Assembly (NCBI GenBank): GCA_965240325.2
Contig: OZ251235.1
Coordinates: 1,426,001-1,490,000 of the forward strand
Direction of reading: 5' to 3'
Length of the DNA stretch: 64,000 bases
Source: Rebecca billardiae RCC1528
Lineage: Eukaryota; Protista; Haptophyta
The notes beneath the pieces are model-generated. The model did no database searches and was not told where the DNA came from. It saw only the letters and a list, made by a program, of their open reading frames with translations. Positions 1-64,000 of the stretch are shown here, piece after piece. Each line of letters opens with the position of its first letter. Position 1 is the first letter of the stretch. Made by a program: the position numbers and the translations under genes.

Positions 1-1094
1 GCGGCTCAGAGTCAGAGTACTCAGGCTCACATCACTCGGTCATCACTCGGCCTCACGCCGTCACGACAGCGTGACTAACTCGCCGACTCGGCGCTGCAGA
101 CCGGGCGCACGAGCAGTCTACTCACAGTCTGACAGTCCGCCCCGTATATTGACGACGAACGGTCGATGAAAACTTGCTACCAGGGGCAGTCTGAACCGTC
201 AGCCATGAGTCATGGCGTCGACGCCGGGCCCCGCCCGGTGACGCCCCCCGGCGAGGCTTCAGCCTTCAGGCTTGGCAGGCAGCGACGCACGGCGTCGTGA
301 GTCTCGTCAGTCACGGTGCGAACCGAACGAACCGCGAACGGCGCCGCCGCCGCGGCCGCGCCCGCGGCCGCGGCCGCGGCCGCGGGCGCGGGCCGACGTC
401 GTGACCGTACTGACCGGCGTGCGGGCACTCATGGTCGCTCGCTCGGCGAAGCTTGGAGTGACTGTGACTGACTGCCGAGTGACGCCTTGCGATGCCGCAG
501 CCTCTCCGCCGAGATTCTCGCCGAGAGAGTCTGGCCGCTCTAGATATCGTTGTGATGAATTATATTATTTGCATTTTTCGCGAGGACACTGACACTCTGA
601 TGACTGAGTCTGATCACTGAGACAGAATCACTGATGACGGCAGCACGTCGGGGCTGACCACGAGTGACGGCTCCGACTGGCAGCGCTTACGCAGGAGCTC
701 CGGGTATGCCAATGGCAGCTGCTGCAGTTGCGAGTCGTAGTTGCTCTTCTCACCCCCTCCCGCCCGCCCACACCCCCGCGGTGGGCTGCTAGTGCCGTGT
801 TCGGTGCGCGGCACGGCCGGGCCCGGGCCGCCCTGCCGGCTGCGGGCAGCAGCTGCAGCGCGCGCTGCGGCGGCGGGGGCCGCAGCAGGGGGGTTCGCAG
901 GAGTACTAGCTCGATATGCAGTGGAAACGGCGTGACTCTACAAGTCACAACTCGATCCTCCGCGACGGCGGCGGCAGCTGCCACTGCCGGCACTGGCTAG
1001 TCGCTGGGGCATTCGGCGCTGGCGCGCTGCCGCACATGAATACACATGTCGCTGGCTTGCCAGAGCTTGCAGACCCGACCGCCCTTTCTACCAG

Positions 1095-2131
1095 ACTCAT
1101 TCTATGATTTAACGACACAGGTAGGACGGCGCAGGTCTCCTGATTCGTCGTCGGCAGTGCCCGATCGTCGACACGAAGTCGGCGTTGGTGGCAGAGCATA
1201 GCCTGCACCGCGATCGATTCGATCGAATGGCTTGAGCGCGGCCTTGAGCTGCTGGAGCGCGATCCACCTGCGCTGCGCGGCTCGCATGGACCTGCTGTGC
1301 CCCGAGCGAGGGCGAGGGTGCAGGTCCGGATGTCAGACGGCCGTCTCAGCCGCTGGGCCCTAGCGGGTGATCCGGCGGTGATGTAGTCGTCCCCGTGTGC
1401 CCTGCGCGGCCGCGTCCACGCTTGCCGCTCTGCTCAGCTGGCTTGCTGGCGGCGGCTGGCGCTGCTGCGGCGTGCAGGGTACGCTTTGCCCCCGACTGCT
1501 GCGCATCCTCGTCGTCCGAGTCGTCGTCCATGGACGAGTCTCGGTCCGCGTGGGGGACAGCAGCTGGAGCAGGCGCAGGTGCTGCGGGCAGAAAGGCTGC
1601 CAGCCGTGCCGCCTTGCGCTCCTGGCGTTTCTCGACGGCGCGCCGCGACGAGGTGCGGCGGCTCGATGGAGATCGAATCCGCCTGCCCTGCGCGTCACGC
1701 CGAGGCCCGCGCTTCCCGCGCCGAGGCTTCTTCTTCCGCTTCTGAGAGTGCTGCTGCTCGCCGTTTGCAGCCTGCACTCCAGTACCCGAGCCCTGCGCGG
1801 CGAGCAGGCACGCCGGCGGTGCCGACTTGCACACTCGGCGCGGGGCGGGATGCAGGGGAGCTTTAGAAGGCGCGCCACCACCTCCCTCGCGCCGCTGGCT
1901 GCCACCAGCGGGGGTTCCCTGTGGAGAAGCATCAGGCCCTTGCGCATCAGGCGGACGCACAGACACCGTCAGACGGACACTCCCATCTGGCAGGAGGGAG
2001 ATATGCACCGCGCGCGGGAGGCCGTCGGCGGCGGTGAGCCTGTCTGCGTCTCGCCAAAGGCGGACGTAGAGGCGCACCCAACGATCCGACAGCCCCTCGG
2101 GCAGCAGCGCAGTCACGTCGAGGTCGTCCAT
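1095..2131 (-). mobile_element. Dispersed element family A, copy 1 (ORF plus conserved ~250-bp 3' segment)
   Basis: 1095-~1995 aligns with 38834-~39715. 1095-1345 also aligns with 46112-46345, and the terminus ACTCATTCTATGATTTAACGACACAGGTAGGAC recurs at 46556-46588. Confidence 0.8.
1346..2131 (-). CDS. 261-aa basic, disordered protein with NLS-like KRKKKPRRGKR and an acidic patch; element-borne, function unknown
   Basis: ATG at 2131 (MDDLDVTALLPEG...) to stop at 1346. A homologous diverged ORF in copy 2 keeps QQHSQKRKKKPRRGKRG.RRDA.GRRIRSPSSRR. Confidence 0.55.
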   Translation of the reverse strand: MDDLDVTALLPEGLSDRWVRLYVRLWRDADRLTAADGLPRAVHISLLPDGSVRLTVSVRPPDAQGPDASPQGTPAGGSQRREGGGGAPSKAPLHPAPRRVCKSAPPACLLAAQGSGTGVQAANGEQQHSQKRKKKPRRGKRGPRRDAQGRRIRSPSSRRTSSRRAVEKRQERKAARLAAFLPAAPAPAPAAVPHADRDSSMDDDSDDEDAQQSGAKRTLHAAAAPAAASKPAEQSGKRGRGRAGHTGTTTSPPDHPLGPSG

Positions 2132-2171
2132 GCGAGCGTCGCCATGTACACGTGGAAACTGCCTACCGAGG

Positions 2172-5100
2172 ACGTTGCGCCCAGCAAGCACGTCCCAGCA
2201 GCGGCAGCCATTCCGTCGCCGCGCGGCGGCCATTCCGTCACCTCGCGGCGGCCATTCCGTCACCGGCCTGCAGCCACTGCTCGGCGCGCATCTCGGAGCG
2301 CGCGGCGAGGACGCCGGCGGAGACACAGCCACGCTCGGCAAAGTCGAGCCCCGATGCCGCGAGCGGCTGCGCCGCCGTGCGCGCGTCTTCGCCTGCACGC
2401 CGCGCCCAACAGCTCGTCCCAGCAGCGGCAGCCATTCCGTCGCCGCGCGGCGGCCATTCCGTCACCTCGCGGCGGCCATTCCGTCACCGGCCTGCAGCCA
2501 CTGCTCGGCGCGCATCTCGGAGCGCGCGGCGAGGACGCCGGCGGAGACACAGCCACGCTCGGCAAAGTCGGGCACCGATGCCGCGAGCGGCTGCGCCGCC
2601 GTGCGCGCGTCTCCGCCTGCACGCCGCGCCCAACAGCTCGTCCCAGCAGCGGCAGCCATTCCGTCGCCGCGCGGCGGCCATTCCGTCACCTCGCGGCGGC
2701 CATTCCGTCACCGGCCTGCAGCCACTGCTCGGCGCGCATCTCGGAGCGCGCGGCGAGGACGCCGGCGGAGACACAGCCACGCTCGGCAGCGTCGAGCACC
2801 GATGCCGCGAGCGGCTGCGCCGCCGTGCGCGCGTCTCCGCCTGCACGCCGCGCCCAACAGCTCGTCCCAGCAGCGGCAGCCATTCCGTCGCCGCGCGGCG
2901 GCCATTCCGTCACCTCGCGGCGGCCATTCCGTCACCGGCCTGCAGCCACTGCTCGGCGCGCATCTCGGAGCGCGCGGCGAGGACGCCGGCGGAGACACAG
3001 CCACGCTCGGCAGCGTCGGGCACCGATGCCGCGAGCGGCTGCGCCGCCGTGCGCGCGTCTCCGCCCGCACGCCGCGCCCAGCAAGCTCGTCCGAGCAGCG
3101 GCAGCCATTCCGTCGCCGCGCGGCGGCCATTCCGTCACCTCGCGGCGGCCATTCCGTCACCGGCCTGCAGCCACTGCTCGGCGCGCATCTCGGAGCGCGC
3201 GGCGAGGACGCCGGCGGAGACACAGCCACGCTCGGCAACGTCGAGCACCGATGCCGCGAGCGGCTGCGCCGCCGTGCGCGCGTCTCCGCCTGCACGCCGC
3301 GCCCAACAGCTCGTCCCAGCAGCGGCAGCCATTCCGTCGCCGCGCGGCGGCCATTCCGTCACCTCGCGGCGGCCATTCCGTCACCGGCCTGCAGCCACTG
3401 CTCGGCGCGCATCTCGGAGCGCGCGGCGAGGACGCCGGCGGAGACACAGCCACGCTCGGCAGCGTCGGGCACCGATGCCGCGAGCGGCTGCGCCGCCGTG
3501 CGCGCGTCTCCGCCCGCACGTTGCGCCCAGCAAGCTCGTCCGAGCAGCGGCAGCCATTCCGTCGCCGCGCGGCGGCCATTCCGTCACCTCGCGGCGGCCA
3601 CTCCGTCACCGGCCTGCAGCCACTGCTCGGCGCGCATCTCGGAGCGCGCGGCGAGGACGCCGGCGGAGACACAGCCACGCTCGGCAAAGTCGAGCCCCGA
3701 TGCCGCGAGCGGCTGCGCCGCCGTGCGCGCGTCTCCGCCTGCACGCCGCGCCCAACAGCTCGTCCCAGCAGCGGCAGCCATTCCGTCGCCGCGCGGCGGC
3801 CATTCCGTCACCTCGCGGCGGCCACTCCGTCACCGGCCTGCAGCCACTGCTCGGCGCGCATCTCGGAGCGCGCGGCGAGGACGCCGGCGGAGACACAGCC
3901 ACGCTCGGCAGCGTCGGGCACCGATGCCGCGAGCGGCTGCGCCGCCGTGCGCGCGTCTCCGCCCGCACGCTGCGCCCAGCAAGCTCGTCCGAGCAGCGGC
4001 AGCCATTCCGTCGCCGCGCGGCGGCCATTCCGTCACCTGGCGGCGGCCATTCCGTCACCGGCCTGCAGCCACTGCTCGGCGCGCATCTCGGAGCGCGCGG
4101 CGAGGACGCCGGCGGAGACACAGCCACGCTCGGCAAAGTCGAGCCCCGATGCCGCGAGCGGCTGCGCCGCCGTGCGCGCGTCTCCGCCCGCACGTTGCGC
4201 CCAGCAAGCTCGTCCCAGCAGCGGCAGCCATTCCGTCGCCGCGCGGCGGCCATTCCGTCACCTCGCGGCAGCCATTCCGTCACCGGCCTGCAGCCACTGC
4301 TCGGCGCGCATCTCGGAGCGCGCGGCGAGGACGCCGGCGGAGACACAGCCACGCTCGGCAAAGTCAAGCGCCGATGCCGCGAGCGCCTGCGCCGCCGTGC
4401 GCGCGTCTCCGCCCGCACGTTGCGCCCAGCAAGCTCGTCCCAGCAGCGGCAGCCATTCCGTCGCCGCGCGGCGGCCATTCCGTCACCTCGCGGCAGCCAT
4501 TCCGTCACCGGCCTGCAGCCACTGCTCGGCGCGCATCTCGGAGCGCGCGGCGAGGACGCCGGCGGAGACACAGCCACGCTCGGCAACGTCGAGCACCGAT
4601 GCCGCCAGCGGCTGCGCCGCCGTGCGCGCGTCTCCGCCCGCACGCCGCGCCCAACAGCTCGTCCCAGCAGCGGCAGCCATTCCGTCGCCGCGCGGCGGCC
4701 ATTCCGTCACCTCGCGGCGGCCATTCCGTCACCGGCCTGCAGCCACTGCTCGGCGCGCATCTCGGAGCGCGCGGCGAGGACGCCGGCGGAGACACAGCCA
4801 CGCTCGGCAAAGTCAAGCGCCGATACCGCGAGCGCCTGCGCCGCCGTGCGCGCGTCTCCGCCCGCACGCCGCGCCCAGCAAGCTCGTCCCAGCAGCGGCA
4901 GCCATTCCGTCGCCGCGCGGCGGCCATTCCGTCACCTCGCGGCGGCCATTCCGTCACCGGCCTGCAGCCACTGCTCGGCGCGCATCTCGGAGCGCGCGGC
5001 GAGGACGCCGGCGGAGACACAGCCACGCTCGGAAAAGTCGAGCACCGATGCCGCCAGCGGCTGCGCCGCCGTGCGCGCGTCTCCGCCTGCACGCCGCGCC

Positions 5101-8100
5101 CAACAGCTCGTCCCAGCAGCGGCAGCCATTCCGTCGCCGCGCGGCGGCCATTCCGTCACCTCGCGGCGGCCATTCCGTCACCGGCCTGCAGCCACTGCTC
5201 GGCGCGCATCTCGGAGCGCGCGGCGAGGACGCCGGCGGAGACACAGCCACGCTCGGCAACGTCGAGCACCGATGCCGCCAGCGCCTGCGCCGCCGTGCGC
5301 GCGTCTCCGCCCGCACGCCGCGCCCAACAGCTCGTCCCAGCAGCGGCAGCCATTCCGTCGCCGCGCGGCGGCCATTCCGTCACCTCGCGGCGGCCATTCC
5401 GTCACCGGCCTGCAGCCACTGCTCGGCGCGCATCTCGGAGCGCGCGGCGAGGACGCCGGCGGAGACACAGCCACGCTCGGCAAAGTCAAGCGCCGATGCC
5501 GCCAGCGCCTGCGCCGCCGTGCGCGCGTCTCCGCCCGCACGCCGCGCCCAGCAAGCTCGTCCCAGCAGCGGCAGCCATTCCGTCGCCGCGCGGCGGCCAT
5601 TCCGTCACCTCGCGGCGGCCATTCCGTCACCGGCCTGCAGCCACTGCTCGGCGCGCATCTCGGAGCGCGCGGCGAGGACGCCGGCGGAGACACAGCCACG
5701 CTCGGCAACGTCGAGCACCGATGCCGCCAGCGGCTGCGCCGCCGTGCGCGCGTCTCCGCCCGCACGCCGCGCCCAACAGCTCGTCCCAGCAGCGGCAGCC
5801 ATTCCGTCGCCGCGCGGCGGCCATTCCGTCACCTCGCGGCGGCCATTCCGTCACCGGCCTGCAGCCACTGCTCGGCGCGCATCTCCGAGCGCGCGGCGAG
5901 GACGCCGGCGGAGACACAGCCACGCTCGGCAAAGTCAAGCGCCGATGCCGCGAGCGCCTGCGCCGCCGTGCGCGCGTCTCCGCCCGCACGCCGCGCCCAG
6001 CAAGCTCGTCCCAGCAGCGGCAGCCATTCCGTCGCCGCGCGGCGGCCATTCCGTCACCTCGCGGCGGCCATTCCGTCACCGGCCTGCAGCCACTGCTCGG
6101 CGCGCATCTCGGAGCGCGCGGCGAGGACGCCGGCGGAGACACAGCCACGCTCGGCAAAGTCGAGCACCGATGCCGCGAGCGGCTGCGCCGCCGTGCGCGC
6201 GTCTCCGCCTGCACGCCGCGCCCAACAGCTCGTCCCAGCAGCGGCAGCCATTCCGTCGCCGCGCGGCGGCCATTCCGTCACCTCGCGGCGGCCATTCCGT
6301 CACCGGCCTGCAGCCACTGCTCGGCGCGCATCTCGGAGCGCGCGGCGAGGACGCCGGCGGAGACACAGCCACGCTCGTCAAAGTCGAGCGCCGATGCCGC
6401 GAGCGGCTGCGCCGCCGTGCGCGCGTCTCCGCCCGCACGTTGCGCCCAGCAAGCTCGTCCCAGCAGCGGCAGCCATTCCGTCGCCGCGCGGCGGCCATTC
6501 CGTCACCTCGCGGCGGCCATTCCGTCACCGGCCTGCAGCCACTGCTCGGCGCGCATCTCGGAGCGCGCGGCGAGGACGCCGGCGGAGACACAGCCACGCT
6601 TGGCAAGGTCGAGCCCCGATGCCGCCAGCGCCTGCGCCGCCGTGCGCGCGTCTCCGCCCGCACGCTGCGCCCAACAGCTCGTCCCAGCAGCGGCAGCCAT
6701 TCCGTCGCCGCGCGGCGGCCATTCCGTCACCTCGCGGCGGCCATTCCGTCACCGGCCTGCAGCCACTGCTCGGCGCGCATCTCGGAGCGCGCGGCGAGGA
6801 CGCCGGCGGAGACACAGCCACGCTCGGCAGCGTCGAGCGCCGATGCCGCGAGTGGCTGCGCCGCCGTGCGCGCGTCTCCGCCCGCACGCCGCGCCCAGCA
6901 AGCTCGTCCCAGCAGCGGCAGCCATTCCGTCGTGGCGCGGCGGCCATTCCGTCACCTCGCGGCGGCCATTCCGTCACCGGCCTGCAGCCACTGCTCGGCG
7001 CGCATCTCGGAGCGCGCGGCGAGGACGCCGGCGGAGACACAGCCACGCTCGGCAGCGTCGAGCGCCGATGCCGCGAGTGGCTGCGCCGCCGTGCGCGCGT
7101 CTCCGCCCGCACGCCGCGCCCAGCAAGCTCGTCCGAGCAGCGGCAGCCATTCCGTCGCCGCGCGGCGGCCATTCCGTCACCTCGCGGCGGCCATTCCGTC
7201 ACCGGCCTGCAGCCACTGCTCGGCGCGCATCTCGGAGCGCGCGGCGAGGACGCCGGCGGAGACACAGCCACGCTCGGCAAAGTCGAGCACCGAAGCCGCC
7301 AGCGGCTGCGCCGCCGTTCGCGCGTCTACGCCTGCACGCCGCGCCCAACAGCTCGTCCCAGCAGCGGCAGCCATTCCGTCGCCGCGCGGCGGCCATTCCG
7401 TCACCTCGCGGCGGCCATTCCGTCACCGGCCTGCAGCCACTGCTCGGCGCGCATCTCGGAGCGCGCGGCGAGGACGCCGGCGGAGACACAGCCACGCTCG
7501 GCAAAGTCGAGCACGATGCCGCGAGCGCCTGCGCCGCCGTGCGCGCGTCTCCGCCCGCACGCTGCGCCCAGCAAGCTCGTCCGAGCAGCGGCAGCCATTC
7601 CGTCGCCGCGCGGCGGCCATTCCGTCACCTCGCGGCGGCCATTCCGTCACCGGCCTGCAGCCACTGCTCGGCGCGCATCTCGGAGCGCGCGGCGAGGACG
7701 CCGGCGGAGACACAGCCACGCTCGGCAACGTCGAGCCCCGATGCCGCGAGCGGCTGCGCCGCCGTGCGCGCGTCTCCGCCCGCACGCCGCGCCCAACAGC
7801 TCGTCCCAGCAGCGGCAGCCATTCCGTCGCCGCGCGGCGGCCATTCCGTCACCTCGCGGCGGCCATTCCGTCACCGGCCTGCAGCCACTGCTCGGCGCGC
7901 ATCCCGGAGCGCGCGGCGAGGACGCCGGCGGAGACACAGCCACGCTCGGCAAAGTCGAGCCCCGATGCCGCGAGCGGCTGCGCCGCCGTGCGCGCGTCTC
8001 CGCCTGCACGCCGCGCCCAACAGCTCGTCCCAGCAGCGGCAGCCATTCCGTCGCCGCGCGGCGGCCATTCCGTCACCTCGCGGCGGCCATTCCGTCACCG

Positions 8101-11100
8101 GCCTGCAGCCACTGCCCGGCGCGCATCTCCGAGCGCGCGGCGAGGACGCCGGCGGAGACACAGCCACGCTCGGCAACGTCGAGCGCCGATGCCGCGAGTG
8201 GCTGCGCCGCCGTGCGCGCGTCTCCGCCCGCACGCCGCGCCCAGCAAGCTCGTCCCAGCAGCGGCAGCCATTCCGTCGTGGCGCGGCGGCCATTCCGTCA
8301 CCTCGCGGCGGCCATTCCGTCACCGGCCTGCAGCCACTGCTCGGCGCGCATCTCGGAGCGCGCGGCGAGGACGCCGGCGGAGACACAGCCACGCTCGACA
8401 GCGTCGAGCGCCGATGCCGCGAGCGGCTGCGCCGCCGTGCGCGCGTCTCCGCCCGCACGCCGCGCCCAGCAAGCTCGTCCCAGCAGCGGCAGCCATTCCG
8501 TCGCCGCGCGGCGGCCATTCCGTCACCTCGCGGCGGCCATTCCGTCACCGGCCTGCAGCCACTGCTCGGCGCGCATCTCGGAGCGCGCGGCGAGGACGCC
8601 GGCGGAGACACAGCCACGCTCGGCAAAGTCGAACACGATGCCGCGAGCGCCTGCGCCGCCGTGCGCGCGTCTCCGCCCGCACGCTGCGCCCAGCAAGCTC
8701 GTCCGAGCAGCGGCAGCCATTCCGTCGCCGCGCGGCGGCCATTCCGTCACCTCGCGGCGGCCATTCCGTCACCGGCCTGCAGCCACTGCTCGGCGCGCAT
8801 CTCGGAGCGCGCGGCGAGGACGCCGGCGGAGACACAGCCACGCTCGGCAACGTCGAGCCCCGATGCCGCGAGCGGCTGCGCCGCCGTGCGCGCGTCTCCG
8901 CCCGCACGCCGCGCCCAACAGCTCGTCCCAGCAGCGGCAGCCATTCCGTCGCCGCGCGGCGGCCATTCCGTCACCTCGCGGCGGCCATTCCGTCACCGGC
9001 CTGCAGCCACTGCTCGGCGCGCATCCCGGAGCGCGCGGCGAGGACGCCGGCGGAGACACAGCCACGCTCGGCAAAGTCGAGCCCCGATGCCGCGAGCGGC
9101 TGCGCCGCCGTGCGCGCGTCTCCGCCTGCACGCCGCGCCCAACAGCTCGTCCCAGCAGCGGCAGCCATTCCGTCGCCGCGCGGCGGCCATTCCGTCACCT
9201 CGCGGCGGCCATTCCGTCACCGGCCTGCAGCCACTGCCCGGCGCGCATCTCGGAGCGCGCGGCGAGGACGCCGGCGGAGACACAGCCACGCTCGGCAACG
9301 TCGAGCGCCGATGCCGCGAGTGGCTGCGCCGCCGTGCGCGCGTCTCCGCCCGCACGCCGCGCCCAGCAAGCTCGTCCCAGCAGCGGCAGCCATTCCGTCG
9401 TGGCGCGGCGGCCATTCCGTCACCTCGCGGCGGCCATTCCGTCACCGGCCTGCAGCCACTGCTCGGCGCGCATCTCGGAGCGCGCGGCGAGGACGCCGGC
9501 GGAGACACAGCCACGCTCGACAGCGTCGAGCGCCGATGCCGCGAGCGGCTGCGCCGCCGTGCGCGCGTCTCCGCCCGCACGCCGCGCCCAGCAAGCTCGT
9601 CCCAGCAGCGGCAGCCATTCCGTCGCCGCGCGGCGGCCATTCCGTCACCTCGCGGCGGCCATTCCGTCACCGGCCTGCAGCCACTGCTCGGCGCGCATCT
9701 CGGAGCGCGCGGCGAGGACGCCGGCGGAGACACAGCCACGCTCGGCAAAGTCGAACACGATGCCGCGAGCGCCTGCGCCGCCGTGCGCGCGTCTCCGCCC
9801 GCACGCTGCGCCCAGCAAGCTCGTCCGAGCAGCGGCAGCCATTCCGTCGCCGCGCGGCGGCCATTCCGTCACCTCGCGGCGGCCATTCCGTCACCGGCCT
9901 GCAGCCACTGCTCGGCGCGCATCTCGGAGCGCGCGGCGAGGACGCCGGCGGAGACACAGCCACGCTCGGCAAAGTCGAGCACCGATGCCGCGAGCGCCTG
10001 CGCCGCCGTGCGCGCGTCTCCGCCTGCACGCCGCGCCCAACAGCTCGTCCCAGCAGCGGCAGCCATTCCGTCGCCGCGCGGCGGCCATTCCGTCACCTCG
10101 CGGCGGCCATTCCGTCACCGGCCTGCAGCCACTGCTCGGCGCGCATCTCGGAGCGCGCGGCGAGGACGCCGGCGGAGACACAGCCACGCTCGGCAAAGTC
10201 GAGCACCGATGCCGCGAGCGCCTGCGCCGCCGTGCGCGCATCTCCGCCCGCACGCCGCGCCCAGCAAGCTCGTCCCAGCAGCGGCAGCCATTCCGTCGCC
10301 GCGCGGCGGCCATTCCGTCACCTCGCGGCGGCCATTCCGTCACCGGCCTGCAGCCACTGCTCGGCGCGCATCCCGGAGCGCGCGGCGAGGACGCCGGCGG
10401 AGACACAGCCACGCTCGGCAAAGTCGAGCCCCGATGCCGCGAGCGGCTGCGCCGCCGTGCGCGCGTCTCCGCCTGCACGCCGCGCCCAACAGCTCGTCCC
10501 AGCAGCGGCAGCCATTCCGTCGCCGCGCGGCGGCCATTCCGTCACCTCGCGGCGGCCATTCCGTCACCGGCCTGCAGCCACTGCCCGGCGCGCATCTCGG
10601 AGCGCGCGGCGAGGACGCCGGCGGAGACACAGCCACGCTCGGCAACGTCGAGCGCCGATGCCGCGAGTGGCTGCGCCGCCGTGCGCGCGTCTCCGCCCGC
10701 ACGCCGCGCCCAGCAAGCTCGTCCCAGCAGCGGCAGCCATTCCGTCGTGGCGCGGCGGCCATTCCGTCACCTCGCGGCGGCCATTCCGTCACCGGCCTGC
10801 AGCCACTGCTCGGCGCGCATCTCGGAGCGCGCGGCGAGGACGCCGGCGGAGACACAGCCACGCTCGACAGCGTCGAGCGCCGATGCCGCGAGCGGCTGCG
10901 CCGCCGTGCGCGCGTCTCCGCCCGCACGCCGCGCCCAGCAAGCTCGTCCCAGCAGCGGCAGCCATTCCGTCGCCGCGCGGCGGCCATTCCGTCACCTCGC
11001 GGCGGCCATTCCGTCACCGGCCTGCAGCCACTGCTCGGCGCGCATCTCGGAGCGCGCGGCGAGGACGCCGGCGGAGACACAGCCACGCTCGGCAAAGTCG

Positions 11101-14100
11101 AACACGATGCCGCGAGCGCCTGCGCCGCCGTGCGCGCGTCTCCGCCCGCACGCTGCGCCCAGCAAGCTCGTCCGAGCAGCGGCAGCCATTCCGTCGCCGC
11201 GCGGCGGCCATTCCGTCACCTCGCGGCGGCCATTCCGTCACCGGCCTGCAGCCACTGCTCGGCGCGCATCTCGGAGCGCGCGGCGAGGACGCCGGCGGAG
11301 ACACAGCCACGCTCGGCAAAGTCGAGCACCGATGCCGCGAGCGCCTGCGCCGCCGTGCGCGCGTCTCCGCCTGCACGCCGCGCCCAACAGCTCGTCCCAG
11401 CAGCGGCAGCCATTCCGTCGCCGCGCGGCGGCCATTCCGTCACCTCGCGGCGGCCATTCCGTCACCGGCCTGCAGCCACTGCTCGGCGCGCATCTCGGAG
11501 CGCGCGGCGAGGACGCCGGCGGAGACACAGCCACGCTCGGCAAAGTCGAGCACCGATGCCGCGAGCGCCTGCGCCGCCGTGCGCGCATCTCCGCCCGCAC
11601 GCCGCGCCCAGCAAGCTCGTCCCAGCAGCGGCAGCCATTCCGTCGCCGCGCGGCGGCCATTCCGTCGCCTCGCGGCGGCCATTCCGTCACCGGCCTGCAG
11701 CCACTGCTCGGCGCGCATCTCGGAGCGCGCGGCGAGGACGCCGGCGGAGACACAGCCACGCTCGGCAGCGTCGAGCGCCGATGCCGCGAGTGGCTGCGCC
11801 GCCGTGCGCGCGTCTCCGCCCGCACGCCGCGCCCAGCAAGCTCGTCCCAGCAGCGGCAGCCATTCCGTCGTGGCGCGGCGGCCATTCCGTCACCTCGCGG
11901 CGGCCATTCCGTCACCGGCCTGCAGCCACTGCTCGGCGCGCATCTCGGAGCGCGCGGCGAGGACGCCGGCGGAGACACAGCCACGCCCGACAGCGTCGAG
12001 CGCCGATGCCGCGAGCGGCTGCGCCGCCGTGCGCGCGTCTCCGCCCGGACGCCGCGCCCAGCAAGCTCGTCCCAGCAGCGGCAGCCATTCCGTCGCCGCG
12101 CGGCGGCCATTCCGTCACCTCGCGGCGGCCATTCCGTCACTGGCCTGCAGCCACTGCTCGGCGCGCATCTCGGAGCGCGCGGCGAGGACGCCGGCGGAGA
12201 CACAGCCACGCTCGTCAACGTCGAGCGCCGATGCCGCGAGCGGCTGCGCCGCCGTGCGCGCGTCTCCGCCCGCACGTTGCGCCCAGCAAGCTCGTCCCAG
12301 CAGCGGCAGCCATTCCGTCGCCGCGCGGCGGCCATTCCGTCACCTCGCGGCGGCCATTCCGTCACCGGCCTGCAGCCACTGCTCGGCGCGCATCTCGGAG
12401 CGCGCGGCGAGGACGCCGGCGGAGACACAGCCACGCTCGGCAAAGTCGAGCCCCGATGCCGCGAGCGGCTGCGCCGCCGTGCGCGCGTCTCCGCCTGCAC
12501 GCCGCGCCCAACAGCTCGTCCCAGCAGCGGCAGCCATTCCGTCGCCGCGCGGCGGCCATTCCGTCACCTCGCGGCGGCCATTCCGTCACCGGCCTGCAGC
12601 CACTGCTCGGCGCGCATCTCGGAGCGCGCGGCGAGGACGCCGGCGGAGACACAGCCACGCTCGGCAAAGTCGAGCACCGATGCCGCGAGCGCCTGCGCCG
12701 CCGTGCGCGCGTCTCCGCCCGCACGCCGCGCCCAGCAAGCTCGTCCCAGCAGCGGCAGCCATTCCGTCGCCGCGCGGCGGCCATTCCGTCACCTCGCGGC
12801 GGCCATTCCGTCACCGGCCTGCAGCCACTGCTCGGCGCGCATCTCGGAGCGCGCGGCGAGGACGCCGGCGGAGACACAGCCACGCTCGGCAACGTCGAGC
12901 GCCGATGCCGCGAGCGGCTGCGCCGCCGTGCGCGCGTCTCCGCCCGCACGCCGCGCCCAGCAAGCTCGTCCCAGCAGCGGCAGCCATTCCGTCGCCGCGC
13001 GGCGGCCATTCCGTCACCTCGCGGCGGCCATTCCGTCACCGGCCTGCAGCCACTGCTCGGCGCGCATCTCGGAGCGCGCGGCGAGGACGCCGGCGGAGAC
13101 ACAGCCACGCTCGGCAAAGTCGAGCACCGATGCCGCGAGCGGCTGCGCCGCCGTGCGCGCGTCTCCGCCTGCACGCCGCGCCCAACAGCTCGTCCCAGCA
13201 GCGGCAGCCATTCCGTCGCCGCGCGGCGGCCATTCCGTCACCTCGCGGCGGCCATTCCGTCACCGGCCTGCAGCCACTGCTCGGCGCGCATCTCGGAGCG
13301 CGCGGCGAGGACGCCGGCGGAGACACAGCCACGCTCGGCAAAGTCGAGCACCGATGCCGCGAGCGCCTGCGCCGCCGTGCGCGCATCTCCGCCCGCACGC
13401 CGCGCCCAGCAAGCTCGTCCCAGCAGCGGCAGCCATTCCGTCGCCGCGCGGCGGCCATTCCGTCACCTCGCGGCGGCCATTCCGTCACCGGCCTGCAGCC
13501 ACTGCTCGGCGCGCATCTCGGAGCGCGCGGCGAGGACGCCGGCGGAGACACAGCCACGCTCGGCAACGTCGAGCCCCGATGCCGCCAGCGGCTGCGCCGC
13601 CGTGCGCGCGTCTCCGCCCACACGCCGCGCCCAACAAGCTCGTCCCAGCAGCGGCAGCCATTCCGTCGCCGCGCGGCGGCCATTCCGTCACCTCGCGGCG
13701 GCCATTCCGTCACCGGCCTGCAGCCACTGCTCGGCGCGCATCTCGGAGCGCGCGGCGAGGACGCCGGCGGAGACACAGCCACGCTCGGCAAAGTCGAGCA
13801 CCGATGCCGCGAGCGCCTGCGCCGCCGTGCGCGCGTCTCCGCCTGCACGCCGCGCCCAACAGCTCGTCCCAGCAGCGGCAGCCATTCCGTCGCCGCGCGG
13901 CGGCCATTCCGTCACCTCGCGGCGGCCATTCCGTCACCGGCCTGCAGCCACTGCCCGGCGCGCATCTCGGAGCGCGCGGCGAGGACGCCGGCGGAGACAC
14001 AGCCACGCTCGGCAGCGTCGAGCGCCGATGCCGCGAGTGGCTGCGCCGCCGTGCGCGCGTCTCCGCCCGCACGCCGCGCCCAGCAAGCTCCTCCCAGCAG

Positions 14101-17100
14101 CGGCAGCCATTCCGTCGTGGCGCGGCGGCCATTCCGTCACCTCGCGGCGGCCATTCCGTCACCGGCCTGCAGCCACTGCTCGGCGCGCATCTCGGAGCGC
14201 GCGGCGAGGACGCCGGCGGAGACACAGCCACGCCCGACAGCGTCGAGCGCCGATGCCGCGAGCGGCTGCGCCGCCGTGCGCGCGTCTCCGCCCGCACGCC
14301 GCGCCCAGCAAGCTCGTCCCAGCAGCGGCAGCCATTCCGTCGCCGCGCGGCGGCCATTCCGTCACCTCGCGGCGGCCATTCCGTCACCGGCCTGCAGCCA
14401 CTGCTCGGCGCGCATCTCGGAGCGCGCGGCGAGGACGCCGGCGGAGACACAGCCACGCTCGTCAAAGTCGAGCGCCGATGCCGCGAGCGGCTGCGCCGCC
14501 GTGCGCGCGTCTCCGCCCGCACGTTGCGCCCAGCAAGCTCGTCCCAGCAGCGGCAGCCATTCCGTCGCCGCGCGGCGGCCATTCCGTCACCTCGCGGCGG
14601 CCATTCCGTCACCGGCCTGCAGCCACTGCTCGGCGCGCATCTCGGAGCGCGCGGCGAGGACGCCGGCGGAGACACAGCCACGCTCGGCAAAGTCGAGCAC
14701 CGATGCCGCGAGCGGCTGCGCCGCCGTGCGCGCGTCTCCGCCTGCACGCTGCGCCCAACAGCTCGTCCCAGCAGCGGCAGCCATTCCGTCGCCGCGCGGC
14801 GGCCATTCCGTCACCTCGCGGCGGCCATTCCGTCACCGGCCTGCAGCCACTGCTCGGCGCGCATCTCGGAGCGCGCGGCGAGAACGCCGGCGGAGACACA
14901 GCCACGCTTGGCAAGGTCGAGCCCCGATGCCGCCAGCGGCTGCGCCGCCGTGCGCGCGTCTCCGCCTGCACGCTGCGCCCAACAGCTCGTCCCAGCAGCG
15001 GCAGCCATTCCGTCGCCGCGCGGCGGCCATTCCGTCACCTCGCGGCGGCCATTCCGTCACCGGCCTGCAGCCACTGCTCGGCGCGCATCTCGGAGCGCGC
15101 GGCGAGAACGCCGGCGGAGACACAGCCACGCTTGGCAAGGTCGAGCCCCGATGCCGCCAGCGGCTGCGCCGCCGTGCGCGCGTCTCCGCCTGCACGCCGC
15201 GCCCAACAGCTCGTCCCAGCAGCGGCAGCCATTCCGTCGCCGCGCGGCGGCCATTCCGTCACCTCGCGGCGGCCATTCCGTCACCGGCCTGCAGCCACTG
15301 CTCGGCGCGCATCTCGGAGCGCGCGGCGAGGACGCCGGCGGAGACACAGCCACGCTCGGCAACGTCGAGCACCGATGCCGCCAGCGGCTGCGCCGCCGTG
15401 CGCGCGTTTCCGCCCGCACGCCGCGCCCAGCAAGCTCGTCCCAGCAGCGGCAGCCATTCCGTCGCCGCGCGGCGGCCATTCCGTCACCTCGCGGCGGCCA
15501 TTCCGTCACCGGCCTGCAGCCACTGCTCGGCGCGCATCTCGGAGCGCGCGGCGAGGACGCCGGCGGAGACACAGCCACGCTCGGCAAAGTCAAGCACCGA
15601 TGCCGCGAGCGCCTGCGCCGCCGTGCGCGCGTCTCCGCCCGCACGCCGCGCCCAGCAAGCTCGTCCCAGCAGCGGCAGCCATTCCGTCGCCGCGCGGCGG
15701 CCATTCCGTCACCTCGCGGCGGCCATTCCGTCACCGGCCTGCAGCCACTGCTCGGCGCGCATCTCGGAGCGCGCGGCGAGGACGCCGGCGGAGACACAGC
15801 CACGCTTGGCAAGGTCGAGCACCGATGCCGCCAGCGGCTGCGCCGCCGTGCGCGCGTCTCCGCCTGCACGCCGCGCCCAACAGCTCGTCCCAGCAGCGGC
15901 AGCCATTCCGTCGCCGCGCGGCGGCCATTCCGTCACCTCGCGGCGGCCATTCCGTCACCGGCCTGCAGCCACTGCTCGGCGCGCATCTCGGAGCGCGCGG
16001 CGAGGACGCCGGCGGAGACACAGCCACGCTCGGCAAGGTCGAGCCCCGATGCCGCCAGCGGCTGCGCCGCCGTGCGCGCGTCTCCGCCTGCACGCCGCGC
16101 CCAACAGCTCGTCCCAGCAGCGGCAGCCATTCCGTCGCCGCGCGGCGGCCATTCCGTCACCTCGCGGCGGCCATTCCGTCACCGGCCTGCAGCCACTGCT
16201 CGGCGCGCATCTCGGAGCGCGCGGCGAGGACGCCGGCGGAGACACAGCCACGCTCGACAGCGTCGAGCGCCGATGCCGCGAGCGGCTGCGCCGCCGTGCG
16301 CGCGTCTCCGCCCGCACGCCGCGCCCAGCAAGCTCGTCCCAGCAGCGGCAGCCATTCCGTCGCCGCGCGGCGGCCATTCCGTCACCTCGCGGCGGCCATT
16401 CCGTCACCGGCCTGCAGCCACTGCTCGGCGCGCATCTCGGAGCGCGCGGCGAGGACGCCGGCGGAGACACAGCCACGCTCGTCAAAGTCAAGCGCCGATG
16501 CCGCGAGCGGCTGCGCCGCCGTGCGCGCGTCTCCGCCCGCACGTTGCGCCCAGCAAGCTCGTCCCAGCAGCGGCAGCCATTCCGTCGCCGCGCGGCGGCC
16601 ATTCCGTCACCTCGCGGCGGCCATTCCGTCACCGGCCTGCAGCCACTGCTCGGCGCGCATCTCGGAGCGCGCGGCGAGGACGCCGGCGGAGACACAGCCA
16701 CGCTTGGCAAGGTCGAGCCCCGATGCCGCCAGCGGCTGCGCCGCCGTGCGCGCGTCTCCGCCTGCACGCCGCGCCCAACAGCTCGTCCCAGCAGCGGCAG
16801 CCATTCCGTCGCCGCGCGGCGGCCATTCCGTCACCTCGCGGCGGCCATTCCGTCACCGGCCTGCAGCCACTGCTCGGCGCGCATCTCGGAGCGCGCGGCG
16901 AGGACGCCGGCGGAGACACAGCCACGCTCGGCAAAGTCGAGCGCCGATGCCGCGAGCGGCTGCGCCGCCGTGCGCGCGTCTCCGCCCGCACGCCGCGCCC
17001 AACAGCTCGTCACAGCAGCGGCAGCCATTCCGTCGCCGCGCGGCGGCCATTCCGTCACCTCGCGGCGGCCATTCATTCCGTCACCGGCCTGCAGCCACTG

Positions 17101-20100
17101 CTCGGCGCGCATCTCGGAGCGCGCGGCGAGGACGCCGGCGGAGACACAGCCACGCTCGGCAACGTCGAGCACCGATGCCGCCAGCGGCTGCGCCGCCGTG
17201 CGCGCGTCTCCGCCCGCACGCCGCGCCCAGCAAGCTCGTCCCAGCAGCGGCAGCCATTCCGTCGCCGCGCGGCGGCCATTCCGTCACCTCGCGGCGGCCA
17301 TTCCGTCACCGGCCTGCAGCCACTGCTCGGCGCGCATCTCGGAGCGCGCGGCGAGGACGCCGGCGGAGACACAGCCTCGCTCGGCAAAGTCGAGCGCCGA
17401 TGCCGCGAGCGCCTGCGCCGCCGTGCGCGCGTCTCCGCCCGCACGTTGCGCCCAGCAAGCTCGTCCGAGCAGCGGCAGCCATTCCGTCGCCGCGCGGCGG
17501 CCATTCCGTCACCTCGCGGCGGCCATTCCGTCACCGGCCTGCAGCCACTGCTCGGCGCGCATCTCGGAGCGCGCGGCGAGGACGCCGGCGGAGACAGAGC
17601 CATGCTCGGCTAAGTCAAGCGCCGATGCCGCGAGCGGCTGCGCCGCCGTGCGCGCGTCTCCGCCCGCACGCCGCGCCCAGCAAGCTCGTCCCAGCAGCGG
17701 CAGCCATTCCGTCGCCGCGCGGCGGCCATTCCGTCACCTCGCGGCGGCCATTCCGTCACCGGCCTGCAGCCACTGCTCGGCGCGCATCTCGGAGCGCGCG
17801 GCGAGGACGCCGGCGGAGACACAGCCACGCTCGGCAAAGTCAAGCGCCGATGCCGCGAGCGGCTGCGCCGCCGTGCGCGCGTCTCCGCCCGCACGCCGCG
17901 CCCAGCAAGCTCGTCCCAGCAGCGGCAGTCATTCCGTCGCCGCGCGGCGGCCATTCCGTCACCTCGCGGCGGCCATTCCGTCACCGGCCTGCAGCCACTG
18001 CTCGGCGCGCATCTCGGAGCGCGCGGCGAGGACGCCGGCGGAGACACGGCCACGCTCGGCAAAGTCAAGCACCGATGCCGCGAGCGCCTGCGCCGCCGTG
18101 CGCGCGTCTCCGCCCGCACGCCGCGCCCAGCAAGCTCGTCCCAGCAGCGGCAGCCATTCCGTCGCCCCGCGGCGGCCATTCCGTCACCTCGCGGCGGCCA
18201 TTCCGTCACCGGCCTGCAGCCACTGCTCGGCGCGCATCTCGGAGCGCGCGGCGAGGACGCCGGCGGAGACACAGCCTCGCTCGGCAAAGTCAAGCGCCGA
18301 TGCCGCGAGCGGCTGCGCCGCCGTGCGCGCGTCTCCGCCCGCACGCTGCGCCCAGCAAGCTCGTCCGAGCAGCGGCAGCCATTCCGTCGCCGCGCGGCGG
18401 CCATTCCGTCACCTCGCGGCGGCCATTCCGTCACCGGCCTGCAGCCACTGCTCGGCGCGCATCTCGGAGCGCGCGGCGAGGACGCCGGCGGAGACACAGC
18501 CTCGCTCGGCAAAGTCAAGCGCCGATGCCGCGAGCGCCTGCGCCGCCGTGCGCGCGTCTCCGCCCGCACGTTGCGCCCAGCAAGCTCGTCCGAGCAGCGG
18601 CAGCCATTCCGTCGCCGCGCGGCGGCCATTCCGTCACCTCGCGGCGGCCATTCCGTCACCGGCCTGCAGCCACTGCTCGGCGCGCATCTCGGAGCGCGCG
18701 GCGAGGACGCCGGCGGAGACACAGCCTCGCTCGGCAAAGTCGAGCGCCGATGCCGCGAGCGGCTGCGCCGCCGTGCGCGCGTCTCCGCCCGCACGCTGCG
18801 CCCAGCAAGCTCGTCCGAGCAGCGGCAGCCATTCCGTCGCCGCGCGGCGGCCATTCCGTCACCTCGCGGCGGCCATTCCGTCACCGGCCTGCAGCCACTG
18901 CTCGGCGCGCATCTCGGAGCGCGCGGCGAGGACGCCGGCGGAGACACAGCCTCGCTCGGCAAAGTCAAGCGCCGATGCCGCGAGCGCCTGCGCCGCCGTG
19001 CGCGCGTCTCCGCCCGCACGTTGCGCCCAGCAAGCTCGTCCGAGCAGCGGCAGCCATTCCGTCGCCGCGCGGCGGCCATTCCGTCACCTCGCGGCGGCCA
19101 TTCCGTCACCGGCCTGCAGCCACTGCTCGGCGCGCATCTCGGAGCGCGCGGCGAGGACGCCGGCGGAGACACAGCCACGCTTGGCAAGGTCGAGCCCCGA
19201 TGCCGCCAGCGGCTGCGCCGCCGTGCGCGCGTCTCCGCCCGCACGCCGCGCCCAGCAAGCTCGTCCCAGCAGCGGCAGCCATTCCGTCGCCGCGCGGCGG
19301 CCATTCCGTCACCTCGCGGCGGCCATTCCGTCACCGGCCTGCAGCCACTGCTCGGCGCGCATCTCGGAGCGCGCGGCGAGGACGCCGGCGGAGACACGGC
19401 CACGCTCGGCAAAGTCGAGCGCCGATGCCACCAGAGGCTGCGCCGCCGTGCGCGCGTCTCCGCCCGCACGCCGCGCCCAGCAAGCTCGTCCCAGCAGCGA
19501 CAGCCATTCCGTCGCCGCGCGGCGGCCATTCCGTCACCGGCCTGCAGCCACTGCTCGGCGCGCATCTCGGAGCGCGCGGCGAGGACGCCGGCGGAGACAC
19601 AGCCTCGCTCGGCAAAGTCAAGCGCCGATGCCGCGAGCGGCTGCGCCGCCGTGCGCGCGTCTCCGCCCGCACGCTGCGCCCAGCAAGCTCGTCCGAGCAG
19701 CGGCAGCCATTCCGTCGCCGCGCGGCGGCCATTCCGTCACCTCGCGGCGGCCATTCCGTCACCGGCCTGCAGCCACTGCTCGGCGCGCATCTCGGAGCGC
19801 GCGGCGAGGACGCCGGCGGAGACACAGCCTCGCTCGGCAAAGTCAAGCGCCGATGCCGCGAGCGCCTGCGCCGCCGTGCGCGCGTCTCCGCCCGCACGTT
19901 GCGCCCAGCAAGCTCGTCCGAGCAGCGGCAGCCATTCCGTCGCCGCGCGGCGGCCATTCCGTCACCTCGCGGCGGCCATTCCGTCACCGGCCTGCAGCCA
20001 CTGCTCGGCGCGCATCTCGGAGCGCGCGGCGAGGACGCCGGCGGAGACACAGCCACGCTCGGCAAAGTCAAGCGCCGATGCCGCGAGCGGCTGCGCCGCC

Positions 20101-23100
20101 GTGCGCGCGTCTCCGCCCGCACGTTGCGCCCAGCAAGCTCGTCCCAGCAGCGGCAGCCATTCCGTCGCCGCGCGGCGGCCATTCCGTCACCTCGCGGCGG
20201 CCATTCCGTCACCGGCCTGCAGCCACTGCTCGGCGCGCATCTCGGAGCGCGCGGCGAGGACGCCGGCGGAGACACAGCCTCGCTCGGCAAAGTCAAGCGC
20301 CGATGCCGCGAGCGCCTGCGCCGCCGTGCGCGCGTCTCCGCCCGCACGTTGCGCCCAGCAAGCTCGTCCGAGCAGCGGCAGCCATTCCGTCGCCGCGCGG
20401 CGGCCATTCCGTCACCTCGCGGCGGCCATTCCGTCACCGGCCTGCAGCCACTGCTCGGCGCGCATCTCGGAGCGCGCGGCGAGGACGCCGGCGGAGACAC
20501 AGCCACGCTTGGCAAGGTCGAGCCCCGATGCCGCCAGCGGCTGCGCCGCCGTGCGCGCGTCTCCGCCCGCACGCCGCGCCCAGCAAGCTCGTCCCAGCAG
20601 CGGCAGTCATTCCGTCGCCGCGCGGCGGCCATTCCGTCACCTCGCGGCGGCCATTCCGTCACCGGCCTGCAGCCACTGCTCGGCGCGCATCTCGGAGCGC
20701 GCGGCGAGGACGCCGGCGGAGACACGGCCACGCTCGGCAAAGTCGAGCGCCGATGCCACCAGAGGCTGCGCCGCCGTGCGCGCGTCTCCGCCCGCACGCC
20801 GCGCCCAGCAAGCTCGTCCCAGCAGCGACAGCCATTCCGTCGCCGCGCGGCGGCCATTCCGTCACCGGCCTGCAGCCACTGCTCGGCGCGCATCTCGGAG
20901 CGCGCGGCGAGGACGCCGGCGGAGACACAGCCTCGCTCGGCAAAGTCAAGCGCCGATGCCGCGAGCGGCTGCGCCGCCGTGCGCGCGTCTCCGCCCGCAC
21001 GCTGCGCCCAGCAAGCTCGTCCGAGCAGCGGCAGCCATTCCGTCGCCGCGCGGCGGCCATTCCGTCACCTCGCGGCGGCCATTCCGTCACCGGCCTGCAG
21101 CCACTGCTCGGCGCGCATCTCGGAGCGCGCGGCGAGGACGCCGGCGGAGACACAGCCTCGCTCGGCAAAGTCAAGCGCCGATGCCGCGAGCGCCTGCGCC
21201 GCCGTGCGCGCGTCTCCGCCCGCACGTTGCGCCCAGCAAGCTCGTCCGAGCAGCGGCAGCCATTCCGTCGCCGCGCGGCGGCCATTCCGTCACCTCGCGG
21301 CGGCCATTCCGTCACCGGCCTGCAGCCACTGCTCGGCGCGCATCTCGGAGCGCGCGGCGAGGACGCCGGCGGAGACACAGCCACGCTCGGCAAAGTCAAG
21401 CGCCGATGCCGCGAGCGGCTGCGCCGCCGTGCGCGCGTCTCCGCCCGCACGTTGCGCCCAGCAAGCTCGTCCCAGCAGCGGCAGCCATTCCGTCGCCGCG
21501 CGGCGGCCATTCCGTCACCTCGCGGCAGCCATTCCGTCACCGGCCTGCAGCCACTGCTCGGCGCGCATCTCGGAGCGCGCGGCGAGGACGCCGGCGGAGA
21601 CACAGCCACGCTCGGCAACGTCGAGCACCGATGCCGCGAGCGGCTGCGCCGCCGTGCGCGCGTCTCCGCCCGCACGCCGCGCCCAGCAAGCTCGTCCCAG
21701 CAGCGGCAGCCATTCCGTCGCCGCGCGGCGGCCATTCCGTCACCTCGCGGCGGCCATTCCGTCACCGGCCTGCAGCCACTGCTCGGCGCGCATCTCGGAG
21801 CGCGCGGCGAGGACGCCGGCGGAGACACAGCCACGCTCGGCAAAGTCGAGCGCCGATGCCGCGAGCGGCTGCGCCGCCGTGCGCGCGTCTCCGCCCGCAC
21901 GCCGCGCCCAGCAAGCTCGTCCGAGCAGCGGCAGCCATTCCGTCGCCGCGCGGCGGCCATTCCGTCACCTCGCGGCGGCCATTCCGTCACCGGCCTGCAG
22001 CCACTGCTCGGCGCGCATCTCGGAGCGCGCGGCGAGGACGCCGGCGGAGACACAGCCACGCTCGGCAAAGTCGAGCACCGATACCGCGAGCGGCTGCGCC
22101 GCCGTGCGCGCGTCTCCGCCTGCACGCCGCGCCCAACAGCTCGTCCCAGCAGCGGCAGCCATTCCGTCGCCGCGCGGCGGCCATTCCATCACCTCGCGGC
22201 GGCCATTCCGTCACCGGCCTGCAGCCACTGCTCGGCGCGCATCTCGGAGCGCGCGGCGAGGACGCCGGCGGAGACACAGCCACGCTCGGCAGCGTCGAGC
22301 GCCGATACCGCGAGCGGCTGCGCCGCCGTGCGCGCGTCTCCGCCCGCACGCTGCGCCCAGCAAGCTCGTCCGAGCAGCGGCAGCCATTCCGTCGCCGCGC
22401 GGCGGCCATTCCGTCACCTCGCGGCGGCCATTCCGTCACCGGCCTGCAGCCACTGCTCGGCGCGCATCTCGGAGCGCGCGGCGAGGACGCCGGCGGAGAC
22501 ACAGCCACGCTCGGCAAAGTCAAGCGCCGATGCCGCGAGCGCCTGCGCCGCCGTGCGCGCGTCTCCGCCCGCACGTTGCGCCCAGCAAGCTCGTCCGAGC
22601 AGCGGCAGCCATTCCGTCGCCGCGCGGCGGCCATTCCGTCACCTCGCGGCGGCCATTCCGTCACCGGCCTGCAGCCACTGCTCGGCGCGCATCTCGGAGC
22701 GCGCGGCGAGGACGCCGGCGGAGACACAGCCACGCTCGGCAAAGTCAAGCGCCGATGCCGCGAGCGCCTGCGCCGCCGTGCGCGCGTCTCCGCCCGCACG
22801 TTGCGCCCAGCAAGCTCGTCCGAGCAGCGGCAGCCATTCCGTCGCCGCGCGGCGGCCATTCCGTCACCTCGCGGCGGCCATTCCGTCACCGGCCTGCAGC
22901 CACTGCTCGGCGCGCATCTCGGAGCGCGCGGCGAGGACGCCGGCGGAGACACAGCCACGCTCGGCAGCGTCGGGCCCCGATGCCGCGAGCGGCTGCGCCG
23001 CCGTGCGCGCGTCTCCGCCTGCACGCCGCGCCCAGCAAGCTCGTCCCAGCAGCGGCAGCCATTCCGTCGCCGCGCGGCGGCCATTCCGTCACCTCGCGGC

Positions 23101-25091
23101 GGCCATTCCGTCACCGGCCTGCAGCCACTGCTCGGCGCGCATCTCGGAGCGCGCGGCGAGGACGCCGGCGGAGACACAGCCACGCTCGGCAAAGTCAAGC
23201 GCCGATGCCGCGAGCGCCTGCGCCGCCGTGCGCGCGTCTCCGCCCGCACGTTGCGCCCAGCAAGCTCGTCCGAGCAGCGGCAGCCATTCCGTCGCCGCGC
23301 GGCGGCCATTCCGTCACCTCGCGGCGGCCATTCCGTCACCGGCCTGCAGCCACTGCTCGGCGCGCATCTCGGAGCGCGCGGCGAGGACGCCGGCGGAGAC
23401 GCAGCCACGCTCGGCAAAGTCAAGCGCCGATGCCGCGAGCGCCTGCGCCGCCGTGCGCGCGTCTCCGCCCGCACGTTGCGCCCAGCAAGCTCGTCCGAGC
23501 AGCGGCAGCCATTCCGTCGCCGCGCGGCGGCCATTCCGTCACCTCGCGGCGGCCATTCCGTCACCGGCCTGCAGCCACTGCTCGGCGCGCATCTCGGAGC
23601 GCGCGGCGAGGACGCCGGCGGAGACACAGCCACGCTCGGCAAAGTCGAGCCCCGATGCCGCGAGCGGCTGCGCCGCCGTGCGCGCGTCTCCGCCTGCACG
23701 CCGCGCCCAGCAAGCTCGTCCCAGCAGCGGCAGCCATTCCGTCGCCGCGCGGCGGCCATTCCGTCACCTCGCGGCGGCCATTCCGTCACCGGCCTGCAGC
23801 CACTGCTCGGCGCGCATCTCGGAGCGCGCGGCGAGGACGCCGGCGGAGACGCAGCCACGCTCGGCAAAGTCAAGCGCCGATGCCGCGAGCGCCTGCGCCG
23901 CCGTGCGCGCGTCTCCGCCCGCACGTTGCGCCCAGCAAGCTCGTCCGAGCAGCGGCAGCCATTCCGTCGCCGCGCGGCGGCCATTCCGTCACCTCGCGGC
24001 GGCCATTCCGTCACCGGCCTGCAGCCACTGCTCGGCGCGCATCTCGGAGCGCGCGGCGAGGACGCCGGCGGAGACACAGCCACGCTCGGCAAAGTCGAGC
24101 CCCGATGCCGCGAGCGGCTGCGCCGCCGTGCGCGCGTCTCCGCCTGCACGCCGCGCCCAGCAAGCTCGTCCCAGCAGCGGCAGCCATTCCGTCGCCGCGC
24201 GGCGGCCATTCCGTCACCTCGCGGCGGCCATTCCGTCACCGGCCTGCAGCCACTGCTCGGCGCGCATCTCGGAGCGCGCGGCGAGGACGCCGGCGGAGAC
24301 ACAGCCACGCTCGGCAAAGTCGAGCACCGATGCCGCGAGCGCCTGCGCCGCCGTGCGCGCGTCTCCGCCCGCACGTTGCGCCCAGCAAGCTCGTCCCAGC
24401 AGCGGCAGCCATTCCGTCACCTCGCGGCGGCCATTCCGTCACCGGCCTGCTGCAGCCACTGCTCGGCGCGCATCTCGGAGCGCGCGGCGAGGACGCCGGC
24501 GGAGACACAGCCACGCTCGGCAAAGTCGAGCACCGATGCCGCGAGCGCCTGCGCCGCCGTGCGCGCGTCTCCGCCCGCACGTTGCGCCCAGCAAGCTCGT
24601 CCCAGCAGCGGCAGCCATTCCGTCACCTCGCGGCGGCCATTCCGTCACCGGCCTGCTGCAGCCACTGCTCGGCGCGCATCTCGGAGCGCGCGGCGAGGAC
24701 GCCGGCGGAGACACAGCCACGCTCGGCAGCGTCGAGCCCCGATGCCGCGAGCGGCTGCGCCGCCGTGCGCGCGTCTCCGCCCGCACGCCGCGCCCAGCAA
24801 GCTCGTCCCAGCAGCGGCAGCCATTCCGTCGCCGCGCGGCGGCCATTCCGTCACCTCGCGGCGGCCATTCCGTCACCGGCCTGCAGCCACTGCTCGGCGC
24901 GCATCTCGGAGCGCGCGGCGAGGACGCCGGCGGAGACACAGCCACGCTCGGCAAAGTCGAGCACCGATGCCGCGAGCGGCTGCGCCGCCGTGCGCGCGTC
25001 TCCGCCCGCACGCCGCGCCCAGCAAGCTCGTCCCAGCAGCGGCAGCCATTCGCCCATTCGTCGCCGCGCGGCGGCCATTCCGTCACCGGCC
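2172..25091. repeat. Tandem satellite array, ~102 monomers of 224/225 bp (a few 203-206 bp), each with three ~22-bp CCATTCCGTC subrepeats
   Basis: Directly visible periodicity. The unit runs GCAGCCATTCCGTCGCCGCGCGGCGGCCATTCCGTCACCTCGCGGCGGCCATTCCGTCACCGGCCTGCAGCCACTGCTCGGCGCGCATCTCGG...; monomers differ at only a few positions. Confidence 0.99.
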
Positions 25092-25219
25092 TTGACGCTT
25101 CATAGACGTGCGTCAAGTACTAGTACTATCATAGTATCATAGTAGCCAGACAGTACTAGTAGCCAGTCGTACACTACCAGGTAGTTTCGTACTACTAGAA
25201 AATCGAGTCAGCTGGGGAG

Positions 25220-26074
25220 ATGGTCGCCATCCTTCCTGACACGACGGCGCCGTCGGCGAGCGCGATGGTGCGCACACTATCGGACCGCCCACGTGTCCAC
25301 GTGCAGCGAACGCGCAACCGCTTTGTCCAGCGCTGGTGCGGCTGTTGCTGCCCCGCGCGCCGTGAGTACTCGCTCTCGCCCGATGACCCGCTGCAGCGTG
25401 AACCATCGACTGCGAGTGGCGCGGGCGCGCGCACGCACGACGACCGGCTCATCGAGGAGTCCGGGATCTGCGTGCGCGCGCTCTTGGGCAGCATGCGGCC
25501 GTTCCGCATGCGGCTGTTTGACTCGGAGAGCCGAGGCGGTGGCGAGTTCTTCGTGATCAAGCGGCCATTGCGGTGCGGCGTCGGCGCGGGCAAGTGCTGC
25601 TGCGGGCAGGAGGCCGTCGCGCTGGACGGCGGCGGCGCAGTGGTCGGCACGGTTCGGGAGGGAGCATGGATGTGGCCGTGCGTTCCACCGCACTTCGTCG
25701 TGTTGGACCACATCGGCAAGCCAACCCTCGATGTGCGGTCGCAGAGCCCGTGCCTTGGCGCATGCTGCTGCGTATGCTGCGACCACACGGGCGTGTGCGA
25801 GTGTCTCGGCTGCACGCAGCTCTGCACGGGCTCCTGTGGTTGCTTTGGATGCGCGCCCAAGCACTTCGTCGTGCGTCACACTGGCCGGCCTTCGGCGGAC
25901 GAGGTCGGCCGCATCACGCGCGTGCGCGACGAGCCATGCGGGCCAGCATTGCCGTGCATGCCGGCGCGCGGCGGGCGGCGCACGTGGCTCGCCGAGCTGA
26001 ACGACCAGTTCCCTGACGGCACGACGGTCGCGCTCGTCCTCACGGCGACTGCGCTGATCGACCAAGTCTTTTAG
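25220..26074 (+). CDS. Phospholipid scramblase family protein (Cys-rich)
   Basis: 284-aa ORF with scramblase-like segments EESGICVRALLGSMRPFRMRL, FFVIKRPLRCG..CCCGQE, VVGTVRE, EVGRITR and a C-terminal helix ALVLTATALIDQVF. Confidence 0.8.
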   Translation: MVAILPDTTAPSASAMVRTLSDRPRVHVQRTRNRFVQRWCGCCCPARREYSLSPDDPLQREPSTASGAGARTHDDRLIEESGICVRALLGSMRPFRMRLFDSESRGGGEFFVIKRPLRCGVGAGKCCCGQEAVALDGGGAVVGTVREGAWMWPCVPPHFVVLDHIGKPTLDVRSQSPCLGACCCVCCDHTGVCECLGCTQLCTGSCGCFGCAPKHFVVRHTGRPSADEVGRITRVRDEPCGPALPCMPARGGRRTWLAELNDQFPDGTTVALVLTATALIDQVF

Positions 26075-26539
26075 TCCGTCGTGCTGTCGTGCTGTCTGCT
26101 GATCAGCCACGCTCACTCGGGATGACGCCGATGTGAGTGCGCGTCGGTCATCGAGTCACCTGTCAGACTGTCAGTGAGTCACTACTCGGTGTGACGGCTG
26201 TCCGTCATCCACTGTCAGAATCGGACCGTCGGACTCTATTAAAGGCCCGCGCCCTTCTCACTCACGGGCCTCATTATATATTAGAAGATCGACGCGAATC
26301 TAACTACTCAGTACTACGACTACGTACGTATACTCACGAATGCCCTCAAGCTAGTAGCTACGGCCCGGACGTGGCGCGTACCCGAGGCCCTTCACTACCA
26401 GGCCGCCCGGCGACCCGCCTGCGGCTACTCACAGCAGCGGCTAGGCCGAGGCTGAGCGATCGGAATTCAATCGACGCTCGGACGCTGCATGTCGCAGAGT
26501 GCTGCGCCACTATCAAATATATATAATTATCAGCTGATG

Positions 26540-27480
26540 CATGACCGCGTTCCGCGTTTCTTGCGCGTAAACCAACGCAGTTGGGGTCCCGCGGTGCCGT
26601 CGTCAGAACTCCGACGGCGTCTGCACTCTGCTGCCATTGCCTCTGCGACTGACGTTGCGACTACCGACTGCGCCTCGTTGCCGGGGTGGCGGCCTGTTGG
26701 CACCCGTACGACCAGGTTGCCAGGCACGGTGCGCCACCCGCAGCCCTGCTCCCCTACGGGAGCGGCGCCATGATGGACTCACCGCCTCGGCCTGGGGCAC
26801 GCGGCGGCGACGGCAGATGCCGCCGCGGCCGAGCGCCTTCCGGAGCACTTGGATGAGGGTGAGGTCGTAGTCGATGTCGCCGCCCGCCGACCTAGCGGCG
26901 AGCAGCTGCGGCAGGCCGGGCAGCGGCGTGGCTGTCGCCCCCGTGCGCCCGCGTGGGCGCCTGGAAGTGGATGAGGATGAGGTCGTAGTACGCGTCGCCG
27001 CGCGCCGGCCAAGCGGCGCGCAGCTGCAGAAGAGGGGCTTGGAGAGTGAGCGCCGCCTAGTGCGCTCTGGGTGATGAAGCGGATGAGGTTGTAGTCGACG
27101 TCGCAGCCCGGCCCGCCGGCGGGCTGCTGCAGATCTATCGGCAGTGCTGGATGCTGCGGGGAACCTGGCCCCTGGGCTCACGTCACACCCCGCACCCCCT
27201 GCCCCAGGCTAGGGTGGACTGGGTGGAGCAATAAGGGGCACGGAGGAGGCCAGCGCCAAGGGCCAGGTGGGTGGAGCGGCGTCCACCTGCTGGCATCGCC
27301 CCTCGAGGCGATGTCACATGCACTAGATGCAGGACAGCACGGGGCCGGCGCGCCCGGCGCCGCGGCGGCCCGCGGGCCGTGGAGGAAGATGAATGAAGAG
27401 GGTGCCAGTCGCGCCTATCCCGGACCCGCTGTAGTGCGAGTGTGATGGTTGATCTACGCGCTCCTACTTCCTAGAGATAT
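26540..27480 (-). mobile_element. Probable (TA)-associated element family B, inverted and likely truncated copy
   Basis: 26540-26600 is the reverse complement of the terminus at 31445-31506. It is bounded by TA-rich tracts at ~26517 and 27482; the right end is uncertain. Confidence 0.45.
26851..27110 (-). repeat. Three degenerate ~110-bp repeats encoding GD(V/A/I)xY(D/N)L(I/T)-like fragments
   Basis: A GGATGAGG..GAGGT(C/T)GTAGT...GTCGC motif occurs at ~26851, ~26969 and ~27071; the reading frames are disrupted. Confidence 0.5.
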
Positions 27481-28935
27481 GTATATATTATATATATATA
27501 TATATATTATGGCGCACGGAACCCCCCCGAAAGGTCTGAACGTGAGCGAAAGCCGGGGGGGGGGGGCGGCGCACGTGCTCCGCAAAATCAAAAAGAGGAT
27601 GCGCGCAGGATTTTGGGGATTTTTCGGTAGGTGGCCACCGCGTATGAGTGGATATCGCTGCCGCAATGATTGCGTTTGTACTGCCCCTTAATTTTAACGA
27701 TAGTAACACTTAGGGGAATGCAGGGTGGAATAGCACATAACACCAGCCGTGTGTTAGAACATTCCGTCATAGTAAGATGCCTGAATTGTAAGAGCCTGAA
27801 ACAGCTCGCCAACCATAGAAACGATAGGTTGGGTCGTCAGCTTTGATTCACGCGCTTCTGAAAAACAGCGTTTTAGATCAGACGCATCCCTCTTCTCTTA
27901 AGAGAACTGCGCTTCAAAAACACCGTTTCAACGAAAGACGATCGCCCGCCATTCAACTGAAACGAGATTCTGCATAAAGCGAACCAAACATTTGGTTCGG
28001 TGGCAATCCAATTCTTGTATTTCAGATGAACGACATAGCCTGAAGGCGAACATTCTCGCTCTCGACCCATATGATCATTATTTTGTTGATGAGGCCTGAA
28101 TTCGCTCCTCAACAATGATGGCAGCGACGCGATATGGTATTGCGCGGGTAGCTTGAATCGACGTTCCCGCGCTCTATCTGCGATCAATAAGAGCTCTCTG
28201 ATTCAAATGGGTGTACGCTGTCCTGGACAGACTCTGATCAATGATGATCGGCACGAAAAGTTGCGCGTGACGGCTCGGTGACGACGATCCAACGGCAAAG
28301 TGCCGCGGGTGCGGCGGCGTCGGTGCGGCGGAGGCGGAGGCGGAGGCGTCGGGGGAGGCGGCTGAAGGGAGCGAGGGCGATGGTGGCGGCGCAGTCGAGG
28401 GAGGTGCGCCGAATGGCATGTCCGTCCTCACCCTCGCCGGCGGCGGCCGCCCGCGTGCCGCCGCCGCCGCGGCTCCGCGGCTTGCTGGCGACCGGACTGC
28501 ACGGGTGATGCGACCGGACGCGCCGATGCTGCGCGCGTACGGGGTGGCGCAGCTGCTGCTCGAGGTGATCGCGCACTGTGCGCTCGACCCCGCCGAGCCC
28601 GCCGCATGCGCCACCCTCTCCGCAGGCTGCGTCGCAAATCTGACCTATCCGGTCGACAGGCGTCTGCACTCGGACCGCGCGGCGGTGCGGCGCGAGGCCG
28701 AGCGCGGGAGCCTGGGCGGCGGCGGGCGCGCGGCGGGGCATGTGCTGCCCGAGAGGCTGGCGCACTCGCCCAGCGCCGCCGCGCACACCGCCGCCGACCT
28801 CGCGCGCACGACCTCCGTCAACTCCTCCGTCAGCGGCGGAGAGCGCGTCGCGTCGCTGCCCACGCGGCTGGTCGCTGCCGCCCAGCCGGTTCGTCATCCG
28901 AGCGCAGTCAGTCGCCCGGCGGCGGCGGGGCGGAT

Positions 28936-29027
28936 CGGAGGCGGCGGCGTCGGAGGGCGGCGTCGGAGGGCGGCGTCGGAGGGCGGCGTCGGAGGGCGGC
29001 GTCGGAGGGCGGAGCGGAGGGCGGCGG
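28936..29027. repeat. 13-bp minisatellite (CGGAGGGCGGCGT) x ~6-7
   Basis: Directly visible tandem copies. Confidence 0.9.
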
Positions 29028-29301
29028 CGCGCCGCCGCCGCCGCCCGACGGGCTGCCGCGATCGCCGCTCGCCGCCGCGATCGCCGCCGCCGACGGCAGC
29101 GGCGGCGCGCGGGCGCCCGCAGCGCGCGCCGGGCCGGTCGCCGCCTGGGTGGTGGGACCGCCGCTGGGGGGCGGGGCGGGCGGAGGAGATGGCGGTGGCG
29201 AAGGAGGACGCGGTGGTGGACGTGGACGTCACGCAGTCCGGGCTGCACTGGCTCATCCACCTCCTCTCCGCACTCGACCCGCCGCCGTCACCGACGGCGC
29301 A

Positions 29302-29570
29302 GCAGCTGGCGGCGGCGCGACGGACGGTGGCGGGCGCGGCCGCGGCCGAAGCGGGCGCGCGCCGCGCGCGCCGCTGCGGCGGCGTGGAGCGGCGGGAGCT
29401 GAGCGGCGCGCTGCTGCACACGCAGTCACGCTGCAGCGCAGCTGGCGGCGGCGCGACGGACGGTGGCGGGCGCGGCCGCGGCCGAGGCGGGCGCGCGCCG
29501 CGCGCGCCGCTGCGGCGGCGTGGAGCGGCGGGAGCTGAGCGGCGCGCTGCTGCACACGCAGTCACGCTGC
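29302..29570. repeat. 136-bp tandem duplication
   Basis: 29302-29434 and 29438-29570 are near identical. Confidence 0.9.
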
Positions 29571-29838
29571 GCTTACGTGCTGCAGGACGCTGTGCGAGCG
29601 CGCCACCGCCGACGCCGTCGCGCCGCCGCTGCCCCCGCCGCACCGGCACCGTCCGACCGTCCGACCGTGTCGTCACAAGCCGCGGCTGCTGCTCACATTC
29701 ACAAGCTGCGTGATCGGTGACTCTGAGTCTGAGCACTAGCCACTAGGGCCGTGCGCCCTCAACTTCGTTGTTCACTACCCGAAGATCGGCGTAGCCGATC
29801 ATATATATATATATATATATATGATATATATATATATA

Positions 29839-31506
29839 TTATGGCCCTGGCCCGCGGTGCAGGGCGGAGCGCGCAGCGTGGAGCCCGCTCCGTGGGCCCT
29901 AACCACGTTTCAAAAAGATCTTTGATCAAGAAAAAAGGGACGGGGGACGATTTTCATGGCTGGAGGAGACCGAGTTTCGAATTTTGAGACCCTCTCTAAC
30001 ACGCATCACGGCCGAAAAAGGTCGCGCCCACGGCAAGTTCATAGTAAAGCGTGGAGTGACGCCCGTCCAAGCCCGTCCAAAAAACTTCACGCCCTTTAGG
30101 ATCCCTAACGTAACGAACCGTTACAAGCGATTTTTTCGGCCAATGAGATTGCAGCAAGGTCCAAGGAGCGATGACGTATCTAGATAGAGATTGCCGCGAA
30201 CCGACGATGTGACCATGTACGTCCCTTGAATCAGTTGAATCAACTATTCAATCGCGCCGTGTCTGTATCAGGAGCCGACGAGGCAAGGGTCAGTAGCCGA
30301 TGGGCCAACCTCGGCGAATCTCAATACTATCTGACGCCGGAAGCGGGAGCCGGGGCGCGCGGGCCCGCGTTTTGTACGCCACGGCTGCGGCGAGACCGCG
30401 AGAGGAGGCGAGCTGACGAGCGACCGACGGGTGAGGACGGCGATGGGCAGGTGCGCGCGGCGAGTTGCGCCTGGAGCGCGCGGCTGCGGCGGGTCCCGAC
30501 TGCCGTCGACATCGCGTTCGTGCCCCCGCTCACTCCGCGCGCCCCCGCCGCCCCGTGTCGATGCCTGCGCGCGGCCGCGCGCCGGTCGGCGCCGGGGCGC
30601 CCCGGCCGCGCCGCGGCAGCCGCCCTGTATTCGTTCGGGCTCTCGCAAGCTCGGGGGCAGCGGCGCCTGATGCCGGACTGATCGATCTCTGAGTCTTCGA
30701 CTTCACCACGCGCCGCCCTTGCCATGCCTTTCCGGGGAGCGCCGGCGATCCGAGTCCATCGTCGACGGTCGACTCTGAGCGAGGGCTACGCCTCGCGGAA
30801 CTGAACGGTACTCTACGAGGAGGACGAGCTGCGCGGGCGACGGTGGTGCGTGACGTCCCCAGAGCTGGCTGTGCCTCTGCAACGCGTGCCGAGCCTGATC
30901 GAGGTGTGTCAGCCCGTGCACGCGCGGCGTGCGCGAACGATCCGTGACTGGTGCCCAGTCGCACCTCCGACCTCGGCACCGTGCTCCCTCGGGCTGTCAG
31001 CTGCGCGTGGCCTGGCGTGCACGTCGAGTTGCGCTCATGCGTCGATCACGCCTCGCGCCCGCCTGTCGGCCGTCGCGCAGGCGCTGGTCGAACCCTACTC
31101 GGACCAGTGCAAATCATCTAACTATCCTGGCGCTGCCGGTGCGCGGTGACCCGCGGCGGGACAGCGGTCAGTCAGCAGCAGCCGGCCCGAACGAATCCGC
31201 GGCCCCGCACCGTGCTCCCTGGCTGTCAGCTTCGCGTGGCCTGGCGTGCACGTGGAGTCGCGCTCATGCGTCGATCACGCCTCGTCGCACCCGCCTGTAC
31301 ACAATCGGCGCCGCGCCGGTGGCTGCGAAGTGCGCCGATGGGCCCGCGCCCCGGGCGCGGCGGGCGGCGGCGCGCCGCTGGAGTCTAGTTGTACGGGCAT
31401 GCAACTCCGGGTCTGTCAATAGACGACTGCGATGGAGGGTGCACCGCCACCGCGGGCCCTGAACTATACGTTCGTTCTACGGAAAAGGACCGCGGAACGC
31501 GGTCAT
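29839..31506 (+). mobile_element. Element family B copy: (TA)n|TTATGGC ... terminal hairpin GACCGCG-GAA-CGCGGTC|ATGTATAT
   Basis: Same 5' TTATGGC after (TA)n and the same 3' terminal architecture as 27507-29802. Contains an internal ~90-bp direct repeat. Confidence 0.55.
30976..31298. repeat. ~90-bp direct repeat (30976-31066 and 31207-31298)
   Basis: GCACCGTGCTCCCT..GGCTGTCAGCT.CGCGTGGCCTGGCGTGCACGT.GAGT.GCGCTCATGCGTCGATCACGCCTCG occurs twice. Confidence 0.9.
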
Positions 31507-31824
31507 GTATATGAAGCCACCTGACTCCTGAGGCCGAGGGGCCGAGTTCGTCAGCCGCTCTCCGACTGACTCGCCGTTCGCGCGTGAGTGAGACTGTGAG
31601 TGGCGGCGGACCGTCTTATTGCTGGCGGTCGTCATATGTTAAATGACGCGCCCGGGCCCGCCGGGGCCCGCGCAGCCTAGTTCAGACTACAGTCGTGATT
31701 GCTCACTGAATTGCTGCATCAGAGTGCAGTCGGATTGCAGCACTACTGGCGGCACTAACTGCTTAGACGAGTTGTCAGTTGAGCAGTCGGAGAAGCATGC
31801 CAATTGGCATTCCAAGGTCGGTAA

Positions 31825-32664
31825 TCACAGACTCGGAGCGGCCTGACGAGCCACTGTGCCCAAGTCGGGCGTGCTGTGCCTCCGCGGCCGATGGCCTCGT
31901 GCTTCTCCTCGGCGCGGCTGTGAGCCGGCCGGGGGGTGTGCGAGAGCGCCCCAAATGTACTCCTTCTCCTTCCGGTTCGTCAGCTGCTTCACCAGGTAGA
32001 AGAAGACGCCGCCGCGCGTGCGTCGGCGCTGCGAGCCGTCACAGGTGAGGAGCCCACCCGAGGCCTCGGTCTCCTCGGCGCGCTCGAGGAGCTCAATCAC
32101 CTTCTCTGTGCCGAGCAGGGCGACGGTACGCTCGATTGTGCGCCGTGCGTCGTCCAGCGCCTCGTTCAGTCGCTCGGCGACCAGCCGTGCGACGTTGATG
32201 GAGGCCGCATCGATGGGCTCGCCGGAGGGCGTGAGGTTTGGTGGTGCGGCAGTAGTGCCGTTGCCTCGATCGCGGCTCTGCCTGCTGCCCAGGTGCTCCT
32301 CGAGGAGCGACTCGTATTCAGCTGGCTCGCACACGGGCCGGGCCACTGGTTTGCGTGCCTTCTTGCGCACCACGGGCTGCACGAGCTCATCTGCCACCGC
32401 AGCGGCATCCAGATCCACCCATGAGGTCTGTGTTCGCTCGACACGCTTGCGATTCCGCTGCACTGCTGGTCGCTGTTGCGGAGGCACGGCGGCGGGTGGG
32501 CTAGGCTCCGGAGGCGCGGACGCTTCGCGAGAGCCCGCGACCTCCTCGTCGTATGCCACACTCTCGCGCGGCTCGTCGACACGGCGTTGGCTCGAGTACG
32601 CAACCCCACCGAACACGTGGTTGATCTCATCCAGCGCGCTCTGCAGAGGCGCGAGGGAGGACAT
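31825..32664 (-). CDS. PHAX: PHAX (phosphorylated adaptor for RNA export) RNA-binding-domain protein; 3' end may be spliced
   Basis: VAERLNE...IERTVALLGTEKVIELLERAEETEASGGLLTCDGSQRRRTRGGVFFYLVK matches the PHAX RNA-binding domain. ATG at 32664. Confidence 0.85.
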   Translation of the reverse strand: MSSLAPLQSALDEINHVFGGVAYSSQRRVDEPRESVAYDEEVAGSREASAPPEPSPPAAVPPQQRPAVQRNRKRVERTQTSWVDLDAAAVADELVQPVVRKKARKPVARPVCEPAEYESLLEEHLGSRQSRDRGNGTTAAPPNLTPSGEPIDAASINVARLVAERLNEALDDARRTIERTVALLGTEKVIELLERAEETEASGGLLTCDGSQRRRTRGGVFFYLVKQLTNRKEKEYIWGALAHPPAGSQPRRGEARGHRPRRHSTPDLGTVARQAAPSL

Positions 32665-32764
32665 GCGTCCGAGGTCGAGTCCAGCGGACGAGTCCAGCCC
32701 ACGCCCGACTCGTCGCGACTCGCGACGCACTGACGACTCACTGACGCTCCCACCACCAACCAAC

Positions 32765-34291
32765 ATGGCGGCCGACGCCGCCGTCCAGTACGTGTCGGTC
32801 CGCCTCGCGCACGGGATGAACAACCAGCGGCAGGTGCTCACGATGGGCGCGCTGGTGGCGCTGCTGCTCAATCGCACGCTCGTCGTGCCCCGCGCCTTCA
32901 CCCCGTCCGTGCACAACCACGACCCCGCCTCGCCCATCGACGGCGTGTACGACGTCGCCGCGCTCGGCCGGCTCGTGCCGCTCGTGCGCGCCGTGCCAGG
33001 GGAGGCGGCGGGCGGCGTCGGCGTCGGCGTCGGCGGCGGCGGCAGCGGCGGGTCGGCGGGTGGCGCCGTGCGCAAGGTGCGCTGGAGCGCCGGCTGCTGC
33101 GACCTCACCGCCGCCGACGTCCGCACCGTCGCGGGCGGCGTGCGCGCGCGCGTGCTGCACATCAAGACGGACTACGTGTACGCGCGGCCCTTCTTCGGGG
33201 CGGAGCTGGGCGCGGCGTTGCGCGCGCTGATGCGCGACGGGCTGCGGCCGGCGGCGCGCGTGCGCGCGTGCGCGGCCTCGCTGCTCGCCGCCGCGCGCGT
33301 CGGCGTGGCCGGCGCGCTGCACTGCGTGCACATGCGCGTGGGCGACCGCTGCCCGTACCCGCTGCTCGCGTGCGGCCGGGGCGAGCGGCGCGGAGGCGGA
33401 GGCGGAGGCGGAGCGGGCGGGCGGCGCGTGCACGTGCGCGCGGGGGAGCGCGAGCGGATGTGCGAGTGGGACGACGACGCCGCCGCCGACGCCGACGCCG
33501 CCGCCCGCCGCCCGCCCAACGCCTCCGCCGCGCGGCTCGTGTCGATGCTGGACGCCCTCGGCGGCTCGGGCGCGGTGCGCGCTGGAGACGGCGTGTATGT
33601 GGCGACGAACGCGTGGGCGGAGGGGAGCGTGCAGGCGCTGGCGGGCGCGCTGAGCCGCGCGGGCGTGCGCGTGCGCTCGTGGGCGAGCGCGGGCTCGGGC
33701 GCGCCCGCCGCCGCCGTCGGCGCCGACGCCAACGCCGTCTCCGCGTGCGAGCAGCTCGCGTGCGCGCTGACAGACGGAGGGTACACCGCCGCGTTCCCGT
33801 CGTCGTGGGACGAGTGGGTGCTGCACGCGCGCGCGTGGGGCGGGAGGGAAGGGGCGGGGGCGCAGCTCGCGCTGTTCGAGGCCAAGGCTCGCGCCATGTT
33901 CGAGTTCGACCGGCTCGCCAAGCTCGCGAGCGGGCGACGCGCCGGCGGCGTGCGCGGCGCGCGTGCGTGCCACGCGTGCCTGCCACCCGGCGCGCTGCTC
34001 GCGCCGCCCGGCGGCGTGCCGCCGCGCGCGCGGGGGCGGCGGCGGCGCGCGGCCGACTGCCCGCCCATCGCGCACCGCGCGGAAGGGATCGGCCCGTCGC
34101 GCGCGCGCGCGGACGGGCCGGCCGCCGCCGAGCGCGCGCGCGCGCGCGGACGGCGCGCGGACGCGCAGCCGCCGCCGCGGCCGCGGCCGCGGCCAGCGGC
34201 AGCACTGGCATCGCTCATCATGGCGCGACGACGAGCGGCCGCCCTGGCAGCGACCACGACGATGATCGACGGGGTGGGGGATACGCGCTGA
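32765..34291 (+). CDS. GDP-fucose O-fucosyltransferase-like glycosyltransferase (GT-B)
   Basis: GMNNQR...ALLLNRTLVVP, CVHMRVGD, VYVATN and CEQLAC...SSW motifs are typical of O-FucT families. Confidence 0.75.
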   Translation: MAADAAVQYVSVRLAHGMNNQRQVLTMGALVALLLNRTLVVPRAFTPSVHNHDPASPIDGVYDVAALGRLVPLVRAVPGEAAGGVGVGVGGGGSGGSAGGAVRKVRWSAGCCDLTAADVRTVAGGVRARVLHIKTDYVYARPFFGAELGAALRALMRDGLRPAARVRACAASLLAAARVGVAGALHCVHMRVGDRCPYPLLACGRGERRGGGGGGGAGGRRVHVRAGERERMCEWDDDAAADADAAARRPPNASAARLVSMLDALGGSGAVRAGDGVYVATNAWAEGSVQALAGALSRAGVRVRSWASAGSGAPAAAVGADANAVSACEQLACALTDGGYTAAFPSSWDEWVLHARAWGGREGAGAQLALFEAKARAMFEFDRLAKLASGRRAGGVRGARACHACLPPGALLAPPGGVPPRARGRRRRAADCPPIAHRAEGIGPSRARADGPAAAERARARGRRADAQPPPRPRPRPAAALASLIMARRRAAALAATTTMIDGVGDTR

Positions 34292-35289
34292 CGCATCGCG
34301 CTCAGCGCGGCACGTCGTGCTTAATATTTATATATATATATATATAGCGCACGCATTATATTTGATGACGACTGGTAGGCTGCGTGAGTGCACGCAGCAC
34401 GGCCAGCGTCCCGGCTTATTGGCCGATGATTCGATATATGAGATTGACGACGCGAGTCGCATCCGGCATCATCATCATGTCGCACATCATCGTCGTAGTC
34501 AGGCGGCTACGCAGTCAGCGCGGGTCTGATCGGCCTGCCGCCTGCGCAGTGATGTGCGCACGCGTAATCATGTCGCTGCTAGCAGCGGTAGATTCGCATG
34601 ACGAGTTTATTATTAATTAATTATTGACGACGGCGCCGGCCCGACGACCACGACGACCTCGTTGTGCGGCCCGGATCTGACACTCTGTCACTGGCATCAC
34701 TGTCACTACTGTCAGGCGCCAGTCACTCGGAGGCGGGCACCGGCCTGATGATGCCAAGCCATCGCTGCGGAGCACCATCAACGGTGCTGGCAGCAACGGC
34801 AAGTTCGCAATTGCTTGCCGGCGCGTAGCTAGTCGACGTTGGCGCATTTCGTAACATACTACTTATCAATATAACAGACGACACAGTGCGCTACTAATAA
34901 CCAGTGACCGCGCCACCGAAAGTTATATTGAGACTGCTGATGACGATGATTTCTGAATGGCGAAGGCAGGTCGCGGACGCATTGTATCAGTCAGCATATA
35001 TCGATTATCGGTTCTGACTGACAGTGACAGTACGTGTGATGCCAATATTAATGACGATGCGGCGGGGCGGCCCCAATCCCCATCATCACTCACGTTACAC
35101 AGCGCCGATCACGCACTGAATTAGCAGCGCAGTATAAATAATAATAATCATTATTCTGATGACCGATTCACGCAGTCAGTGAGTCACGCTGGCTGATGAG
35201 TGGCTCGTGACGAACTTATATTCGTCTCACGGGCCGGCGGCGGGCGGTCCGGTGGCACGGGTCGTGTACGACGCGGTCTGCGCTGCTCT

Positions 35290-35398
<109 letters not shown>

Positions 35399-35473
35399 CG
35401 CGCCTGCGCTAGCAGTCATTTATTTAAAAGGCAGACGATGATGGTTACGACTTACGGGCTGCCGGCGGCTTCG

Positions 35474-37404
35474 TCAGCATCGTGCTGCTGCTGGCGGCGG
35501 GACGATTAGACGAGCAGGCTCCGCTGTCGCAGCAGCGGCCTCTCCGACTCCAGCGTCGTCAGTCCCCGCGTCTGCTGTTCGGCGGACGATCGAAGCTGTG
35601 ATGGTCATGATGGCGCCGGCGTCAGATGGCGCCGCGGATGGGGCGTCGCAGCGGAAGCTGTGCTGCTGACGCTGAGGACATTGGCCGTCGCCTGTGGATG
35701 ACGATGCCACACGTGACGCTGTGCCGCGGCCTGCAGCTGCCGCAACCCGTGAGCCGCCGCAGCTCCGTGCAGGCTCGCCACGTCCAGTGGATGCACAGCA
35801 GCTGCTGCCGTCAGACAGCAGCGGCTTGCTGTGCTGCAAGCCCCGCTCCGGCTCATGCCGCCGCAGCTGCAGCAGCCCAAACTCGCGCGCCAGCAACAGC
35901 GCCACCGCAGCGACGAGACTGGCCACAGTGCCTGCGATCACAGCGGCCGCGCGCGGATAGCCAAGCAGGTCGGTCAGCCCTGCACACGCGCCCGGCCCCA
36001 CGGCCATGCCCAGCACGAAGCTGCAGTTGAACAGCGCGTACAGCAGGCCGGGCGCGGTGCGTAGCGGGCCTTCGGCCACGGCGTGCTCGAGGAGCATGGA
36101 GGTGGGCGTCAGCTGAGCAGCGCCCGCGACGCCGAAGCACACCGCCACCGCGCAGTACTGCCACAGCGCCGCACACATCGCAAAGAGAGGCAGCAGTGCC
36201 GCCACACCAAAGCAGCCGAATGTGCTCATGGCGAGCGCCCGCGCTGGCGTGCTCACGAGGCTGCCAAGGAATGGCGCGCATCCTCCGTAGAAGACCTGCG
36301 GCCCACAGGTGCGCGCGCGGATGGGTCGACGCGGTATGACCCGGCATCGCACGCGCGTGAGACTTTGCGCGCGACCCTCACGGCGCAGCGCACGCAGCAT
36401 AGCACCGCGCTGGGGTGGGCAAGGTGAGGCCTTCTCGCGAGCGGCGCACCGAGATGATGCAGAAGATGAGCGAAGCGCAGAGCGATGGTTCTGGGAGCGT
36501 CTCTGCGATGCGAATGGGCATGACGGCGTCGATGCTCGAGTAGACCACCGCGCCAAGCATCACGCACGAGAGCACGAGGATGGTGGCGCGCTCAGCCTCG
36601 CCCGCCGCTTTGTGCCCGCTGCGCACCGGCGCCAGCTGTGCGTGCTCGGCTCGCAGCTCCGCCAGCGAGAGCTGCGCGATCGCAGCCGCAAGCAGGCTCA
36701 CGCCCGCGACGGTGAAGAATGGAAGGGACCAGCCACCGACCTGCGGCGGGGCGGCGGTGGTGGCAGCACAGTGCGCGCGCACCCGCGCGCACCCACCGAT
36801 GAGGGGCGCGGCAGCGCGCGCCGCATCGCGCGGATTGCGCGAGGTACCACACCTGATACAGCACGCCACCCAATGCGGGTCCGGCCATGGTGCCGACGGA
36901 CACGGCAGACAGGACCACGCCAAAGAGCACAGGCATACTGCCCATCGACGCCGAGAGCAAGGAGCACGCGCTCAACACGCCCGACCAGACGAGCCCGCCT
37001 GCCATTCCACACACAAAGCGCACCGCGATCAGCAACGGGATCCGATGCGAGACGACGGTCATGAGCTGGCTGGCCGCCATGGTGACGAGCCCAAGGGTTA
37101 TGGCAGCGACGCATCCTCCGCTGAGCCGGATGATAGTGCTCACGAGCGGCGTGACGGCCACGCTGCCGACTGTGTAGGCGATGAACACGGCGCCCGAGGT
37201 GGAGACCGAGGCGTGCAGCTCGTGGTGGACGTGTGTGGTGAGGAAGGGCACGCAAATCGTGTAGCAGAACGACTCCATGCTGCACGATAGTGCAAGTGTG
37301 AAGAGCTGCCAGCGCTGCGAGCGAGACCACGAGGTCCTCTCCCCGCTTATCTGCACGGCGCTCGGCCGGCGTGAAAAGCTCGTCGTCGCCATCGATTGGG
37401 CCAT
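35474..37404 (-). CDS. MFS transporter (SLC18/vesicular amine transporter-like), 3 exons (~37404-36852, 36740-36451, 36295-35474)
   Basis: About 12 hydrophobic helices, with LIAVRFVCGMAGG, GTMAGPALGGVLYQ|VGGWSLPF and GMAVGPGACAG. GT..CAG introns restore the frame. Confidence 0.8.
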
Positions 37405-37475
37405 CGGGTTTCGTGAGTTTCGTCTGAGAGTGCCTGCCAAAACGCGATCATGATGGCGGACGACTTCGCGCGTCG

Positions 37476-38678
37476 ATGAGGGCTGCGGCGTATGGGGCGG
37501 GTGTGCTGTTCATGGCCGCGATGCTGCTCCTCGCGCGGCAGGAGCGGCGTGCTACCGAGGCATGGCGCTCGCTTGCACCCGCCTCGCAGCCTGGCTTCGC
37601 CGTGCACTGGCCTGCAGCGGAGGCGCTGATTCGCGGCGACGTTGACCTCGAGCTCTACGAGGCTCACAGGGGGATCTTCGTGGCCACGGCGCCCGACTCC
37701 GCGCGCTCGGGCATGCGGGTTCGGACCTCGGCCGTCAGGCACAGTTCGGTCGCAGCGCCTGAGGCTCGCTCACCGGCGAAACCGGCGGCATCGAGCGATC
37801 ATGCCAGCGCCCGCACGCCGCGCCTTGCCGCCGGGAACGAGAGCGCCCGTTCCGCCCTTGTCAGCCGTCCCTTCGCGGTTTTCATCTCGGGGCACGCTGG
37901 CTCGACGTGGCTGTGCAGCCTTCTCGACTCGCATCCAGCCGTCGTCGCCAAGGGCGAGATTTTCAACAAAGTGCGACGTGCGCGAGAGGGTCTGGAGCGC
38001 TTCTGGGCGTCCGCATCACACCCGACGGGCACGCGTGCGGCTGGCTTCAAAATTCGGCCGTGGGCAATGGGCCAGCACGATAAAGCCGAGTGGGCCCGCG
38101 CATGGGCCTACCTCGAGGAGGCGAACGCATCCATCATCTGCAACTGCCGCGATATGGTGACGAACGCCGTCAGCCGTGCGCGTGCTGGCTACCGGTACCT
38201 CCCCGACTTTTACGACGCTGAGAATGGCCGCTGGCGCCGGCCCGCCTTCGACCTTCCCATCGATCGCTTCATGGATGCCCTGAAGGGGTCCATCCGACGC
38301 ACCAAGGAGCTCTTCTCGCTATGCAGCCGCGCCGGCCGTGCGCAGCTCCCTGTGCTCTGGGTGCCATACAATGCCCTCTACCGGCAACGCAGGCGCACCG
38401 GCGACGATATGATTCGCTTCCTCGGCTTGCCGCCGCTCGGCCTCTCCAATTCGCGCAATGTGACCAAGTATGGGTCTGCGAATCTCTCGGACACTGTGCC
38501 AAACATCCACTCCCTCCTGCAGGAGCTCAGCACCAATCAAACGCACCTGCGGCTGGGGCGACAGCTGCAGGCTATGGAGCGCTCACCCGAATACAAAGCC
38601 TTCTGCGTCGCTGACTGCGCGCATCATGGCATCGATCCGAGTACGAGCCCGCATGAATGCCTCAGCAGCCCAGCCTAG
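37476..38678 (+). CDS. Type II membrane sulfotransferase (Stf0/NodH-like)
   Basis: N-terminal TM anchor, PAPS-binding-like GHAGSTWLCSLLDSHP..GEIF, then GFKI, R.....AVS and VPYNAL. Confidence 0.75.
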   Translation: MRAAAYGAGVLFMAAMLLLARQERRATEAWRSLAPASQPGFAVHWPAAEALIRGDVDLELYEAHRGIFVATAPDSARSGMRVRTSAVRHSSVAAPEARSPAKPAASSDHASARTPRLAAGNESARSALVSRPFAVFISGHAGSTWLCSLLDSHPAVVAKGEIFNKVRRAREGLERFWASASHPTGTRAAGFKIRPWAMGQHDKAEWARAWAYLEEANASIICNCRDMVTNAVSRARAGYRYLPDFYDAENGRWRRPAFDLPIDRFMDALKGSIRRTKELFSLCSRAGRAQLPVLWVPYNALYRQRRRTGDDMIRFLGLPPLGLSNSRNVTKYGSANLSDTVPNIHSLLQELSTNQTHLRLGRQLQAMERSPEYKAFCVADCAHHGIDPSTSPHECLSSPA

Positions 38679-38833
38679 AGAGCCTTGCGTCTCAGCACGC
38701 GCGCCTGCTACTCCCAGGCGACACTATCGCCATCAGGGCCGTTCAGCCATCGCAGCCCCCGGGTTCACTGACCACTGACCAGGGTGAGAGATGGTGAATG
38801 TACAGAACGCGCAGTTGGCGAGCGGCCTACTAT

Positions 38834-39726
38834 ACTCATTCTATTATTTAACGACACAGGTAGGACGACGCGGGTCTCCTGATTCGTCGGCGGCAGTGCC
38901 CGATCGTCGGCGCGAAGTCGGCGTTGGTGGCAGAGCATAGCCTGCACCGCGATCGTAAAGCTTGAGCGCGGCCTTGAGCTGCTGGAGCGCGATCCACCTG
39001 CGCTGCGCGGCTCGCATGGACCTGCTGTGCCCCGAGCAAGGGCGAAAAGTGCAGGTCCGGATGTCAGCCGGCAGTCTCAGCCGCGGGTAGCAGCTGGTCG
39101 TACCTGCCCCGTGCTCCCCGGGCGGTCGCGTACGCGCTTGCTGCTCGAGCCAGCTGGCTGGCTGGCGGCGGCTGGCGCTGCCGCGTCGTCCAGGGTGCGC
39201 TTTGCCCGCTGCGGCGACGCCTCCTCGTCGTCCAAGTCGTCGCCCGGGGGCGAGTCTCGGTCATCGTGGAGGGGGGCAGCAGGGGCTGGCGTGGGCGGTG
39301 CAGCGGTCGGCGCCAGGCGCGCCGCCTTGCGCGCCTGGCGTTCCTTGACGGCGCGGCTCGCCGAGGAGCGACGGCTCGATGGAGAACGAATCCGTCGGCC
39401 CTCGGCGTCGCGCCGTTGCCCGCGCTTTCCACGCCTGGGCTTCTTCTTCCGCTTCTGAGAGTGCTGCTGCTCGTCGTTTGCCTGCAGCACCTCAGCGTCC
39501 ATGCCCTGCGCGGCGGGCGGGCGAACCGGCGGGGCCGGCTTGCGCGCTGCGCGCTGGGCGGTCGGCGGGGGAGCACGAGTAGGCGCGCCACGGCCTCCCT
39601 TGCGCCGCCGGCTGCCACCGGCGGGGGTTCCCTGTGAGAAGCAAGGCCTGCCTCCGTCACGGCCGTCGGCCACAGAGCCACAGTTCGCGTCAGACACGCG
39701 CCACCTGGCAGGGTGAGCTTCGCCAT
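38834..39726 (-). mobile_element. Element family A, copy 2, with a frameshifted ORF homologue
   Basis: Aligns with 1095-1995. A 1-nt deletion near 39635 (GTGAGAAGC vs GTGGAGAAGC) splits the homologue between ORFs 39064-39726 and 39077-39697. Confidence 0.8.
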
Positions 39727-39989
39727 GCTTGACTACTACCCTGTGGGGCTTGCTTGACCGGCGGGGTTTTCCAAAAATCCGCGACCATCGACTGCACCAC
39801 CTCAGCTTCGTTCCGAGTCCGTGCGCGCGCAGCAGGCAACAAGGACAAATCGCATCAGCAGCGTAACATCAATGGCTGCTCGCGCCTCGTGCGCCTGCCA
39901 CAGCCACGGGAAGCAGCGCGGCGCTTCGAGCACCGCGCTGGCTAGCATCACGATGGAATTGAGAATGCCACGCGCCACGCCGTGCAGTC

Positions 39990-41003
39990 CGCCACCAGAG
40001 TCGAGAACACGATGCGACGTGACCGCAATGGTAAGATGACGAACGTTTTACCGCTGCGCCACCAGAGTCGACTCTGGTGGCGCAGCGGTAAAAAAACGCT
40101 TCGTCATCTTACCACGCCATCCTTTCGTAGCTTGCATGGCGAGTGGCGGCGTCGCGGCGTGCCAAGCGCTGGTCGTGTGCTGAACAGGGTGGAGCGGCCG
40201 AGGCCTTGCTGCGTCGCCCGGTCCCAGCTGGAATGTTCTGCGCTCTGTTCAACGGCAAAGCGCGGCTGGTGGCGGCTCCGCGCCTCCGCCACGCAATTGC
40301 GCATGAGCGGAAGAGTCGCCGCTACCCGCAGAACACGTGTGTCGGAGACAAGGAAACGGGCAGATGGCGCGTCGCGCGCGTCATGAAACTCGGTCGCGAC
40401 GCTCGCCAGCCCCAGCACACAACGATCACGTCCATTGGCGACCATCGTGCAGGCAGCTCTGCCACGCCGCTCGGCCGCGGCGACCGGCCTTGCACGCGTT
40501 CTTGCGGCGCCGACAGGCGGGACAGGGCCTCTCAGCTGCGGTCGTTCGACGTGAGCGCCAGGAGACGTGTGCCAGATTGCTAGCGAACGCGCACGCGCCG
40601 CGAGCAGCACGGCGTGCGCAATCGTCGCCAGCCGCAACGCCCAAGCGTCGCCCAAAGCGGCACAGCGGAAGAGGGCCCCGATCCGAAGGCAGTATGTCTG
40701 CAGCCTGGTTCCTTCGCGTCTGTCCAGCTGGCGTGGTAAGATGACGAAGCGTTTTACCGCTGCGCCACCAGAGTCGACTCTGGTGGCGCAGCGGTAAAAC
40801 GCTTCGTCATCTTACCATGACGTCCTGGGTTCGAATCCGCTGCGGTGCGCTTCTTTCACCTTTCACAGCAGCCGCTGCGGCTTTCGTGTCTCGCAGGAGG
40901 GTCGCCCACGACCAGGGATTCCGGACACATTTCCGAATGTCCGGCCCCCGGGCGGCTCCCGACTCTGGTGGCGCAGCGGTAAAACGCTTCGTCATCTTAC
41001 CAT
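39990..41003. repeat. Cluster of a 42-bp unit GACTCTGGTGGCGCAGCGGTAAAACGCTTCGTCATCTTACCA (5 copies plus 1 partial, both orientations, two loopless palindromes)
   Basis: Copies at 39990-40002 (-, partial), 40029-40069 (-), 40070-40114 (+), 40734-40775 (-), 40776-40817 (+) and 40961-41002 (+). Confidence 0.95.
40776..40850 (+). ncRNA. tRNA-derived (Gly-like) pseudo-tRNA / SINE-head with Pol III A and B boxes
   Basis: A-box TGGCGCAGCGG (40784-40794), stem CGTCAT-cttacc-ATGACG, B-box GGTTCGAATCC (40828-40838). The acceptor stem does not pair, so this is not a canonical tRNA. Confidence 0.6.
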
Positions 41004-41193
41004 GGCGCAACGCTCCTACTCTGTGTTTCGTCAACTTGAAGCTTTGAAGCTGCGTGGCGCGCATCACGCCCTCGGAATCTCGGATAGCTTATCAGTCGAC
41101 TCAGTTCTGGCAAGAGCTGACGGGCTAGCTTCCTGGTGAGACGACAGCGTGGCACTATGACTATCGTTCTGGGGCCCAGCAGGCCTGTTTAAC

Positions 41194-44100
41194 CTACGCA
41201 TTCACTCCGGACGGCTGCTGCTCTGCGCGTGACTTGGCTGTGCGGTTGATGTAGATTGTCACGAGCTTCAGCTGCGACGTGGACAACTCGGATAAGTGCG
41301 GCGTGAGCGCGTCGCCTAATACGAGGTACATGTCCACGAGGGTGAAAACGACGGCCTTCCGAACATCCGCAGACGGGCTCTTAAAGGCATCGAAGAGCGG
41401 AGGCAGCAGCTGCGGCAACAGCGGGTTGAGCTCGGACGCATCTATGCGCTGAACGACGCGGGACGTGGCGCGGATGGCAGCCTGCGCACACGCGTGCAGA
41501 CGCCGCGGAGGGGCACAGAAGAGTGAGCTTCCTTCACGCGCTTGTGTTGGCACGTACCATACCAGCCTACGCCGTGGCGCTCGGCGCGCACCTGCAACAC
41601 TGGCGCCTCTTCACGTGCTGTGACGGGGATCAGCACGCCTAGGCATCGGCGCGGCTCGGCTGCTTGCGCGAGCGTCTCCAGGCACTCCTCTGCGATACGT
41701 CGCACTTCGTGCGATGTGTCACGGTGAGCAGCAAGCAGCCTATGGGCACGCCGCGCAACACCATGTCGCCGCGTCATCACACGCTGGTGAGTAGGTGGGT
41801 GGGGGCGAGCGAGCGTACATCGCATCCAGCGCCGCGCGCACGAAGTGCACTACGCACCTGAGCATCACGTGCTCCGTGAACTGCGCTGTGCGTTCCGTGT
41901 GCTTGCGCACCAACTCCCACGTCGCTTGCGACGCTGCCTCGCGCACGCGCTCGTCGTCGCTCTCCACGAGTCGCAGCTCGGCCTGTCGCACATCAGCCAA
42001 ACACCACAGGGCAAGCATGCGTGATCAGGACGGTGCAGCAGTGGGGTGCGTTCGCAGGGTAATTCGACAGGTGTGCGCCGTGCGACGCACCTCGAGCACA
42101 TGTTCGAAGTGCTTTTGCCAGACAGCGTCCCCAGGGGGGAGGATGGATGTCATCTTCGCAATCTTGAGCAGGGAGTCGCGCTGCGCCGAGGCAGACTGGC
42201 CGGAAGCCAGCTGCCGGAGCAAGGTCGGCCTGCGACGCGATGAGGCGGTTGCGGGGCGCGATGCAGGGTGGCAAAGGTCACGACGAGAGGTGAGCACACG
42301 CGCGCTGGTCAAACGCACTGCGCAGCGCCTGCGGGCAGGTGGTGCGGGCGGTGCGGGGCCGCTGCGCACATGAGTGCCATCCACTCCGTCCCAGCGCCGG
42401 GGTCGGGCACTGAATCCAGCCCAGCTCGCGACGCAACGTCGCCTTGCGGCACGCTGGCAGCACCCGTGCCTGCTGCACGTTGCTGCAGGCCCTGCGCAGG
42501 CGTCTCGCGCAGTGGCGCACGCGCAGCAGGCTGCTCAGCATTCGGCATAGCCACGCGGGACACATGCGTCGTCTGAGCTGGAGCAGGAAGGCCTGCACGC
42601 AGCAGCAGAGTGGGCGCCAGCTCGTCGCCCTCCGCCATGGCCTCCGTGGCAAGGCGAGCATCCATCGGCCCGGGTAGGTGCCCAGCGGGGTCACCGGCAG
42701 CGCCGTTGCCGGCGCGGTCCCCCACTGTCCCAGGAAATGCCGGACGAGACGCAGGGCGGCCGCTGCGCACATGCGTGCTGATCTGCGCGTCCAGCTCTGG
42801 TGCACGGTCTGCCAGCGCGCGCTTGATGAGGATCTGCGCCGTCATCGGCATGAGGGCGACGACCCCGACGAACGAGACGGGCGCTGCGCGGTAGAGCCCG
42901 GCGAGCGCCGCCGCCGAGGCACGACGAAGCTCCGGCGACTTCTCGTTGAGGGTCCCGGCAGCTTTGTGCACGCAGGGGCGCATGTGTGCGGCGTGCGCGA
43001 GGTGCTGCGTCGCCTCGGGCATCTCGCAGACGGCCGCAATCTGGTCGAGAGAGGCTGACTTGATGCGCGGGCTGGTGTTGTCCAGCGTGCGCACCAGGGG
43101 CGTGATGAGCCGACTTGGCCCGAAAGCTGCGCGCAGCGCGCCAGCTGCACTGTCTGCGCGCGAGCGGATGACGTCCTTGGGGTCGTGCACGCGCGCGAGC
43201 AGCTTCGGCAGCAGGCGCTCCAGAGCCGGTTCCAGTGCCGGGCCGAGTACGTGCGCTGCAGCGCAGATGCACTCGAGGGCGGCGAGCACCACCTTGTAGT
43301 GCACGTCCGCAACGTGCGCAAGGATGCAGCTCACGACACGTTCTGCGCTCTGCGGGTGCAGGAGCTCGGCCTCGCGCTCAGTGCCCGCGAGTGATGCCAC
43401 CTGCGTGAGACACGATGCCCTCACAGACCACATGCCGTCGTCCCGCTTTGCGAGAATAGACGGCAGGGGCTCTTCGCCCGCGAGGACTGCGCTGCCAGCG
43501 GCAGGCATGCCCGCCTCCTCGACCGCGCGCGCGCCGCCATGCCCACCTGTTGTCGGTTGCCGCATTGCGGCTGCCGAGCTGTTGTGCTGCTCGGTGGGTT
43601 GCGCCGATGCTGCACTAGGGCCGCCCTCTCGGTCGGAGAGTCGCTGATCTGCGCGCGCGACCCGCCGCGCACCACCCCCGACGGCAGCGACGCCTGCAAA
43701 TCCGCCACGCTGCTGCACAGACGACGCAACCTCCACTCGAGCTGCCGAGGCCCGGCTGCCCGGCACTCCTGGGGCCGCTGCGGAGCCGTCGCTGATGCCG
43801 CTCAGCATCGCGCTGATTTGCCCCAGGGCGCCGTTCGCGCCTCCGTTGGCCGTCGCTGCCTGTCGGCTGGCCACCCGCGCGGCGCCTGAGGCTGCGGAAC
43901 CGAGCCTCGGTCCCGGAGCGGGTGCGCCGGCCGCCTCTGCGGCGCGCGCATCAGCGGCAGCGGCGGTGCGCTCTGCCGCCCCGCCGCGCACGCCCGACAG
44001 GTGCGACGCCGATGCCAAGCGGCGAGGCGCGCTGGTTGCGCGGGGCCGCTCAACAACCCCCGTCGAGGCAGAGCGCTGCGGGAGGGGCGGGCCGCCCCGC

Positions 44101-45945
44101 GCCCTGGCCTGCTCCTCCTCCAGAAGGCGTGCTGTCGGCGCGTCGAGCGAGTCGAGCAGCGTGCGGCACTGCCCGGGCAGGTGCGCGCTCAGCGCCCAGA
44201 AGGCGGAGCGCGCGAGGGCGCGGACCTCGGCGAGAGCGTCGTGGATGGCGGCCTTCAGCGCGTTGATGAGCACGTCCGCGTGTCGGTCGAGTGGTCCTCG
44301 CTCGCCCTCTTGCGCGGGCGGGCGCAGCGTGCGCGCGAGCAGGTCGAGGTACTCCGTCGAGTGCACGCGCACGCCCGCGGAGCGGTCGGACATCGCTGTC
44401 GCCAGCCGCGGCGCGATGCGCGGCGGGCGGACCTTCGCGATGAGCGCTCGCACGCACAGGTGCGCCGAGGTGGCGATCACGGCGATGGACTGCCCTGTGA
44501 GCCGGAGCAGCTGCGGCGTGTAGTGCTCGAAGAAGTCGGCAAACGGCTCACCCAGGGCGCCGCCAAGCAGCGTGAGCGTCACGCAGCACTCCTTCACGAT
44601 CTGCGAGCGAAGGTCGGCGAGCTGGGAGCCGAGCGGCTCGCGCAGCGGGCGCAGCGCCGCGAGCAGCGGCCCAGCGCCCTCGCCACCGAGCTCGGCCGCG
44701 CCGCCGAGCACGAGCGCCTGCAGCCGCCGGAGCGCCGCCTGGCGCGTCGTCCAGTCGGATGCCGTGCTGTCGCGCAGGTCGGCGCAGATGCTGTCGAGCT
44801 CGCGCTGCAGCTCGCGCTCCGAGTACACGCGCAGCGGCCGCACGTCGGCCGAGGGCGAAAGCGCGCCCGCGTCGCCGCCATCGCCGACGGCATCCGAAGC
44901 CGCTCCATCGGGCGGCGCTGCGATGCCGTGCGCAGGCGCGGCCCGCGCAAAGCCGGCCCCCGCCGGGCCGCCGACGCGCGGGCTTGGAGCGCGGGCAGCG
45001 CGCATGGACGGGCTCGACGCGCGCTTCACCATCGGCGCCGCCGATGCGGTGGGAGCCGCACCGCCGCCTGCGCTGCCGTTCGCGCCAGAGTGCGCGCCCG
45101 CATGGTCGTCGCCCTTCCGGCGCAGCAGCGCCGCCGCCGCCGCGGGCGTCATGGTGGCGTGCGATTGCACGCGGCCCAGCCGCTCGAGCAGCGGCCGCTC
45201 GACCGCAGGCCGCAGGCCTCGGCGCTGCAGCTCATCGATGAGGGGCTCCCCGACCGCCGCGTAGGTGTGCTCGAGCAGGACAGCAGCAGCGTCGCGCACT
45301 TGCGGGTCCGAGTCCTCGAGCAGGCGCACGGCGGCCGGCAGCATCAGGTGCACGCCTGCAGCGCGTGGGCCGTAGCGCTGCAGCGTGATCGCACACGCAG
45401 AGAGGGCCTGCTCACGCGCGCGCGGGTTCTTGTGCTCGAATGCAGGGCGCAGCTTCTCGACGCCGTGCTGCGGACCGACCGCCTGCGCGAGCGGGAGGCG
45501 CGCGCCGAGCGTTGCAGAGGGATGCGCGGCCGAGCGGGTGGTCAGCGATGACGGCATGGGGGGGGCTCCAGACGACGCGAGTGCGGCGGCAGGGAGCGAC
45601 GCGCGCGCTCACCTCCATGCAGCTGACGACGGTCTGCGCCGCGGCGATGCGGACAGTCACCTTACTGTCGCCCATTCGCTCGATGAGCTGCGGCCACAGG
45701 TGCTGCGCGTGGGCGGCAAACTCGGTGCCGGGCAGCTGTGCCACTCGCTGCAGGAGCTGCAACGCCCCCTGCGCGAGCTTTGGGTTGTTGTCGCTGATCA
45801 CGGGGCCCAGCGTGTCGACTATGCGGGTAACGTCAGCCACCTCCAGCGTCACCGAGCCGGAGAGCGCATCCTCAAGCTGCGCGAGCCCATCCAGCCGCTG
45901 TTTTGTCTCCCGGGACTTGAGCAGTTCGAACGCCGGCACCTCCAT
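41194..45945 (-). CDS. CLASP: CLIP-associating protein (CLASP), TOG/HEAT repeats, multi-exon
   Basis: N-terminal TOG (ISDNNPKLAQGAL, ERMGDSKVTVR), CLASP_N (DWTTRQAAL, LADLRSQIVKECC, IHDALAEVR), and C-terminal SPSADVRKAVVFTLVDMYLVLG...QLKLVTIYINR. About five GT-AG introns. Confidence 0.93.
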
Positions 45946-46108
45946 CGTAGGTGCCAGCGCTGCGCCGCGCGCGGGGCGCGCACAAGCGGCGGTGCAAACT
46001 TTCAGCTTGGCCGGTGACCAATGGAACTTCCAAACGACCTCGCGATTCAAATGATGCCGGCACCGGTTCCCGGAGCAGTTCAGACGGCCTTTTGGCTTTT
46101 GCCCTTTT

Positions 46109-46588
46109 CAGACTCATTCTATGATTTTTAAAAAAACTGATTCCTCGACCTCGGCGGCAGTGCCCGACGTCGACACGAAGTCGGCGTTGGTGGCAGAGCA
46201 GCCAGAGCATAGCCTGCACCGCGATCGGATTGCTTGAGCGCGGCCTTGAGCTGCTGGAGCGCGATCCACTGCGCTCAGTGCGCGGCTCGCATGGCCGGAC
46301 CTGCTGTGCCCCGAGCGAGGGCGAGGCTGCAGGGGCCGGATGTTCAGAGTCACTGACGCTGGCAGTCTCCGGACTCTCAACTTAAGTCTTAGTAGCAGCC
46401 CGCCCGTGAGCCTGAGGCTCTCAGCGGCTCGGCCGCTCGGGTACCGCGGACCGCCCGGGTAGTAGCAGCTGCCTGACCGGCCTCACTGACGGCTGGTCGA
46501 GCCTGCGGCATGCTGCCCGCCCGGTGCTCCCCCGGGGCGGTCGCGTCACGCGCTGACTCATTCTATGATTTAACGACACAGGTAGGAC
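46109..46588 (-). mobile_element. Element family A, degenerate copy 3 followed head-to-tail by a terminus of copy 4
   Basis: 46112-46345 matches 1095-1333; 46515-46555 matches 39105-39140; 46556-46588 restarts the terminus. Confidence 0.75.
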
Positions 46589-46728
46589 TACTGTCGTCGC
46601 GTCTGTTTTTTTAATTTAAAAACGAAATAAAACCGGCTGCCCCGCTGATGACACGTCGACTATTCGCGAGCCACGCCAGACGCCGCTGACTGACGCCGCA
46701 CGCCGCACTCGTTCTCTCAGGGGAGGTG

Positions 46729-47422
46729 TCACTCAGGCTCAGCCCTGACCATCGCCTGTTGGCAGGCGTCGCGAAGCTGATATACCTGCTCGGCGAGGCA
46801 CAGCCACGCGCATGTGGCGGTGCGATTACGCGCGCATGCGCGTCACAGTGCGAGTGCAAGGGGTGAGGGATTGAGCGACCAGCGGCCGAATCTGCGGATG
46901 GCAGCGTGGCGCGAAAGCGGCACGAATATGGCCACGCACCATATCTTGGAGATGCGCCCTAGAGCACGCGAACTCGACGGAGCCAACTTCTCCGCGTGCA
47001 TCGGACGTGAGCAAGCGAACGACGTATCGGCACTCGTCGGCAGGGGCACTCGGCCCGACCGGCGCCAGCACGTGCCATTGCACGTCGTGGATGGCGGGGA
47101 GGAGCTGCTCGCTGACACACAGGACGCGGCCCAGTCGTTCACCGGTCTCGCCAAGTAAGCTTTCGAGCACATCCAGCTGCTGCGCGCTCAGCGGCGCGGC
47201 CGGCGCATCGAATCCGGGGTTCCCGCGCGTCGCGGTCGGAGACGTGCGCTCCGCAATCGCCTTCCTCAGGCTCGCCTGCACAGACCGCACGTGGGAAGAC
47301 GACACGGCCTGCAGCGACGCAAGCTCCCTCCAGGAGCCCTCGTCGCGATCGCCGAGGAGGGCGTCGATGGTTACCCTCGCCAGGTCCGCGAAGGCATCGT
47401 CAGGCATGCGCGCGGCCGCCAT
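46729..47422 (-). CDS. COMMD3: COMM domain-containing protein 3-like, spliced (last exon 46785-46729)
   Basis: IHDVQW...YVVRLLT...SVEFACSRAHLQDM|VYQLRDACQQ matches the COMMD3 C-terminal COMM domain. Confidence 0.75.
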
Positions 47423-47605
47423 TGCTGCCAGCGAGGCACACGCACGCACGCCAAGTGGTCGCACGCCCCGCTCCCGTGCAGGACCGACCGTCCCCTCGAG
47501 AGCCGCAGAAGCGAGCGGCGGACGGCGCGGGCCGCAGAGTCGCTCGCCGCACGCGGGGGCACGTGAAGCACAATTCAGCTTAGCGCCGAGACCTCGTACG
47601 AGCTC

Positions 47606-50235
47606 ATGCCACCCACGAACGAGGAGACGGCTCCGTCCGAGCACAGCGTGCCTCCATCACACAGGGTCCTGCACTCGAGCCAGCGCGTCATCTCGGTGCA
47701 GCGCGACTCGCCGATCGCGCTCTCGCCTGACGGGACGAGGTGCGCGCACGGCGCGCTCGCAGCGCGCGAGCGCGACAAGGGCGCATGCCAACGCACGCTC
47801 CCGATCGGTGCGCGCCCTCGGCACGCGCCTGCCGCGCAGGCTTGCGTACGCGGGCGAGAACCGCAACGTCCGCGTGCTCAAGCGAGCGGATCCGACGAGC
47901 GAGTTTGGCGAGTACGCGACGCTGGTGGGGATGACCGACACGGTGATGGTGCTGACGTTCTATCCGCCCGCGGCCTCCAGCTCGGCCTCCTCGAGCAGCG
48001 CCGGTGGCGAGCGCATCTGCGCCGGCGGCGTGAACGGCATCTTCATCTGGGAGCTCTCGGCCGGCCGCATGCAGCCGATCATGACGATCCCGAGCGGCCG
48101 CGCGCCGGGGCACGATGCGCAGGTCGAGTGCTTGTGCTGGATTGCCGGCGCGACCACGCTCGTGTCCGGCTCGAAGGACGCGACCTTCAAGATGTGGGAC
48201 GCGGTGGACGGCCGGTTCACGCTGCTCGAGACGAACGACGACCACAAGGCGTCTGTGCTCTGCCTCGCGTACTCGGAGCGGGCGAGCCTGCTCGCGACGA
48301 CGGGGCGGGACTCGTCGATCAAGGTGTGGGACGCGTCGACGCTGCACATCAAGATGCGCACGAAGCGCGCGGATGACTCGTCCGTCCGCATCGGCCTCAA
48401 GCTCAACCTCGAGGGGCACCGCGGCGACGTGACAGCGATCGGCTTTGCAGAGAGCGCGCAGGTGCTCTTCTCGGGCGCGCGCGACAACACGGTCAAGATC
48501 TGGGAGCTGGTCGGCGGCTCGCAGGTGCGCAGCCTGGCGGCGCACAAGGCGGACGTGCGCTTCCTGCAGACGATCAGCGCCGACAAGGTGCTCGTCACCG
48601 GCTCGCTCGACGGCACGGTCAAGTTTTGGGAGCTCGCCCCGATCGAGACGAAGCGGCTGACCAACGAGTCCGACATCGACAAGATCCTCAACGCGCAGCC
48701 CACCGCGCTCGTGGAGGAGGCGCTGGCGGAGACGGACGTGCTGCTCAACACGCTCGAGGCGCACTCGAGCGGCGTGTACGCCGTGCAGCTCAGCCCCGCG
48801 CAGCCGCTGTGCATGCTGACGGCCGCGCGGCTGAACGAGGTGCGCGTGTGGTCGCTCGAGGACACGAGCGCGCCGCGAGAGATCCAGGAGGTGGCCGGCC
48901 ACTCGGGCCCGGTGACGGCGGTGCGGCTGTGCAACGACGACGCCTGGTGCGCCGCACGAGCGCGCCGCCACTGCTGCGCGCGCGCGCGCGTGCGCGCCTG
49001 CGCGCTTGGCGACGCTCACATGCGTGCCCGCGCACGCCGCCACCGCGCGGCTCGCACCGGTGCCCCCGCGCTCGAGCGTGCCAGGCTGGCGACCATCTCC
49101 ACAGACTTCCACCTGTACCTCTTCAGCACGGCAGACGGCGGCCTGATCGGCAAGGTGAACTGCGGCGCGGGCATGTTCGCGCTGACCACCACGCCCGACT
49201 CGGATCTCGTTGTCGCCGGCGGGAACGACTTTGTCATCAAGGCACGCGCGCGCCACTGGCGCCGCTGCCCCGCGGGCCGCGCGCGGACGGCGCGCCGGTC
49301 GGGCACGCTCGTGCGTGCCGCCGCGTCGTGACGTGTGGCGCGGTCGGGCGCATGCGCGCGCAGGTGATCCCGATCAAGGAGGGCGCGCCCAATCGCTTCC
49401 AGCTCGCGATGAATCTGGTGGGCCACGCGGGTAAGGTGAACTGCGTGTCATGCGCGCCCGAGAGCGGGCTGGTTGCGTCTGTGTCGCAGGACTTCACGCT
49501 GCGCATCTGGCCCCTGCCCATCGAGAGCGGCAGAGGCAGGGTCACGGGCACGACGGCCAACCCGGAGAGCGTGGAGCCCCTCGCACAGATCCAGCCGCAC
49601 AAAGGGGTGCCACTGGTGGTCGTGTGGTCGCGCGCGCACCGGGGCATGCTCGCGACGTGCAGCAACGACCACGACATCGCCACGTGGACGTTCAGCGGCG
49701 CGCCCAAGCCCAAGCGCGAGTGGCACGTGCCGAGCGCGCACACCAAGCTTGTCTCCGCCCTCTGCTTCGGGGTGAACAGCTCGGCGCACCTGCTCTTCTC
49801 GGGCTCCTGGGACGACTCGATCAAGGTGTGGAATTTCCGCGCCGGCTCCCAAGTGCCTCTGAAGACGCTGACGGGCCACACGGGGCGCATCTCGGAGCTG
49901 AGCGTCTCGGCGGACGGCAGGCTGCTCACCTCCTCGTCCGCAGACGGCACACTGCGAGTGTGGGACACGCAGGACCCCTTCGAGTGCCAGTGCGAGTGCG
50001 CCGAGGATGGCCCAAGTGCGCAGCGCGCACGCGCTCGCGCGCACGCGATCTGCACGTCTTGACGGCGCCCTGCTGACCGCCTCGCCTCGCCCGCGCCCTC
50101 CCCGCATCGACCTCCCGCCCCCGCGCCTGGCACGCAGGACGGATCGTGACCACGCTCGATGCGGGCAACAGCGTTGCCGTGAGCGGCAGCGACGACGGCT
50201 GCGTGCGCATATGGCCCTTCAGCGCCGTTCTATGA
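47606..50235 (+). CDS. WD40-repeat protein, multi-exon
   Basis: Many GH...SGSxDxTxKxWD repeats (LVSGSKDATFKMWD, GHRGDV..FSGARDNTVKIWE, GHTGRI..SSADGTLRVWD). Introns include a GC-donor intron at ~49242. Confidence 0.9.
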
Positions 50236-50912
50236 CTTGTGTGACCCGCCGCCGCATGCGCGTGCCTTTGTTCGCGCCGACAACTTCTAACCACCTACGT
50301 GCGCGACGCTGCCAGCGGCAATTGGAGTACGACGGACGGATCGGTGGCGGTGGGCAAGACGTGCACTCGTGACGCCGTACTCGTGAGATTCGCGGCACCA
50401 CGGCACGGATCACGGGATTGCGGGATGACGGTGGCATGTCCTGGCAGCTGCCGCAGGGGTTTACAACCGCTGTCATGGCCACCGGTGGCGGTGGGCAGTG
50501 GCACCGCTCACTGAATTCCCGGATCGGGTCGCAGGACGTCAGGACGATGCCGCCGATGTGGCCCCATTCCGGATGCCGCGGGCGCCGCGCGGGCCGGGCT
50601 GCTCACCGGCTCTCGCAGCGCCTACCAGTCTGAGGCCACTCGAGCGACTTCGTGTCAGGCGAGGCAGACGCTCGCCTGCCTCGCCCAGCAGGCGAGGCAG
50701 CTAATAAGCTAGTAGTAACAGTATTAACTACTAATAGTAATAATAATAATGAACTTATTATTTATATTAAAGCTGCGGCCGGGGCCCAGTCACTCACTCC
50801 GGGCCCACGGGCCCGAGAACTTTGTAATATTATACGCGAATAACTGAGCCAAAAGTAATGTCTGCTGCTGAACACGAAGTCGCTCATCGAGTGGCCTCGA
50901 GTGCGCAGTATA

Positions 50913-50920
<8 letters not shown>

Positions 50921-50955
<35 letters not shown>

Positions 50956-51250
50956 CGACGTGGTATGCAACGGGCAGGCGTCAGAGTCAGCAAGCTGTAG
51001 CAGCAGATCGAGCAGCAGAGACAAACACCAGGATCAGCGCTCCTCGCCGTCGTCCCCCCCCTCATAGTCGCCCATCACTCCATCGCCGAGCGGAAGCTCG
51101 ACGCACCGTCTGGCGTCGACGCGCACGCGCCACCGCGGTGGTCGCGGTGCCACGCGTCGTCAGCCGTCGTCTCGAAGTAGTCGTCGTATGCAGCGCCCCC
51201 GCGGGCGCGTGCCCCCGGGCGCACGTGCGCCATGCGCGCGCGGGCGATGA

Positions 51251-51304
<54 letters not shown>
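50921..51304. repeat. Two (TA)n microsatellites (50921-50952, 51253-51304) bracketing a 300-bp GC-rich segment
   Basis: Directly visible. Confidence 0.9.
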
Positions 51305-51309
<5 letters not shown>

Positions 51310-51483
51310 TCAAACGTGCGTATAAGGCTCACGGTGGCAGGTTGCCGCGCCATCGGCTTCATCGCACGCTCTCCGAAGAGAGCCCTGGAAACTGCGGTTA
51401 CTTACCCTCATACTGATATGGCCGCCTCGATGAGGTGCGGCAACGCGCCCCTCACCTGCCTGCGCCGGTCTGTTTTGTGGCGG

Positions 51484-51600
51484 TGTCTTTGTGCAGTGTT
51501 GGATGGCGTCAATCACGCCTTAACCAAGTGTGCACGTGAAATCACAGTAAACTGTAGATCTGCTGTCTTTGTGCAGTGTTGGATGGCGTCAATCACGCCT
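51484..51600. repeat. 37-bp exact direct repeat, period 80
   Basis: TGTCTTTGTGCAGTGTTGGATGGCGTCAATCACGCCT at 51484-51520 and 51564-51600. Confidence 0.95.
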
Positions 51601-51820
51601 AGCTTAATTAAGCCTTCGTGCCGACCGCCGAAATTGGCGGTTTTTTTTCTTTCAAAAGTAGAAGTAGCGTGATAGCGTCATCCATGGTCCCGGTCGCGCG
51701 ACCTCAAACGCCGCGCTACTTGTTATCATCGGACGACGATCTCTGTTGCAGCATCTGGCGCAGTCGTAAGGCCAGTCGGGCCGCTGCTACGGCTAGTGTC
51801 CTGGCGTGGGGTCACGTCCC

Positions 51821-52363
51821 ATGTCATCTGCTTCCGCGCCCGCGGGGGAGGCTGCGCCTGTTGCCGCGCCAGCCGGGGAGGCTGCGCCTGCTGCCGCGCG
51901 CACGCGTGTGAGGCCGATGAACGGCTCACTTGCGTGGATTGCAGCGTTCATGCTGGCTGTGAGCATGCTGAACACACTCTTCCGACCAGACCCGACAGCC
52001 GCTGTGTGCATGCTCGGCATCTACGCCGGCGCTCGAGAGGACAGCGGAACACGACCAATCGCTGCATTCGCGGCGGCTACCGCCCTGTCGCTCATCACGG
52101 ATGCTTTGTGGTGGGCAACGGATGACACCATACTCGCACACTCCTTGGGCACACCCGATGAGTTCAATCACCTCCCGCGAGCCGTGCAGCTGCCGGTTTG
52201 TCTCACAGCGCTGAACGCCGTGTACAAGGTGTTTGTCATCCCATTCGCCGTGGTGCTCATTGCGCTGCAGTGCTGCGGCAGAGGAAGGGCCGCCAATAAG
52301 CAGCATGCGCCTGCTGCCAGCCCACCTGCTGCTGCGGCGGCGGGGCCAGCAGGTGGCACGTGA
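51821..52363 (+). CDS. Small multi-pass (about 4 TM) membrane protein, possibly AGTRAP-like
   Basis: Hydrophobic helices (WIAAFMLAVSMLN, AAVCMLGIYAG, FAAATALSLITDALWW, VCLTALNAVYKVFVIPF). The N-terminus has an APAGEAAP repeat. Confidence 0.6.
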   Translation: MSSASAPAGEAAPVAAPAGEAAPAAARTRVRPMNGSLAWIAAFMLAVSMLNTLFRPDPTAAVCMLGIYAGAREDSGTRPIAAFAAATALSLITDALWWATDDTILAHSLGTPDEFNHLPRAVQLPVCLTALNAVYKVFVIPFAVVLIALQCCGRGRAANKQHAPAASPPAAAAAGPAGGT

Positions 52364-52599
52364 GCAGATTGCTGAATGTATGTGACGCGATGGGGCTCCC
52401 CACACGCGCGCATGATCATTTTGATTTGCCCGCGCTTTCATGGGTGACTGTATCTGACGTACGCACTCACTAGTCACTCACTGCAGCCTGGCTGCTCCGA
52501 CGAGGATGTCGTCAGCTGCTCGGGTCACTGGCCATCAGGCCGCCAATTAGCTTTAATAACTGGTTAGAGAGAGATGTGAGAGAGAGTCTGAGAGAGTCA

Positions 52600-53053
52600 T
52601 AGAGGGGTCAGAGCCCCAATGGGGGGTGCGTGGCCCAAAATCCAAATTCCTGTCGTCTTGAGATGACAGTCAGAGATCTGAGATGAGTCTCTCAAACTTC
52701 GGGATGCCAATATTCGCCTGACGACGAAATGAGCTGGGGTCGCGCTGACAAGCTTTGCGAAGAAATGTCACATACTGGAGATATACGACCTCAATATCGA
52801 CGCGATCTCGGCAACATTAGTAGGGGAGATACACGATCTCCAAGGTGATCTCGCTATCTGCACCAGAATCGCACCGTCTAGATCACATTTTAGCAGTCTG
52901 AAATTGGCACAGGCGGATTCTACACCGTGGAATTAAGCCTAAACGAACTTAAACGCGGACTCAAACAGTTACAAACTGAGGATATATTTCATATTTCGAG
53001 ATTTCGGGAGATTGTGTCACTCGGGAGTGTAACGGTCGGAGCTCTGACCCCAC

Positions 53054-53055
<2 letters not shown>
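52600..53055. mobile_element. MITE-like element with ~15-bp TIRs inside a (GA)n tract
   Basis: TAGAGGGGTCAGAGC (52600-52614) and GCTCTGACCCCACTA (53041-53055) are inverted with 1 mismatch. The interior is AT-rich and non-coding, with GA repeats on both sides. Confidence 0.7.
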
Positions 53056-53108
<53 letters not shown>

Positions 53109-53548
53109 GTGAGTCTGAGAGATCGCGAGAGAGCTAGAGGGAGATCGAATCAGATCGATCGAGGACGGAGGAGCCTGAGAGGGGACCGCCGCCTGAACTG
53201 GCGGCTTAGAGAATAGAGGAGTGAGTGAGGGCCGTAGAGGCGCTCATTGCGCGCCCATTAATCTGGATGAATCATTATTATTATTAATGGGCGCGCAAGC
53301 CGGCGCCAGGCGCCCGTCGTCCTCGCCCCACCGGCCCACCGGCCACCGTCGTCTGCATGGACTACTGTACGGCGTCGTCCGAACGGCTGCGGCTGTGCGC
53401 GCCGATGCGACAGCGCGCCGACAGGCGACACTCTGAGACAGAAGTCTGACTCAGTGATTGGATGTTTTGTGTTCTTCAGGGAGACGCGAACCTGATTTTA
53501 CTGTGAAAGCTATCGCGGTGATTGCTGATGGCGACACGGTTTGAGTTG

Positions 53549-53975
53549 GTTGGCGGGCGTCAATCTCGCCTGCCTGAGCTGTGACTGTGTGCGTCTCTTA
53601 TTATCTTAGTAAATTATATATATATGTGGGCTTATTGGCACAATAACTGAGTGTGTCCTCGACTGTGGGGCGCCGGTCCAGCCGGTGCTGACAGGCTCCC
53701 CTCGACCCTTGCTGTGCTGGCCCAGGCCGGATCATCAACACCTTCGATCCAGATGGCCCGGACTCGCCGGAGTCTTTTCCAAACTCCGCCCATGCCCCGA
53801 GCCAGCCAATGAGCGGGCAGCCTGTAAGCCTGGCGTGCTTCGATCACAACAGTGCTCATCCGTCCGCCCGAGCCGGCTTTGGACGGCCGGGCGCAGCGAG
53901 GAGCAGCCAAGCTGAGGAGCCGCCTGCTGCCCCGCACGCACGCCCGACAGGCGACAGCGATGAGCGAACCTCGCG

Positions 53976-54013
<38 letters not shown>

Positions 54014-56030
54014 CTCTCTCTCGATCTCGATCTCGATCTCGATCTCTCTCTCTAGACGAATAAGCGACGCACATGTACAGCTCAGGCAGGCGACAGTATG
54101 TATAGGGGTAGCTTAGCTACAGTTTACTAAGAATAAGAGACGCACACAGCTCAGGCAGGCGAGATTATTGGCGCGATTATTTGGGGCATGCATTTCCACC
54201 GTGGCGCGGCCATCATTGTCAGACTCCTGGAATCGCAAGCAACGATGGCCGACGAGACTCGGGCCGTCGAAGCAGCTCCCGTGAAGCGCGCGCGCCGAGA
54301 CGACGCGCGCGACGCATGCAGTGCGCGCGACGAGTTTGGGCGCGAGATGCTGAACGACTATTCCCTCGTACGCGAGCTCGGTCGCGGCTCCTATGGCGCG
54401 GTGATGCTGGCCGAGCATCTGCCCACAGGGCGCTCGTTTGCCATCAAGCGTGTCAGGCGCCCACGCCTGCGACACTTGCCGGGCCCGCCTGGTGCGCCAG
54501 AAGGTGCGTGCGGTGACGCAGAGACAGCCGCCGATGAGCCTGTACGTCGCGAGATCGCGGTGCTCAAGAAGCTCCGTCACCGCCACATCGTGCGGCTGCA
54601 CGAGGTGATCGACGACCCGAGGGGCGCATGCACTCACATCGTGCTGCAGTATGCGCCGCGGGGCCCACTGCTGCAAGGCCGAGGCACGGCAGCGCAATCG
54701 CTTGGCGAGGATGACGCCCGCGCGCACTTCCGCGCGCTCCTGTCTGCACTCGCGCACATGCACAGCCTCGGCATCTGCCATGGCGACATCAAACCCGAGA
54801 ATCTGCTGCTGGGCGCAGATGGCGGCCTGCTGGTGGGCGACTTTGGGCTGGCGCGGCTGTGGGACGGGGACGTGTGGGTGCACGGCACGCCGCGCAGCGG
54901 CGGCACGCCCGCCTTTTGCTGCCCAGAGCGCTTGAACGATGCCGACGGGGCGTTTGGCAGCCTGGAGTCGCTGCAGCGCGCGGACATGTGGGCCGCGGGC
55001 GTGTCGCTGCACCACATGCTCTCTGGCACCCTCCCGTTCGTGGCGCCGAGCGTAATGGCGCTCCTCGACCGCATCGCGACGAGCCTGCCGCAGGTGAGCG
55101 AGCGGCTGGCGCCATCTGCCCGCGACCTGGTCTCTCAGCTGCTGAGCAAGGCGCCCGCCGACCGCCCCACTGCCGCCTTGGCAGCAGAGCATCCATGGGT
55201 GTGCGCCAGACCTGACGGACGGCCCATCGAGGTGGTCGATCTCGTTGGCCCCCAGCTGATCACGGTCAGCCGCGAGGAGATTGCAAACGCGGTCGGCCGC
55301 TTCGATCGGCTCATGTCCGCCCTTCTTTTGCGGCGTCGCTTTGCCGCCGCGGTGCGGCTGCAGAAGATTGCACGGGGCCGCATTTCTCGCACGCAGCACC
55401 TGGGCAACTTCCGCCGCTGCCGGGGCGCTGCGCTCTACCTGCAATCGCACATGCACGCGCAATTGGCTCGATGCACCGGCGCGCTCATGCCTGTCGTCGA
55501 GCGGACCGCGCGCCTGTTCACGGCATATGCGCGCGGGAGCGCTGCGCGGCGGCACATCTTTCATCATCGTAGCTGACTCTGCTGAACGCAGCTGCCGCAG
55601 CTCTGCTTGCGCCCATCAATCAACGCCGCTGATATCAATGGCTCATCAATGCTGGCCCTTGGCAAGGCGGAGAGGTAAGAACCTCGCCGCCTTGCCAAGG
55701 GCGAGCAGCGCTCGCTAAGTACTAGCTTATTCGCTATAAGCTTAGTAGCCGCCACTGAGGTTGACGACGCGACTCCCGTCACCGGCGCGGTGTAAGTAAG
55801 CGCTCGCCGATGCGCTCTGCCGCCCGCAGCGCGCCACCGTCAGAGTGCTCGAGGCAGGCCAGGTCGACTTCTGGTAGTCGTACGGGGCGCGCGAAGGTGG
55901 ACGCTCTTCCCGGCGGCGCGACGGACGTACTGACTGCGTGCGAGAACAAGGCGCGTAGTCGGCCTACAGTTTACTAATAAGAATAAGAGACGCACACAGC
56001 TCAGGCAGGCGAGATTGACGCCGCCCGCCA
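53549..56030. repeat. Dispersed short repeat family C: 53549-53613 (inverted), 54058-54093, 54117-54166, 55964-56030
   Basis: Core CTACAGTTTACTAAGAATAAGAGACGCACACAGCTCAGGCAGGCGAGATT. Confidence 0.85.
54245..55576 (+). CDS. CAMKK/GRIK/SAK1-like Ser/Thr kinase with C-terminal IQ motifs, intronless
   Basis: LNDY...LGRGSYGAV, FAIK, REIAVLKKLRHRHIVRLHEVIDDP, HGDIKPENLL, DFG, GTPAFCCPE, DMWAAGV; IQ-like LQKIARGRISR. Confidence 0.9.
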   Translation: MADETRAVEAAPVKRARRDDARDACSARDEFGREMLNDYSLVRELGRGSYGAVMLAEHLPTGRSFAIKRVRRPRLRHLPGPPGAPEGACGDAETAADEPVRREIAVLKKLRHRHIVRLHEVIDDPRGACTHIVLQYAPRGPLLQGRGTAAQSLGEDDARAHFRALLSALAHMHSLGICHGDIKPENLLLGADGGLLVGDFGLARLWDGDVWVHGTPRSGGTPAFCCPERLNDADGAFGSLESLQRADMWAAGVSLHHMLSGTLPFVAPSVMALLDRIATSLPQVSERLAPSARDLVSQLLSKAPADRPTAALAAEHPWVCARPDGRPIEVVDLVGPQLITVSREEIANAVGRFDRLMSALLLRRRFAAAVRLQKIARGRISRTQHLGNFRRCRGAALYLQSHMHAQLARCTGALMPVVERTARLFTAYARGSAARRHIFHHRS

Positions 56031-56423
56031 ACTGTCATACCGCCCATGAAGCCGTCGCCGATGGTAGCGCCGCCGGCAAAAATCGTTCAGCCGTCCGCCT
56101 GCGAGGCCTGGATGAGGGCTGCGGCCGCCTCGCGGCGCGCCAGCGCCCGTCGTCCTCTGGTCTCCTACGGGTACGACTGTGTAACCGGTGAAGTAAAGTA
56201 GTATTAAGCAAGGCCCTTGTTTTAAGTGTCCCATAAGGCCATGAATAGGCGGGCTGATGGCGGAGCGACTCGTCTCATTGGTCGAGGCGGCCCTGACGAG
56301 ATGATATTGAGATCCTGCAGGCGGGCAGGCGGGCTGGCCCGAGAGCGGAGCCCAGGGGGGCAGCAAACATCTCGACGGTGGCGAGTCGCACGCGGTCCGC
56401 GGCGGCTCGCGTCCATCGGCAGC

Positions 56424-59284
56424 ATGCTGTGCCGCATTGCCCTTACCCTCCTGGGAGCCTCCGCCGTCCTCGCCCAACCCCCTGGCGGCTCGCTCGCCGG
56501 ACAGCTCACGCCGTGCCGATGGGCGGGGCTGCGGCTCGTCGGGCGCACGCTTGCCGATGCAACCACATGTGACAAGGCGGTCACTGGCGTGCTCAAGCAC
56601 TACGGCGTGGTCGAGTGGGCAGCCGGCGAACGGCAGCCATCACCGCACGCGGCAGAGCCGCTGCCGGTCGTCGCCATCATGTCACACCGAGAGTTTGTCG
56701 TTGGGTGTCACAGCTTCGAGTCTCTGTTTTCCGACCGCATGCCCACGTATCTCGTCTTCAGCCAGGAGTTCGCCGCAGGCTGGGGGATGGGGCGCCTGGT
56801 GACCACGCTCGGGGCGAGTTCGACCCAGCTCCTCGCCATGCAACGCGTCGGCGGAGAGGTCGTCGCGCAGAGCATCGTGATGGATCTCATCCGCGCACAG
56901 CGCGTTCAGGACCCCAAATACGTCTTCTTCACACACTGCGACATCCACCCGTTACCTCCGGCCATGCAGCCGCGCGGATTTGCGTCCTACGTGCAGGCCG
57001 TGGAAGAGCTGGTCCTCGATTTCGACGTCGAACGAGAGCTGCGTGCCTCCGGTCGCACCGCCGTGCGCACGGATGGCGAGTACGGTGCTGTGAATGGCAA
57101 CTTCAAGCGGGGCAATGCGTCGTGTGCTGCGCTGGGTGGTGCCGAGCGTGCGCGCATGCCTGTGTTCGCCATCAACACAGTGCTTGTCGAGTCCGTGCGC
57201 GCGCCGCACGACCTTATGGGCTCGCAGCTACACGGCGTCGACGTCGGCGGCTACGCGGCGATGAATGGGCTGAACATCACGCGGCACACCCGCGCTGTGC
57301 CGGCAGGCCAGACGTCAGCAGGCCTGCCGTGGCTGAGCGACGCAACGACGTGGCTGGAGGAGCACGCGCTCCTCATCGACGCGGCCCTCTGGCGCGTGCT
57401 GCACCGGAGCTTCCCCATGACGGCCGCGGGGGATGTGCTCTTCCACAACGAGTACTACGTATGCGCCTGCCCATCGCGCGGCCCAGCGGCAAACTGCTGC
57501 CCAGCCAACAGCGCACGTGCACGTTGGCACACGTCGCGCACACGAGCGCATCTGACTGATGGCGTAATGACCGCCCCTGTGCCCCTGTGTGGTGCCGCAC
57601 CGCTCACGCGCCCGCGAACGCCGACGCCGAGCAGCAGCCCGAGCTGCTTTGCCGCCTGGGCATGACTGCACTCCGTGACAATGAGGTGGTGCTGCACTAC
57701 TCCTCGCGCCTCGAGGACGACCTGACCTTCCGCACGAAGCACGCACATTTGGCTGTTGAGCGCAAGGAGGCACACATGCTTGAGCTCGATGGCGTGGCCG
57801 TCTACACCGCTGACGTGTACCGTGGTGTTGATCTCGACTGGCTGCGCCACTTCCAGCTGGAGGTGGCATATGTCCGCGTATCGCCATCTTCGCGCGTTCG
57901 CGAGTACGCGGCTGTGAACGCGCTCCTCGATTCTCGTCACTACCTCGAGTGGGGCAACAACGTGTTTGCTCTTTTCTCGCGCCACTCGATCATCCCAAGT
58001 CCTCTTGTTCGCGACGGCATTACCGTCGGCGATGCCATGCGCGAGGGCCTCGGCGCGCTCTTTGGCATTGCCGGGTACGAGCTCATGAGCCCGTTGCTGA
58101 ACGGCCTGCCGCGTAGCACTGGCTACGAGACATTGACCTTGGTGTTCCGCCGTGTATCGTACCCTCTCGCGCGCTTCTTCCACACGACAGCTGGCGACGC
58201 CAGCGACGGTTCTGTTTCTGCGGCGCGTTTTCCTCCTCTGCCAGCAGGCTGCAGAGTAGTGCGTCCTCCATTCGCGCTGTCCTATGATGTGGACGCGTGC
58301 ACGCTCTTCCTCGACCTCGAGACGCTCACTGGCCACCGAATCGGCGTGTGGGCCGCGAGCTTCGCAGAGTATGCGGGTGGCTCCGTCGCCCCTGTCGAGC
58401 TGCAGCTGCCGGCGAGCGCGCGTATTCGTGTGCTCGGGTCGCCGATGATATCCGCGCCGTCCCGAGTGGCTACGCCCGCTGCGATGCTGCGCGCCTTTGG
58501 CGAGGTCTGTGTACGGCACGGGCTGCCCATCTCGGCGTCTCTCTCACAGCTGGTCTCCTGGAGTGGAGTGCCAGACGACGATACCGGCAGCGAGGACATC
58601 AAAAGCCTCCGCGCGGCGCTTCACCAGGCCTGGCCAGGCGTCGAGCCTTTCTTCCCACTGGCCAACCAGACTTGGTACGCGCGCATGCGCACGATGAGCT
58701 CGCTCGCAAAATTGCACCGGCATGAAAAGTCGACGGTCGCCATGTTCGGCTTCATCCAAGGTGTACCTGCAGCGCCGCTCAGCCAGCTGTGCAAGGGGGC
58801 GAGGCTCATGCACACACGAGCCCAGATGAAGGTGAGGCCACTCGTTCCTGGCGGCGGCAAGGGTCCTGGCAAGGGCAAGGCGTGGTCTGGCAAGGGCATT
58901 TGGAGGCTTGACCAGGGCAAGGCGCATGGCGGCAAGGGCAAGGCGCATGGCGGCAAGGGCAACGGGGCGCTGATCACGATCGGCAACGGGCAGGTTGGCC
59001 AAGCTCCTTCTCCATCGCAGGTGGCAACCAGGGGTGCCAGCTCGCGTGCGGAGTGCTCGGATGTGCACTGCCGCATTCGCGTCTGGCTCAGGCTATGGCC
59101 CCTTGATGCTGCGGGCGAGCACACCGCTGATCGTCAGCCCAAGCTCGAAGCTGCCCAGGCTCCACAGCGGCCGCTGCAGCCGTTGCCACCCCCCGGCTGC
59201 GACGGTTTCCGATGCCGTTACCTGATCTCATGCGCCGATCATCCCGAGCTCGGCACCTCACCCCGCGACGTGTGCTGCCTGTGA
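56424..59284 (+). CDS. Secreted/Golgi protein of unknown function, possibly with a GT-A-like domain; one intron ~57459-57635
   Basis: Signal peptide MLCRIALTLLGASAVLAQ. Two long ORFs are joined by GTATGC...CAG. Contains KYVFFTHCD and EEHALLID segments and a GGKGK low-complexity tail. Confidence 0.6.
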
Positions 59285-59662
59285 AACTGAATTAGTGAAT
59301 AATCACCCGAAATGAATAAGTCATCGCAATGATGCGAGTGCGGACAGCGGAGTGTCATACTGATTATGCAGAGTCTGCGCAGCAGTGATGTCAGTACCGG
59401 ACTAAACTGGCTTAATATATATATATAGTATATATATATATAATCAATATTATAGCGGCCGGACAGTCGTCGGCTGAGTGAGTGAGACTGAGTGAGGTCA
59501 CTGAGTGACTGAGGAGCGACCGACGCGGCATACGTCCGACGTCGGAGCGGAGTCCTAAGGGACAGGGACACCCGGGGCCGCTGGGGGACGACAGACCATG
59601 ACGCCGGACCGCACTGCACGGGGCCGGCCACTGCACGTTCCGTCGTTCACTAAATTGCGCGC

Positions 59663-59827
<165 letters not shown>

Positions 59828-60401
59828 ATTCATTATTCACTATCTATATTCAGTTCAGACGACCGGCCCCGGGGGCGGGGGCGGGGCGGGGGCCGCACGG
59901 CAGCCTTATAACGATGACGACTATACAGCTTAGCAGAGAATCAGCATATATAGGGGTCACTCCCGCTGACCCGAGTGAGTCTGGCGGGCTGTGAGTGAGC
60001 ACTACAGTGCACTAGCTGAGCAGTCCGTCATCAGACACGACTCTCACGACCGATCGATATGACTACGACGCTGTTACAGTAGCGCTAGGCTACAGCATAT
60101 ATATATATCGTAGTAGTCATCGTCGCGTAGTCAGCATATCATTATCATCAGCAGTATTACTGCGTATAAATCAATAACTACGACTACTATCAAGCCGCTG
60201 ATAATGCTATATATATAGATCACTGTCAGAGACTCAGAGCAGCATCATCAAGACATCATCAAGTCACGTCGCAGGGCTCCGAGTCGCCAGTCGGCAGTCG
60301 CTGTCATTACGTACGTCGCAACGCACTACGGTAACGGTTTATAGTCGGCATCAGTTCGTTACTAGCGCATACATATATTTTCGATCATGTAGCATACACT
60401 A

Positions 60402-63400
60402 TTAAAATTCAGGTGGGGGTCCGGGCATCTGCCGGCTCGCCGGGCGCTTGGTGGCAGCGGCGCCTGCACGCGCGAGGCGGTGCGCAGGCGTCATCTTCTT
60501 GCTCGCGCCCGGCCGCGAGCGCCGGCCGGCGACGATGCCCTTTGAACGCCCCTTGGCCTTGAGCTTGCTCTCGCGCTTCTGCTGCGCCGCGTGCGAGAAC
60601 GCCGCGGGCGCCTCCTTGAGCGCGAATGCGCGCGCGATGTGCCCCAGGTGCAGGTCGCGCAGCCGGAGGATCGCCTTGGTCGCCTTGGGGTGCGCAGCGT
60701 ACGCGTTGACGAAGGCCTGGAAGGCGCGCTGCGCGAGGTCGCGCAGCTCGGCGTCCGCCGAGACCAGCCGCTCGAGCCGGTGCTGCAGCGCGACCTCAGC
60801 CTCGAAGATCCGCTGCCGCTCGTCCGAGCTGCGCCCGACGCGGCCGACGCCGCCGAGCGTCGCCTGGATCGACTCGAAGCGGACCTCCGAGAGCGCGAGG
60901 CCGCGGCCGCGCAGCAGCTCGAGGAAGCCGGTCTCGGACGGGAGGACGAAGAGCATCGCGATGCCCGCCTGGCCGATCCGCGCCGTGCGCCCGATGCGGT
61001 GCACGTACTCGGCGGCGTCCGTCGGCAGATCGAACTGCACGATCTGGCTGACTCCCTCGAGGTTGAGCCCGCGCGCCGCCACGTCCGTCGCGATCAGCAC
61101 CCCGGAGCGCGCGGCGCAGAACGCGCGCCACGCGGCCGTGCGCTCGGCCTGCGCCATCGAGCCGTGCAGCGCGTGCACGATCTCGGGGCGCAGCCCGCTC
61201 TGCTCGGCGCCCTCCTCCGCGTCAGCGCCGCCGGCCGTTCCGCCGCCGCCGCTGCTGCTGCCGCCGCCGCCGCCGCCGTCGCGGCCCGCTCCTCCGCGCT
61301 CGCGCGGCTTGGCACCCGGCCGACTCGCCGCCTCGCGCCGCATCAGAGCCGCCAGGAACTCCACCTGCAGCCCGGTGGAGACGAAGACCAGCGCCTTGGA
61401 GCTCGTGCTGTGCGCGTGGCGCATGTACGCGCGCAGCAGCGCGACCAGCAGCACGAGGCGGAGCCGCGCGGGCACCACCACGAAGTGCTGCCGCAGCTGC
61501 GACGGCGCGTGCAGCAGCTCGGCGCCCGACCCCGCCTCGCCTGCGCGCGCGCGCTCCTCGAGGAGCAGCGCGCGCAGCCCGCCGCCCGCCGAGCCGCCGC
61601 CGGCGGACACGGCATCCGCGTCGCGCGCGAGCAAGGCCGAGCGCTGAGCGGCGAGCTCTCGGCCGCGCGCAAACACGGCCGCCTCCTCGTCCTCGTCCTC
61701 GTCCTCCTTCGCCTCCTCCGCCTCCTCCGCCTCCTCCGCCTTCGCCGCCTTCGCCGCCTTCGCCGCCTTCGCCGCCTGTGCCGCCTTCGCCGCCTGTGCC
61801 GCCTTCGCGCTCTGCTTGGCATCGCGATGGCCGACGGTGCCGCGGCCGCGACTGCTCCCCGCACCACCCTCGTCCTCGCCCTCGAGCAGGCTCTCCCCGC
61901 GCTGCTTCTCCCGCCCCGCGCCGCCCGCCTCGCCGCCCTCCTCCCCGCCGCCCTCCGGGACGAGCTGCTCAGCCGCGGCGCCAAAGCCGACGCACACCGG
62001 CTGGCACAGCGCCTGCTCGGCAAGAGCCACCACGGACTCGGGCAGGGTGGCGGAGACCAGGAGGCGCTGGCAGGCGATCCCCGGCTCACGCACGCCGTCC
62101 AGCCGGCTGAGGATGCCCAGCAGCTTCTCGCCGAAGCCGAGGTCGAGCAGCCTGGGCGGCAAGGCGCGCGCGCGTGGCGACGCGAGGCACACGGGCCGAC
62201 GGCGCGAGTGCGCGGGTGTGTGATGGTGCCGTGCTGCGTGGGGCAGCTGCGGCGCGTCGCGATGGCGCGGCGCCGCGGCGTCGCACGCGCGCGCACCTGT
62301 CCGCCTCGTCGAGCACGATCACCCGCGTGCGGCTCACCTTGAGCGAGGCCGTGTGCGTCAGGTGGTCGTCCAGCCGGCCGGGCGTCGCGACGAGCGCGGT
62401 CACGCCCTTCCGGAGCCGAGCCTTCTCCGACTTGCGCTTCTCGCCGCCGACGACCGCGCCGCACACGACCCAGGGCAGCGGGCGGCAGAGGGCGCTGAGC
62501 ACGTCGAGCGTCTGCACGGCGAGCTCGCGCGTCGGCGCGAGGAGCAGCGCGAGCGTGCCGTCCTCGCGCGACACCTTCTCCACGCGCGAGCGCTCGATCA
62601 GCATGTGCACGATCGGCAGCAGGTACGCGAGCGTCTTGCCAGACCCGGTCTCGGCGCGAATGAGCACGTCGCCGCCGGCCAGCACGGCCGGGACCGCCTC
62701 GGCCTGGACGTGCGTCGGCTTGGCGAGGTGCATGTGCCCCTCGACGTGCGCCGCGAGCCGCGCGTCGATAGGCAGCGCGCCGAAGGAGCGCGCGCGCGCA
62801 AAGACGCCGGGCTCCACGGCCGCGTCCGCCGCTGGCAGGGCAGGCAGAGCGGGCGCGCGAGTCGGGTCACCGCCGCGGTCCGGCTTGGCGGCGTGCGCTG
62901 CGTGCGCGCCGTCACCCGTCGTGCCGTCGGGCGCAGCCTCGGCCGGCCGAGCACGCGCGTTGGCCCGCGGCTTTGCACTCCCTGTGCGAGGGCCCCGCAC
63001 GGCCTCGCGCTTGTGCCGGCGCGCCTCATCTGGTCCAATCGGCGGCGCTGGGTTGTCCCCGACGCGAGGCGTGTCCTGCTCGACGGCCGCTGCCTGGCGG
63101 TGCATGCCCTCGGCAATCAGCTCCCCAGACCCATCCGCACGGGGAAGAGCGCCCTCGGCACCATCGTTGTGGTGCGGTGGTGCGCGCGCCGATGCTGCCG
63201 GGCGCGATGCATGCGCAGGCGAGCCGCCGAGCCGCGGCGCAGGCTCGCTGCCGTCGGCTGCGCTCGGTGCGGCGGCTGCAGCGGCGTGCTTGGCGCGTAC
63301 GTTGCGGCGGCTGACGCCGGGTCGGCGCTGACGCTTGTTCTGCGCCTTGCTCGGCGGCGCCGCGGGCGGACCGCTGTTCACCCAGTGGACGTCCACGTCA

Positions 63401-63405
63401 TCCAT
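60402..63405 (-). CDS. DBP7: DEAD-box RNA helicase DBP7/DDX31, 2 exons (63405-62297, 62151-60402)
   Basis: AETGSGKT, PTRELA, GGEKRKSEKARLRKG (DBP7 signature), TPGRL, DEADR|LLDLGF, SAT, LHGSM, ARGL, YVHRIGRTARIG. Confidence 0.93.
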
Positions 63406-63836
63406 TGCTTGGCTGACCTCGTGACGGCCCAGTCGACGCGCGCATCTGCTGGCAGGTCCACGCGGCAGGATTCCGCCCGTCCAGGCTGGCCCCATCCTGT
63501 GGTCCTGAGCAACCGTGAGGAGCAGACGACTTATTATGAGACAAGGGGACCGCGTACAGCCCTTAGCCTGCCCGGGCCAGGCCGCGGTGCTATAGTCGTA
63601 ACACCTATGACTAGCAGTATTACGCCACACGACTGGGTGGCACGGAGCCTAAGTGCCCTGTGGTTTGCGGACCCAAGGGTGCCCTGCAGTGACTCACTCT
63701 GAACTCCAACCTCAGCGGTTCGCGGCTCGCAGCGTCGGTGCGTCAACGCAGAACGCTTACGCAGAACGGTCGGATGAAAGCAGAGTCAGTCGAGTCGAAG
63801 CACCGGCCACAACCTTTCGATCGCTCGGCGTTTCCG

Positions 63837-64000
63837 CTAGCGAGAAAGCAGCGGCCGATCCTCGGTCGTCTCGTCATGGGGATCTGCGGCCGCGGGTGGC
63901 TGCGGGGCGTGCTCGAGGTCTGAAGCGCGCATGGGCTCAGGCATGGCGAAGCTGTCGTTGTCCTTGTTCGTCCTCCGCATGGGCGCAGGGCGGTAGAAGT
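63837..64000 (-). CDS. C-terminal end of a gene extending beyond the window
   Basis: Open frame FYRPAPMRRTNKDND...DETTEDRPLLSR* ends with an acidic dileucine-like motif. Confidence 0.4.
   Translation of the reverse strand, partial: FYRPAPMRRTNKDNDSFAMPEPMRASDLEHAPQPPAAADPHDETTEDRPLLSR

Follow-up and report, generated by a model that had tools for sequence, protein, structure and literature searches.

The locus around positions 39990 to 41003 raises the question of what is formed by several closely spaced copies of one 42-bp unit that has a tRNA-like look and meets its own inverted copy without any spacer. The window analysed here is the whole stretch of 64,000 nucleotides, C18:1426001-1490000, from the 72 Mb genome of Rebecca billardiae RCC1528 (41 contigs, 60-76% GC). 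A first-pass annotation of this DNA had taken the unit as the half-tRNA-like end of an undescribed element that caps unrelated segments and joins them into chains of cassettes.

The copy order given by that annotation (< < > ... < > ... >) was reproduced. Exact copies of the 42-mer (unit u) were located at 40734-40775 (-), 40776-40817 (+) and 40961-41002 (+), degenerate copies at 40029-40069 (-) and 40070-40114 (+), and a 13-nt fragment at 39990-40002 (-), while no exact or near match to the 42-mer is expected by chance. The two palindromes were also present as described. The first two exact copies form a perfect 84-bp palindrome (P) centred on GTC/GAC, with a folding energy of -54.7 kcal/mol (z = -20) for the single strand, and the two degenerate copies form a near-perfect one, in which one arm has a 1-nt deletion and the other a 3-nt insertion. 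Because P forms a very stable hairpin, miRNA-precursor models of Rfam match it, and these hairpin-driven matches are spurious. It was likewise seen in the sequence that the copies of u diverge directly after ...TTACCA, which is where the element stops, and that the B-box-like GGTTCGAATCC is reached by the copy at 40776 alone. Two separate insertion events are represented in the window: a solo palindrome, which is old, and a young 269-bp block at 40734-41002 (Table 1). Apart from these, a satellite with a 225-bp (or 449-bp) unit fills 2177-25087 (~102 copies, 95% identity) and accounts for the flat GC of 0.757 and the negative GC skew of the window.

Table 1. Features of the two insertions in the window, and perfect 5-bp target duplications of the u family by contig.
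Feature	Position or contig	Strand	Remark
13-nt relic of u (positions 1-13), 26 bp left of the old palindrome	39990..40002	-	blastn-short of the 42-mer
Degraded target duplication of the old insertion, left copy CGCAA	40024..40028	.	4/5 identical to the right copy CGCCA
Old solo palindromic element (degenerate P), arms 40029-40069 (-) and 40070-40114 (+), tips TGGTAAG...CTTACCA	40029..40114	.	
Degraded target duplication of the old insertion, right copy CGCCA	40115..40119	.	
Host repeat F copy, main part	40232..40733	+	alignment to an F copy crosses the insertion site once the block is removed
Target-site duplication TGGCG of the young insertion, left copy	40729..40733	.	
Perfect 84-bp palindrome P (rc-unit + unit), left end of the young 269-bp insertion	40734..40817	.	
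A-box-like TGGCGCAGCGG within P	40784-40794		
First 143 nt of the 320-bp segment e, ending exactly at the next unit	40818..40960	+	99% identical to e on four other contigs
B-box-like GGTTCGAATCC in the tRNA 3'-half-like start of e	40828-40838		
Single 42-bp unit, right terminal inverted repeat of the young insertion	40961..41002	+	
Target-site duplication TGGCG of the young insertion, right copy	41003..41007	.	empty alleles have one TGGCG
Final 9 nt of the right terminal inverted repeat of F, separated by the insertion	41008..41016	+	
Duplication TGGCG	window		
Duplication GAATT	C5		
Duplication GAGTC	C5 (second block)		
Duplication AGCGA	C15		
Duplication GTGTG	C21		
Duplication CAGAT	C22		
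Duplication CGCAC	C37		
Duplication GTGTG	C1		
Duplication CGAGG	C11		
Duplication CCCAG	C11 (second block)		
Duplication CGCAC	C38		

The ends of the element were determined from the flanking sequences. Of the 18 blocks that have both tips, an outer TGGTAAG on one side and an outer CTTACCA on the other, eleven stand between perfect direct repeats of 5 bp, never of 6 bp, while four offset controls gave 0 duplications in 18 (binomial P ~3e-27 for the observed 11/18). Since the duplications lie outside TGGTAAG/CTTACCA, the tips are the TG...CA at the TTACCA side, where perfect 42-bp inverted repeats are found, and the GTC/GAC centre is internal. The first-pass annotation had placed the termini at the GAC end, had seen no target-site duplication and had read the palindrome as a replicated hairpin end or an end-to-end joint. 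None of these three claims could be kept. The duplications flank the outer TTACCA tips, and an empty allele removes exactly a block bounded by them; the CGCCA/TGGCG regarded as part of the repeats are the target duplications of two separate insertions, TGGCG for the young block and CGCAA/CGCCA for the old palindrome. Some duplications recur among the loci: two of them read CGCAC, which also stands once as a left flank and, in the form of its complement GTGCG, once more (L039, L047, L043, L042), and two read GTGTG (L035, L040). This recurrence hints at a weak target preference.

The empty allele was found in other sequencing runs. To the right of the insertion site, a single ORF of 1,082 aa (42309-45557, -) with CLASP_N / HEAT / TOG-type Pfam matches is encoded identically in three other runs. 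Contigs of ERR14847148 and ERR14847151 match the window at 46182-41003 and 40733-40064 with 99.4-99.98% identity, and the two flank matches overlap by TGGCG, i.e. the 269-bp block is exactly absent and one copy of the duplication is left. The filled allele is represented by a contig of ERR14847149 that crosses from the flank into the block. At the one polymorphic site looked at, no excision footprint was seen, the empty allele being footprint-free. The family is recently active. The empty-allele contigs contain the old palindrome up to 40064, where they end. Short-read contigs of the other runs stop inside the palindromic element at positions equal to window 40064 (L063, L066) and 40975 (L067); palindromes thus break short-read assemblies.

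The young copy in the window is composed of rc-u, u, e(1-143) and u, and its right end is a lone 42-bp unit and not a whole P. The copy on C22 has a lone unit at its left end and is still flanked by a perfect duplication. From these half-P ends, one 42-bp inverted repeat per end seems to be sufficient, which is the logic of an inverted-repeat DNA transposon and not of an LTR element.

The supposed cargo was traced to another repeat. The first-pass annotation had described a 706-bp segment with u as terminal inverted repeats, extended by CGCCA. This segment is the stretch between the two insertions, and the 619 bp between the palindromes (40115-40733) belong mostly to an unrelated and abundant repeat, F, which is 578 bp long, has its own inverted ends of ~27 bp (CAGGGGCGTTGCGCCAGCTGGAC... 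/ ...GTCCAGCTGGCGCAACGCTCCG) and occurs in at least 90 candidate copies. As some copies are 99% identical, F was probably active recently, and none of the copies carries u. The F copy in the window extends over ~40205-41016, with the young block in its terminal repeat, and after removal of 40734-41002 and one TGGCG the window is colinear with an F copy to the last base. Another F copy, on C5, has a 900-bp block with the duplication GAATT between its positions 351 and 355, and an uninterrupted paralogue of this F copy was found on C11. An F copy lies within 2 kb in 6 of the ~17 palindromic-element regions (L031, L041, L043, L046 and the window), and three insertions lie within an F copy or directly against one; this proximity may point to a common target compartment or to preferred insertion at F. 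A composite transposon made of the old palindrome, F and P was considered for the window and rejected, the outer flanks being mismatched and the right block alone being polymorphic.

The 42-mer is not confined to the window. In the genome, 35 copies of u were recovered with up to 3 mismatches in ~17 regions, almost always arranged head to head as rc-u followed by u, which is P. A segment e of 320 bp, non-coding, recurs between two Ps and gives a form P-e-P of ~488 bp, of which deletion derivatives occur as well. Its copies on C5 (two), C15 and C21 are 100% identical, and those in the window and on C19, C22 and C34 are partial. The segment begins with ~31 nt (t), which prolong the tRNA-like appearance of u and include GGTTCGAATCC, and it ends with an inverted copy of unit+t (unit + 31 nt), 91% identical between both ends, so that the ends of P-e-P are inverted repeats over ~115 nt. 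Element sizes across the family range from 33 to 900 bp, all non-coding, and the ORFs across e gave no Pfam match. At L034:4316-4642, the CCA/TG junction of P and e makes an ATG that opens a 108-aa ORF, which spans e and stops in the opposite unit; it has a GC-rich, low-complexity look and no Pfam match, and is probably due to chance. On C31 (L048:4029-4160), a different and shorter tRNA-like module (...CTCTGGTGGCGCAGT...GGTTCGATC) comes after a stretch resembling e (91% to e 250-306); this module may be a relative or ancestor of u. Among metagenome contigs, a 33-mer of the family had no match, and an 18-mer gave 10 chance matches without further similarity.

The rearranged copies were compared with respect to the centre of P. 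Internal junctions lie exactly at u position 1 in the window (e(143)/u) and on C22 (e-fragment/u), and the u(2-22) deletion on C15 and the u(1-40)/u junctions on C21 and C19 were also counted as lying there. Central deletions on C11 and C38 left relics of 33 bp and 42 bp with the duplications kept. An inverted dimer P-e'-P-e-P on C5, about 900-914 bp long, is 99.3% self-complementary, and the centre of its 914-bp palindrome also falls at u position 1. In long palindromes, hairpin or cruciform breakage at the centre leads to deletions, and hairpin-capped ends lead to inverted duplications. The centre-anchored rearrangements fit this known behaviour, and we infer that they are caused by the fragility of the P centre. 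The hairpin idea of the first-pass annotation is retained for decay and dimerisation inside the element, where the junctions are centre-anchored, but not for the element ends, which lie at the TTACCA tips.

Sequence variants were found in one or both arms. Variants confined to one arm pass from copy to copy (T38G at two sites on C5; an arm with A21G and T32C on C1 and C19), which shows that the duplex element is copied whole. Other variants are common to both arms of one palindrome (T29C on C11, T37A on C37 and the same 4-nt insertion in the central P of the C5 dimer), and these are not predicted by a plain inverted-repeat element.

The insertions are clustered. At least 10 of the ~17 regions have two or more insertions within 1.5 kb, several of them with separate perfect duplications, while roughly 30 sites placed at random in 72 Mb would give ~0.02 pairs this close. 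The clustering is most simply read as local hopping of a DNA transposon, and homing to resident copies or to F could also produce it. Of the proposal that the element joins or inserts at its own termini, it holds that copies adjoin far above chance, but the "cargo" of the supposed chains is the unrelated repeat F.

The likeness of the unit to a tRNA was then weighed. By eye, the A-box-like TGGCGCAGCGG at u positions 9-19, already pointed out by the first-pass annotation, agrees in 10 of 11 positions with the A-box consensus, and GGTTCGAATCC, a consensus B box, lies at positions 53-63 of unit+e, which gives a tRNA-like spacing of the two boxes. Unit+t contains an anticodon-arm-like hairpin, and u starts at tRNA-like position 1 and ends in the anticodon-like loop with ...CCA. 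ARAGORN found 0 tRNA genes in the window and at the 18 loci, the Rfam tRNA model left the 101-nt stretch without a match even at E<=10, a genome BLAST with unit+t returned family members only and no genomic tRNA resembling it, and no real tRNA gene lies within ~4 kb of any of the 18 loci. The assignment of u as the 5' half of a tRNA-Gly is therefore not supported. The related suggestions of half-tRNA priming and hairpin-telomere replication gained no support either, as neither a reverse transcriptase, a protelomerase, a primer-binding site nor a tRNA was found. A tRNA gene was rejected, and a tRNA-derived SINE does not fit either: there is no cloverleaf by ARAGORN or Rfam, a SINE-type A-rich or simple-repeat tail is absent, and the duplications are fixed at 5 bp. 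Ty-like Pol III-targeted integration was rejected because real tRNA genes are missing near the 18 loci. Judged from its motifs, unit+t looks like a decayed tRNA-derived Pol III promoter.

The u family probably represents non-autonomous inverted-repeat DNA transposons, namely a spacerless palindromic MITE and its longer derivatives. According to this explanation, u would be the terminal inverted repeat of a small non-coding transposon with the tips 5'-TGGTAAG...CTTACCA-3', and the minimal element P would be two u back to back with no spacer, 84 bp in all. A DDE-type transposase/integrase supplied in trans would recognise the 42-bp ends, and cuts staggered by 5 bp at insertion would give the 5-bp target duplications. 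New copies would land preferentially within ~1.5 kb of resident copies, and the missing spacer would make the centre of P fragile, so that internal rearrangements would begin or end at GTC/GAC. For the window, this would mean an old solo P at 40029-40114 and a young P + e(1-143) + u inserted into the terminal repeat of F. Movement would take place at the DNA rather than the RNA level. The tRNA-like start and the anticodon-like end of u are not explained by this simple model.

An alternative is a retro-type element moved by the integrase of an LTR retrotransposon, in which P would be a miniature LTR, solo P its solo-LTR form and P-e-P a TRIM/Cassandra-like element whose repeat carries a Pol III promoter. 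We consider it unlikely, although a number of features agree with it: the TG...CA tips and exactly 5-bp duplications are as in the resident young copia (TGTTG...CATCA, 5 bp), P on both sides of e is formally a direct repeat, the A-box-like and B-box-like motifs stand at tRNA-like spacing, and divergence is on average higher in solo Ps than in P-e-P copies, as for solo LTRs. No autonomous element with matching ends was found, and integrases need just short terminal signals. What speaks against a retro-type element is the structure of the copies themselves. P is followed by TGACG and not by the TGG... of a primer-binding site (e starts with TGACGTCC), no polypurine tract precedes the right P (e ends with ...GTACGTTA), and the other orientation is equally without both signals, unlike the resident copia, which has TGAGCTCA and GAGGGGGGG at the places of the primer-binding site and the polypurine tract, respectively. 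On this ground, the TRIM reading was rejected. Furthermore, LTR-type strand transfers would not be supported by the polymorphic young copy, which has on one side no more than half a P; the ~115-nt ends of P-e-P are inverted and not direct repeats; the sole TTTT in a Pol III transcript from u comes ahead of any repeated R region, within the opposite rc-unit; and the 18 loci without nearby tRNA genes give no sign of Ty-like Pol III targeting. The copia-type element itself, located outside the window at C18:1500622-1506726 (L061:6622-7022, L062:2326-2726), lies in a (TA)n tract and has identical 401-bp LTRs and 5-bp duplications, with the palindrome TGAGCTCA directly after the 5' LTR and GAGGGGGGG before the 3' LTR.

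The model of the first-pass annotation, in which the GAC side of a tRNA-half-like unit forms the ends and the loopless palindromes are replicated hairpin ends or joints chaining cassettes, would account for the many junctions exactly at u position 1 (in the window, on C22, C21 and C19, and at the centre of the 914-bp palindrome on C5) and for a unit that begins at a tRNA-like 5' end and ends with ...CCA. It is very improbable, as the target duplications and the empty allele both define TTACCA tips and not GAC ends, the supposed cargo, 578 bp long, is a repeat in its own right that has inverted repeats of its own and exists in dozens of copies without u, no element bounded by GAC...GTC and lacking outer units exists among the family copies, and no tRNA was detected by ARAGORN or Rfam. 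An assembly or read artefact, i.e. fold-back chimeras or an adapter, is hardly conceivable. Perfect loopless palindromes are a classic artefact of long reads, and short-read contigs of the other runs do break inside them; against this, the same palindrome occurs at ~17 loci with different flanks and site-specific 5-bp duplications, old copies have arm-specific mutations and central deletions, and both u and the old palindrome are present in independent short-read assemblies.

Among known systems, the MITE is an established kind of element, and the u family is probably a previously unannotated family of it. The mobile element expected by the first-pass annotation is real, and no described counterpart of it was found. 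Like foldback/long-inverted-repeat and composite elements, P-e-P has a complete mini-element at each inverted end, and the inverted dimers and the unstable centre of such elements are also seen in the u family; the u family is much smaller, however, and its ends are a single 42-bp unit and not subrepeat arrays. Cassandra has a Pol III-type promoter inside its repeat. The u family shares with TRIM/Cassandra the small size, terminal repeats around a short internal region, 5-bp duplications and A/B-box-like motifs, but differs in the absence of a primer-binding site and polypurine tract, in its inverted-repeat ends and in half-ended copies that appear mobile. From a hairpin-telomere or rolling-hairpin replicon it differs in that the palindrome centre is internal and the target duplications are at the outer tips. 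Human Made1 is derived from Hsmar1, and the mariner duplication is TA. Made1 is non-coding and consists of two 37-bp repeats plus 6 bp, 80 bp in all (PMC1784062). P resembles Made1 in being tiny, non-coding, nearly all terminal inverted repeat and a very stable hairpin; unlike Made1, it has no spacer (2 x 42 bp), 5-bp duplications and TG...CA tips, not TA, and its family also has P-e-P composites and no autonomous parent that was found. TG...CA tips and duplications of 4-5 bp are typical of Ginger2/TDD and LTR-element integrases (5 bp for TDD-4 and TDD-5, 3-6 bp for LTR elements; PMC2836005, PMC10045372), and the u family shares its tips and its 5-bp duplication with both. The Ginger2/TDD termini follow the pattern TGTNR (PMC2836005), whereas the tip of the u family is TGGTA, and no integrase-like transposase was found linked to the u family.

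Because of the TG...CA ends with 5-bp duplications, the enzyme that moves the family would be a DDE enzyme of the integrase type. Candidates were searched for in the genome. Outside the family, neither the terminal 13-mer (exact) nor the 20-mer (up to 2 mismatches) occurs; a partner sharing just a few terminal bases may exist. The missing end-matched partner contrasts with the very recent activity of the family. A shared gene beside the loci was rejected, the long ORFs beside nine loci being unrelated to each other. A scan of the genome for rve domains gave ~20 weak matches in ORFs of roughly 1,950 aa, about 19 of which are near-identical. The combination of recent activity, no element sharing the 42-bp ends and a TG...CA/5-bp signature as in the young copia leads to a further reading, which we hold to be quite unlikely. 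According to it, the family would be a new parasite of integrases: spacerless palindromic DNA, possibly snap-back copied from a Pol III tRNA-like transcript and lacking LTRs, primer site and polypurine tract, would be inserted by the integrase of a retrotransposon, or the element would be self-homing and drawn to resident copies.

For annotation, caution is needed with this family, as its hairpins mimic miRNA precursors and break short-read assemblies. What had looked like a tRNA-capped chain of cassettes is recast as a defined mobile family with exact ends, a 5-bp duplication and a presence/absence polymorphism. The family offers a natural experiment on the survival and breakage of long spacerless palindromes in a eukaryotic genome. 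It also provides a practical marker and, for the search for the enzyme that moves it, a clean substrate in an algal lineage that has been little studied.
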